From a virus (lineage: Duplodnaviria > Caudoviricetes): a stretch of DNA of 50,560 nucleotides. This document shows positions 1-50,560 of this stretch, piece after piece (positions within the stretch are counted from its first letter, which is position 1; every line of letters begins with the position of its first letter). Under the pieces are notes generated by a model. That model was not told the origin of the DNA and searched no databases. It saw only the letters and a list, made by a program, of their open reading frames with translations. The position numbers and the translations under genes were made by a program. Where the stretch lies: the IMG/VR virus record IMGVR_UViG_3300022538_000825, positions 1 to 50,560 of that record; one strand, 5' to 3'.

Positions 1-1
1 C

Positions 2-787
2 TATCCCCGTAACGATTATTACGGGGTACCTAATATCCTGCCCGCAGTGGGATCCGTCATTGGGCTTATAGGGATCCGGGACTACAATCTTGCCTTCTTC
101 CCCAACTACGGAGTGCCTGCCTATATGGTAGTCCTTACCGGGGATTGGGACGAGGGTACGGAGAAGATTATCAAAAAGCACCTGGATACAGAGATGAAGG
201 GTAGTGAGAAAGCTCATAAAACTATGGTACTCCAGGTTCCTACGGGAGGGTCGGCAACATTCGAACCTCTCTCGGTGGACATTAAAGAGGGCAGTTTCAG
301 GGTCTACCAGCAGGTGCTAAGAGAGGACATCCTGGCTGCTTACTCCATGCCTGCCTACCGCATAGGTATAAATATAGTAGGTAGCCTGGGGGGGACTAAC
401 ATAGGGGAGTCCACGGTGATATACAACCAGAGCGTGGTTGAGCCTCTGCAGGAGGATCTGGAGGATGTCTTGAATAATAGGATTATAGAGGAGGGTCTGG
501 ACTGCCACAGCTACAAATTCAAGTTCAACGACATGGACTTGAGGGACCGGGATGCCGAGGCCAAGAGGAACAACGAGGCGATCCAGCATGGGAAGATGAC
601 CCCCAACGAGGCGAGGAACCAGGAGGATTTGGGGGAGACTTACCCTGAGGGGGATAGGTTCTACATGAATGCCAGCCTGATCGAGGTAGGACAGGCTGAG
701 CTGGAGAAGAGGGATAAGGAGCAGATGAAGTTCATGGCCGAGCAGGAGAAGCTGAGCAAGAAAATTAAGAAGATAAAGGAGGGATAG
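2..787 (+). CDS. Portal protein, C-terminal part (PBSX/HK97-like); 5' part is at the other window end
   Basis: Frame is open from nt 2 (YPRNDYYGVPNI), upstream of the listed ORF; portal-type motifs YYGVP, ILAAYSMP, MTPNEARN. Confidence 0.9.
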   Translation, partial: YPRNDYYGVPNILPAVGSVIGLIGIRDYNLAFFPNYGVPAYMVVLTGDWDEGTEKIIKKHLDTEMKGSEKAHKTMVLQVPTGGSATFEPLSVDIKEGSFRVYQQVLREDILAAYSMPAYRIGINIVGSLGGTNIGESTVIYNQSVVEPLQEDLEDVLNNRIIEEGLDCHSYKFKFNDMDLRDRDAEAKRNNEAIQHGKMTPNEARNQEDLGETYPEGDRFYMNASLIEVGQAELEKRDKEQMKFMAEQEKLSKKIKKIKEG

Positions 788-788
788 A

Positions 789-1022
789 GTGAGAAACAAG
801 TATGTCAAGGAAAGTAAGGTTGTTAAGGTAGGCTCCGGCGAAATAGTGCTGGAAGTAACCATCAACACAGAGCTTTTAGTTGAGGATCTTGCGGAGGGCT
901 TGACATCAATAATCGTAGAGATGATCAAAGAGTTCAGAGAATTTTTGGAAGTTGTGGTGACCTTTATAGATGCCCTGCCTAAAAGACTTCAGGATGAAAT
1001 TAGCAAAGGATTAAAGGGGTAG
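789..1022 (+). CDS. Hypothetical protein
   Basis: 77-aa ORF packed between portal and MuF with 1-nt gaps. Confidence 0.6.
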   Translation: MRNKYVKESKVVKVGSGEIVLEVTINTELLVEDLAEGLTSIIVEMIKEFREFLEVVVTFIDALPKRLQDEISKGLKG

Positions 1023-1023
1023 A

Positions 1024-2970
1024 ATGGGATTAATGACAGAGCGAATTGATACGGCTATTTCCGAGTTCTTTGATAAGGTAGACCGCCGGGGCCGTAGAGC
1101 TGGCCGTCTACACCGGGCTATGGATAAGGGTGCTGAGTACCTGAGACCCAAGATCAACGAGTGGATGGGGATTATGAGGAGAAAGATCCTCAGTGATCTT
1201 ACTCATAAGTTTGCTAAGTTTACTAACCTTACTAACTTTGCCAAGGATACAGCCCTAGAGATAACCACTAAGCTGACTGACTGGGAGTGGATCCAGGATA
1301 ACGGCAGGAGGATACTGAAGCCCGCTCTCCTGACGGTTCTGGGAAAGGGAGCGGATGAGGCATTTATCATCGGGGGAATTGAGGCGCGGTTTGATGTCCT
1401 CAACCCCAGAAGCGTGGCCTGGGCTGAGAAGCACTGCGCAAAGCTGGTCAGGGAGGTAACGGATGAGACGAGGGTCGCGATCAGGGATGTTATCAGACGG
1501 GGAGTAAAAGAGGGCAAGTCGGTACCGCACATGGCCAAGGAGATCAGGCCGCTGGTGGGTCTGACCTCCAGGCAGTCAATGGCAGTGGCCAATTATGACG
1601 AATGGCTGATTATGAACCGCCCGGAGCTGTCAGCCTCAGAGGTGTCAAGGCGGGTGGACGTCTACGCCCGGAGGATGCACCGGAGGCGGGCTAATATGAT
1701 TAGCCACACGGAATCGGCCTTTGCCGTGGACGAGGGGACGCTACAGGGATATGAGGAGGCGGAGGTTGAAAAGGTGGAGATCCTGCTGGCGGTGGGTGCC
1801 TGCGATGACTGCGTGACTCTAGCCCGGAAGAGATACAAACCCAGCGAGGCACACGGGATACTGCCTGCCCATCCAGTCTGTTATGATGATAAAACTGAGG
1901 TATATACCGATGAAGGATGGAAATTTTTCAAAGATTTAAATAATAAAGAACAAATCCTAAGTTTAAATCCTGTTACCTTTCAATTAGAATGGTTACCATA
2001 TGTTCAAAAAATAGAATACCATTATAAAGGAAAATTGTTTTATCTTCATAATAAATGGTTTAGCTTAGTAGCAACACCCGACCATAGCCAATTATTTGGT
2101 CGAAGGATAGACCCTAATGATAGGAAAAAAGTTAGATGGGAGATTAAAACCTTAGAAGAAATAGTAGGGTATAAAGAATTTATGCTTCCAAGGACTGCCC
2201 GATGGATAGGAATTAGTCCCCAATTTTTAGATATTAATGGACTTAAGTTAGAGACTAAACTGTTTTGTAGATTTATGGGTTACTGGCTTTCAGAAGGATC
2301 AGTTACCCAAAGAGCAAAAGAAAAAGGTTGGAACTGGTATCAAATATCTATTGCTCAGAAACTCAAAGGGCTAAATAAAATTTATGAAGATATAAAGTTA
2401 TTACCAGTAAAACTTGCAAAGGGAAAAAATCATATTACTTGCAATGATAAACGATTAGGAAAGTATTTATTGCAATTCGGTCATTCAGATCAAAAATTTA
2501 TTCCTCAGGAGATCAAACAACTTTCTCCGGAATTCATTAAAGAGTTTCTATTTGCTTTTAATTTTGGAGATGGTTCTACTAGAAATACAAAATGGCATAG
2601 TAAGGAAAAAGATTTTGAAAGTCGGGAATATACATTTTCTACCTCAAGTCCAAAATTGGCAGGAGATTTAGGGGAACTTATTTTAAAAGCCGGTGGCTAT
2701 CCATCTTATAGAATTAAAAATAACGCAGGGAAAGAGGTTAAGTTTAAAAACGGTGTTTATAAAATTAAATGGGATCAATATATAATATCTTGGAATCACT
2801 CTAAAAATGCCTATTTTGGTGATAAAAGAAAAAGATGGCTTATAGATAGTATAGATTACGATGGAATGGTTTATGATGTAGAATTACCGAGAAATCACAT
2901 TCTCTGGGTTAAACATAATGGAAAAACCTGCTTTAGTGGAAATTGCCGTTGCTGCTGGAGTTCGCTATGA
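1024..2970 (+). CDS. Head morphogenesis protein (MuF/SPP1 gp7-like) with intein
   Basis: Follows portal; RRANMISHTE, CDDC, and an HPV/CRC motif interrupted by an intein. Confidence 0.88.
   Translation: MGLMTERIDTAISEFFDKVDRRGRRAGRLHRAMDKGAEYLRPKINEWMGIMRRKILSDLTHKFAKFTNLTNFAKDTALEITTKLTDWEWIQDNGRRILKPALLTVLGKGADEAFIIGGIEARFDVLNPRSVAWAEKHCAKLVREVTDETRVAIRDVIRRGVKEGKSVPHMAKEIRPLVGLTSRQSMAVANYDEWLIMNRPELSASEVSRRVDVYARRMHRRRANMISHTESAFAVDEGTLQGYEEAEVEKVEILLAVGACDDCVTLARKRYKPSEAHGILPAHPVCYDDKTEVYTDEGWKFFKDLNNKEQILSLNPVTFQLEWLPYVQKIEYHYKGKLFYLHNKWFSLVATPDHSQLFGRRIDPNDRKKVRWEIKTLEEIVGYKEFMLPRTARWIGISPQFLDINGLKLETKLFCRFMGYWLSEGSVTQRAKEKGWNWYQISIAQKLKGLNKIYEDIKLLPVKLAKGKNHITCNDKRLGKYLLQFGHSDQKFIPQEIKQLSPEFIKEFLFAFNFGDGSTRNTKWHSKEKDFESREYTFSTSSPKLAGDLGELILKAGGYPSYRIKNNAGKEVKFKNGVYKIKWDQYIISWNHSKNAYFGDKRKRWLIDSIDYDGMVYDVELPRNHILWVKHNGKTCFSGNCRCCWSSL
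1879..2943 (+). mobile_element. Intein (355 aa) with LAGLIDADG homing endonuclease
   Basis: Starts CYDDKTEVYT; block B ATPDH; GYWLSEGS and FNFGDGS helices; VYDVELPRNH; ends SGN followed by +1 Cys; visibly AT-richer than the extein. Confidence 0.92.
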
Positions 2971-3026
2971 AATCAACAACTTATTTGAAATTGAAATCCG
3001 AGCTTATCAATAAAGGAGGATTAATT

Positions 3027-3236
3027 ATGCAAGTACAAGAAAATGATGGTGTTTATCGGAAACCGGAAAAACTAGGGGGGGATCTGGAAGATCGGACTCG
3101 AAGGATACAAGAAGTTTTAGAGGAGGAGAACGTAAGAAGAATTCTGATCTTCCCCGGCTATGATGAGAATGGCAGACCGACTGCGGAAATGAGAAGGGCC
3201 TGGGGAAGATGGAATAGAACCAAGCAAAGGAACTAA
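3027..3236 (+). CDS. Hypothetical protein
   Basis: ATG 3027 preceded by AAAGGAGGA; in frame with listed ORF 2943..3236. Confidence 0.6.
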   Translation: MQVQENDGVYRKPEKLGGDLEDRTRRIQEVLEEENVRRILIFPGYDENGRPTAEMRRAWGRWNRTKQRN

Positions 3237-3237
3237 A

Positions 3238-3465
3238 TTGACTGCTAGAGCATACGAGAGAGGTTGGCCTATTATATTTCAAAATGGAGAATGGGTATAT
3301 GAGGACACGGGTAAGTCAGCAATGGATGACCGTCCTTGCCCTCGGTGCGGCAAGATGGTTGCACCCGAAGGTTATGATGCTTGTCTAGGATATATACCTG
3401 GTGCTACGGCAGCATGCTGCGGGCACGGCGTAAGTGAACCATATATTTCCCGAGAGAGTCTATGA
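3238..3465 (+). CDS. Small Cys-rich (probable Zn-binding) phage protein
   Basis: CPRC...DACLG...ACCGHG. Confidence 0.65.
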   Translation: MTARAYERGWPIIFQNGEWVYEDTGKSAMDDRPCPRCGKMVAPEGYDACLGYIPGATAACCGHGVSEPYISRESL

Positions 3466-3758
3466 ATAAATGCAAAAAATGCGGTAGATGTTGCGACCCC
3501 ATCCGATTAAGCAAGAGGATCATCCCTGATTTAATCCCTGACTCCGCACCGGAGGGGTGGCTTCAGAGGCACTGGCACCTGATCAAAAAAGAGGGCAAGA
3601 AGTACCTTTACTCCTGTGATCTTTACGATAAGAGGACGCATTTATGCACGATACATAAAGGCAAACCCAAAGTCTGCAGGAATTATCCTTATATGAGGGA
3701 GCATCCTGAGGACTTTGAGAAATACACTTTAAAAGGATGTGGTTACAGATGCGAATAG
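3462..3758 (+). CDS. YkgJ/CxxCxxCC family Zn- or Fe-chelating protein
   Basis: CKKCGRCC ... CDLY ... CTIH..KP.VCRNYP. Confidence 0.85.
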   Translation: MNKCKKCGRCCDPIRLSKRIIPDLIPDSAPEGWLQRHWHLIKKEGKKYLYSCDLYDKRTHLCTIHKGKPKVCRNYPYMREHPEDFEKYTLKGCGYRCE

Positions 3759-3874
3759 AGGAAATAACAGAAAATAAACTAAAAAAGGCCGAGAGGAACG
3801 AGCTTTATCATCTTAAGTTCAGGTTCCTGCAGATCTGGCGAAAGTTGGTGAAGAGCAATGTTATCAAAAAGTGA
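3749..3874 (+). CDS. 41-aa ORF absent from the track (MRIEEITENK...), possibly the frameshifted N-terminus of the next gene
   Basis: ATG 3749 overlaps the upstream stop, TGA 3872-3874 overlaps the start of ORF 3858; fills the apparent gap. Confidence 0.5.
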   Translation: MRIEEITENKLKKAERNELYHLKFRFLQIWRKLVKSNVIKK

Positions 3875-5120
3875 GCTCCTGAGTAAATATGAGATTCTAA
3901 CGGCTGAAATGAAAAAGAGGGAGTTGAAGCTCGGAGAGAATACGCCTCTGGATGTGGCTCTGGGCGTGGCTCTGTTTAAACGGGCTATGCTAGGGATAGA
4001 CGTTACCCGCCTCAGTGACGTAGTGGTAGTCCCCGATTATATCACCATCGGGGGGGGATTCGTTAAGTCTCCCAGGGATGTAAAGGATCTTGACCTGGTT
4101 ATGCGCCAGGATGAGGGGGACAGGGATGAAGGGACGGAGCTTAAGATCTCCCGTCTAGTCAAGAAACAGACCGGGAAGGAATGCCGCTTTGTTTATAGCA
4201 AGAGTGGACCGCATAGCAATTATATCCCGGCGTTTGATCTAGTGCTGAGGGCTAAGGATACTACTAGGCGGGTTAAGGTTAAAGAGGGCTATGGGAAGGC
4301 GACGAAGGAGACGAAGATAATCTGGGTTATCCCGAAGGTCTACATCCCACGTATGGGGGGCTATGCCCACGAGCACAGCAAGAACGAGTTCTCACGGAAT
4401 ATTGTAAAGTGGAGAGCCGATGTCACCAATGAGGAGTACCTTGAGGAGTTCGGCACCCTGCTACATAAGGCCATTAAGGATAAGCTGGGCACCGCCTGGG
4501 AGGTCCTAACTTATCCAGGGGAGGTTGATTCCGGGAGGCCGGTTCATCAGCTAGTTAAATGGCTGGCTAAGAAGATGAAGATAATTTATAGATCAATACA
4601 GACTCAGAATCCCACAGATTTTAGCGGTAAAAGAGTCCTGATTATAGATGATATAGTAGCCTCGGGTGCGACAGCAAGGAAGGCAGTTAAAAGAGTCCGG
4701 GACGGGAATGCCAAAGTGATAGGATTTGCTGCTCTTGGCAGGTCAAAGCCGAAGATGAAGGAAAGATTCTGGCTGGAAAAAGCGGACAAAGAGGGCGCTG
4801 AGGAGATCCTGCCCGCACTAAAGGATTACGAGGATCTCCTGCACCATATCCACACTAAGGGGGACGGGGAAGAGGAGATCCACCACTGCCTCATTCTCGA
4901 CCATATAGCCAATATGTTTGAGCAGGCGCACCTGTGGATTAAGGACGGAAAGATCTATTTGAATGAAAAGGAGATTAAAGAGGGTGTGTTCCACGTAATA
5001 AAGGATCTGGAGCCTACCCAGGAAGTCGTCTGGTCGGACAAAGAGGCTGAGGAGAATAAGATAACGGCTAAGAAAATGAAGGTAGGGATGACTCTAAGCC
5101 AAAAGGCTAAGGAGTGGTGA
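3858..5120 (+). CDS. Multidomain protein: Pol-beta-type nucleotidyltransferase-like domain + type I phosphoribosyltransferase domain
   Basis: IGGGF-x7-KDLDLV (G[GS]...DxD) and PRPP-loop VLIIDDIVASGAT. Confidence 0.72.
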   Translation: MLSKSELLSKYEILTAEMKKRELKLGENTPLDVALGVALFKRAMLGIDVTRLSDVVVVPDYITIGGGFVKSPRDVKDLDLVMRQDEGDRDEGTELKISRLVKKQTGKECRFVYSKSGPHSNYIPAFDLVLRAKDTTRRVKVKEGYGKATKETKIIWVIPKVYIPRMGGYAHEHSKNEFSRNIVKWRADVTNEEYLEEFGTLLHKAIKDKLGTAWEVLTYPGEVDSGRPVHQLVKWLAKKMKIIYRSIQTQNPTDFSGKRVLIIDDIVASGATARKAVKRVRDGNAKVIGFAALGRSKPKMKERFWLEKADKEGAEEILPALKDYEDLLHHIHTKGDGEEEIHHCLILDHIANMFEQAHLWIKDGKIYLNEKEIKEGVFHVIKDLEPTQEVVWSDKEAEENKITAKKMKVGMTLSQKAKEW

Positions 5121-5121
5121 A

Positions 5122-5835
5122 ATGATTACTTACCCGGAGTGCTGGTCTTCAATCGGACGGCCTATTGAGGTCGGGGAAATAGAGGAGGCGATTCTTCAAA
5201 CTCTGCTTGACATTCCCTGTCCTAATCTCTCCCTCTCGGGGGGCTTGGACTCCTCCCTAATGCTGTATTTTATGACTAAGGTTTTTGACAAGGTGTCTGC
5301 TTTTACCATTGGTTATCCAGAGACCCATCCCGATATTGAGTATTCTAGATTGGTTGCGAAGAAGTTTAAGAATGTAGCTCACGTGATCTATGTGCCAACT
5401 GCCCAGGATATAGCTGAGGAGACGAAGAAAAGGCCAGGGCCGGATGTCGGAGTTAGATTATTTTATAAATTCCTTGCCAAGGGGGGGATTTCCAGGATTA
5501 TTACCTGTGATGGTGTAGATGAGTATATGGCGGGTTATTATGATCATCAGCAACATCCTGACGAAGAGACTTATTACAAATATATCCGGCGCTTACAGGA
5601 TGAGCACCTGGAGCAACTCAATAAGAATTCGGGGCATATAAGAGTTTATCTTCCGTATCTGGATGAGGTTATCCTTTACCTATTAGCCCAGATACCTATT
5701 AGTGAGAAGGTGGACGGTGAGCATCGCAAGAAGATGATGGTTCAGATGGCCAAAGGTAAGATCCCTGATAAGGTTATAGAGAGATGGAAGTATGGCTTTA
5801 ACGATGTGTTAGGAATCAAGAAAGCGAGGTTTTAA
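5122..5835 (+). CDS. Asparagine-synthetase-like ATP pyrophosphatase (synthetase domain only)
   Basis: LSGGLDSS, CDGVDEYMAGY, LPYLD, RWKYGF; no N-terminal Ntn glutaminase domain. Confidence 0.85.
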   Translation: MITYPECWSSIGRPIEVGEIEEAILQTLLDIPCPNLSLSGGLDSSLMLYFMTKVFDKVSAFTIGYPETHPDIEYSRLVAKKFKNVAHVIYVPTAQDIAEETKKRPGPDVGVRLFYKFLAKGGISRIITCDGVDEYMAGYYDHQQHPDEETYYKYIRRLQDEHLEQLNKNSGHIRVYLPYLDEVILYLLAQIPISEKVDGEHRKKMMVQMAKGKIPDKVIERWKYGFNDVLGIKKARF

Positions 5836-5837
5836 AA

Positions 5838-6578
5838 ATGAAGATATGGCATAAAATAGAGGATGGAAAAGTTGTCCATGAAATATCTCAACTTGCCAAG
5901 AAAGTAGAGATCAGCAAACCCTATCCCAATGAACACGCCTGTAGATTACAAGACCCAAAAAAATATGATACCTGTAGGAGAGGTGAAAGGACTGCTCATA
6001 AACCTGAATCGGTAAATGGCAAAAAGTATAATGTTATTTATTGTAAAAAAGGTACTGGGCCAATGGAGCAACAGGCATTTCGGTATCCAAAAGACAAATG
6101 GACTGCTGAACAAGCAAAAGCACATTGTAAATTGAATGAAGGCACATTCGAGCCCGCTAGTGATAAGGTAGAAAAAGAGGAGGGAGCGGAGAAGAGCCAA
6201 ACGCTTACTTTTGGATTCAAGAAAATCGACAAAAAGGAGCACATAGTAGGGGGGATTGTCTATGAGCCAGATAAAAAGGATAGTCAGGGGGATGAGGCTA
6301 ATGCAAAGGAGATCTGGAAAGCCCTCAAAAACTACATGATTAAAGGGAAATCCATCAAGGTTATGCACAAGGGAAAGGCTAAAAGCGTACCCATAGTTGA
6401 GTGCTTCCAGGCTGAGGAGGACACCCATAAGGGGGGGACTGGTCCTGAGCATCTGATCAAGAAGGGTGCCTGGTGGCTGAGCGTGTATCTGGGCGGTGAG
6501 CCGGAGATCTGGAAGGATGTCCTGGCCGGTAAACTGAACGGGTTCAGCATGGCTGGGAGAGCAGAGGCTAGCACTTGA
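5838..6578 (+). CDS. XkdF-like prohead serine protease with N-terminal PYPNEHACR domain
   Basis: IVYEPDKKDSQGD, VMH, GAWWL, LNGFSMAG; position before scaffold and capsid. Confidence 0.85.
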   Translation: MKIWHKIEDGKVVHEISQLAKKVEISKPYPNEHACRLQDPKKYDTCRRGERTAHKPESVNGKKYNVIYCKKGTGPMEQQAFRYPKDKWTAEQAKAHCKLNEGTFEPASDKVEKEEGAEKSQTLTFGFKKIDKKEHIVGGIVYEPDKKDSQGDEANAKEIWKALKNYMIKGKSIKVMHKGKAKSVPIVECFQAEEDTHKGGTGPEHLIKKGAWWLSVYLGGEPEIWKDVLAGKLNGFSMAGRAEAST

Positions 6579-6602
6579 CATTTGACGGGAATGTTATATA
6601 AT
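6575..6602 (+). promoter_or_regulatory. Consensus sigma70-type promoter
   Basis: TTGACA-N16-TATAAT. Confidence 0.75.
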
Positions 6603-6670
6603 ATAACTGACAATTAGATAAGGCACATTCGTAAAAGTTAAGATTCGCTGGTTCCTTCGGGAAGCCATCG

Positions 6671-6729
6671 GAGCGGATGCTTAAGCTCTTTAGAATTGCA
6701 AAGGGTTTAGGCATCCGCTCTTTTTATTT
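6671..6729 (+). terminator. Long hairpin + U tract in the scaffold/capsid leader
   Basis: GAGCGGATGCTTAAGCTCTTT pairs with AAAGGGTTTAGGCATCCGCTC, then TTTTTATTT. Confidence 0.7.
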
Positions 6730-6755
6730 GATGCAAAAACAGGAGGTGATTATGA

Positions 6756-7721
6756 ATGGGTAGAAAACTGAGGGAGATCGAGGTAGCGGAGATTAGTTTT
6801 GTCGATGCTCCTAGCACCCGCAAGAAGTTTCTTATCATCAAAGGAGATGATGGGGTGCAAAAACAGAAGGCCAAAATCCAGATAGAGAGTAATGGAACGG
6901 TTAAGGGCACCAAAATAACTGTGAATGGTGAGGAGGTTAAGGACCTGGTAGATTTTAGTTTCTCCTTTTATCAGCCAAGAAGTGGTGATACGGGGGAGCT
7001 AGGGAAGAATGTCTCCTGCACTTATTCAAAGGTAACTGAGACCGAGGATGGCTTTAAGCATACAGACCATTTCTATCTATCTAAATCACTGGAGGTGAAT
7101 AAAGGAATGAAAGAACTAAAGGAATTGCTGAAAGACTATTTAGGGGAGGATTTCTCCGAGGATGAGTTCGAGAAAGCTGCGAAGCTATCCGATAAAGCTA
7201 TGGACGCTTTAAAGGAAGCTCTGACTACCCTCAATAAGTATAAGGGAGATTTCCCAGATGAGCTTAAAAAGGCGGTGGGGGCTCTGGCCAAGTACGCCGG
7301 ATACGGGTACCCGACCAAGAAGTCCGAGGGGCCTTATAAGCTCGAAAAAGTGATAGAGGCGCTAGAGAAAGCCCACCTAGAGAAGTCGGGGGCTAAGCTC
7401 TCTAAGAGTACCAGAGAGCAGATCCAGAAGGCTATTGATGCTCTTAAGAAACTTCTTGAGCAAGATCTGAAGAAGGAGAATGGAGAGGGAGGAGACGAAG
7501 AGATCAAAAAGGAGCTGGGAGAGATCAAAAAGACCCTGGAGGGTCTAGCGAAAAAGGCTGAGGTTGTAAAGGATGAGGATGTCAAAACGTCGCTGGAGAC
7601 CATAACTAAGAGGCTGGAGGCCATTGAGAAGGCTAAGGGGATCAAAAAGTCGATTGATGGAGATGGCGGCGGTGGAGATAAGGGAAAATGGCCTTCTTTT
7701 GAAGGCTTGAATCAGGAATAG
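6756..7721 (+). CDS. Capsid scaffolding protein with N-terminal protease-like strand motif
   Basis: EISFVDAP at N-terminus; Lys/Glu-rich helical body; directly upstream of capsid; SD AGGAGGTGA. Confidence 0.75.
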   Translation: MGRKLREIEVAEISFVDAPSTRKKFLIIKGDDGVQKQKAKIQIESNGTVKGTKITVNGEEVKDLVDFSFSFYQPRSGDTGELGKNVSCTYSKVTETEDGFKHTDHFYLSKSLEVNKGMKELKELLKDYLGEDFSEDEFEKAAKLSDKAMDALKEALTTLNKYKGDFPDELKKAVGALAKYAGYGYPTKKSEGPYKLEKVIEALEKAHLEKSGAKLSKSTREQIQKAIDALKKLLEQDLKKENGEGGDEEIKKELGEIKKTLEGLAKKAEVVKDEDVKTSLETITKRLEAIEKAKGIKKSIDGDGGGGDKGKWPSFEGLNQE

Positions 7722-7780
7722 ACAGACTAAAACCTAACATTTTGATCTGTTTAAAATTAACAAAAGCGAGGTGAACATTA

Positions 7781-8869
7781 ATGCTAACTAACGAAAATTT
7801 ACTCTCGAAAAAGCGCTTTATGAAAATGAAAGCTCTACCGGATATTGAGCTGACAGCGCAGGAAGCAGACCAGTTTATTGACTACGTTATAGACCAGTCC
7901 TTCTGGAACAAAAACGCCCGGATAGTTAAGATGAATAAGAACGAAAAAAACATCCGCTATCTGGGGTACGGTACTGGGAGGTTCTTGAAGCCTGCTGATA
8001 AGTTTAGCGTAGCAGACTACAAGAAGGAGTTCTATAGCGGAAAGATAGCTCTGGTCTCTAAAAAGGTGAGAGGGGCAATAGAGATCTTTGATGATGACCT
8101 AGAGGACAACATTGAAGGTCAGGCTTTTGCGGATCATCTGATGAAGGTGATCGCGGCTAAGGTCGCCAACGAGTTGGATGAGGCTTTCTTTGTGTCCAAT
8201 GCGGATTACGCAGATACGGACATAAGGAGTCTCTGGGAGGGATTTAGGTATCTCCTTCTGGCTTACGCTCCAACTGGGGCTGACGACGCTCATCAATTAC
8301 CCCTGGCAGCCAAGAAGATGAATGCAGCAGCTACCGATGATTTTGAAGTCGCCGGTGGGATCGCCGAGAGATGGGAGAACCCTGCCAGTTCCGGGTTCTA
8401 TGACTGGGAATTCAAGTTCGGCCAGATGCTAGCAAAGCTCCCTTCTAAGTATAAGGTGAAGGGCCTGGCGAACCTGAGATACTTCTGCAATGACATAATT
8501 CTTGCGGATTACGTCAAAGCACTGGCAGCCCGGTCTACGGCTCTGGGAGATAAGGCGATTATTGGCGGCGAACCTCTTACGTACATGACCATCCCCATCA
8601 CGACCGTTCCACTTATGCCTGCAAACTTTGCAGTGTATAGTGATGGAAAGGAGATGTACGAGGACGAGGCTGGCGAAACCTACAAGTATGCTGATGTTGT
8701 CCTGACAAACAAGGATAACTTTATCATCGGCCTGCAGAGGGAGCTGAAGCTGGAGTCCCAGAGAGTCCCTGAGGATGAAGCCCAAAGAGTCTTTTACTCT
8801 ATGAGGGCTGATCTCAAGGTGGAAAATCCGGAAGCGGCTGTAATCATCTACAACCTGACTCACTCATAA
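7781..8869 (+). CDS. Major capsid protein (HK97 fold, XkdG-like)
   Basis: EADQFIDYVIDQS, DDLEDNIEG, LPSKY, MRADLKVENPEAAV; 362 aa; synteny. Confidence 0.9.
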   Translation: MLTNENLLSKKRFMKMKALPDIELTAQEADQFIDYVIDQSFWNKNARIVKMNKNEKNIRYLGYGTGRFLKPADKFSVADYKKEFYSGKIALVSKKVRGAIEIFDDDLEDNIEGQAFADHLMKVIAAKVANELDEAFFVSNADYADTDIRSLWEGFRYLLLAYAPTGADDAHQLPLAAKKMNAAATDDFEVAGGIAERWENPASSGFYDWEFKFGQMLAKLPSKYKVKGLANLRYFCNDIILADYVKALAARSTALGDKAIIGGEPLTYMTIPITTVPLMPANFAVYSDGKEMYEDEAGETYKYADVVLTNKDNFIIGLQRELKLESQRVPEDEAQRVFYSMRADLKVENPEAAVIIYNLTHS

Positions 8870-8879
8870 GGAGAGCCAA

Positions 8880-9140
8880 ATGTGGAAGATAATCAACCGT
8901 GGAAGCGGTGTTGATTTATATGTTAGGGGCGTGAAGTGCTACCTGGCTCCTAACTCTGTCATCAAGACAGACAATGCTGAGCTGGTAGAGGCGGCGAGGA
9001 AAGTTCCCTATGTGCTAGTCGTTGAGGATTTTAGCGGCTTAAATATGGGGAAGCTGAGAATGCTCGCCTCCCAGAGGGGAATTAAGAGTTCTAGCAAATT
9101 TACCAAAAAGAAATTACTTGAAAAACTGCAAGCGAGGTGA
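8880..9140 (+). CDS. Small protein with C-terminal HeH/Rho-N-like motif
   Basis: LNMGKLRMLASQRGIK...TKKKLLEKL; typical post-capsid position. Confidence 0.65.
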   Translation: MWKIINRGSGVDLYVRGVKCYLAPNSVIKTDNAELVEAARKVPYVLVVEDFSGLNMGKLRMLASQRGIKSSSKFTKKKLLEKLQAR

Positions 9141-9146
9141 AAATAA

Positions 9147-10025
9147 ATGAGTAGACAAGATCTTAGTGCTCTTGACAGGGATATAGGACAAGATTGGAGT
9201 CGGATTATCCAGGAGGCTTTTAAGCATGGTATAGACTGCGATATAATTCATGGTGGGCTCTTAGTAGGTAGACCCGAGCAGGGTTTATACGAACAAAGCG
9301 CTACCGCGAATTATCTAATAGGTACTCGTCGCATCTCTCCAGATGGCCGGGTATATCGCTATGCCAGAGCGACTAATATCGTTAAGGATTGTAAATACGG
9401 TTTGAAGTTCTGGGGTCAAATAGGTGATGGAATAACATATACCGCTCCGCTGCAAACTCAGGACATTGGCGATACAACCATTAAAGTTGATGGTGGTAAG
9501 GGTGCCGCTGGTGTCGCTGCGGATGAGCTGGTTGGTGGTTATGTTATGATCCATACCCACGGCGACCTTTATCAGCACTTTAGAGGCATTATCGGCAATA
9601 CCCTGGCTGATGCAAATGGATACGTTACGATTACCCTTGATGCGCCGCTGAAAGTGGCTCTTACTGTTAGCCACGGTGTAGAAGTATTTCCGAATCCGTA
9701 TGTCAGCGTGCGAACGGCCTCTGCAGGATTAGCGGGAGGTATCCCTAATAAATATTCATCTGTGGCCGGGATGCCAAATGTAAAGACCCTGGTAGCCAAT
9801 CAGTATCTCTGGATTCAGACGTGGGGTGCAATTTGGATAAATCCGCATGGTAGTTCTTGTAAAGGGGCAGCATCCGATTGTCGAAGATTAGTCTTTGATA
9901 GAGAAGGTTCGATATCTTCGCAAGGTGAAACAGTTGCCGGAGCTGTTTATACAGAACAGATTGCTGGTTTTGTTATCAATAGGGGAGATGGTCCGCCTTT
10001 GGTCATGTTGCAGATCAGTCCATAG
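9147..10025 (+). CDS. Probable virion (capsid decoration-type) protein
   Basis: Gly/beta-rich; IGTRR..DGRVYRYARA, YLWIQTWG; position after capsid. Confidence 0.55.
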   Translation: MSRQDLSALDRDIGQDWSRIIQEAFKHGIDCDIIHGGLLVGRPEQGLYEQSATANYLIGTRRISPDGRVYRYARATNIVKDCKYGLKFWGQIGDGITYTAPLQTQDIGDTTIKVDGGKGAAGVAADELVGGYVMIHTHGDLYQHFRGIIGNTLADANGYVTITLDAPLKVALTVSHGVEVFPNPYVSVRTASAGLAGGIPNKYSSVAGMPNVKTLVANQYLWIQTWGAIWINPHGSSCKGAASDCRRLVFDREGSISSQGETVAGAVYTEQIAGFVINRGDGPPLVMLQISP

Positions 10026-10049
10026 GATGGGAAAGATAACAGGCTTTGG

Positions 10050-10073
10050 GGGGCTTGAGCCTAATCAAGCCCC
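10050..10073 (+). terminator. GC-rich hairpin after the capsid block (no U tract)
   Basis: GGGGCTTGA-N6-TCAAGCCCC. Confidence 0.4.
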
Positions 10074-10112
10074 GTATGGATATGAAAAATTCTGTGAAGA
10101 TGGAGAATAACT

Positions 10113-10937
10113 TTGCCAAAGAAACCTCATACAGCTATAGGTAAATACGTTCACGAAGATGACGTTGACAACTGGCCTGGGAATTACGGGGATCCTGAGC
10201 AACAGGCTGTCATTGACCGCATCGAGGAACAGGTGGAACGGCTCACTAAGGACTGCTTTTACCCTAAAGCCTTCGATGTGAGAATTGACGGTAATGGCTA
10301 CAATAGGATTTTCCCTTCTTTCTACCAGGATCTCCTCTGGATTTCCAATGTGTACGTGAATGACATTGAGATAGGATCCAGTGAGTGGGAGTATGATAAG
10401 GATTCAGTCTACTCCAGCATACTAGCCCAGGAGTATCAGGTCCTCTTAGAGGACAGCCACCTATTCCCAGCAGGCAAGGGGAATGTGAGGCTCAAGGGGA
10501 CGGTTGGCTGGCCTGAGAGACTGGATATAGACGGTGTAAGTGGGACTTTCGTAGTAGGTGAGACCATCACCGGGGGAGCCAGTACCGCAACTGCCATCAT
10601 CAAAGAAGTGACCTCAATCTACCTCAAAATAGTGGAAAGAAGCTCCACTAACTTTAATAGTGATGAGCAGATTATCGGAGGTACCTCTGAGGCCACCGCC
10701 AATGTCAATAACACTGACGGCGCAGTAAATGACCCGCCCCTAGCCATCAAACAAGCCTGTGTAATTCTCTGCCGGTACGAGAACGATCCGACCCTCTATA
10801 CAAAATACTACAAAGGGACAGAGAAAATGGGGGATTACTCCTACTCAACCGCTGAAAAACCACTGGCAGGGGTCAGGGAGGCGGACGTCTTGATACGACC
10901 CTATGTTAGAAAAAAGCCCATGATCGGAGTTGTCTAG
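10113..10937 (+). CDS. Head-tail adaptor with inserted GETITGG repeat domain
   Basis: PLAIKQACVIL, EKMGDYSYS, LIRPYVR; synteny. Confidence 0.72.
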   Translation: MPKKPHTAIGKYVHEDDVDNWPGNYGDPEQQAVIDRIEEQVERLTKDCFYPKAFDVRIDGNGYNRIFPSFYQDLLWISNVYVNDIEIGSSEWEYDKDSVYSSILAQEYQVLLEDSHLFPAGKGNVRLKGTVGWPERLDIDGVSGTFVVGETITGGASTATAIIKEVTSIYLKIVERSSTNFNSDEQIIGGTSEATANVNNTDGAVNDPPLAIKQACVILCRYENDPTLYTKYYKGTEKMGDYSYSTAEKPLAGVREADVLIRPYVRKKPMIGVV

Positions 10938-11464
10938 TGCAGCACTTATTCAACAATCGTGTTAGTTTTCGAAGAGGCTACGAGATCCCCAACGGTTTTC
11001 CTCCTTACCCTAAAGTGTGGGCCGACATAGAGAGGCTGAATTTAAGCACTATCGTCGGGACTTTTACGGTAAAGGAGACCATCACCGGGGATAAGAGCGG
11101 AGCGACCGCAAAAGTGGGTCTAGTGGGCGCGGACTATCTTGAGATCTACGAGAGGAGTAGCACCGATTTCCAGGCTGGTGAGACCATTGAGGGGGGATCA
11201 TCGGGGGCTACCGCCAAGATTACTAGCATTAAGAGCCTAGCGAGCGTTCCCTGCAGACTGCAGCCCTACTCTGGAAGAGAATTATTTACTGCAGGAAAAA
11301 CGACTGTCTTTGCTTCCCACAGACTTTTTATGGCTATGCCCGTGGTGGCTATAACTGAGGCTGATAAGGTTAGATTCGGATCCCGGGATTTTGAGATCTC
11401 ACTGATCAAGGATTGGGATGAGGCAGGTAGATATTACCGACTCGATTTATTAGAAGTTAAATGA
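10937..11464 (+). CDS. Head closure/stopper protein with inserted GETIxG repeat domain
   Basis: VPCRLQP, ITEADKVRFGSRDFEI. Confidence 0.72.
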   Translation: MQHLFNNRVSFRRGYEIPNGFPPYPKVWADIERLNLSTIVGTFTVKETITGDKSGATAKVGLVGADYLEIYERSSTDFQAGETIEGGSSGATAKITSIKSLASVPCRLQPYSGRELFTAGKTTVFASHRLFMAMPVVAITEADKVRFGSRDFEISLIKDWDEAGRYYRLDLLEVK

Positions 11465-11632
11465 ATGTACATCAAACTAAGGAAAGACTGTCTGGGCTAC
11501 TGGCGGGGAAGCGTGATCGAGGTGGAGGACGAGGAGGCGGTGTTGCTGATCCAGAGGAAGATCGCATCCTACTCCTCATCCAAGAATTACATGACAAAAA
11601 GAGATCTGGATTTTGCATTAAAGAGAAGATGA
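11465..11632 (+). CDS. 55-aa small phage protein (not in track)
   Basis: MYIKLRKDCLGYWRGSVIEVEDEEAVLLIQRKIA...; ATG directly after upstream stop; more protein-like than the listed overlapping frame. Confidence 0.6.
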   Translation: MYIKLRKDCLGYWRGSVIEVEDEEAVLLIQRKIASYSSSKNYMTKRDLDFALKRR

Positions 11633-11653
11633 GCGGAAAAGGGGGTACTGAAA

Positions 11654-11872
11654 ATGGCTCCAAAGAATTCTAGTTTTGAGAGGATCACTAGGGAAAGAGT
11701 GGATAATTTTATCAAGATGTTCAATGACTTCAAAAGCAATGATTTTAAAGGTCTAGTTAAAAAAGTGGAGAAGATGGGACATCGGCCTACTTGGGCAGTT
11801 TCAACTATTATCTGGGTTCTTTCTTCGCTAACTGTGGGCTTGTTGGTACGGGCTTTCATCTTAGGGGGGTAA
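11654..11872 (+). CDS. Small protein with C-terminal transmembrane helix
   Basis: RPTWAVSTIIWVLSSLTVGLLV. Confidence 0.65.
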   Translation: MAPKNSSFERITRERVDNFIKMFNDFKSNDFKGLVKKVEKMGHRPTWAVSTIIWVLSSLTVGLLVRAFILGG

Positions 11873-11873
11873 A

Positions 11874-12224
11874 ATGTCTGTAAGGTGGTATGGAGATCGG
11901 CTTAAAAAGGAAGTAGAGGCCAAATGTGAGAAGAATATGGATAAAGCCTGTCGGTTTTTGGAGAGCGAAATAAAGAAGGATCTTAGCGGTAAGAGCCCCT
12001 CGGCACCAGGGGATCCCCCAGGGGTAGTGACAGGGACACTTCGCAGAAGCATTACATACGAGGTGGAAAGGGATGCTAAGGGCGTCACAGGCAGGGTCGG
12101 CACAAATTTGATTTATAGTTTGCCACTTGAATTTGGTTGCAGTCGTTTTAGCGCTAGGCCCTTTCTACGTCCAGGATTAGAAAAAAATAAAAAAGAAATA
12201 GCGAAAATCCTGACGAGCAAATAA
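11874..12224 (+). CDS. HK97 gp10-like neck/tail completion protein
   Basis: PGVVTGTLRRSI, LEFG...ARPFLRPGL. Confidence 0.9.
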   Translation: MSVRWYGDRLKKEVEAKCEKNMDKACRFLESEIKKDLSGKSPSAPGDPPGVVTGTLRRSITYEVERDAKGVTGRVGTNLIYSLPLEFGCSRFSARPFLRPGLEKNKKEIAKILTSK

Positions 12225-13754
12225 ATGGAAAAAGTATCGATCCTTATTCCCACGCGCCAGCGCTACAAGAAGCTGGCGAAGTGCCTGAGCGTGCTCTTTG
12301 AAAACACAGCCTACCCTAATTATGAGGTAGTGGTTATAACCGATAGGGATGACCCTAGATCCACAGAGCTTGTCAAAAAATTCGATGGTGTCAAGGTTCT
12401 CATCAAGGAAAAGCGAGAGATGTATGTCGGGAAAATTAACGAGGGCTATCATAAGACGGACTCCCCCTTGGTAGTCTTCCTTGCTGACGACGTGGAGGTC
12501 AATCCCAACTGGCTGACCGAGGCGGTGTCAACCTTCAATGAGTCATTCCCCGACGGGATGGGGCTGGTCTCCTTCCAGGATGAGTTCGACGACAGGCTCG
12601 CCCCCCACGGGCTGATCTCCAGGAAATATGTTGAGGAATTCTTAAATGGGAATATCTTCTATCCTGGGTATGTCCATTACTGGTGCGATACGGAATTGAC
12701 CGTTAGGAGCAAGCGATGGGGTCGATTCGTCCATTGTCCCAAAGCAATTACGAAACATCATCGGGCAAGGAGAAAATTGAAAGGAAAAGTTTGGAAGGAC
12801 GACCATATACGACAAGAGGCTCGTAGCACCATGAAATCTGGGCAGAAGATTTCAACCCAGCGGTGCTGCTATGGATATCCAGATATAATGCCAAACTTAG
12901 GGAAGTTTAAATTGCCAGATAAAGTTAAGCTGCATTTCACGCCAACAGAAGAGCTCTATTTTTACGTGGGTTTTGGGGTTGACACTAGAAAAAAGTTTGA
13001 CTGGGAAACTGACGGTAAGACGGCAGAATATTTACTTAACCTTTGTCCTATGAATTTTGAACCTGTGGATCTAGATATTTCTTCTTTTGCTAAAGAGGCT
13101 GGTTTGGTTATACACAAACCAATAGAACTATCCGATATAACAGTTGTGACCATTGACGGGTATCCTGGAATGCTGGGGAAATATCTTCTGCCTTGTTTGC
13201 CTAGAGAGGTTGAGTTCATAAGGCTGGAGAATTCTAACAACCGAAATTGGGCTTGCGGGGCAAAAGCTCTGAATTGTGGGATAGAGAAAGCACATAACGA
13301 TATAATCATGTGCGTTCATCCCGATGTAGTTCTAGGTAAGAACTGGTTTCAGGATTTCATTCTCCAGGAGTGCAGGCTTAAGGATTGGGGAATTTTGGGA
13401 ATTGTGGGAACAGTTTATGAGGATGGAAACTGGGGCACGGCTTGGGGCCTCTCTCGACCTTTTTCTTGTCCAGCCCAGACGCTTGATGAGTGCTGCCTGA
13501 TAATTGATAGACGGCAGGGATTGAGATTTGATGAGAAAATGCTGGGTGATACCTGGCACTGTTATGGAATTGATTATTGTCTTCAGTGTCTCGATAAAGG
13601 ATTAGGTGTTTATATTTTGGCAGGAAATGCCAAACATGTTGACGATGGCACTTCTATCCATTTAATTCCTAGCTGGATGAAGGATCGGAAAGGGATAATG
13701 GAGCGAGTAAAGAAGAAATGGGGGCATAAATTTCCCTCCATACACTATACGTAG
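12225..13754 (+). CDS. Glycosyltransferase with two GT-A (GT2-like) domains
   Basis: VSILIPTRQR...FLADD...HYWCDTE; second domain ALNCGI..HPDV..TLDECC..WHCYGIDYC. Confidence 0.9.
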   Translation: MEKVSILIPTRQRYKKLAKCLSVLFENTAYPNYEVVVITDRDDPRSTELVKKFDGVKVLIKEKREMYVGKINEGYHKTDSPLVVFLADDVEVNPNWLTEAVSTFNESFPDGMGLVSFQDEFDDRLAPHGLISRKYVEEFLNGNIFYPGYVHYWCDTELTVRSKRWGRFVHCPKAITKHHRARRKLKGKVWKDDHIRQEARSTMKSGQKISTQRCCYGYPDIMPNLGKFKLPDKVKLHFTPTEELYFYVGFGVDTRKKFDWETDGKTAEYLLNLCPMNFEPVDLDISSFAKEAGLVIHKPIELSDITVVTIDGYPGMLGKYLLPCLPREVEFIRLENSNNRNWACGAKALNCGIEKAHNDIIMCVHPDVVLGKNWFQDFILQECRLKDWGILGIVGTVYEDGNWGTAWGLSRPFSCPAQTLDECCLIIDRRQGLRFDEKMLGDTWHCYGIDYCLQCLDKGLGVYILAGNAKHVDDGTSIHLIPSWMKDRKGIMERVKKKWGHKFPSIHYT

Positions 13755-13766
13755 GGAGTCAACATC

Positions 13767-14198
13767 TTGAAGTTAAACTTAGGTTGTGGGCCCAAAAGGA
13801 TATTGGGCTATGTCGGTGTCGACAAGGATGAGGAGATAAGACCTGATGTGGTAGCTGAGTTCGAGGAAGGTCTTCCTTTCAGGACTAATAGCGTGGATCA
13901 AATATACACTTCACATCTTCTGGAGCATATCACAAACTTCAATCCTCTAATGGAGGAAATTTTCAGGGTTTGTAAGCCTGATGCCAGAGTAGAAATCCAT
14001 GCTCCTTATGGACTGTCCGAGGAAGGAATAGCAGATTCCACACATATTAGACTTCTTTGTCTGCATACATTTGACTATTTCGATAGGTCCTCGTGGTATT
14101 CTGAGATCTATAATTACAACTGTAATCTTAAGGTGGAAGAGGCAGAAAGAATCGGTGATGGGATACATCTTGAGTTGAAGGCTATCAAAAATGCTTGA
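13767..14198 (+). CDS. Class I SAM-dependent methyltransferase
   Basis: LNLGCG, LPF..NSVD.I..SHLLEH, EIFRVCKP. Confidence 0.9.
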   Translation: MKLNLGCGPKRILGYVGVDKDEEIRPDVVAEFEEGLPFRTNSVDQIYTSHLLEHITNFNPLMEEIFRVCKPDARVEIHAPYGLSEEGIADSTHIRLLCLHTFDYFDRSSWYSEIYNYNCNLKVEEAERIGDGIHLELKAIKNA

Positions 14199-14628
14199 TA
14201 TAAATGCCCTGAAAGTTGGAATTTACAATAAACTTAATACTACTGACGATGAACCCAGTGCGGTAGCAAATCTTGTAACAGGAATTTTTCATAAAATAGC
14301 CCCCCAGGGGACATCATTCCCTTATATTCTCTATTGGATTGTAACCGGCAGTAACAAGGACACTTTTACGAGCTGGAGGGATTCGGTGCTGGCTCAGATA
14401 GACATATACTGTCAGAACAAAGACAAAAGTGGCGTCCCTGTATCAGGAGGCCATCATTGCGGGGTCATATCGGAGGCAGTTACCAGTTTAATGGATGAAG
14501 CTGTATTAGGTGAGGGGATATATTTTTGCCAGAGGCAAGGCCCCCCTCGGGATTTATACGAAGAAGATACGGGCACATTTCATCAGGTTTTAGAATATCG
14601 GATTGAATTACAAAAGTCCAAATCTTAA
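14191..14628 (+). CDS. Tail terminator (gp17/DUF3168-like)
   Basis: APQGTSFPYI, QIDIY, FHQVLEYRI; precedes tail tube. Confidence 0.8.
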   Translation: MLDINALKVGIYNKLNTTDDEPSAVANLVTGIFHKIAPQGTSFPYILYWIVTGSNKDTFTSWRDSVLAQIDIYCQNKDKSGVPVSGGHHCGVISEAVTSLMDEAVLGEGIYFCQRQGPPRDLYEEDTGTFHQVLEYRIELQKSKS

Positions 14629-14675
14629 TTTCTGACAAAATAGAAATATAAACTCGGTCTAGCTAACCGAGATAT

Positions 14676-14719
14676 GCCCTCTAACCGTGGCCACGGAGCG
14701 GTTGGAGGGCTTTTTTATT
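14676..14719 (+). terminator. Intrinsic terminator-like hairpin upstream of tail tube gene
   Basis: GCCCTCTAACCG / CGGTTGGAGGGC followed by TTTTTTATT. Confidence 0.7.
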
Positions 14720-14741
14720 AAGTATATGGAGGTGAACAATA

Positions 14742-15164
14742 ATGGCCGAGACGAAAGCAATTGCGGGGTATCTAGGAAAGGTCTATGTGGGGATTGCCTC
14801 CTCTCCTCTAAATGAGGTTGCAGAGATAGGGAACTGGACTGGGAATATAGCAGTGGATTTAATAGAGACCCCCAAGTTTCAGGCGGACAAAACTAGGATA
14901 GCCGGAAAGAGGGACTTCAGCGGTTCATTCGATGGATCTTGGTATCTCCAGGATACCAATGGCCAGAAGGTCCTTCAGGATGCCGTGCTTGGTGGAACGG
15001 TGGTCTATTTAAAACTTGAGGCGAAGGATGGCAACACTTACTCTTGTTGGGCTTTGATTTCTGGGGAAACATTAGGCGCTCCTCATGATGGAGGGCAGCC
15101 CATCAGCTTTGACTTTGCCTCCACCGGTAAGGTGGCACTGACTGTTGCATCCACAAGCGCGTAG
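14742..15164 (+). CDS. Tail tube protein
   Basis: 140 aa; IAGKRDFSGSFDG, ISFDFASTG; SD GGAGGTGA; synteny. Confidence 0.82.
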   Translation: MAETKAIAGYLGKVYVGIASSPLNEVAEIGNWTGNIAVDLIETPKFQADKTRIAGKRDFSGSFDGSWYLQDTNGQKVLQDAVLGGTVVYLKLEAKDGNTYSCWALISGETLGAPHDGGQPISFDFASTGKVALTVASTSA

Positions 15165-15278
15165 TAAGATTTTCAGGGCTGGTGTAATAAGGCTAGAAAC
15201 TCCTTGAGCCGTGCGGCCCTAAAGAGGAGCAAAAAACGTCATAAGTGGGTTGATTATGACAGAGATTAGGAGAGTGAT

Positions 15279-15713
15279 ATGACTGCATTACCAGATATGG
15301 CGGGGACGCCCCGCACAGTAAAAATAAAGGGCAAAGAGTACAAAGTTTCTCCCCTAGACATTGACGACTTGGCTGAATTTGAGCTTGTTATCAGGGAAGT
15401 GAGAAACAAAGCCCTGCTCAGATCGCTTGAGGGGTCTGATCTGGAGGATAGCCTGCTCGCGGAGGCTATCGGATCTGCGGCCGCAAAGCCAGTTACTCTT
15501 AAGGATATTGATAAGAACATGGGCTCGATGATAGGGGTGAGGTTCCTCCTCTGGTGTGCCCTGAAGAAGAATCACCCCGAGGTGAAACTGGAGACGATGG
15601 GTCTATTGATAGACCTCGACAACTTCGAGGAGGCGGCAGGGATAGTCTCAGAGCTAGGCGGAAAGGCAACGAAAAAAGCAAAAAACATGAAGAGGGGGCC
15701 GACCAAGAAGTAG
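15279..15713 (+). CDS. Tail assembly chaperone (gpG-like)
   Basis: Between tube and tape measure; in-phase slippery A AAA AAC at 15680-15686. Confidence 0.8.
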   Translation: MTALPDMAGTPRTVKIKGKEYKVSPLDIDDLAEFELVIREVRNKALLRSLEGSDLEDSLLAEAIGSAAAKPVTLKDIDKNMGSMIGVRFLLWCALKKNHPEVKLETMGLLIDLDNFEEAAGIVSELGGKATKKAKNMKRGPTKK

Positions 15714-15964
15714 ATTGGAAGCTTGACTTCCCCCTCATAACTCGGTTCTATGGAATCGCCCCCTGGAACATAGGGAAGCTTACTCTTTTCCAGTGGCAGG
15801 ATTATCTAGAGCAGATGGTGCCGATATATGAACTCTTTCATCCAGAGCCAAAATCTGGAAAAGGAAAAGCAACAGAAGAAAGTAAAGATCAGCGAATCAA
15901 AAGACTTAGAGCTATGGCTACAGTTCGAAAACAAAAACTATTAAGGAAGGGGATTAAGACTTGA
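15680..15964 (+). CDS. Tail assembly chaperone -1 frameshift extension (gpGT-like)
   Basis: Open -1 frame after the slippery site; FYGIAPWNIGKLTLFQW. Confidence 0.72.
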   Translation, partial: KKHEEGADQEVDWKLDFPLITRFYGIAPWNIGKLTLFQWQDYLEQMVPIYELFHPEPKSGKGKATEESKDQRIKRLRAMATVRKQKLLRKGIKT

Positions 15965-18900
15965 AAATTGCTGAAGCCTATATTGAGGTTGATACCAGAC
16001 AGGCGAAATTCGCCAAAGATTTAAAGACTATGGAGTCCTCGGTTAAAACCTCGACGGATCGTATGCAACAGAAATTTAAGGCCCTAGCTCCCACCTTTAG
16101 AAAAGTCGGTATGGGTATGACTGTGGCAGGAGGAGCTATTACAGCAGCATTGGGTTTAGCAGTAAAATCATCAATTGATTTTAATAAAGAGATGGCTAAT
16201 ATAGCCACCCTGATCCCGGGTGCTACCAAGCGAGTAATCGAACTCAAGGGCGCAATCAGGACAATGGCTGTGACTGTGGGAAAGGATACGGCGGATTTGG
16301 CGCAGGGTGCTTATCAGGTCATATCCGCCTTTGGTGATACCGCTGATACGGTAGCTATTCTTAAGATAGCAGCCAAAGCAGCCACGGCTGGTGTAGCTGA
16401 TACTACATCGGCAATCAATCTTCTATCCGCTGTTACTAAGGGATATGGTGATACTTCAAAAGAAGCAGTTCAAAAAGCCAGTGATTTGGCCTTTATGACG
16501 GTCAAATTAGGGCAAACTAATTTTCCTCAACTTGAAGCTAGTATTGGACGTGTGATTCCTCTGACCGCTGAATTGGGAGTAAGCGAGGAAGAATTGTTTG
16601 CGGTAATGGCTACTGGAACGGGAGTTACAGGTAAGGCTGCCGAGGTGTCAACGCAATTAAGAGGAATAATGCAGTCTTTGATGTCACCGACTGCTGATAT
16701 GACCAAACTTTTTGAAAAGAAGGGATATGTAAGCGGAAAGGCTATGCTTGCCGATTTAGGCTTAGCAGGGTCTCTCGAACTTGTCAAAAATATGGCTGAT
16801 GCTTCAAATATGCCACTACAGAAATACATTTCCTCGATAGAAGGCCAGACATTAGCACTGGCCTTGACTGGAACGCAAGCCGATACCTATACTCAAAAGC
16901 TCAAAGCTATGATGGATGTCACAGACCAGACTGATATAGCCTTCAAGGAGCAGACAGAAGGTGTTAATAAAGCCGGATTCGCCTTCAATCAGGCAAAGAT
17001 ACGAATAAGCGTTTTGGCTTCGGAGATAGGTGATAGGCTCTTGCCAATGGTAACTCCCTTGATTGAGCGGATTACTGAGATTGTGAAGCGAATGTCAGAC
17101 TGGGCAAAAGAACATCCAGTGCTTGCGGGAGTAATAGTCAAAACTACAGCGGTAATAGGAGGTCTGCTTTTAGTTCTTGGTCCGTTGCTTATAATGTTAC
17201 CTAGTTTGCCGCCTCTTATCACGGCAATTGGAGTTGCCTTCCATGTTGCCACTGGCCCTATAGGATGGGTCACGGCTGCAATAATAGCAGCTACTGCGGC
17301 CTTTATCTACTTTTACAAGACTAATGAGCAATTTAGAGGAGCTATACAAAAAACAGGAGCCTATCTTGAGTTCTTCGGCAGGGTGGTTGCAGAAGTTTTT
17401 AAGGCGGTTGGTGCGAATATTGGTACCTTCCTTGGCTGGCTCAGCGTTGAATTTCCTAATGTTTTTAGAGATATTGTTTCTGCCGTGGGGACGATTCTCA
17501 AGAATTTAGGGGCTAATATAGCAAATTGGGTTAAGTACCTTGGGGCTAAACTCAATCCTAAGAACTGGCTGAAGAAGATTGAGCCGCCTGACTGGACTCC
17601 TCTTCTTGAAGGATTCGAGGCTACGGTTACAGAAATTCCAAACCTTATAGGAATTAATCTGGACAAAGCCAAAGGAATTCTGAAGGAAAAGCTTACGGCA
17701 GTTGATGCCGAGCTCGTGAAGGTTACCGATGCTGCTAATGAAATGGGGAATACAATTGTCGGTGCGAGCATAACTGCTGGTGGAGCTTTGGAGGATCTCA
17801 AGGGGAAAACTAAGGAACTTAGTGAGGAGGAAAAGAAGAGACTTGAAGAGATTGCGGAAGCAGAAAGAGCATTAACTCAAGAGATTTTCGAACTGACTCA
17901 CACGAGAATGGAAATTGACCAGAAGGCTTTTGACGAGAGAATGGAACGATTAAGGGAACTGGGAGTTAGCGAGGAGCTGATTCAGAAACTTATTGCGGCT
18001 CGTAGAGCTAAGATTCAAGAAGAAATCACCAAAAAAGAGCTAGAGGAAGCTGAGAAGAGGAAAAAGGAAGCTGAAAAAGAAGCGGAGAAAAAGAAGAAGC
18101 TGGCAGAAGATGCAGCTAAGGAACGTATAAGGTTAGAGAAAGAGGTTACCGGTAAAGTATTCAGTTTTACTCATACAAGAAAGGAAATAGAACAGAAAGC
18201 CTTTGATGACTATATAAAAAGACTGAAGGAAAGTAATGTTAGCGATGAACTTATTAAGAAGTTAATAGCTGCTCGTCATGCTAAGCTTGAAGAGGAGAAA
18301 ACCAAGAAGGAAAAAGAAGAAGCTGAGGAGAGAGAAAAAATAGCTAAGGATGAGGCGGAAAAGAAAGCGGAAGAACACAAGAAAGCATTGGAAAAAAGAG
18401 AGGCTGCTGAGTTAGCATTTCGTGAAGAAATGGCAAGGTTAATGAAAGACGAAACCGCTCTTTTAAAAATTGAAATTGATAAGAGAATTAAAAAATATAG
18501 AGAAGAAGGTTGGACTGAAAAAGAGATACAAGAATGGGTTGCAGCGTTCAGAAAACAAAAAGAAGAAGAGGGAACTCGAAAACTAAGAGATGAGCTGGAA
18601 AAAAGGTTTGAGAATTGGAATGAATTTTTTAATGGAGTAAAGGGTCTCAGATTAAGAAATTTGGATGAGTTTGTGGCGTGGTGGAAAAATCTGAGTGATG
18701 AAGAGAAGAAAAACTTGAAAGAATCGTATGATAGATGGAATATGTGGAAGACAGACATTGAAAAGATATGGGATGGTTTTGTTTCTAGTATAAAGTCTGC
18801 TTTTGTCGATGCAGTTGTCAGCATTATAGCTGGCATGCAATCTGTAGCGTCTGCCCTAAATAGCCTCGCCGATGCCGTGTATAGCACCGTGATAAAAGCC

Positions 18901-20283
18901 TTCATCGAATGGGCGATAGAAGCTGCTAAAGCTGGAAACAAGGTAGCTTTGGCTGTAGCAGGAGTTGTTACAGTTGTCAAAGTTCTGGGGATTAGAATAA
19001 GGGAGACGACTAGGCATTTCGAGACCGCTTGGGGCAGGATTGGAAGAAATTTTGCGCATACTACAATGGAAATGGGAGAGAACATAAGAGGCTTCACAGA
19101 CATGCTAGAAACAGAATTTAATCGAGCAGGCCTGGCCATATCAAAAACAATCGAGGATGCCCAGTATAAATTAGAGGGACTGTACCAGTCCCAGATTGAC
19201 CTGCAAAAAAGCACCAGGGAGCAGCTGATCGCAGAGCTCGATAATTATTATGATTATCGAATGCTGAGAGAATTGAGCCTTGATGAGCTATTGAATCTCT
19301 CTGCTGAGACTAGAGGAAAAATTGAGAGAGGGGAAATTTCCAAGACTGAAGAATCGGAAGCAGAAAAAGCAGCGAGGGATAAAGACAGAGCAGTTTCTCG
19401 ATTAGAGATGATAGAGGAAGGCTACAGAAGAGAAAGTGAACTTCTCAGAAGAAAAATAGCTCTTACCGAAATTGAGATTAAATTCCTTGAATTAAAGATA
19501 GAAAGAGAAGAACACGGGCATAGCGCAAGAGCTAGACAACTAGAGGCGGAACTCGACCAGATGTTGGAAAACTATAAGGAAAGTGTGGAAGCTTATGAGG
19601 ATGCCGAAAGAAGAAAGCAAGCAGCAACCGATGAGACCAGGGAAACGGTAGAAGAAGCCAACGAGGAGATGAGGGATTCCACAGAAGTAGCAGCCGAGGC
19701 GATGGAGGATGCCATGAGGGGCACAGCGGAGGCCATAGAAGATGCGGCGGAGGATATGGCAGGTGCGATAGAGGAAGCAACAAGAGGTATGGTTAGTGCG
19801 ATAAATACGATGACTGATGAGATAGTTCAGGCCATAAGGGACATGGCCCAGGATATAATCAATGCCATAAACGATATGGTGGATAAAATCAACGCCAAGC
19901 TCAAAGAGATCCCCGAGGACATTGAATTTGATATTTGGGGCATACTCCACATGCCCTCAATCCCTTTGATTGGCACTCAGTATTTCGACATCTTCGGAAG
20001 TTACCACGCTCCCTCAATCCCTACTGCTCAAATAGGGATCCCCTACATTCCCCGAACTATGCCCGTTATTGTTCATAAAAAAGAGGCGATCCTTAATCCT
20101 CGGCAGGCGAGGGAGTGGAGAGCGGGTGGAAAGGCTGGGGGAGGAGGAAATGTAACCTTCCAACGAGGGGCAGTAGTAATGAGGGTGCAGAACCTGAACA
20201 CCAAAGCGGATGTCGAGGAATTAGTAGGTTTGGTTGAAGATACCATGACCAAGACCATAGAGAAAAAGATAAGGGGCATCTAA
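15961..20283 (+). CDS. Tape measure protein (TP901 family)
   Basis: 1440 aa, Ala-rich helical core, hydrophobic segment, internal repeats, C-terminal VHKKEAILNP. Confidence 0.93.
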   Translation: MKIAEAYIEVDTRQAKFAKDLKTMESSVKTSTDRMQQKFKALAPTFRKVGMGMTVAGGAITAALGLAVKSSIDFNKEMANIATLIPGATKRVIELKGAIRTMAVTVGKDTADLAQGAYQVISAFGDTADTVAILKIAAKAATAGVADTTSAINLLSAVTKGYGDTSKEAVQKASDLAFMTVKLGQTNFPQLEASIGRVIPLTAELGVSEEELFAVMATGTGVTGKAAEVSTQLRGIMQSLMSPTADMTKLFEKKGYVSGKAMLADLGLAGSLELVKNMADASNMPLQKYISSIEGQTLALALTGTQADTYTQKLKAMMDVTDQTDIAFKEQTEGVNKAGFAFNQAKIRISVLASEIGDRLLPMVTPLIERITEIVKRMSDWAKEHPVLAGVIVKTTAVIGGLLLVLGPLLIMLPSLPPLITAIGVAFHVATGPIGWVTAAIIAATAAFIYFYKTNEQFRGAIQKTGAYLEFFGRVVAEVFKAVGANIGTFLGWLSVEFPNVFRDIVSAVGTILKNLGANIANWVKYLGAKLNPKNWLKKIEPPDWTPLLEGFEATVTEIPNLIGINLDKAKGILKEKLTAVDAELVKVTDAANEMGNTIVGASITAGGALEDLKGKTKELSEEEKKRLEEIAEAERALTQEIFELTHTRMEIDQKAFDERMERLRELGVSEELIQKLIAARRAKIQEEITKKELEEAEKRKKEAEKEAEKKKKLAEDAAKERIRLEKEVTGKVFSFTHTRKEIEQKAFDDYIKRLKESNVSDELIKKLIAARHAKLEEEKTKKEKEEAEEREKIAKDEAEKKAEEHKKALEKREAAELAFREEMARLMKDETALLKIEIDKRIKKYREEGWTEKEIQEWVAAFRKQKEEEGTRKLRDELEKRFENWNEFFNGVKGLRLRNLDEFVAWWKNLSDEEKKNLKESYDRWNMWKTDIEKIWDGFVSSIKSAFVDAVVSIIAGMQSVASALNSLADAVYSTVIKAFIEWAIEAAKAGNKVALAVAGVVTVVKVLGIRIRETTRHFETAWGRIGRNFAHTTMEMGENIRGFTDMLETEFNRAGLAISKTIEDAQYKLEGLYQSQIDLQKSTREQLIAELDNYYDYRMLRELSLDELLNLSAETRGKIERGEISKTEESEAEKAARDKDRAVSRLEMIEEGYRRESELLRRKIALTEIEIKFLELKIEREEHGHSARARQLEAELDQMLENYKESVEAYEDAERRKQAATDETRETVEEANEEMRDSTEVAAEAMEDAMRGTAEAIEDAAEDMAGAIEEATRGMVSAINTMTDEIVQAIRDMAQDIINAINDMVDKINAKLKEIPEDIEFDIWGILHMPSIPLIGTQYFDIFGSYHAPSIPTAQIGIPYIPRTMPVIVHKKEAILNPRQAREWRAGGKAGGGGNVTFQRGAVVMRVQNLNTKADVEELVGLVEDTMTKTIEKKIRGI

Positions 20284-21053
20284 TGTCGGTAATCCTAAAA
20301 GACACTGGAAACACAACTATATATACCTTTCCTTCGGGGATAGAGCTCATTGATGAACCTTATACTGCACGCATGGACACAGAGGAGAGGGTGAGTGCTC
20401 ACGGTGGGGTAATCGCTGGCGACCAAAAAATAACCTCCCGGGCGCTGATAGTCCACGGCATTTTTAAAAAGGTGAGCCAGGCCCTGATGGAGACCGAGCG
20501 TAAATTGATGACGAAAGCCTGTTATACGAAAAATTTGAGGCTCTACGGGACTCAAAATGCCAATGAATTTTATAATATAGAATGCAGGAATTTTGATATG
20601 GGTTATCTCGGGATGCTTACTGTGGTTGAGGTAGAAATTGAATTTATTTGTGTTGACCCCCTTCGATACTACAAGGACGAGACCACAGACCCGCACACGG
20701 TGGACGAGTCGCCGGAAAGCTTCACGGTCAACAACGCAGGGGATATAGAATGTAGTCCTATAATCACGTTCACAGTAGGGGCGGGGGCTAGTATCACGAA
20801 AATCAAGATAGAGAACTCTACTGATAGCAGTAAATACTTTGAATACGAGCCGGCCAGTGCATTAACTGTCGGTAAAGTAGTAGAAATAGACTGTAAAAAT
20901 GCAACCTGCACTCTGGATACGGCTGACGACATAGCTCATTTTTCAGGGACGTTCTTTGAGTTGAAGAGTGGTAATAACTCAATTGTTGTAACTTTGACGG
21001 GTACACCAGGGACTAATGTTTGCGAGTTTAAATTTAGGAAGAGATACTTATAA
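20283..21053 (+). CDS. Distal tail protein (Dit-like)
   Basis: EFICVDP, VNNAGDIECSPII, FFELKSGNNSI, FRKRYL. Confidence 0.82.
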   Translation: MSVILKDTGNTTIYTFPSGIELIDEPYTARMDTEERVSAHGGVIAGDQKITSRALIVHGIFKKVSQALMETERKLMTKACYTKNLRLYGTQNANEFYNIECRNFDMGYLGMLTVVEVEIEFICVDPLRYYKDETTDPHTVDESPESFTVNNAGDIECSPIITFTVGAGASITKIKIENSTDSSKYFEYEPASALTVGKVVEIDCKNATCTLDTADDIAHFSGTFFELKSGNNSIVVTLTGTPGTNVCEFKFRKRYL

Positions 21054-21066
21054 AGGAGGTTTTAAG

Positions 21067-21363
21067 ATGGGAAGTAAAGCGGGTTATAAGATGCAAATAC
21101 TGGGCATCCATTACGACAAGGAAGGCAATATAAAGCGGATAGATGTCCAGGGAATGAGTTTGGAAGAGGTAGCTGGAGAATTAATGGAAAGAAAAAAGAG
21201 GCAAGAAGAGAGATTGACACTTTTGAGTTCTATCACCCAAGCTCAGAGGAAGTGTTATGAGAAGATTGAAGGAGAAAAAATCAACTGGGATAGTTTAACC
21301 CTAGAAGCAATAAAGATTATCATCAACGAACTAAAAGATTTGAAAGAAGAGGGAGGTAAGTAA
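21067..21363 (+). CDS. Hypothetical protein
   Basis: ATG 21067 after AAGGAGGT, in frame with listed ORF. Confidence 0.6.
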   Translation: MGSKAGYKMQILGIHYDKEGNIKRIDVQGMSLEEVAGELMERKKRQEERLTLLSSITQAQRKCYEKIEGEKINWDSLTLEAIKIIINELKDLKEEGGK

Positions 21364-21364
21364 A

Positions 21365-21772
21365 ATGGCAGTAACAAGTAGTTGTCTATTAAATGACTTT
21401 TTGGAGAAGGTAGTCAAGGCAATCGGTAATATTAGTTCACCTGACCCTGCAAACTGGCTAGGGATGGGCGTGGGGGATGACGATACCCCCGCTGTTGCAA
21501 CCCAGCACGTGCTAGTAGGAAACGCTATCTACGTGACCGTGACCCCCACATACGAGGCGAGTTATAAGGTGGTCTTCAACCACTCGTTCACCTATGCCGA
21601 GATTAACGGCACCCTGACCGCCGACACCATCAAGGAATATTGCGTTACTAAGAACAACACCGAATACGCAAGCGGCGACCTTATGTGCCGGGTTGTGATT
21701 GACGATGTGGTTTTGGGTGAGGGGGAACAGTATGACCTAACGTTTAAATTAGAAACAGAAGAGTCAGCTTAA
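21365..21772 (+). CDS. Probable tail/baseplate structural protein
   Basis: MGVGDDDTPAVATQHVL...TIKEY pattern resembling tail-fibre anchoring domains. Confidence 0.55.
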   Translation: MAVTSSCLLNDFLEKVVKAIGNISSPDPANWLGMGVGDDDTPAVATQHVLVGNAIYVTVTPTYEASYKVVFNHSFTYAEINGTLTADTIKEYCVTKNNTEYASGDLMCRVVIDDVVLGEGEQYDLTFKLETEESA

Positions 21773-21826
21773 AAGCAAAAAAAGATGCTTTAGAAAGAAG
21801 TTTATTTTAATGTCTAAGGAGGAATT

Positions 21827-22726
21827 ATGCCAGTAACTCTCGATTTGATGGAATATCCAACTCATAAGCTAGCTCAGGAGGCTTATGTGAGTAATGACCC
21901 AGATGTTGTAGACCAAAATTTTGAAACTGGAGGGGATGCTATTCATGGAATAGGAGATGACAGCGGAATTGATTATTGGAAGAGCGTACAATTTATCACG
22001 TCTGGTGATATAATTTGCTCAGCCGCATCAATTTATTTAGAGGGTGTAATTGGTGCTCCCGCTGGCGACATGACTTTTCGTATTGAGACAGAGGTTGGAG
22101 GAGAACCCTCTGGAACTCTTGCTCATGCCAATGCCACCGGGACAATAGCCAATGCAAGCATCTCTCAACCAGCTTGGAATAAATGTTCCTTTGCTCCCTT
22201 TACTCTTCCAGCAGGTACATATTGGTTAGTTTGTTATATTCCCGATCAGGCAAATGACAACTATTGGGAATGGACAAGAGATAACGACGGAACGGGGAAA
22301 AACGGCACAAGTACTGACCATGCTACTAATTGGATAATCTATACAAATCTATATATACCCTATTTTAGAATATATGCCCTGCATACTCAATGCTACTCCG
22401 AATCCACCATCATAGTGGAAGGGACTTACTCACTAAAGGGAATAGCCAAAGCAACCGATAGCTTAAACGACACCCTCACCCGCACAGTAGACCCGACGAT
22501 AGATTTGTCGGGCCAAAATGCCATTGAATTTTGGATTCGTTCCGCAAGAACGGGGCAAAATATTAAGATTGGGATTCACGACAGCGGAGGGGTTACGACA
22601 GAAATTACGCCCAATATACTAGCGGCTAACACCTGGCAGAAAGTGGTCTGGAATATATCGGGGGTGGCTAACGCAGATAAAGACGCTATTGACCAGATTA
22701 TTATAACAATAGTAAATGCTGATTAA
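21827..22726 (+). CDS. Virion protein with carbohydrate-binding-like beta-sandwich domains
   Basis: EGTYSLK, IDLSG..AIEFWIRS, NTWQKVVWNIS; inserted TLPAGTYWLV domain. Confidence 0.6.
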   Translation: MPVTLDLMEYPTHKLAQEAYVSNDPDVVDQNFETGGDAIHGIGDDSGIDYWKSVQFITSGDIICSAASIYLEGVIGAPAGDMTFRIETEVGGEPSGTLAHANATGTIANASISQPAWNKCSFAPFTLPAGTYWLVCYIPDQANDNYWEWTRDNDGTGKNGTSTDHATNWIIYTNLYIPYFRIYALHTQCYSESTIIVEGTYSLKGIAKATDSLNDTLTRTVDPTIDLSGQNAIEFWIRSARTGQNIKIGIHDSGGVTTEITPNILAANTWQKVVWNISGVANADKDAIDQIIITIVNAD

Positions 22727-22737
22727 AGGGGGAAGTA

Positions 22738-23772
22738 GTGCCAGATAATACATTTTATCTTGATGATATATTTGCAGGGGTGGGCGTAGCGTCTGAAAAA
22801 AAACTTGGTTTAGTGCCCATCCACAGCTCCACGACTTATGACTCACATGCTCTAAAACTTGGTTTAGTTCAGTCCTCAGTATTGGGTCCCTTCGGGCTAG
22901 TACATGAACTAAAACTTGGCTTTGTCCCATCCCATACCTCAGACCTCTACGGCGCGCAAACATTAAAACTAGGCTTAATACCATCTCATAGTTCTGTAGT
23001 CTATGGGACTTTATTAAAAAAGCTAGGCTTTGCTCTCTCTTATGGTCTGACTAATATATTCTATCTAGATGATATATTTGGAGCACTAGGCGTAGCGTCT
23101 GAAAAAAAACTCGGCCTTGTTCCCCTTCATATATCAGAGCTTCGTAGTACAGAATTGATAAAACTGGGCTTTGTTCAATCATCAGTGCTGGGTCCTTTAG
23201 GGTTATTATGTGAGTTAAAACTCGGCTTTGTGCCATCCCACAGCTCCACAACTTTCGGGTCTCACGCATTAAAACTTGGTTTCACGCCTTCGCACACCTC
23301 GATTATATACGGCATTCTTCTAAAGAAAATTGGCTTCATTCCCATACACGAGGCGAAGGTCTACAAATTCATCGTGGAGTTGAAGTTCTACGACAGGGAC
23401 GACAATCTCGTGAGAATCATCTCCTCCAAGACCCAGAACTTCCCTCTGATCAACCCGGGCTTGGAGTTCGAGTTTCTGCAGGACGGGGGATGCGGGTTCT
23501 TTGGCTTTACTACATCCGAGGATTTGAGCCTTGACTACAACTACAAGTGCGAGATTTACCTCTATGAGGAGAAATGGTTTACGGGCTATATTACGAAACT
23601 GCCGAAAATAGGGACTAAGGCAACTTACGAGTACCGGGGATGGGGGTTCTGGGAACAAGCAAATTGGCAGACTATCAAGGAGACTTATATAGGGGATGAG
23701 CTTTCTGTGGTTACAGAAGACATTCTCGATAATTACATTATCGGAAAGACTGACATAAAGAAGGCGGCATAA
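22738..23772 (+). CDS. Tail protein with KLG(F/L)xPSH repeats and hub-like C-terminal part
   Basis: About 11 repeats of 18-19 aa arranged as two ~101-aa blocks; C-terminal GGCGFFGF..WFTGYI. Confidence 0.65.
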   Translation: MPDNTFYLDDIFAGVGVASEKKLGLVPIHSSTTYDSHALKLGLVQSSVLGPFGLVHELKLGFVPSHTSDLYGAQTLKLGLIPSHSSVVYGTLLKKLGFALSYGLTNIFYLDDIFGALGVASEKKLGLVPLHISELRSTELIKLGFVQSSVLGPLGLLCELKLGFVPSHSSTTFGSHALKLGFTPSHTSIIYGILLKKIGFIPIHEAKVYKFIVELKFYDRDDNLVRIISSKTQNFPLINPGLEFEFLQDGGCGFFGFTTSEDLSLDYNYKCEIYLYEEKWFTGYITKLPKIGTKATYEYRGWGFWEQANWQTIKETYIGDELSVVTEDILDNYIIGKTDIKKAA

Positions 23773-25683
23773 ATGAGTTCATCAAAAATCATACCAACCG
23801 ATCCTCCTTATTCGTGTGTTCAATTAGAGTGGAATCGCAAAAAGGCGAAGTCTGTATTTAACGACCTGAAAACGATAGCGACTGATTATGAGATCGGAGT
23901 TGATGAAGAGCAGGAGTTTTATTATAGGCCGATCTCCAATGAGATAGTTAAAAGATACTGGATCGGGAAGGGAGTGAGATTCTTCCAACCTGACGAGGAA
24001 TTGGACGAAATTATCAACGAGTATGATGTCCTTGTGGGTGAGATGACGAGCGGGGATAACTATCTTCTCACAGTGAAGGATTCAGGCATGGGGAGCTCCC
24101 AGGAGAAGTACGGAATCCGCAGGGACAACTTACAATTGCCTGAGTGCATCCCAGGCTTCGGGAGCGATCTTGCTTTCGCAATAACCCCCACGACATACCC
24201 GGTCGCAGGAACGCCCGTAAACATGACCGATGGCAACTCCACGACGGAATGGGACAGCGGGGCTAACCAGGGGGTGGGGCATTACATCCAAGTGGACTTA
24301 GGAGCAGTGAAAAATTATCTCGGAAAAGTGAGGGTGGATTCCGCAAACTCTGCAAAGGAAAAAAACTATTCATATGCCGACAGGTTCAAAATCCTAATCT
24401 CTTCCACAGGGGACTTTACTGGAGAAGAGATAGAAGTATTTGCCGCAGTGGAGGACTTCGGGACTGCGGATGTGATGATTACTTTCGTGCCGACGATAGG
24501 CAGGTATGTAAGGGTGGAGTTGACGGCGGGGAAGGAATATCACTGGCGAGTGAACAGGTTTGAGGTTTACGAGTGGCAGGTGGGAGACATTACCCGCTGG
24601 GCAACCTCCAAACTGAACAAGGTAAAAGACCCGATCAGACGGGGAGTCCTTGAATTAGACACCATTAGCGAGAAGATTCTCCCACGGGGCAAGATCAGGC
24701 TCACCAGCCAGGACGGTGGTTCGTATTTCGACTATCCCATAAAAGCTACGAGATACCGCCTGAGCCCGGATATGAAGTTGGGAGTTAGCTTCGAGCTGGG
24801 TGAGATGGCAAAATCCTTTGCCGACGAGCTATTAAAACAGCGAAGGATGCTGCAGGAGTTCGCCATCGCCGGACTCTCAAGGGATGCCGACCTCTCAAGC
24901 GGGGCCGGAATCCAGCAGGGGGGGATAAAGCATACCCACATCGGGAGGGATGCCATAGAGACCCCCATGCTGAGGGCAAACAGCATTTGGGCCGAGCATT
25001 ACCACGAGCTTCGCAATACCTACGTCTTCTCGGATCAGGACTCGCTCGATGCTACATATCCCCTAGAAATGCTCTTTGAGATTGTCTCGGAGATGACGGC
25101 CATAGTGAACGTTAAGCTCTCATTCAAGATAAGGAACTTCAGGGCTTATGCAAAGGGAGTGCCGTCGGGAGGGGGGCATACTACGCCGAGCGGCGGGGGG
25201 AAGACCAGCGGTTCAAAATCTCACAGCCATCCTGGGTCAACTGCTAGTGGAGGTACTCATAGCCACACAGTAGGTTTTATAAATACGGATACGGGTGGGC
25301 CTGAACCAGACGGCGTCCATACGCATGACTATTGGAAAACAACGGATACGACCTATGGTGCTGGTGATCATTCTCATAATCTTAATATCAGCGGTAGTGG
25401 CTCTCATACGCACTATTGTCCATCCCATACTCATACGGTCAGTAATCACACCCATAGCCTAACTTTCGGGATTTATGAAAAAGCAGAGTCACCCACGATC
25501 AATGTATATGTGGACAACGGAGCTGGATACGGCGGTTCGATAGGACAATATGCAAGCAATCAAACAGACATAGATATTACCGCCCACGTTAGCGGAGTAG
25601 GGATCAAACAAATAAAATTCACGAGTAACAAATTAACAAGAATCGCAGCCCATGTTTTAGTAAAGGCAGATTTAACAGCTTAA
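23773..25683 (+). CDS. Tail tip protein with discoidin (F5/8 type C)-like domain and His-rich needle-like C-terminus
   Basis: MTDGNSTTEWDS...YIQVDLG...GRYVRV..EVY; repeated HSH/HTH motifs. Confidence 0.72.
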   Translation: MSSSKIIPTDPPYSCVQLEWNRKKAKSVFNDLKTIATDYEIGVDEEQEFYYRPISNEIVKRYWIGKGVRFFQPDEELDEIINEYDVLVGEMTSGDNYLLTVKDSGMGSSQEKYGIRRDNLQLPECIPGFGSDLAFAITPTTYPVAGTPVNMTDGNSTTEWDSGANQGVGHYIQVDLGAVKNYLGKVRVDSANSAKEKNYSYADRFKILISSTGDFTGEEIEVFAAVEDFGTADVMITFVPTIGRYVRVELTAGKEYHWRVNRFEVYEWQVGDITRWATSKLNKVKDPIRRGVLELDTISEKILPRGKIRLTSQDGGSYFDYPIKATRYRLSPDMKLGVSFELGEMAKSFADELLKQRRMLQEFAIAGLSRDADLSSGAGIQQGGIKHTHIGRDAIETPMLRANSIWAEHYHELRNTYVFSDQDSLDATYPLEMLFEIVSEMTAIVNVKLSFKIRNFRAYAKGVPSGGGHTTPSGGGKTSGSKSHSHPGSTASGGTHSHTVGFINTDTGGPEPDGVHTHDYWKTTDTTYGAGDHSHNLNISGSGSHTHYCPSHTHTVSNHTHSLTFGIYEKAESPTINVYVDNGAGYGGSIGQYASNQTDIDITAHVSGVGIKQIKFTSNKLTRIAAHVLVKADLTA

Positions 25684-25699
25684 AAAAAAGGAGAATAAC

Positions 25700-26275
25700 A
25701 TGGTAAAAAAGATTTTGGTTTTGGTAACAGCATTAGGGATATTTTTAAGTGTGCCTATTTTTGCCCAAGAGACAAAAGAGAATGCAATTCATTTTGAACT
25801 CAGGGTAAAGTTAGGTCTATTCGTGCCAAGTGATTCAGATGCAAGGGATATTTTTAGAGGCATATCCAGTTTTGGAATTGAGTGCTCCTATCTATTTCCC
25901 AGAAAGCCTTACGGTATCTCAGGTGGATTCGAATATTCCTCTAAATCTAGGGCTATATTACCCTTGATGGACGCAACTTGGAAGGTAATGCCTGTTACTA
26001 TCAATCTCCTCTATTTTCCTAATCCAGAGAAAAAAGCCTACTTTGGCATCGGGTTGGGAGTTTATACAGCGAAGATAGTGGGGCGAACGTGGGGGGTAAA
26101 TAGAACCATAGGCTATCCGGCTTTTGGCCCTCATATCATAGCAGGCTACAATTTTAAGGACCATTTCTTTGTTGAGGGTAGGATAAGCTCTGTTGATGTT
26201 GGGCATAAAGATTGGAAGAAAGATATTGGAGGAATTTCCCTTTGGGGTGGATACCGCATAAAAGATAATAAATAG
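25700..26275 (+). CDS. Outer-membrane beta-barrel protein (OmpA/Lom-like), moron
   Basis: Signal peptide (IFA-QE); amphipathic strands PVTINLLY, YFGIGLG, FFVEGR, GGYRI. Confidence 0.75.
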   Translation: MVKKILVLVTALGIFLSVPIFAQETKENAIHFELRVKLGLFVPSDSDARDIFRGISSFGIECSYLFPRKPYGISGGFEYSSKSRAILPLMDATWKVMPVTINLLYFPNPEKKAYFGIGLGVYTAKIVGRTWGVNRTIGYPAFGPHIIAGYNFKDHFFVEGRISSVDVGHKDWKKDIGGISLWGGYRIKDNK

Positions 26276-26299
26276 TTATTTGATTTGCTCTTTCTCAAT

Positions 26300-26839
26300 T
26301 TACTTGAAAGTCAGCACGAGACCAAAACTGACAGCTTTCGGGAGAATTGAAAACGAAATTCCCCTTTCATTGTGATAATATCTGTAAATGTCCAACGCAG
26401 TCAAAGTGACCAAAATCGTATGCAACGTCCCTACACTAACTCTGGATGATCGGCTCATTAACCGAAAATCGCCACCGTCTTCCAAACAATAAAGAAGGTC
26501 GAAGCAGACCGAACCCCAGAATATCCCTTGCCAAATGTCCCCCTCTGGCCTCTTTTGAAGATAATATTCTCGTAAGAGAAGAGTACTCATGAACCCCGCT
26601 GAAGCTGTCTTGAACAGACCCTCATTGTCCCCTTCGTATATTGCTACTGGCCACCCATTTTTATCGGGCTCAAAGGTGAATTCACCCGTAGTATTTCCGA
26701 CTATCCAGTGGGCTGCCTCGTGGATTAGAAGACTTGTTGCACAGCCAAGAGAGAAGTCAACTATTTTGCTCTTTCCCGAAACGATGTTAGGGCTTAAGAA
26801 AATTAGCGATATTAAGATACAGATAACAATTCTTATCAT
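26300..26839 (-). CDS. Membrane protein with HEXXH motif (putative Zn metallopeptidase), moron
   Basis: Signal peptide; LIHEAAHW; SAGF; GGDF; opposite strand with own promoter. Confidence 0.65.
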   Translation of the reverse strand: MIRIVICILISLIFLSPNIVSGKSKIVDFSLGCATSLLIHEAAHWIVGNTTGEFTFEPDKNGWPVAIYEGDNEGLFKTASAGFMSTLLLREYYLQKRPEGDIWQGIFWGSVCFDLLYCLEDGGDFRLMSRSSRVSVGTLHTILVTLTALDIYRYYHNERGISFSILPKAVSFGLVLTFK

Positions 26840-26846
26840 AGTCTAA

Positions 26847-26875
26847 AATTTAGCATAAAAATAGGGAAAAGTCAA
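26847..26875 (-). promoter_or_regulatory. Promoter for a probably leaderless moron transcript
   Basis: TTGACT-N17-TAAATT with TG extension, 7 nt before ATG 26839. Confidence 0.55.
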
Positions 26876-26885
26876 GGAGGCATAA

Positions 26886-27095
26886 ATGACAACAAACCTA
26901 AAGGAGATCAAACAAATCTGCCATGAGATCTGGGATCTGACAGTAGAGTTTCGGGAAGCAGTATTTATTGCTGAAAGGTGGTCAGAAAAATTAAGCTTAA
27001 CAAGCGGACAAAAGAAAATCCATAAAGATGAATTTCTCAAGATGGGAAAAAAGTTGGAAGAGAAAGTCAAAGAACTTCAAAAGAAGATAAATTAA
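26886..27095 (+). CDS. Hypothetical protein
   Basis: SD AAGGAGG; 69 aa. Confidence 0.6.
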   Translation: MTTNLKEIKQICHEIWDLTVEFREAVFIAERWSEKLSLTSGQKKIHKDEFLKMGKKLEEKVKELQKKIN

Positions 27096-27257
27096 ATGCG
27101 ACAAAAACAATTATTAGAACAGATACTAACTGAACTTCGCAACATACATTATCACGTTGAAAGAATAGAAGTTTTTTATCAGATGGCCCACAACATCAAG
27201 GAGAACGACAAAGGAGTGTGGGTTGAGGATAAAAAAGAGGAGGTACAGAAAAAATGA
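27096..27257 (+). CDS. 53-aa hypothetical protein (not in track)
   Basis: MRQKQLLEQ...; abuts upstream stop and overlaps downstream ATGA. Confidence 0.55.
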   Translation: MRQKQLLEQILTELRNIHYHVERIEVFYQMAHNIKENDKGVWVEDKKEEVQKK

Positions 27258-27988
27258 ATGAACATCGTTTAGGTTATAGACCTGAACCGCCAGATGAGAG
27301 AGATTTATTTGTGCCGATACCAGATTACGATTTACCTAAAAAGGTCGATTGGACGGAACAGCTTACTCAGATTAGAGACCAGGGGAATGAGGGTTCTTGC
27401 GTGGGCTTTGCTGTAACTGCCCTCAAGGAATTTCAGGAATGGAAACAATACGGTAGATCATTCGACTTATCTGAACGGTGGATTTATGAGTGGGCTAAAG
27501 AGCATGACGAATGGCCTGGCATAGACTATGAAGGCACGAGCATTCGGGGAGCCATGAAAGCCTTGTATCAACATGGCATCTGCGAAGAAAAATTCTGGCC
27601 ATACGTCCCCGGAGAAAAGGGGGAGCCAGATATAAAAGCAGCCGAAGATGCCTATGAATATCGCATTGAAAAATATCGCAGCTTGGTAATTCCCAGGAAA
27701 GACATTCGATTGATTAAGCGGGGGCTGCACGAGACTGGGCCAGTAGCAGTGGGCATGGCAGTTTACTCGACCTGGTTCTCTGTAGGAGAAGATGGCATTA
27801 TCAAAAAACCTTGCTGCTTCGCTAGGATTCTCGGCTACCACGCAGTGCTGGTCGTAGCATATGATAATAAGTTCGTCAAGATTAAGAATAGCTGGGGCGA
27901 ATACTGGGGAGCTGAAGGTTTCGGTTACATTGAGTTAGACTATTTTATGAAAATTCTTCATACGGCGTGGGCCGCGTATGATATGTAG
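27254..27988 (+). CDS. Papain-like (C1A) cysteine peptidase
   Basis: DQGNEGSCVGFA (Gln, Cys), GYHAV (His), KNSWG (Asn). Confidence 0.93.
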   Translation: MNEHRLGYRPEPPDERDLFVPIPDYDLPKKVDWTEQLTQIRDQGNEGSCVGFAVTALKEFQEWKQYGRSFDLSERWIYEWAKEHDEWPGIDYEGTSIRGAMKALYQHGICEEKFWPYVPGEKGEPDIKAAEDAYEYRIEKYRSLVIPRKDIRLIKRGLHETGPVAVGMAVYSTWFSVGEDGIIKKPCCFARILGYHAVLVVAYDNKFVKIKNSWGEYWGAEGFGYIELDYFMKILHTAWAAYDM

Positions 27989-28002
27989 GAGGTGAGAAAC
28001 AG

Positions 28003-28260
28003 ATGGATAACACAATGTTATGGATAATACTGATTGTGGCGGGTGTCGTGGTGTCCTATATAGGAGGGAAAAAAGCTGAACTGCGTGCTTTCTGTAAAGA
28101 ACTAGGTGAAGGCTTCCTGGCTCTTGATGAATTCTTGAGTAAAGAAGAGCCGACCAAGGAAGATGCAGAGAAACTGAGAAAGGAATGGCTAGAAGTAATC
28201 GAGGCGGGTGGAGCGTTGTTTGGGAAAATTATCAAAATGGTAATGAGGAAAAGGTTATGA
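28003..28260 (+). CDS. Holin-like membrane protein
   Basis: N-terminal TM helix, basic C-terminus, lysis-module position. Confidence 0.5.
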   Translation: MDNTMLWIILIVAGVVVSYIGGKKAELRAFCKELGEGFLALDEFLSKEEPTKEDAEKLRKEWLEVIEAGGALFGKIIKMVMRKRL

Positions 28261-36169: not shown

Positions 36170-36890
36170 TCTTACTAAGAATAAGGTGGCGGTGATAGAA
36201 GAGAAAGGGGGACGACCGAAGAAGGAGGGGAAAGTGGGGAATAAGGTTAAAGCGCATATAAGGTATAAGAATAGAAAAGGGGGATCCATTCCTGGAACTA
36301 CGACCATAACGGGGCTACTTGCTAAGCCCGCTCTCATAAAATGGGCTAATAATCTGGGCTTGCAGGGAATAGATTCCACTAAATACCGTGATAAGATGGC
36401 TGATATTGGAATATTGGCTCACTATCTAATTATGTGCCATTTAAAGGAAATCCCTGAAAAAGTGAAGCTGGAAGCGATGACTGAATATAGCAAGGACGAT
36501 ATTGATAAGGCTGAGAATTGCGTTCTGTCTTATTTTGAATGGGAAAAAGGACATAAGATTGAACCAATAATAGTAGAGACCCCTCTAATATCAGAGTCTT
36601 TTCAATTTGGGGGAACGGTAGATTGCTTCTGTAAACTGGATGGTGAACCTATTTTACTGGATTTCAAGACTGGTAAAGGAATCTGGCCAGAGATGTTCTA
36701 CCAGTTGGGGGCTTATTTTGAGCTTCTGAAGGAGAATGGATATGCAGTCGGGGGGGCTAGGATCCTCCGAATAGGTAGATCAGAAGATGAGGGTTTTGAG
36801 GAAAGAGGAATTGCTGTAGTGGAGTTGGATCACAATTGGGAAATATTCGAGACCCTCAGGAAACTATACAGATTGACAAAGGGAAAATGA
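36156..36890 (+). CDS. PD-(D/E)xK exonuclease
   Basis: IPGTTTI, GILAH, GTVD...LLDFKT, QLGAY. Confidence 0.85.
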   Translation: MLLVDLTKNKVAVIEEKGGRPKKEGKVGNKVKAHIRYKNRKGGSIPGTTTITGLLAKPALIKWANNLGLQGIDSTKYRDKMADIGILAHYLIMCHLKEIPEKVKLEAMTEYSKDDIDKAENCVLSYFEWEKGHKIEPIIVETPLISESFQFGGTVDCFCKLDGEPILLDFKTGKGIWPEMFYQLGAYFELLKENGYAVGGARILRIGRSEDEGFEERGIAVVELDHNWEIFETLRKLYRLTKGK

Positions 36891-36965
36891 AGAAAAAAAA
36901 CTTACCATTGGGTTGGGTCAACGAACAAAGGAGATCCATCCAAAAATTAAAGAAAGGAGGGAACC

Positions 36966-37832
36966 ATGAGCGACAACAGCATAACCATCAAAAAGCTGTT
37001 AGATCTGGATGAGAGCATCTTCACCAAGATGTCCGACATCACTGTGGATGCTGTTATCAAGGAGGCCAAATCTGTATATGAGCGGAAAGTAAAGACAGGC
37101 AAGAGGAAAGGTGAGACTTTCTGGAGCCAGAAGGTGGTGATTGACGACGGGACGGGTAGCATAGTCCTTGATCTCATAACCAATAAGGCCGAGGATGCAG
37201 TCCCCAGGACAGCGGTAGGGAAAAAGATCAGAGTCCAGGATGCCAAAGCCGACATCTACAAGGACGAGCGCAGACTGGCCAGGGGAAAGGTATCATTTAT
37301 GAATGGGCAACGTGCTCCCTCCGGGAGCGTGGAGACCTCAGCAGACGGCTATTACATAATCATTGGACCCAACGGAAAAGTGCTCAGGGCTCCTGCAGTA
37401 GAAGAGAGGGAGCAAAGACTGATTGCTGGGCAGGCCGTGGCCAAAAGCCTGATTGAGGCTGGCCGGAAGTGGAATAAGGCGACCCAGAATGAGTTTGATG
37501 GATGGCTGGGAAAGATATACGGGAGCGAACCCAAAGACGGGTTAGAGTCCAAACCTCAGGAAAAGAAGAAATCGGAGGCCACAAAACAGGATGAATTCGA
37601 CAAGCTGAATGATCCGGACTTCGACCGTAACAAGCTGATCCGACGGCTCAGCAAGCGGTTTGCGGAGCTGTTTGTGAGTAAAAAGACGAAGGGACTCGGT
37701 TTGGAGGAGTGGCTCACTAAGAACTATGAGGTCAAAGCCTTTGCCGAACTCTCGGATGATTACCTGGTGAAGATAGACTCCGTATTCGACGATATGTTTG
37801 AGGAATTGGCGGAGGAGCTGGGTGGAAAATGA
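36966..37832 (+). CDS. OB-fold ssDNA-binding/recombination protein (RPA-like N-terminus)
   Basis: QKVVIDDGTGSIVLDL...VGKKIRVQDA; follows exonuclease; acidic C-terminus. Confidence 0.6.
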   Translation: MSDNSITIKKLLDLDESIFTKMSDITVDAVIKEAKSVYERKVKTGKRKGETFWSQKVVIDDGTGSIVLDLITNKAEDAVPRTAVGKKIRVQDAKADIYKDERRLARGKVSFMNGQRAPSGSVETSADGYYIIIGPNGKVLRAPAVEEREQRLIAGQAVAKSLIEAGRKWNKATQNEFDGWLGKIYGSEPKDGLESKPQEKKKSEATKQDEFDKLNDPDFDRNKLIRRLSKRFAELFVSKKTKGLGLEEWLTKNYEVKAFAELSDDYLVKIDSVFDDMFEELAEELGGK

Positions 37833-37849
37833 TATATACAGCCAGAAAG

Positions 37850-38205
37850 AACGGCCAGATCAGGAGATTCTCGGATGCCGACGGGAAGCCAATACTGCTC
37901 TATTACAGACGTAGGGGCTGGCGGATAGCAGCCGAGCTGGGTAAGCTAAAAGAGAGGCCCCATCCGGGGCTTTAGATGTTTGACAATGTACCCTGTGTGC
38001 TTCCCTGTAAGCACCGAGGCACCTGAGCCATTCAGGGATGGTTTCCACGAAACCCTCAGGCAAGCATCTGTTAAAATTTTAATGCCCCTGAGCAGGCGGG
38101 CAGGCGCTATCACGACAGCACACTATACCGCAACGATAGCAACGCCCCCTGATAATGACACGCTCCAGTCCCAGCAGGTGGGGAATAATCTGGAGGCAGG
38201 GCGAG
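37850..38205 (+). ncRNA. Candidate structured non-coding RNA tract
   Basis: Dense nested inverted repeats in a region without an SD-led ORF (see finding). Confidence 0.45.
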
Positions 38206-38222
38206 CAAGGAAGGAGATAACA

Positions 38223-38393
38223 ATGATAGTCAAAGTAGAAGCAGACGTAATTGCGGAGATTCGGAATGCCTTACAAATTATAACGGGGAATGCGGAGCTA
38301 ATCATATCAATGTACGGTTACTCTGCTAACAAACCAGGCGAAATCAAAAAACAGGTCAAAAAGATTGATAGCCTTTTACCTAGTAAAATTTGA
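38223..38393 (+). CDS. 56-aa stand-alone HisKA(DHp)-like protein lacking the phospho-His
   Basis: IAEIRNALQIITGNAELI; SD AAGGAAGGAG before ATG 38223. Confidence 0.6.
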   Translation: MIVKVEADVIAEIRNALQIITGNAELIISMYGYSANKPGEIKKQVKKIDSLLPSKI

Positions 38394-38506
38394 AGGATAA
38401 TTATAGCCCGCTCTGTGCCTGCGAAGCCCAAAAGTTACCGGAATCACAAAATGGCTGAGTGGTCGGCGGCGGACTCCGGCAGGGCGGGCAAGGAAGGAGG
38501 AAATAG

Positions 38507-38644
38507 ATGAACAACAATCAAGTTACTGAAGCAATCATTGACTGGATTGATAATTATATTTATAACCTCACGCACATAGTCTTATATCCACCTACGGTAA
38601 AGGCGGATTGGGAAGATGCTGAGGTGAGAAAGGAGGAATATTAG
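38507..38644 (+). CDS. 45-aa hypothetical protein (not in track)
   Basis: SD AAGGAGG; MNNNQVTEAIIDWID. Confidence 0.5.
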   Translation: MNNNQVTEAIIDWIDNYIYNLTHIVLYPPTVKADWEDAEVRKEEY

Positions 38645-38660
38645 AAAGGAAGGAGGTTGA

Positions 38661-38900
38661 GTGATGTCAAAAGCATTAAAGGAAGCACAGGAGAAAGCAC
38701 ACAAGCAGTATGTGGAAATGGTTAAGAGTCATATACTAGACTTCCTAGTGGCACATCCAGTTTATAGATTGAGCGAGCTGTGGGAGCAGAGAAGAATATC
38801 CCCCTTGTCAGAGATGAGTTTAATGGAGTTGACAGAGTTTCTTAATAAGCACGGAATGACAATAACAAAGACGACAGATTATATTATTTCTAAAAGATAG
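38661..38900 (+). CDS. Hypothetical protein
   Basis: SD AGGAGGT. Confidence 0.6.
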   Translation: MMSKALKEAQEKAHKQYVEMVKSHILDFLVAHPVYRLSELWEQRRISPLSEMSLMELTEFLNKHGMTITKTTDYIISKR

Positions 38901-39072
38901 GACAGCAGAGAGATGGAGAAGAATATGGCTAAACAGACCTATTCCATCCCGGAATTAAAGGGCATCCTCGGGCAACTTGAGGCATGCGGACTCAAGGAAG
39001 TTAGCCACCTGCAACTCAAGCGGATTTTGAGGGAGCTGGATAACCATAGCGGAGAAAGGATAAGAGAATTAA

Positions 39073-39831
39073 ATGGGTAGAAGAACCTGGATTAAGATAT
39101 ACAGCGAAAAATGGCTGAGAGGATCTATTAGGAAGGAAAAGCCGGAGGTTAGAGGCATCTGGGTAGATATTCTTACACTGGCGGCTGATTCAGCCTACGG
39201 AGATGAGGGGGTGATCAGCCTAGCCCCCGGGTGCGGCTTAACCGATAAACAAATTCATAGTATGCTCAATATTACACCGGAAATGTGGACAAAAATAAAA
39301 AAAAGACTCATAAAAACAGACAGAATTATCGTCAACGGTACTAATGAAATGAGGGTAATAAACTGGAAAAAATATCAGTCAGAATACTCTAGGCAAAGAC
39401 CATACCGTCAGAAGGTTACAACAAAAGTTACAAGCGAAAGTGCGGGCAAAAGTGCGCCCCAAAGTAACAGAGAGAAAGAGAAAGAGAAAGAGAATAATAC
39501 TTCTAGTCCGAAATTGAAATTTACGGACAAGGATATGAAATTAGTTAAAGAGCTAGAGACTTTAATTAAGGAGGTTGATCCTAAGCATAAGTTTGCTGGA
39601 GGGCGGCGCAGGGAGAAATGGGCAAACACCTTCAGGCTTATGCGGAGACAGGATCATCGAACAATAGAGGATATTCGAGTGGTAATGAAATCCGCTTTTA
39701 GTGACTCTTTCTGGTCTACAGTGATCCAAAGTGCTGACGGGTTTAGGGAGCACTACAACCAGCTAAGAGCGAAAATGCTAGGAGGAAAAAGCAATGGCAA
39801 AAAAGCAGAACGATCAGCCCCTTATCATTGA
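39073..39831 (+). CDS. Replication initiator / replisome organizer
   Basis: WIKIY..WL.GS, INWKKYQ, internal iterons, FWS.VIQSA; upstream of helicase. Confidence 0.8.
   Translation: MGRRTWIKIYSEKWLRGSIRKEKPEVRGIWVDILTLAADSAYGDEGVISLAPGCGLTDKQIHSMLNITPEMWTKIKKRLIKTDRIIVNGTNEMRVINWKKYQSEYSRQRPYRQKVTTKVTSESAGKSAPQSNREKEKEKENNTSSPKLKFTDKDMKLVKELETLIKEVDPKHKFAGGRRREKWANTFRLMRRQDHRTIEDIRVVMKSAFSDSFWSTVIQSADGFREHYNQLRAKMLGGKSNGKKAERSAPYH
39412..39494 (+). repeat. Iteron-like 12-bp repeats + GAGAAA tract (probable origin)
   Basis: AAGGTTACA, AAAGTTACA, AAAGTGCGG, AAAGTGCGC, AAAGTAACA at ~12-bp period, then (GAGAAA)n. Confidence 0.6.
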
Positions 39832-41125
39832 TCGTGTTCCCCCTCAGGACCTTGTTGCGGAGCAGTGCGTATTGGGGTGTATTCTTATAAATAATACCCT
39901 TGATAAGATAAGGGCGATCCTGCCGGATCCGGATATGTTCTACTCTGAGACCCACCGGCATATTTATACGGTAATGCTGAAGATGGCTGATGAGCAGGTA
40001 ACTGTGGATATGGTGCTGTTGGGTGGTAGGATGGGTACAGAGTGTGGAGGTAAGGCGTACCTGGCTGAGCTGATTGAGCTAGTACCTACCCCTCTGATTG
40101 CCCAGGACTACGCTAAGGTTGTGAGGGAGAAACACTACCAGCGGCAGTTGATAAGGGCTTACTATAAAGCGGGGGAGGGCGCTTACGGGGAGAAGCCCTT
40201 GGTTGAGATTCTGTCGGAGGGCAGGGAGATCATCGAGGAGACGATAGGGGGAGCCCTGGGGACGCTGGCGAGGGAGAGACAGACCGATTTCTCTGATAGT
40301 ATAAAAGGGACTTACGATGATATAGAGAATAGGATAGGTAAGGAGCTGGAGTTTCCTACCGGCCTTTTGAACCTGGATGAGAAGATCGGGGGATTATGCG
40401 CTCCTAAGCTGATCACGGTGGGAGCGAGGACTTCTATGGGAAAAACGGCTTTTGCCCTGACTGTTTGCCGGTATGGGCTGAAAGAAAGACAAAAGGAGAT
40501 TATCTACGTCTCCCTGGAGATGGGGGCACCTGAGCTGATCAGAAGGCTCTTGACTGGAGAAACCGGGGTAGATCTGTCAAGATTTGCGATAAGGAATTTG
40601 AGCCTGGATAATCTGGAAAAAATCAACGTGGCCTCGAGGGAAATCGCGAACTGGAAGCTGACTATTTTAGACAGTCTGGAGGATATAGCGCAGATCGAGG
40701 CGCTGTCCAGAGAGATCCCCTGCGATCTGATAGTTGTAGATTATATCCAGCTAGTGGCGGCCAGAGAAGAGGAGACTAGGGCTTTGGAGCTGGGGAGGCT
40801 GACTTACGCCCTGAAAAGACTGGCGAAGAAAAGGAATATCCCTATATTGGTTGTCTCACAGTTGAGCCGGAAGGCGGAGGGGAGGCGACCGATTTTGGGA
40901 GACCTCCGGGAGTCCGGGGGGATTGAGGAGAATTCGGATCAGGTCTTACTTCTATATCGGCCTGGTGTGGAGAACCCTAAAGAGGACCCTCAGGATACGA
41001 AACTTTACATAGCTAAGAATAGGGATGGGATGATAGGTAAGGTTGACTTATATTTTAACCTAGAAAAATTGAGATTTTTTGAGGGCATTTCGGATCTCCT
41101 TGAGATAGAGGAGAAGGAGGAATAA
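39794..41125 (+). CDS. dnaB: Replicative DNA helicase
   Basis: GARTSMGKT, SLEM, VDYIQL, SQLSR, DLRESGGIEENSD, IAKNRDG. Confidence 0.95.
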   Translation: MAKKQNDQPLIIDRVPPQDLVAEQCVLGCILINNTLDKIRAILPDPDMFYSETHRHIYTVMLKMADEQVTVDMVLLGGRMGTECGGKAYLAELIELVPTPLIAQDYAKVVREKHYQRQLIRAYYKAGEGAYGEKPLVEILSEGREIIEETIGGALGTLARERQTDFSDSIKGTYDDIENRIGKELEFPTGLLNLDEKIGGLCAPKLITVGARTSMGKTAFALTVCRYGLKERQKEIIYVSLEMGAPELIRRLLTGETGVDLSRFAIRNLSLDNLEKINVASREIANWKLTILDSLEDIAQIEALSREIPCDLIVVDYIQLVAAREEETRALELGRLTYALKRLAKKRNIPILVVSQLSRKAEGRRPILGDLRESGGIEENSDQVLLLYRPGVENPKEDPQDTKLYIAKNRDGMIGKVDLYFNLEKLRFFEGISDLLEIEEKEE

Positions 41126-41476
41126 GTGGCTTGGAAAGTTGTGCCAAGATATGCAGGACTAGGAGCGACACAAAAGACAGTCACAGTGTTTAGAGATAGT
41201 AAGGGTTGGAGGCTATTTTTGCCCAAAAGTATCAGGATCAAATTTGGTGAACCAGAATTCGTAGATCTTTATGCTGATGGCTATAAACTCCAACTGAAGA
41301 TTCCTCAGAAAAAGGAAAGCTATACACGGCACTTGACTAATGGTTCTGTGAGGTTGCCTTTGGTAAAATTGGGTATAAAGATGGAAGGAGGGATAATAAG
41401 GGTTGATGTTTTGCCAGAGATAAAGGAGGATGAGTTAATTATTGATCTCGAGCAATATAAAGAGAAAGATTTCTAA
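41126..41476 (+). CDS. Possible AbrB-like DNA-binding protein
   Basis: RLFLPKSIRIKFG and GSVRLP..LGI, two hairpin-like halves. Confidence 0.45.
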   Translation: MAWKVVPRYAGLGATQKTVTVFRDSKGWRLFLPKSIRIKFGEPEFVDLYADGYKLQLKIPQKKESYTRHLTNGSVRLPLVKLGIKMEGGIIRVDVLPEIKEDELIIDLEQYKEKDF

Positions 41477-41503
41477 GGAAGAAAGAAAAAAGGAGACATT
41501 GGT

Positions 41504-42277
41504 ATGAATAAGACAAAGATTGAGTGGGTGAGGAATAAAGATGGTACTCAGGGATATACCTGGAACCCCGTTACGGGCTGTCTAGGACCGGATGGTACTC
41601 CTGAAAATCCGAAACGGTGTACCTACTGCTACGCTCACAAACTCGCCAAGGGGAGGCTGAAATCCCAATATCTCGGCATCCCTCCCTATCCTGATGATTT
41701 AACTCCTGCTCTTTTTGTCCCTAAGACTAACAAATCTGACCCCTTTGTTCCGCGTTTCTGGAGGCACCGTCTGAGAGAACCGTTCTGGCACAGAAAGCCC
41801 TGCAACATATTTGTCTGCTCAATGGGAGAGCTTTTCAGCGAGTATTATCCGGCTTCCTGGCTGGGAAATATCTTGCACACCTTTTACGGATGTCCTCAAC
41901 ACACATTCTTGATCCTTACAAAGAATCCCCCCCGATATGAAAGGATCTGTCTACCGAAAAATGTATGGCTTGGTGTGAGTATCAATAGACGCGAGGACTG
42001 GCATAGACTCTCAACGATAACGCCTTACGGTGTCTATCGCAGGTTTATCTCTTTTGAGCCTCTCTTAGACTATGTTCAGACTTCTAGCTCTTTGGGTGTT
42101 GAGTGGGTTATTGTCGGGGCTCAGACTAATCCTTATAGACCCCCTAAAAAATACTGGGTAGAGGATATTATCTATGAAGCACATAGACAGAGGATCCCGG
42201 TTTTCTTAAAGGATAATCTTAAGCCTCTTATGGGCAATAATCTAAGACAGGAGTTTCCAGGATGGATAGAAAAATAA
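41504..42277 (+). CDS. DUF5131 / Gp37Gp68 family (radical-SAM-like) protein
   Basis: TKIEW, WNPVTGC...CTYCYA, FVCSMGELF, LTKNP, SFEPL. Confidence 0.9.
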   Translation: MNKTKIEWVRNKDGTQGYTWNPVTGCLGPDGTPENPKRCTYCYAHKLAKGRLKSQYLGIPPYPDDLTPALFVPKTNKSDPFVPRFWRHRLREPFWHRKPCNIFVCSMGELFSEYYPASWLGNILHTFYGCPQHTFLILTKNPPRYERICLPKNVWLGVSINRREDWHRLSTITPYGVYRRFISFEPLLDYVQTSSSLGVEWVIVGAQTNPYRPPKKYWVEDIIYEAHRQRIPVFLKDNLKPLMGNNLRQEFPGWIEK

Positions 42278-42654
42278 AACTCGTGATCCCCCAGATACCA
42301 GAGTCGTACAATGTCATAAAAAACTGGCATTGGACCGGGAAGGATGAGTATAATAGGATTTGGTATTGGCAGGTTAAATCCGTATGGCTATTCTATCTTG
42401 GGGAACATTTGGCGATTCCCCCTTTGCCTTTCAAAAAAGCCAAATTGGATTTCTATATCTATTTCCCTTTCAAACACAGGAGGGATAAGCTGAATTATGC
42501 TTTGGGATTAAAGCCCGTGTTAGACCAGATAGCGGCTGAGGGGATAATTGTCGATGATAACTGGGAGAGAATAGAGGACCAGTATTATTCACGCATAGAT
42601 AAAATCAACCCGAGAACGGAAGTTATGATTGAGGAATTAAATGAGGATCCTTAG
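42262..42654 (+). CDS. RusA-like Holliday junction resolvase
   Basis: PESYN, RRDKLNY..LKPVLD, GIIVDDN, PRTEV. Confidence 0.75.
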   Translation: MDRKIKLVIPQIPESYNVIKNWHWTGKDEYNRIWYWQVKSVWLFYLGEHLAIPPLPFKKAKLDFYIYFPFKHRRDKLNYALGLKPVLDQIAAEGIIVDDNWERIEDQYYSRIDKINPRTEVMIEELNEDP

Positions 42655-43534
42655 AGTATTTCCCAAAAGGACAAGTTTTACCCCCAAAGATGATTTAGTG
42701 GCTATTGGCTATCCAGAGCTGTGGAGACCCGAAGTGGACGAGGTGCATATCTCTTGCCTGTTTACGTGGGATAAGATTTGTTGCGCACAGTTAAAAAGGG
42801 AGTGGTCGGCATATTATCCAGTGGTAAAGATTGGTGGTCCAGCCTATGAATTTGCTGAAAATGGGTTTATACCTAGGAGGTATGTTAGGAAAGGGATCAT
42901 ATTTACCTCAAGGGGATGTAATTTTACCTGTCCTTGGTGCTTGGTTCCTATGATAGAAGGGAAATTTAGAGCATTAAAGATGATCACTCCGGGCAATGTA
43001 ATCCAGGACAACAACATTCTCCTGGCTAACGCAGGCCATTTAGCGAAAGTGTTCTCAATGCTCAAAACCCAGCGGGCAGTACGGTTTCTAGGGGGGCTGG
43101 ATGTTAGGATATTAAAGCACTGGCACATCGAGGAACTGAGAGGTCTCCGGATCAAGGAGCTATGGTTGGCCTTGGACAGTTGGCATATTCAAAGGCAATT
43201 CGAGAAAATAGTTGGGGAGCTGAAAAGGGCAGGTTTTACTCGCCACCAGATAAGATGTTATGTTCTGGCCGGATTCAATGAGCCGATTCAGGAGGCCGAG
43301 GATAGGTTGCGGTTCGCCTATGAGTGCGGGGCTTTGCCCTTCGTGCAGCTATACCAGCCCCCTTTAGCATTTAAAAGAATGGGTAGAATGACTGCAACTA
43401 AACAGGTCTACATAGACGGCAAGCCTTACTTTCTTTGCCGATATGCGACGCAAACCATAGTCTCATCCGGGGCTAAAGTCGTGCCTATCCGGGGAGTAGG
43501 AGTTATTCGGTTTTTTCCCATGGGGTTAAACTGA
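42641..43534 (+). CDS. Radical SAM protein
   Basis: TSRGCNFTCPWC (CxxxCxxC), DNNIL, GGLD, YVLAGF. Confidence 0.88.
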   Translation: MRILRVFPKRTSFTPKDDLVAIGYPELWRPEVDEVHISCLFTWDKICCAQLKREWSAYYPVVKIGGPAYEFAENGFIPRRYVRKGIIFTSRGCNFTCPWCLVPMIEGKFRALKMITPGNVIQDNNILLANAGHLAKVFSMLKTQRAVRFLGGLDVRILKHWHIEELRGLRIKELWLALDSWHIQRQFEKIVGELKRAGFTRHQIRCYVLAGFNEPIQEAEDRLRFAYECGALPFVQLYQPPLAFKRMGRMTATKQVYIDGKPYFLCRYATQTIVSSGAKVVPIRGVGVIRFFPMGLN

Positions 43535-43558
43535 TAAAGCAAATCATCAAATTAAGGA

Positions 43559-43586
43559 TTGACATTTGATTTCTTTTTGCTATTAT
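43559..43586 (+). promoter_or_regulatory. Promoter for tRNA-like RNA
   Basis: TTGACA-N16-TATTAT with TG extension, 6 nt before the acceptor stem. Confidence 0.65.
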
Positions 43587-43592
43587 TACAGT

Positions 43593-43673
43593 GGCTCTGT
43601 GGCGGAAATAACAGACGCGGCCGAGAGAGAATGGCAACCTCTCCACTTGCAGGTGGGAATCCTGCCAGAGCCA
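43593..43673 (+). ncRNA. tRNA-like RNA (Leu-type D arm, aberrant anticodon arm and T loop)
   Basis: Acceptor GGCTCTG/CAGAGCC + A; TG at 8-9; D arm GCG-GAAATAACAGA-CGC; T arm GCAGG-TGGGAAT-CCTGC; no encoded CCA. Confidence 0.7.
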
Positions 43674-43702
43674 CTTGACATTTTAGAGTTTAGGGGATAT
43701 GA

Positions 43703-43792
43703 ATGTTTTGGAAAATTATTAAGATAATTAACGACGGAATTGGGCAAGGCATTCAAGCCTTTTGGAATCGATTTTTAGAGGATTTTAGTTAG
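43703..43792 (+). CDS. 29-aa amphipathic peptide (not in track)
   Basis: MFWKIIKIINDGIGQGIQAFWNRFLEDFS; AGGGGA upstream. Confidence 0.4.
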   Translation: MFWKIIKIINDGIGQGIQAFWNRFLEDFS

Positions 43793-43797
43793 AGGGG

Positions 43798-43825
43798 TTG
43801 ACATTTCAGATTTATTTTGTATAGT
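43798..43825 (+). promoter_or_regulatory. Promoter
   Basis: TTGACA-N16-TATAGT. Confidence 0.65.
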
Positions 43826-43864
43826 GTAATTGATTAACATACGACAAACATAGACTAACAACAA

Positions 43865-43914
43865 GACGAACAGGGAAAATCTTAAAAAGGAGATTTTTTT
43901 CTGTTCGTTTTTTA
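43865..43914 (+). terminator. Intrinsic terminator about 35 nt after the predicted start of promoter 43798
   Basis: GACGAACAGGGAAAATCT pairs with AGATTTTTTTCTGTTCGTT, then T run. Confidence 0.65.
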
Positions 43915-44026
43915 TTAAATAGTTAAGGGCCGCCCCAAGAAAATGCCTGCCACGGCGACTCTCTTGTTTGGGATAGGCAGCCCGTTTTAATTATAGTCAT
44001 TCCGGGAGGATGTCAAGGGGGGAATT

Positions 44027-44182
44027 ATGGATGCAGCAGGTTTTAGGCGGTTTGAGGAGGGGGCTGCTGATTTTGCTCGTCTAAGTAAAAAACTTGTGGA
44101 TGAACTCCAAAAAGTAGGCATACGAAGGAAGGAAGCTGTAATGTTGACGGCTGCCTTTATTTCTACCGTCAAGATGAATTAA
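44027..44182 (+). CDS. 51-aa hypothetical protein (not in track)
   Basis: AAGGGGGG before ATG; MDAAGFRRFEEG. Confidence 0.5.
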   Translation: MDAAGFRRFEEGAADFARLSKKLVDELQKVGIRRKEAVMLTAAFISTVKMN

Positions 44183-44228
44183 AGGCTGAAAATTAGCGGG
44201 TAGGACGCAATCCAAGGGGGGCTAACTG

Positions 44229-44507
44229 ATGCCCAATAAGAAGCGCTCCAAGCACCACGCTATTGCTAATGCACAGAAAAGAACTAAACGCAATAAGCAA
44301 AAATACTATAATCGACATATCCTTCCAATGGTCCTGGCTAAACAGGTGCGAAAGGAAGATAAGAGGAGAAGGAAGGCCCTCTCTGACAGGCTCAAGAAAG
44401 ACCTGAAGAAGATAGAAATTATCTCTAAGACGGGTCTGAAAGTCGTCAAAAAGACAGGAGTTGCTGTTAAGAAAGGTGGCAAAGCTCAAAAGAAGGAGGG
44501 ACAATGA
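44229..44507 (+). CDS. Highly basic hypothetical protein
   Basis: Lys/Arg-rich 92 aa, coupled to HNH gene. Confidence 0.55.
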   Translation: MPNKKRSKHHAIANAQKRTKRNKQKYYNRHILPMVLAKQVRKEDKRRRKALSDRLKKDLKKIEIISKTGLKVVKKTGVAVKKGGKAQKKEGQ

Positions 44508-44791
44508 ACTGGAGGACTAGGAGAAGAAAGGACAGGCGGGCCCAAGAGGCGTATTTCGAGGATCATCAATACTGTGAGGTCTGTCTGGCTGAGGGGAGAG
44601 GCAGGTACCCAGCCGATGATGTACATGAGATCCTGTACAGGTCACAGGGGGGAGAATGCGTCCCGGATAATGAGATCTCTACCTGTAGATCTGACCATGA
44701 TAGGATGCACTTTAAGACTGAGCCGTACCTGAGAAAAGAGGATCTGTTGAGGATAAAGGAGAGGGAGAATGTCGGAGTGGTATACGTTTAA
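44504..44791 (+). CDS. HNH endonuclease
   Basis: CEVC...DVHEILYRSQGG...N..STCRSDH. Confidence 0.8.
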   Translation: MNWRTRRRKDRRAQEAYFEDHQYCEVCLAEGRGRYPADDVHEILYRSQGGECVPDNEISTCRSDHDRMHFKTEPYLRKEDLLRIKERENVGVVYV

Positions 44792-44957
44792 GTGTCGTAT
44801 GCCGAAGGCGGCGCTAGATGTTTTGGAGGCGGAATTGGAGAGGGTTAAATTATTGGCTGACATAAGCGGGGATCTACCCGACGAGGTGCAGGACGGGCTT
44901 GCACTTGAGTTAATCGTGGCAAACTCGGCGGGGACGCCGGATAAGTCGGTGGTGTAA
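44769..44957 (+). CDS. Hypothetical protein
   Basis: SD GAGGGAG; ALELIVANS. Confidence 0.55.
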   Translation: MSEWYTFKCRMPKAALDVLEAELERVKLLADISGDLPDEVQDGLALELIVANSAGTPDKSVV

Positions 44958-45116
44958 ATGAGAGAAGAGCAAGTGCTAGTATTAGACAAATGCCCTAAGT
45001 GTTTTTCTCCCTGGGCAGAAGAGGATCCGGATTGTACGGATGCAAATAGCTTACGTTGCCTGATATGCGGATATAGATGGACGAGAGGACAAATACGATG
45101 CCAGGCTTCGTTATAG
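44958..45116 (+). CDS. Zn-ribbon microprotein (not in track)
   Basis: CPKC...RCLICGYRW; ATG directly after upstream stop. Confidence 0.6.
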   Translation: MREEQVLVLDKCPKCFSPWAEEDPDCTDANSLRCLICGYRWTRGQIRCQASL

Positions 45117-45191
45117 GTCTTATTGTAGGCTTTATAGTTGCGTTTGTAGTGTTCGACGTTTTTCAGGTATATTTCTGGTAGGAGGTTAGGA

Positions 45192-45398
45192 GTGTCCAAG
45201 AAAAGGAGAAAAGGTGGGGGGACAGCTCAGAAGGCGAAGAGAAGAAGAAAGCAGTGGTACGCCCAGTCACATGGTGCTCCTTATAAGGGACAAGCAACAG
45301 GTACTTCAGTGGTGCAACGTCCTCTTCCTCCTGATGAGGAAATGATGATGGATTTAACTGCAACACTGGCTATGCTTATGCTAAGAAAGAGACGATGA
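45192..45398 (+). CDS. Hypothetical protein
   Basis: SD AGGAGGT. Confidence 0.5.
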   Translation: MSKKRRKGGGTAQKAKRRRKQWYAQSHGAPYKGQATGTSVVQRPLPPDEEMMMDLTATLAMLMLRKRR

Positions 45399-45649
45399 AA
45401 CGAAAGAGATTACCCTGGGCCTGGTTCAGGCATGGCTTGATTTCAATTATGTGGAGTAGCCAGCTCGTATTTGGGGCTCATCGCAACCGGCATACACTTA
45501 TGTTTGTGTGGGGTTCGAGAATCAAGTACGGGATTACTATTTTTCCTAAAGATATTTGGATCCACGTATGGTTGCCGAAGTGGTGTCAGGGTAGGGGGTA
45601 CTATATTAGCATCGGATTGTGGCTATTTTCTATCCATAGGGGGTATTGA
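45395..45649 (+). CDS. Hypothetical Trp-rich protein
   Basis: Overlap-coupled on both sides. Confidence 0.5.
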   Translation: MKRKRLPWAWFRHGLISIMWSSQLVFGAHRNRHTLMFVWGSRIKYGITIFPKDIWIHVWLPKWCQGRGYYISIGLWLFSIHRGY

Positions 45650-46881
45650 TGGAGATAAAGACGGTTAAAATAGACGAGTTAAAGGTATTTGAGGGAAATC
45701 CTAAGAAGCATCCAGAAGAACAAATAAACAAGATAGTTCGCTCTTTCTCAGAATATGGTTGGACTAATCCTATCCTTGCGACAAAGGATAATATGATTGT
45801 CGCTGGTCACGCTAGGGTAGAGGCGGCCAAGAAAGCAGGAATAAGAGAGGTACCGGTAATATATCTTCCATTTGAGGGGAAGAAAGCCTTAGCCTATGCA
45901 ATTGCAGATAATAAACTGGCTGAAAGGGAATGGGATTTTGGCAAGATGGCTGACTTATTAACGGAACTTGATGACGGTCAATTTAATCTAGAGCTCACAG
46001 GTTTCGATATAGAGGAAGTAGAGAAGATTATGAATTGGACGCCAGCTCAGTTTAGACCAGGGGCAGGCTATGCAAAGGTAGATCCTGAGAAGATTAAAGA
46101 CTTAACACTATCGGATACAGAAAAGGATAAATTTCATAATTACGACACTTTTCTAGTTCAATATTCAGGGGGACGGGACTCTACTGTGGCCCTATGGTGG
46201 GCTAAGAAGAACTTCCCAGAGAGAAGAATTGTAGCTGTTTACTCTGATCCGGGCGTGGAATTCCCAGGGATGGGAGCTGCGGTGGAAGATGTAACGCAGT
46301 TTTTGGGGGTGGAGCTGGAAGCGGTAAAGCCAAAAACGGAGTGGTGGATCTGGATTAAGGCCAATGGATGGCCGTCCATGATTTATAGACCCTGTCAGGC
46401 TGTGTTTGTTTTCACGCCGATAAGTGAAGTGATACGGAAATTTAACTCCAAAAAGACACTATTGGTTGACGGAAGCCGTGCGAAACAGGTGATAAGAGGA
46501 AGCAAAAAAGGGAAAGACACCAAACTTCCAAGTCTGCAATATAGTAAGGAGACAAAAGATTTCAAGGCGTATCACCCTACGTATGCTCTATCAGATAAGG
46601 ATGTATGGAATATAGTCCAGAGTGAGAAAATTCCCATTTGGAGAGGTTATGAAATGGGGTTTGTACGCTCGGCTTGCTGGTGTTGTCCTTTTCAGTGTGG
46701 AGTGCAGGCTTATATGCTCCAGAAACATTATCCCGGTCTGGCCGATGAGATACGTTATTGGGAGAAGCGGTTGGGAAGTGGGTTTTGTGTACGAGGAAAG
46801 AAAGTAGATAAATTTGATGATAAGCTCAGAATGGGAAGGAAGAAGCTAAAGGTTGATGACTTTGATGCCATTCGATATTAG
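45646..46881 (+). CDS. ParB-like N-terminal domain fused to PAPS-reductase-family (PP-loop) domain
   Basis: GWTNPI..IVAGHAR..ADNKL; YSGGRDS, DPGVEFP, DGSRAKQ, RSACWCCPF. Confidence 0.88.
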   Translation: MMEIKTVKIDELKVFEGNPKKHPEEQINKIVRSFSEYGWTNPILATKDNMIVAGHARVEAAKKAGIREVPVIYLPFEGKKALAYAIADNKLAEREWDFGKMADLLTELDDGQFNLELTGFDIEEVEKIMNWTPAQFRPGAGYAKVDPEKIKDLTLSDTEKDKFHNYDTFLVQYSGGRDSTVALWWAKKNFPERRIVAVYSDPGVEFPGMGAAVEDVTQFLGVELEAVKPKTEWWIWIKANGWPSMIYRPCQAVFVFTPISEVIRKFNSKKTLLVDGSRAKQVIRGSKKGKDTKLPSLQYSKETKDFKAYHPTYALSDKDVWNIVQSEKIPIWRGYEMGFVRSACWCCPFQCGVQAYMLQKHYPGLADEIRYWEKRLGSGFCVRGKKVDKFDDKLRMGRKKLKVDDFDAIRY

Positions 46882-47229
46882 AAGTTCCCCTGTGAATCCT
46901 GTTCTATCGCAGGAAGGTGAGTTTTTACATAGAAAGGCTTTTTGACAGTTGTGTTCTAGGGCTATTTCTAAAGTCTTTTTAGCCCCCAGGATAAAACGAG
47001 ATGATACATTGCACCCTGTAACGTCATAAAGAGTAGAATTCTGCTTGTTTTGTAGAGGAGCAGCGGGGCGAGGAACAGGAAGACCTCCTAGTTGTTCAGG
47101 ACAGACAAAGATTAAGTTGCATTTCTTAGAATACCGAGCAATTTTCGCAGGACTGGGGACAGACCTACCGTGATAGCGGCAAGGCTCTCCAGTAAAGCAC
47201 AGGGAGAATAAGACGCTTTCTTTGTTCAT
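46846..47229 (-). CDS. DUF523 / 2-thiouracil desulfurase (TudS)-family protein
   Basis: SLCFTGEPCRYHG, VCPEQLGGLPVPRP, KNSPSC. Confidence 0.88.
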   Translation of the reverse strand: MNKESVLFSLCFTGEPCRYHGRSVPSPAKIARYSKKCNLIFVCPEQLGGLPVPRPAAPLQNKQNSTLYDVTGCNVSSRFILGAKKTLEIALEHNCQKAFLCKNSPSCDRTGFTGELLISNGIKVINL

Positions 47230-47247
47230 ATTTTACCTCCATTATAC

Positions 47248-47276
47248 ATTATAGCACAGAAATGCCATAAAGTCAA
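47248..47276 (-). promoter_or_regulatory. Moron promoter for DUF523 gene
   Basis: TTGACT-N17-TATAAT with TG extension, then SD GGAGGT. Confidence 0.75.
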
Positions 47277-47305
47277 GTGGGGTGGGGAGTTGAGGAGATG
47301 GACTC

Positions 47306-48496
47306 TTGGAAATAAAAAGAATGAAATTGGTTGATATAAAGCTTGCTCGTTATAATCCCCGGAAAGATCTCAAGCCAGGCGATCCTGAATATGAGAAGAT
47401 AAAAAGGAGTATTGACGAATTTGACTGTGTAGAGCCGCTGGTGTGGAATAGGAGAAGCAAGAGACTTATCGGGGGTCACCAAAGGTTGAAAATCCTTAAG
47501 GAGAAGGGAATAAAAGAGTTCGAGGTATCGGTGGTTGATTTAGAGGAGCAAAAAGAGAAGGCTCTTAATGTTGCTTTGAATAAGATAGAGGGAGAGTGGG
47601 ACTTTACCAAGCTGGCGGACCTGATGACGGAGCTGGACGACGGAGAGTTTGACCTGGAGTTGACGGGGTTTGATCTTAAGGAGATTGAGGAGATAATGAA
47701 CTGGACTCCCAAAGAGGAAAAGCCTTTTGATGCGGCGGCTGAAGCCGAAAAGATAAAAGAGCCGAAGAGCAGACGAGGGGAGATTTACCAGCTAGGCAGG
47801 CATAGATTGATGTGCGGGGATGCGACTAACAAGGAAGATGTGGAGAGGCTGATGGGTGGGGAGAAGGGGGATTTATTACTGACTGACCCCCCCTATAATG
47901 TTGGAAAAGACTATAAAAATGAAAACTTGTCAGAACCCGAAATGGTAAATTTTTTCAATGGGTGGATGAAAATGGCGGTTAATAGTCTAAAAGACAAAGC
48001 GGCAGTTTACGTTTTTGCCGCTAATAGAACTCTTCCGATTATATTATCTTGTTTTTATCAGAATTTCTATTATTCGAGGACAATTTGCTGGTATAAACCT
48101 GATGCAATGGGAGTTTATTCGGCTGATTATTTTTTTCAATGGGAGCCGATTTTATATGGCGGGAAGAATGGTTCGCCCCATGTAGAAAAAAGAGGTAAAT
48201 TTTCCCGTGACCATTGGGAAGTTCCTGTTTTTGAAATAAAGGGCAAGAATACTCCTGAAACGGCTGTGCATCCCACAAGGAAGCCATTGGATGTTATTAT
48301 TGAGCCGATTAATGTTAATTCGATTAAAGACAATATAGTTATTGACCTGTTTGGCGGCTCAGGCACAACTCTAATAGCCTGCGAGCAAATCAACCGCATC
48401 TGCTATATGATGGAAATAGACCCTATTTACTGTGACGTAATCATCAACCGCTGGGAGAAACATACAGGGGAAAAAGCGGAGTTAATAAAGCAATGA
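47306..48496 (+). CDS. ParB-like N-terminal domain fused to N6A/N4C DNA methyltransferase
   Basis: YNPRK..IGGHQR; TDPPYN, HPTRKP, DLFGGSGTT. Confidence 0.93.
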   Translation: MEIKRMKLVDIKLARYNPRKDLKPGDPEYEKIKRSIDEFDCVEPLVWNRRSKRLIGGHQRLKILKEKGIKEFEVSVVDLEEQKEKALNVALNKIEGEWDFTKLADLMTELDDGEFDLELTGFDLKEIEEIMNWTPKEEKPFDAAAEAEKIKEPKSRRGEIYQLGRHRLMCGDATNKEDVERLMGGEKGDLLLTDPPYNVGKDYKNENLSEPEMVNFFNGWMKMAVNSLKDKAAVYVFAANRTLPIILSCFYQNFYYSRTICWYKPDAMGVYSADYFFQWEPILYGGKNGSPHVEKRGKFSRDHWEVPVFEIKGKNTPETAVHPTRKPLDVIIEPINVNSIKDNIVIDLFGGSGTTLIACEQINRICYMMEIDPIYCDVIINRWEKHTGEKAELIKQ

Positions 48497-48906
48497 AGCT
48501 AAATATTCGCCAGATCAAATTCATTGACAATCTTTTCCTGGGTATGAGCTTAGTTAAGGCTTATAGGGAGGCAGGCTATAAGGGAAGAGGTCAATCGGAT
48601 TATAGCGATAGCTCCCGGTTGCTTAGAAAAGCTAATGTTTTAGCAGAATTGAAAGCCCGCATTGAGACTCACAGGGAAACTGTAAGTGCTCGGCTAATGA
48701 CGATTACAGACGGAGCTACTAATGCTTATATCAGGATCCTCAAGTTAAAGGCTGGGAATAATCCTGCCTTAATTGAAATTCAAAGGAAAGTGGCCCAAGA
48801 CTTATTCGACCGGGCGGGCCTGAAGCCGGTGGAGAGAGTGGCACTAGGGGGCGATAAGGAGCTGGAGCCGCTCAGAGTTATAATTGAAAAGGGAAAAGAT
48901 GGGTGA
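48493..48906 (+). CDS. terS: Terminase small subunit
   Basis: QIKFID...AYREAGY...SSRLL; upstream of TerL. Confidence 0.8.
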   Translation: MKLNIRQIKFIDNLFLGMSLVKAYREAGYKGRGQSDYSDSSRLLRKANVLAELKARIETHRETVSARLMTITDGATNAYIRILKLKAGNNPALIEIQRKVAQDLFDRAGLKPVERVALGGDKELEPLRVIIEKGKDG

Positions 48907-50087
48907 ATGGGAAAGTAGTCCTTCATAAATACCAGGGTAAAGCCATGCTATCACCCGCCCGCTTCATCGGCTTAATAGCCGGGTCAGGCGGCGGTAAAAC
49001 GTTCTTTGGCCCTATCTGGCTACTCAGGGAGGTCCGCAATCATCCGCAAGACTCGTTCTTTGTCATAGCCCCGACGTTCCCCCTGTTCAACAGGACGACC
49101 CTTCCGGAGTTCAGGAGGCGGTTCGACTTCGAGCCCGGGATCAAGGGGACTTATAAGGAGCAAAAAAAGGAGTACCGGCTGGGGAGCGGGGGTATTATCT
49201 ACTTTGGCTCTGCTGATAGACCGGATAGCCTAGAGGGAGGCCAGGTCAGGGCCGCTTGGGTTGATGAGGCTGGCCAGATTAAACGTGCCTCCTGGGAGGC
49301 TATCCAGCGCAGGCTGGGCTTCTATATGGGTCGCGCCCTGCTTACGACAACCCCTTACTCGCTCAACTGGCTCAAGACAGATTTCTATGACCACTGGAAG
49401 AAAAGGGATCCGGATTATGATGTGATCCAGTTTAAGTCCATTGATAGCCCTTATTACCCTAAGGATGAGTACAAGCGGGCTAAGAGGACTCTGGACAGCC
49501 GTATATTTGAGATGCGCTATGACGCGCTCTTTCGTAAGATGGCTGGGCTGGTATATGCTGAGTTCACGCAGAGGAACATAAAAGAGCCGGTAGGGATCAA
49601 ATTCAAGCGGGTGATCGCGGGGGTTGATTGGGGATTTTACCCTGATCCGGCGGCGATAATCCTCCACGGGGAGGATGCCCGGGGGAGGGTCTGGGTATTC
49701 TACGAATACTACCAGCTACGGAAGACCCCGGATGAGGTCTGCGCCGTCGCCAAGAAGCTGAACAAGGACTACAAAGTGGAGGTCTTCTGGTGCGGCCAGG
49801 ATGAGCCAGGAAGTATAGAGATGTTTCGCAGGGCTGGACTGAATGCCAAAGCCAATGAAGTGATGTCCGTCGCTGAGGGCCAGGGGGCTGTGACTGATCT
49901 TATAAAGAATGACGCATTACTTGTATCAAAGCGCTGTCCCAACTGGCTGGACGAGGTGGAGACGCATTATTATCCGGAGGGGAAGGTCAAGCCGGAGGGC
50001 CCCGACCACGCCCTGAGCGCCTCCAGATACGCTATTGTCAATATGAAACAAATAACTGAAAAAAGTAAAGTTTATATAGTGGGGTGA
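48903..50087 (+). CDS. terL: Terminase large subunit
   Basis: AGSGGGKT, WVDEAG, TTTP, GVDWG, DHALSASRY. Confidence 0.93.
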   Translation: MNGKVVLHKYQGKAMLSPARFIGLIAGSGGGKTFFGPIWLLREVRNHPQDSFFVIAPTFPLFNRTTLPEFRRRFDFEPGIKGTYKEQKKEYRLGSGGIIYFGSADRPDSLEGGQVRAAWVDEAGQIKRASWEAIQRRLGFYMGRALLTTTPYSLNWLKTDFYDHWKKRDPDYDVIQFKSIDSPYYPKDEYKRAKRTLDSRIFEMRYDALFRKMAGLVYAEFTQRNIKEPVGIKFKRVIAGVDWGFYPDPAAIILHGEDARGRVWVFYEYYQLRKTPDEVCAVAKKLNKDYKVEVFWCGQDEPGSIEMFRRAGLNAKANEVMSVAEGQGAVTDLIKNDALLVSKRCPNWLDEVETHYYPEGKVKPEGPDHALSASRYAIVNMKQITEKSKVYIVG

Positions 50088-50093
50088 TAGAGT

Positions 50094-50560
50094 ATGGCTG
50101 GAAAAAAGGAAATTAAAAAAAGTAGGGTTTTTGTGACCACGGATCAGGGCGCGATTTTGCCTTTTTCCGACCTCCAAAAACATGAGATGAAGAAGTCCTC
50201 CAAGCAGATCAAGGAGGAAAAAGTCTGGTTGACAGAATCAGGCTTAGCCAGCCGTCCGTTCTCTCCTGAGTCCTTCCTTACCCTTTATGAATCCAACGCG
50301 ATATTCTGGGCTACTGTCAAGCAGATCGCTACAGACGTGGCTGGGCTGGGCTGGAAACTGGTACTAAAGGAAGGACAAAAAGAGAACGAATCGGAGAAAA
50401 AGGTACTGGATATCTTCTTCAACAAGCCCAATCCAACCCTATCTCTGAGGAAGATCTGCGAGCGGGTTATTATTGACTGGGGAGCTATAGGATACTGTGG
50501 ACTGGAGGTAACCAGGAGCGGGGATAATAAGGTTGACGGACTCTACCATGTGCCTGCTTA
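50094..50560 (+). CDS. Portal protein, N-terminal part (runs off the window)
   Basis: ATG 50094; LYESNAIFWATVKQIATDVAGLGW...PNP...GLEVTR..GLYHVPA; no stop before window end. Confidence 0.88.
   Translation, partial: MAGKKEIKKSRVFVTTDQGAILPFSDLQKHEMKKSSKQIKEEKVWLTESGLASRPFSPESFLTLYESNAIFWATVKQIATDVAGLGWKLVLKEGQKENESEKKVLDIFFNKPNPTLSLRKICERVIIDWGAIGYCGLEVTRSGDNKVDGLYHVPA

What the first reader, a model, noticed from the sequence alone, without database searches (positions are those of the whole stretch)
45646..47276. ParB-PAPS-reductase-like enzyme paired tail-to-tail with a thiouracil-desulfurase-family moron: possible sulfur write/erase system
Seen: PP-loop SGGRDS + CWCC protein whose 3' end overlaps by 36 bp a DUF523 gene that has its own promoter and three conserved Cys motifs. 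Knowledge: PAPS-reductase-family DndC takes part in DNA phosphorothioation, related PP-loop enzymes thiolate nucleosides, and DUF523/TudS removes sulfur from thiouracils via an Fe-S cluster. Inference: the phage may thio-modify its DNA before packaging and recycle or detoxify thio-bases, or the antisense moron may regulate the writer. I know of no described system with this pairing.
Basis: partly seen in the sequence, partly recalled or inferred. Interest (0 to 1): 0.75.

Follow-up and report, generated by a model that had tools for sequence, protein, structure and literature searches.

The report
Conserved viral ParB-PAPS plus short-TudS gene pair
A temperate phage carries a DNA-tethered ATP-using iron-sulfur enzyme next to a trimmed thiouracil-desulfidase-like protein, and this undescribed pair recurs in many bacterial and archaeal viruses, which points to a sulfur-based DNA modification system that has not been tested.

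Summary
A ParB_N + PAPS-reductase-like gene (45646..46881, +) and a DUF523/TudS-family gene (46846..47229, -) overlap by 36 bp at their 3' ends. A near-consensus sigma-70-like site lies upstream of the DUF523 gene.

The pairing is not a local accident. 39 of 46 viral ParB-PAPS lineages and 18 of 18 MAG loci have a DUF523 gene beside the ParB-PAPS gene. So does the cultured archaeal virus Blf4. The module usually sits just upstream of the terminase genes.

All 46 linked DUF523 proteins lack the 15-18-residue loop of canonical TudS. All 8 unlinked ones (4 viral, 4 from the protein database) keep it. The Fe-S cysteines, Glu45 and Ser104 are retained.

The PAPS domain has a canonical SGGxDS PP-loop and three invariant cysteines, and no CysH-type C-terminal cysteine. 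It is therefore an adenylating Fe-S enzyme, not a sulfate-assimilation gene.

Best reading, inferred and untested: a compact sulfur-inserting DNA modification module, with short DUF523 as the sulfur-mobilising partner. A write/erase pair remains a live rival.

I found no paper describing the pairing. No sulfur mark has been shown.

The parts
45646..46881 (+). ParB_N + PAPS-reductase-like (PP-loop) fusion protein, 411 aa from TTG. The likely start is the ATG at 45649.
   Evidence: The AF2 model has pLDDT 79.2. The best Foldseek matches are APS/PAPS reductases, followed by ParB N-domains.
45649..46065 (+). ParB/Srx-type N-terminal domain and linker. It is 43% identical over 155 aa to the N-terminus of the neighbouring ParB-methyltransferase.
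   Evidence: E 9e-33. One search matches ParB/Spo0J/Noc N-domains at E about 1e-12. G53 is invariant in both alignments, R56 in the 17-row one, and H54 is nearly invariant.
46165..46182 (+). PP-loop motif SGGRDS.
   Evidence: Read. S173, G175, D177 and S178 are invariant in 120 family members; G174 is invariant in 17 and nearly so in 120.
46393..46395 (+). Invariant Cys (C249 in ATG numbering), a putative Fe-S ligand.
   Evidence: Invariant in 17 and in 120 sequences.
46675..46686 (+). CWCC motif. The first Cys (C343) is invariant. The last (C346) is invariant in 17 sequences and conserved in at least 90% of 120.
   Evidence: A weak alignment (E 0.81) places them on C228 and C231 of APS reductase 2goy.
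46846..47229 (-). Loop-deleted TudS/DUF523-family [4Fe-4S] protein, 127 aa.
46846..46881 (.). 36-bp convergent overlap of the two 3' ends.
47248..47276 (-). Sigma-70-like promoter match, TTGACT-17-(TG)TATAAT, upstream of the DUF523 gene.
   Evidence: A consensus match only.
47306..48496 (+). Context: ParB_N + N6/N4 DNA methyltransferase, transcribed divergently from the DUF523 gene.
   Evidence: phrog_498, E 1.8e-123.
48493..50087 (+). Context: small terminase (weak match) and large terminase directly downstream.
   Evidence: Terminase_6N E 2.2e-9; Terminase_2 E 0.0062, below its cut-off.

Best explanation
The two genes form a self-contained module that is inherited together and moves between viruses of bacteria and archaea. 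It sits at the junction before the packaging genes.

Proposed mechanism:
1. The ParB N-domain brings the enzyme onto double-stranded DNA. The same domain is fused to a DNA methyltransferase next door.
2. The PP-loop domain uses ATP to adenylate an oxygen of the DNA, most likely a backbone phosphate as in DndC, SspD and BrxP.
3. A [4Fe-4S] cluster held by three invariant cysteines delivers sulfide.
4. The loop-deleted TudS-like protein is the sulfur-handling partner. It most likely mobilises sulfur from a thio-pyrimidine nucleotide or from sulfide on its open Fe site and hands it to the writer. This is the role that cysteine desulfurase plays in Dnd, Ssp and BREX-4.

Shown here: gene anatomy, family membership, conserved residues, linkage, and the loop-deleted subfamily.
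Inferred: DNA as target, sulfur chemistry, and the direction of sulfur flow.

My odds: the module is a real functional unit, 0.95. It performs a sulfur modification of DNA, about 0.55. DUF523 acts as sulfur mobiliser or donor, about 0.35-0.4.
For: Linkage:
- 5 of 5 records holding distant ParB-PAPS relatives (30% identity) carry PF04463 directly downstream.
- 23 of 28 DUF523-anchored viral loci have a ParB-PAPS gene within 5 kb. Two of the other five are cut by contig ends.
- 39 of 46 ParB-PAPS clusters at 90% identity have DUF523: 28 convergent, 9 co-directional, 2 divergent.
- 18 of 18 MAG loci have it. Their titles name Methanosarcinales, Planctomycetota, Akkermansia, Bacillota and Desulfobacterales.
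- The cultured Methanoculleus virus Blf4 has gp05 and gp06 directly upstream of the large terminase.

Co-inheritance and mobility:
- The distance matrices of the two proteins correlate: Mantel r 0.454 over 33 pairs, with 0 of 2000 permutations reaching it.
- Neighbouring genes carry large terminases of at least four different families.

Specialised partner:
- 46 of 46 linked DUF523 proteins have 3-4 residues where 8 of 8 unlinked ones have 15-18.
- Both contig-end cases are also short.
- Retained in the linked set: C11, C43 and E45 in 46 of 46, S104 and P105 in 46 of 46, C107 in 45 of 46, an aromatic at position 19 in 46 of 46, and R18 in 41 of 46.
- These match the cluster ligands, catalytic residues and base- and phosphate-binding residues named for TudS (PMC10611767, section 9 and passages).

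Writer:
- The PP-loop and C249, C343 and C346 are conserved in 120 sequences.
- Among defence-system models the best matches are BrxP (1.4e-19), SspD (2.3e-11) and DndC (5.9e-6).
- The fold is that of APS/PAPS reductases.

DNA as target:
- The ParB domain is 43% identical to that of the adjacent ParB-methyltransferase.
- The PAPS domain occurs fused to a D12 methyltransferase and an ATP-dependent DNA ligase in P0202.
- A phage ParB activates a DNA dioxygenase specifically on dsDNA (PMC13229309, abstract).

Analogy with phosphorothioation (PT) systems:
- They need a PAPS-reductase-domain protein, an NTPase and a cysteine desulfurase (PMC12914056 passages).
- The window genome has no Aminotran_5, Rhodanese or ThiS gene.
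- None of these is among the 25 commonest Pfam families in 131 neighbouring ORFs.

Dispensability and co-expression:
- 7 of 46 lineages lack DUF523. This parallels DndA, which is often replaced by housekeeping enzymes (PMC10853773 passage).
- Co-directional genes that abut or overlap in 9 lineages fit co-expression.
Against: - No chemical evidence of any sulfur mark exists for any of these viruses.
- The PAPS domain matches BrxP no better than the generic Pfam model (67.8 against 62.9 bits). It is far below the curated DndC cut-off (15.8 against 290.4 bits).
- In 28 of 39 lineages the DUF523 gene is convergent. In the window it has its own promoter-like site in a temperate phage with an integrase and a CI-like repressor. 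That fits separate timing better than a stoichiometric partner.
- The retained uracil-stacking and catalytic residues fit a thio-pyrimidine substrate. That substrate could equally be a thio-base in DNA, which is the eraser reading.
- TudS chemistry is hydrolytic, and no sulfur hand-over from a TudS-type cluster to another protein is known.
- A FastTree of 123 DUF523 sequences gave no clean split between short and long forms. The best clade held 18 of 24 long forms plus 1 short form, with support 0.67.
- The retrieval alignments were built from members already known to be linked, so the co-occurrence fractions may be inflated.
Confidence: 0.4

Rival explanations
1. Write/erase pair. ParB-PAPS thiolates DNA. 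The loop-deleted TudS-like enzyme, with its opened active site, removes sulfur from a flipped-out thio-nucleotide in a polymer. The target could be host or off-target nucleic acid, incoming related phage DNA in a lysogen, or mis-modified sites.
For: - The TudS catalytic set is retained: Cys triad, E45, S104, P105, aromatic 19.
- The loop carrying the sugar-clamping Tyr110 of TudS is lost (PMC10611767 section 9). That would open the site to a polymer.
- RudS shows that a TudS domain can demodify a nucleic acid polymer, namely s4U in tRNA (PMC11417400 abstract and passages).
- The convergent arrangement in 28 of 39 lineages, and the promoter-like site in a temperate phage, allow different timing for the two genes.
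Against: - 9 of 39 lineages have co-directional genes that abut or overlap. That implies co-expression and a futile cycle.
- 7 of 46 writer lineages lack the supposed antidote or eraser.
- No DNA thio-base and no PT eraser is known (my recall). PAPS-reductase-type DNA writers make P-S bonds, not C=S bonds.
Confidence: 0.2
2. Split thiolase that makes a DNA thio-base. ParB-PAPS only adenylates a base carbonyl. The short DUF523 supplies, in trans, the catalytic [4Fe-4S]/[4Fe-5S] cluster that inserts sulfur, as the single-chain TtuA and NcsA do for tRNA. The product would be a thio-pyrimidine in phage DNA.
For: - The profile and fold searches place TtuA, NcsA and LarE, which are [4Fe-4S] PP-loop sulfur-transfer enzymes, among the relatives.
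- Short DUF523 keeps a nucleotide-shaped pocket next to a three-Cys cluster.
- The perfect partition of loop state by linkage fits an obligate partner.
Against: - ParB-PAPS has its own three invariant cysteines, placed as in APS reductase. It does not obviously need a second cluster.
- 7 of 46 lineages lack DUF523.
- No fused form was found, although that search was weak.
Confidence: 0.15
3. The two proteins do unrelated or non-sulfur jobs. ParB-PAPS is an adenylating enzyme for another DNA or RNA modification, such as an amidation, or a regulator like IbrA/IbrB. The DUF523 protein salvages or detoxifies thio-uracil nucleotides for the phage or the lysogen. Linkage would reflect shared transfer only.
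For: - PP-loop enzymes catalyse many non-sulfur reactions. GMP synthase and QueC are among the matches.
- Stand-alone TudS recycles 4-thio-UMP (PMC10611767 abstract).
- In the window the DUF523 gene has a moron-like layout.
Against: - Linkage persists from 84% down to about 23% identity, in both gene orientations, and next to four terminase families.
- Canonical long-loop DUF523 in viruses is never linked (0 of 4). Short-loop DUF523 is always linked (46 of 46 with readable context).
- The IbrA-like ParB + PAPS-DUF3440 pairs never carry DUF523 (0 of 29 loci; Pfam checked for one of them).
Confidence: 0.12
4. Auxiliary metabolic gene. The PAPS reductase boosts assimilatory sulfate reduction in the host, which is how viral PAPS reductases are commonly annotated.
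For: - The Pfam name.
- Papers that read viral PAPS reductases this way, for example PMC8879888 (passages).
Against: - The protein is fused to a ParB DNA-binding domain.
- Its PP-loop is the canonical SGGxDS, whereas APS reductase 2goy shows SGAED in the alignment.
- No conserved cysteine follows the CP motif, so the CysH-type catalytic C-terminal Cys is absent.
- The gene lies among DNA-modification and packaging genes.
Confidence: 0.02

Closest known systems
TudS (stand-alone DUF523, [4Fe-4S] thiouracil / 4-thio-UMP desulfidase; PDB 6Z92 and related entries)
   Same: - It is a Pfam PF04463 member (86.1 bits) and matches TudS at E 6.4e-12.
- The Cys triad, Glu45, Ser101-equivalent, Pro102-equivalent, Arg17 and Tyr18 equivalents are kept.
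   Different: - It lacks the 15-18-residue loop after SPSC that carries Tyr110.
- It has an extra, nearly invariant Cys17.
- The Ser103-equivalent varies: S 32, A 9, M 4, T 1 of 46.
- It is found next to a ParB-PAPS gene, which has not been reported for TudS.
RudS (TudS-DUF1722 fusion; demodifies s4U in tRNA; includes a phage copy, RudS_vir of Escherichia phage 1H12)
   Same: A TudS domain that acts on a nucleic-acid polymer and that occurs in phages (PMC11417400 passages).
   Different: - There is no DUF1722 domain here, and no longer fused form was found (a weak search).
- The partner is a separate ParB-PAPS gene.
DNA phosphorothioation writers DndC, SspD and BrxP, which work with an NTPase and a cysteine desulfurase (Dnd, Ssp, BREX type 4)
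   Same: - A PAPS-reductase-domain PP-loop protein with Fe-S cysteines.
- An association with a ParB-superfamily NTPase, as DndB is in Dnd.
- The best defence-model matches are BrxP, SspD and DndC.
- The same three-part logic of writer, NTPase and sulfur mobiliser (PMC12914056 and PMC10853773 passages).
   Different: - It is viral, not a host defence island.
- The NTPase is a fused ParB N-domain, not DndD, SspC or BrxC.
- There is no DUF4007 domain, and the middle Cys of CWCC is not conserved.
- There is no cysteine desulfurase; a TudS-like Fe-S protein stands in its place.
- Scores are far below the curated DndC cut-off.
IbrA/IbrB-like phage pairs (a separate ParB gene plus a PAPS_reduct-DUF3440 gene)
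   Same: The ParB superfamily combined with the PAPS-reductase superfamily in phages.
   Different: - The genes are separate and lie 1.5-2.5 kb apart.
- A DUF3440 domain is present.
- The PAPS domain is distant (E about 1e-8 to my profile).
- 0 of 29 such loci carry DUF523.
ParB-fused or ParB-dependent phage DNA-modifying enzymes (ParB-methyltransferases, phrog_498; ParB-dependent thymine dioxygenases)
   Same: - The same N-terminal ParB module: 43% identical to the neighbouring ParB-methyltransferase.
- A ParB protein is needed for dioxygenase action on dsDNA (PMC13229309 abstract).
   Different: The catalytic domain is a PP-loop/Fe-S enzyme rather than a methyltransferase or a dioxygenase.
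TtuA and NcsA ([4Fe-4S] PP-loop tRNA thiolases)
   Same: - A PP-loop plus a three-Cys cluster that carries the sulfide.
- Both are among the structural and profile matches.
   Different: - A different PP-loop subfamily with tRNA as substrate.
- Single-chain enzymes without a TudS-like partner.

Membership tests
TudS / DUF523 (PF04463) | The whole-protein Pfam score exceeds the gathering cut-off. | tested here: met
   86.1 bits against 34.7. Blf4 gp06 scores 82.0 bits.
TudS / DUF523 (PF04463) | Three Cys ligands of the [4Fe-4S] cluster (TudS C10, C43, C104). | tested here: met
   Window C11, C43 and C107 align with them. In the linked set they are kept in 46/46, 46/46 and 45/46.
TudS / DUF523 (PF04463) | Catalytic Glu45, Ser101 and Ser103. 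| tested here: inconclusive
   E45 and S104 are kept in 46/46. The Ser103-equivalent is S in 32, A in 9, M in 4 and T in 1 of 46. The window itself has all three.
TudS / DUF523 (PF04463) | The substrate pocket: Arg17, Tyr18, Pro102 and Tyr110 (PMC10611767 section 9). | tested here: not met
   R18, Y19 and P105 are present. The loop that carries Tyr110 is deleted in 46 of 46 linked proteins.
TudS / DUF523 (PF04463) | Desulfidase activity on 2- or 4-thiouracil or on 4-thio-UMP. | not testable with these tools
   This needs an anaerobic enzyme assay or complementation of a uracil auxotroph.
Assimilatory PAPS/APS reductase (CysH) | PAPS-reductase fold. | tested here: met
   The top Foldseek matches are 2goy, 6vpu and 1sur, with E 6e-7 to 2e-6. 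Pfam PF01507 scores 62.9 bits.
Assimilatory PAPS/APS reductase (CysH) | A conserved catalytic Cys in the C-terminal tail. I recall the motif as ECGLH. | tested here: not met
   There is no conserved Cys after the CP motif in 17 or in 120 sequences.
Assimilatory PAPS/APS reductase (CysH) | A degenerate PP-loop, because the substrate is a sulfonucleotide rather than ATP. This feature is recalled. | tested here: not met
   The window has the canonical SGGRDS. APS reductase 2goy shows SGAED at the aligned place.
DndC (TIGR03183) | The score exceeds the curated equivalog cut-off. | tested here: not met
   15.8 bits against 290.4. The PADLOC DndC model gives E 5.9e-6.
DndC (TIGR03183) | A [4Fe-4S] cluster on three Cys, plus a distinct Cys dyad (PMC10853773 passage). 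| tested here: inconclusive
   Three invariant or nearly invariant Cys are present (C249, C343, C346). The adjacent CC in CWCC is not conserved, since the middle Cys varies. Cluster binding was not tested.
BrxP / SspD (BREX-4 and Ssp phosphorothioation writers) | A PAPS-reductase domain similar to the family models. | tested here: met
   BrxP E 1.4e-19 over profile positions 131-331 of 779. SspD E 2.3e-11.
BrxP / SspD (BREX-4 and Ssp phosphorothioation writers) | A DUF4007/SspB-like DNA-binding part and a BrxC/SspC ATPase partner (PMC12914056, PMC12839542). | tested here: not met
   Only the PAPS part of the BrxP model matches. The N-terminus is ParB_N. No such ATPase appears among the 25 commonest neighbour families.
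IbrA/IbrB-like pair | PAPS_reduct with a C-terminal DUF3440 domain, encoded apart from the ParB gene. | tested here: not met
   The window protein has no DUF3440 hit and is a fusion. The DUF3440 type forms a separate group.
ParB/Srx superfamily N-domain | A ParB_N match together with a conserved G-x-x-R box. | tested here: met
   PF02195 scores 30.2 bits against 26.3. The PDB profile search gives E about 1e-12. G53 is invariant in both alignments, R56 in the 17-row one, and H54 is nearly invariant. NTP binding was not tested.

The most novel reading that the evidence does not exclude
These viruses put a sulfur mark of a kind not yet seen in natural DNA, either a thio-pyrimidine base or a virus-made phosphorothioate. 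The loop-deleted TudS-like protein would be the first dedicated enzyme that removes or edits a DNA sulfur mark. Together they would form a reversible write/erase system carried by viruses of both bacteria and methanogenic archaea.
Probability: 0.2. Interest if true: 0.92.

Novelty: new variant of a known kind. Interest (0 to 1): 0.72.

Why it matters
Viral 'PAPS reductases' are routinely counted as sulfur-assimilation auxiliary genes, for example in PMC8879888. For this clade that reading is wrong. The protein is tethered to DNA, has the motifs of an adenylating enzyme, and travels with a specialised Fe-S partner.

If the module writes sulfur into DNA, it would be a two-gene writer of viral origin. 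That is far more compact than Dnd, Ssp or BREX-4, and it would use an Fe-S desulfidase-type protein where those systems use a cysteine desulfurase.

It would also give the TudS family a second biological role. The loop-deleted sequence signature predicts the genomic context exactly in this sample.

Two tractable systems exist for testing: the cultured archaeal virus Blf4 and prophages in Akkermansia-type genomes.

Possible payoffs are a new anti-restriction strategy, new tools for site-specific DNA thiolation, and corrected annotation for a family with several hundred clusters at 50% identity. The count of 969 at E <= 1e-30 includes some matches to the ParB part alone.

Tried and rejected
- Complex prediction. 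I submitted the PAPS domain (residues 150-410, 116-row alignment) with DUF523 (67-row alignment). The verdict was 'no answer', score 0.01 in both runs, and the controls were not folded. I do not use this for or against binding.
- Search for fused forms. The search for homologous proteins with lengths 'longer' on DUF523 scored none of 75 candidates. The tool itself calls this weak evidence.
- Expression. The look-up of sequencing runs listed no RNA holder. The one strong DNA holder may be the source sample. I did not use read laying, because only contigs of DNA runs were on offer.
- DNA-level search against isolate phages: no match.
- PDB chain 21fy_C, 'PptA'. It matched the whole PAPS domain of the family profile at E 7e-4. 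I could not identify it. Two literature searches found no relevant paper. It did not appear among the listed Foldseek matches, whose library ends in April 2026. The single-sequence search did not reach it.
- TdpC, another phosphorothioation system. One search found it mentioned only in PMC12914056. I make no claim about it beyond that paper's one sentence.
- Monophyly of the short-loop DUF523 forms. A FastTree of 123 sequences and 121 columns, with the loop columns removed, gave no exact split between short and long forms. One short form (P0050) sits among the long forms. Six long forms lie outside the best long clade, but each has long-loop nearest neighbours. I therefore claim a signature, not a proven clade.
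- Antisense regulation by the 36-bp overlap as the general logic. I rejected this because 9 of 39 lineages are co-directional and 2 are divergent.
- A cysteine desulfurase, rhodanese or ThiS partner in the window genome: none found.
Supplementary files of papers were not opened. The supplementary tables of PMC8879888 (viral PAPS reductases) and of PMC12914056 (gene neighbourhoods of PT genes) could hold relevant context that I did not see.


Full report
THE WINDOW AND THE OBSERVATION

The window is a whole viral record of 50,560 bp, rated 100% complete by CheckV. It is a temperate tailed phage. It has a tyrosine integrase at 29415..30431 (-) and a CI-like HTH plus S24 peptidase repressor at 32427..33122 (-). 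It also has a DnaB-type helicase and small and large terminase genes at the right end.

At the coordinates of the finding, one search gives a 411-aa ORF at 45646..46881 (+). It starts at TTG, with an ATG one codon later. A 127-aa ORF lies at 46846..47229 (-). The two share 36 bp at their 3' ends.

Pfam scores the first as PAPS_reduct (E 5e-17) plus ParB_N (E 4.7e-7), and the second as 2-thiour_desulf/DUF523 (E 2.9e-24). All three exceed the curated cut-offs. The SGGRDS and CWCC motifs are present.

A TTGACT-17-TATAAT site with a TG extension, 11 of 12 matches, lies on the minus strand 19 bp upstream of the DUF523 ATG. The region does not hold more promoter-like sites than shuffles give, so this is a consensus match only.

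THE PAIRING IS CONSERVED

The only close relative is an 84%-identical fragment with the same convergent, overlapping layout. The ParB-PAPS relatives at about 30% identity are more telling. In 5 of 5 records tested, a PF04463 gene lies directly downstream: on the same strand in three records and on the opposite strand in two.

I then anchored searches on each gene in turn.
- An alignment of short DUF523 proteins retrieved 28 viral loci. Of these, 23 have a PAPS gene within the 5-kb flank. By clusters that is 17 of 22. Two of the five without one are cut by the contig end right after the DUF523 gene.
- An alignment of 17 ParB-PAPS proteins retrieved 80 loci out of 222 relatives.
- Pooling all loci with a strong PAPS-domain hit (E < 1e-30 to my own HMM) gives 87 loci in 46 clusters at 90% identity. 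Of these clusters, 39 carry DUF523: 28 convergent downstream, 9 co-directional downstream, 2 divergent upstream. Seven have none.
- A scan of one genome per prokaryotic species gave 18 loci in MAGs. Their titles name Methanosarcinales, Planctomycetota, Akkermansia (seven), Verrucomicrobiales, Bacillota, Eubacteriales, Desulfobacterales and a delta-proteobacterium. All 18 have DUF523 next to the PAPS gene, and one of them is visibly decayed.
- Among isolate phages, the cultured archaeal virus Blf4/L4768 of Methanoculleus bourgensis has the pair as gp05 and gp06, immediately upstream of the large terminase. gp05 is annotated 'DNA modification methylase', but Pfam finds PAPS_reduct. gp06 is annotated 'hypothetical', but Pfam finds 2-thiour_desulf.

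The fractions describe this clade and are not an unbiased census.

THE PAIR IS A MOBILE TWO-GENE CASSETTE

The two ORFs on each side of the pair in 38 cluster representatives (131 ORFs) include large terminases of at least four families: Terminase_6N in 7, GpA in 4, TerL_ATPase in 2 and Terminase_3 in 2. There are a few DNA methyltransferases. No cysteine desulfurase, rhodanese or ThiS appears among the 25 commonest families. The window genome also lacks all three.

The pairwise distances of the two proteins correlate: Mantel r 0.454 over 33 pairs, with 0 of 2000 permutations reaching it. This shows co-inheritance and does not by itself show function.

A second group of 29 loci has a separate ParB gene and a distant PAPS gene 1.5-2.5 kb away. 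The one I checked carries DUF3440, which is the IbrA/IbrB-like type. None of the 29 has DUF523. The association is therefore specific to the fused clade with the R-T-A-C-W-x-C-P motif.

THE LINKED DUF523 IS A DISTINCT, TRIMMED FORM

Against TudS (PDB 6Z92, E 6.4e-12), the window protein keeps these residues:
- the three cluster ligands (C11, C43, C107);
- Glu45 and both serines (S104, S106);
- the residues that the TudS paper names for stacking the uracil (Tyr18, Pro102) and binding the phosphate (Arg17).
The source for the TudS residues is PMC10611767, section 9 and passages.

What is missing is the stretch after SPSC. In TudS that stretch carries Tyr110, which clamps the sugar.

I compared 46 linked proteins with 8 unlinked ones. 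The linked set was 38 viral cluster representatives, Blf4 and 7 MAG loci. The unlinked set was 4 viral DUF523 genes with no ParB-PAPS gene nearby, including Pseudomonas phage Y10, plus 4 long-loop hits from the protein database whose genomic context is unknown. All 46 linked proteins have 3-4 residues at that place. All 8 unlinked ones have 15-18. The two DUF523 genes cut off by contig ends are also short.

In the linked set, C11, C43, E45, S104, P105 and an aromatic at position 19 are kept in 46 of 46. C107 is kept in 45, C17 in 44 and R18 in 41. The Ser103-equivalent varies (S 32, A 9, M 4, T 1).

A tree built without the loop columns did not give a clean split between short and long forms. 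I therefore claim a signature that predicts context, not a proven clade.

THE WRITER CANDIDATE

Across 120 family members the following are invariant or nearly so: the PP-loop residues, C249, C343 and C346 (numbered from the ATG), a W-x-G-Y motif, and the R of R-T-A-C.

The AF2 model (pLDDT 79.2) matches APS/PAPS reductases best, followed by ParB N-domains, TtuA, NcsA and LarE. A weak alignment to APS reductase 2goy (E 0.81) puts C343 and C346 on that enzyme's C228 and C231. That these two are cluster ligands is my recollection.

The canonical SGGxDS loop and the absence of a conserved C-terminal cysteine argue against a true sulfonucleotide reductase and for an ATP-dependent adenylating enzyme.

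Among defence-system models the best matches are BrxP (1.4e-19), SspD (2.3e-11) and DndC (5.9e-6). The match is at domain level only, and the curated DndC model is missed by far.

DNA as the target is supported in three ways:
- The ParB module is 43% identical to the N-terminus of the adjacent ParB-methyltransferase.
- The PAPS domain is fused to a D12 methyltransferase and an ATP-dependent DNA ligase in one large protein.
- A phage ParB has been reported to activate a DNA dioxygenase specifically on dsDNA (PMC13229309 abstract).

The family is sizeable. 969 cluster representatives at 50% identity score E <= 1e-30, and at least a hundred of the listed ones are full length.

HOW IT MOST LIKELY WORKS

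Established phosphorothioation systems need a PAPS-reductase-domain protein, an NTPase and a cysteine desulfurase (PMC12914056 passages; PMC10853773 passages). The viral module offers a one-to-one counterpart for each: the PAPS domain, the fused ParB NTPase-superfamily domain, and a desulfidase-type Fe-S protein.

My preferred reading is a compact sulfur-inserting DNA modifier that acts around packaging, with short DUF523 mobilising or carrying the sulfur. Three observations fit this:
- There is no other sulfur-mobilising gene in the window genome or among the commonest neighbour families.
- Seven lineages lack DUF523, much as DndA is often replaced by housekeeping enzymes.
- Nine lineages have co-directional genes that abut or overlap.

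Against it stand three points. The convergent layout dominates. The window has a separate promoter-like site in a temperate phage. The intact thio-pyrimidine pocket equally suits an enzyme that removes sulfur from a thio-base in a polymer.

So does a split thiolase that makes a DNA thio-base. None of these readings is tested chemically.

COMPARISON WITH WHAT IS KNOWN, AND NOVELTY

The DUF523 protein is a member of the TudS Pfam family but fails one defining pocket feature, the Tyr110 loop. The PAPS domain belongs to the PAPS-reductase fold. It is not CysH, not DndC by the curated model, not BrxP or SspD in architecture, and not the IbrA type.

Four literature searches and passage searches in the key papers found no description of the pairing:
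- The RudS paper has 0 occurrences of 'PAPS' and of 'ParB'.
- The TudS paper has 0 occurrences of 'phage' and of 'PAPS'.
- The Dnd reappraisal has 0 occurrences of 'DUF523' and of 'TudS'.
- In the Blf4 paper, 'PAPS', 'methylase' and 'ORF5' each occur 0 times.

Supplements were closed, and subscription journals are not covered.

I rate this a new variant of a known kind, namely PAPS-reductase-based DNA sulfur modification. There is a real chance that it is something categorically new.

Noticed in passing
window 41504..43534: A DUF5131 protein (E 4.8e-36; also 'radical SAM mobile pair protein A', E 4.9e-23, below its cut-off) is followed by a 130-aa ORF with no family match. After that comes a radical-SAM-like protein (phrog_9298, E 2.8e-25). 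The three lie 2-4 kb upstream of the module and may form a second nucleic-acid modification cassette.
   Followed up: partly
window 3858..5120: A 420-aa protein with a phosphoribosyltransferase domain (Pribosyltran E 6.9e-9; weak PRTase-CE match) sits inside the structural gene block.
   Followed up: no
window 1024..2970: A 648-aa ORF has a weak Mu-F-like match and a weak LAGLIDADG match. GC falls to 0.32 in 2001..3000, against about 0.45 elsewhere. This may be an inserted homing-endonuclease or intein-like segment.
   Followed up: no
window 27254..27988: A papain-family cysteine protease domain (Peptidase_C1, E 1.5e-23) lies near the lysis and lysogeny region.
   Followed up: no
L006 3563..7568 (same layout in L136 and L137, Akkermansia MAGs): Here the pair is preceded by three further genes: a stand-alone ParB (about 200 aa), a 388-aa protein with an ABC-ATPase-like region, and a formyltransferase-like protein (Formyl_trans_N, E 2.7e-16). 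This suggests a larger DNA-modification island in these prophages.
   Followed up: partly
P0202 (1529 aa); L116 4743..7580: These are large multi-domain proteins. P0202 carries this PAPS domain together with a D12 DNA methyltransferase, an ATP-dependent DNA ligase and an XkdF-type protease. The L116 protein pairs it with a weak LigD 3'-phosphoesterase match and has no DUF523 nearby.
   Followed up: partly
L143 4953..5918: A decayed copy of the module in a delta-proteobacterial MAG. The PAPS ORF is short (204 aa) and the DUF523 gene is split into two frames.
   Followed up: no
PDB chain 21fy_C: A solved 270-residue protein named 'PptA' matches the whole PAPS domain of the family profile (E 7e-4). 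I could not find its paper, and it may be a characterised relative.
   Followed up: partly
L045 1242..2486 (NC_074642.1 gp05): Blf4/L4768 gp05 is annotated 'DNA modification methylase'. Pfam finds no methyltransferase domain in it, only PAPS_reduct. The label probably comes from the shared ParB N-domain.
   Followed up: yes
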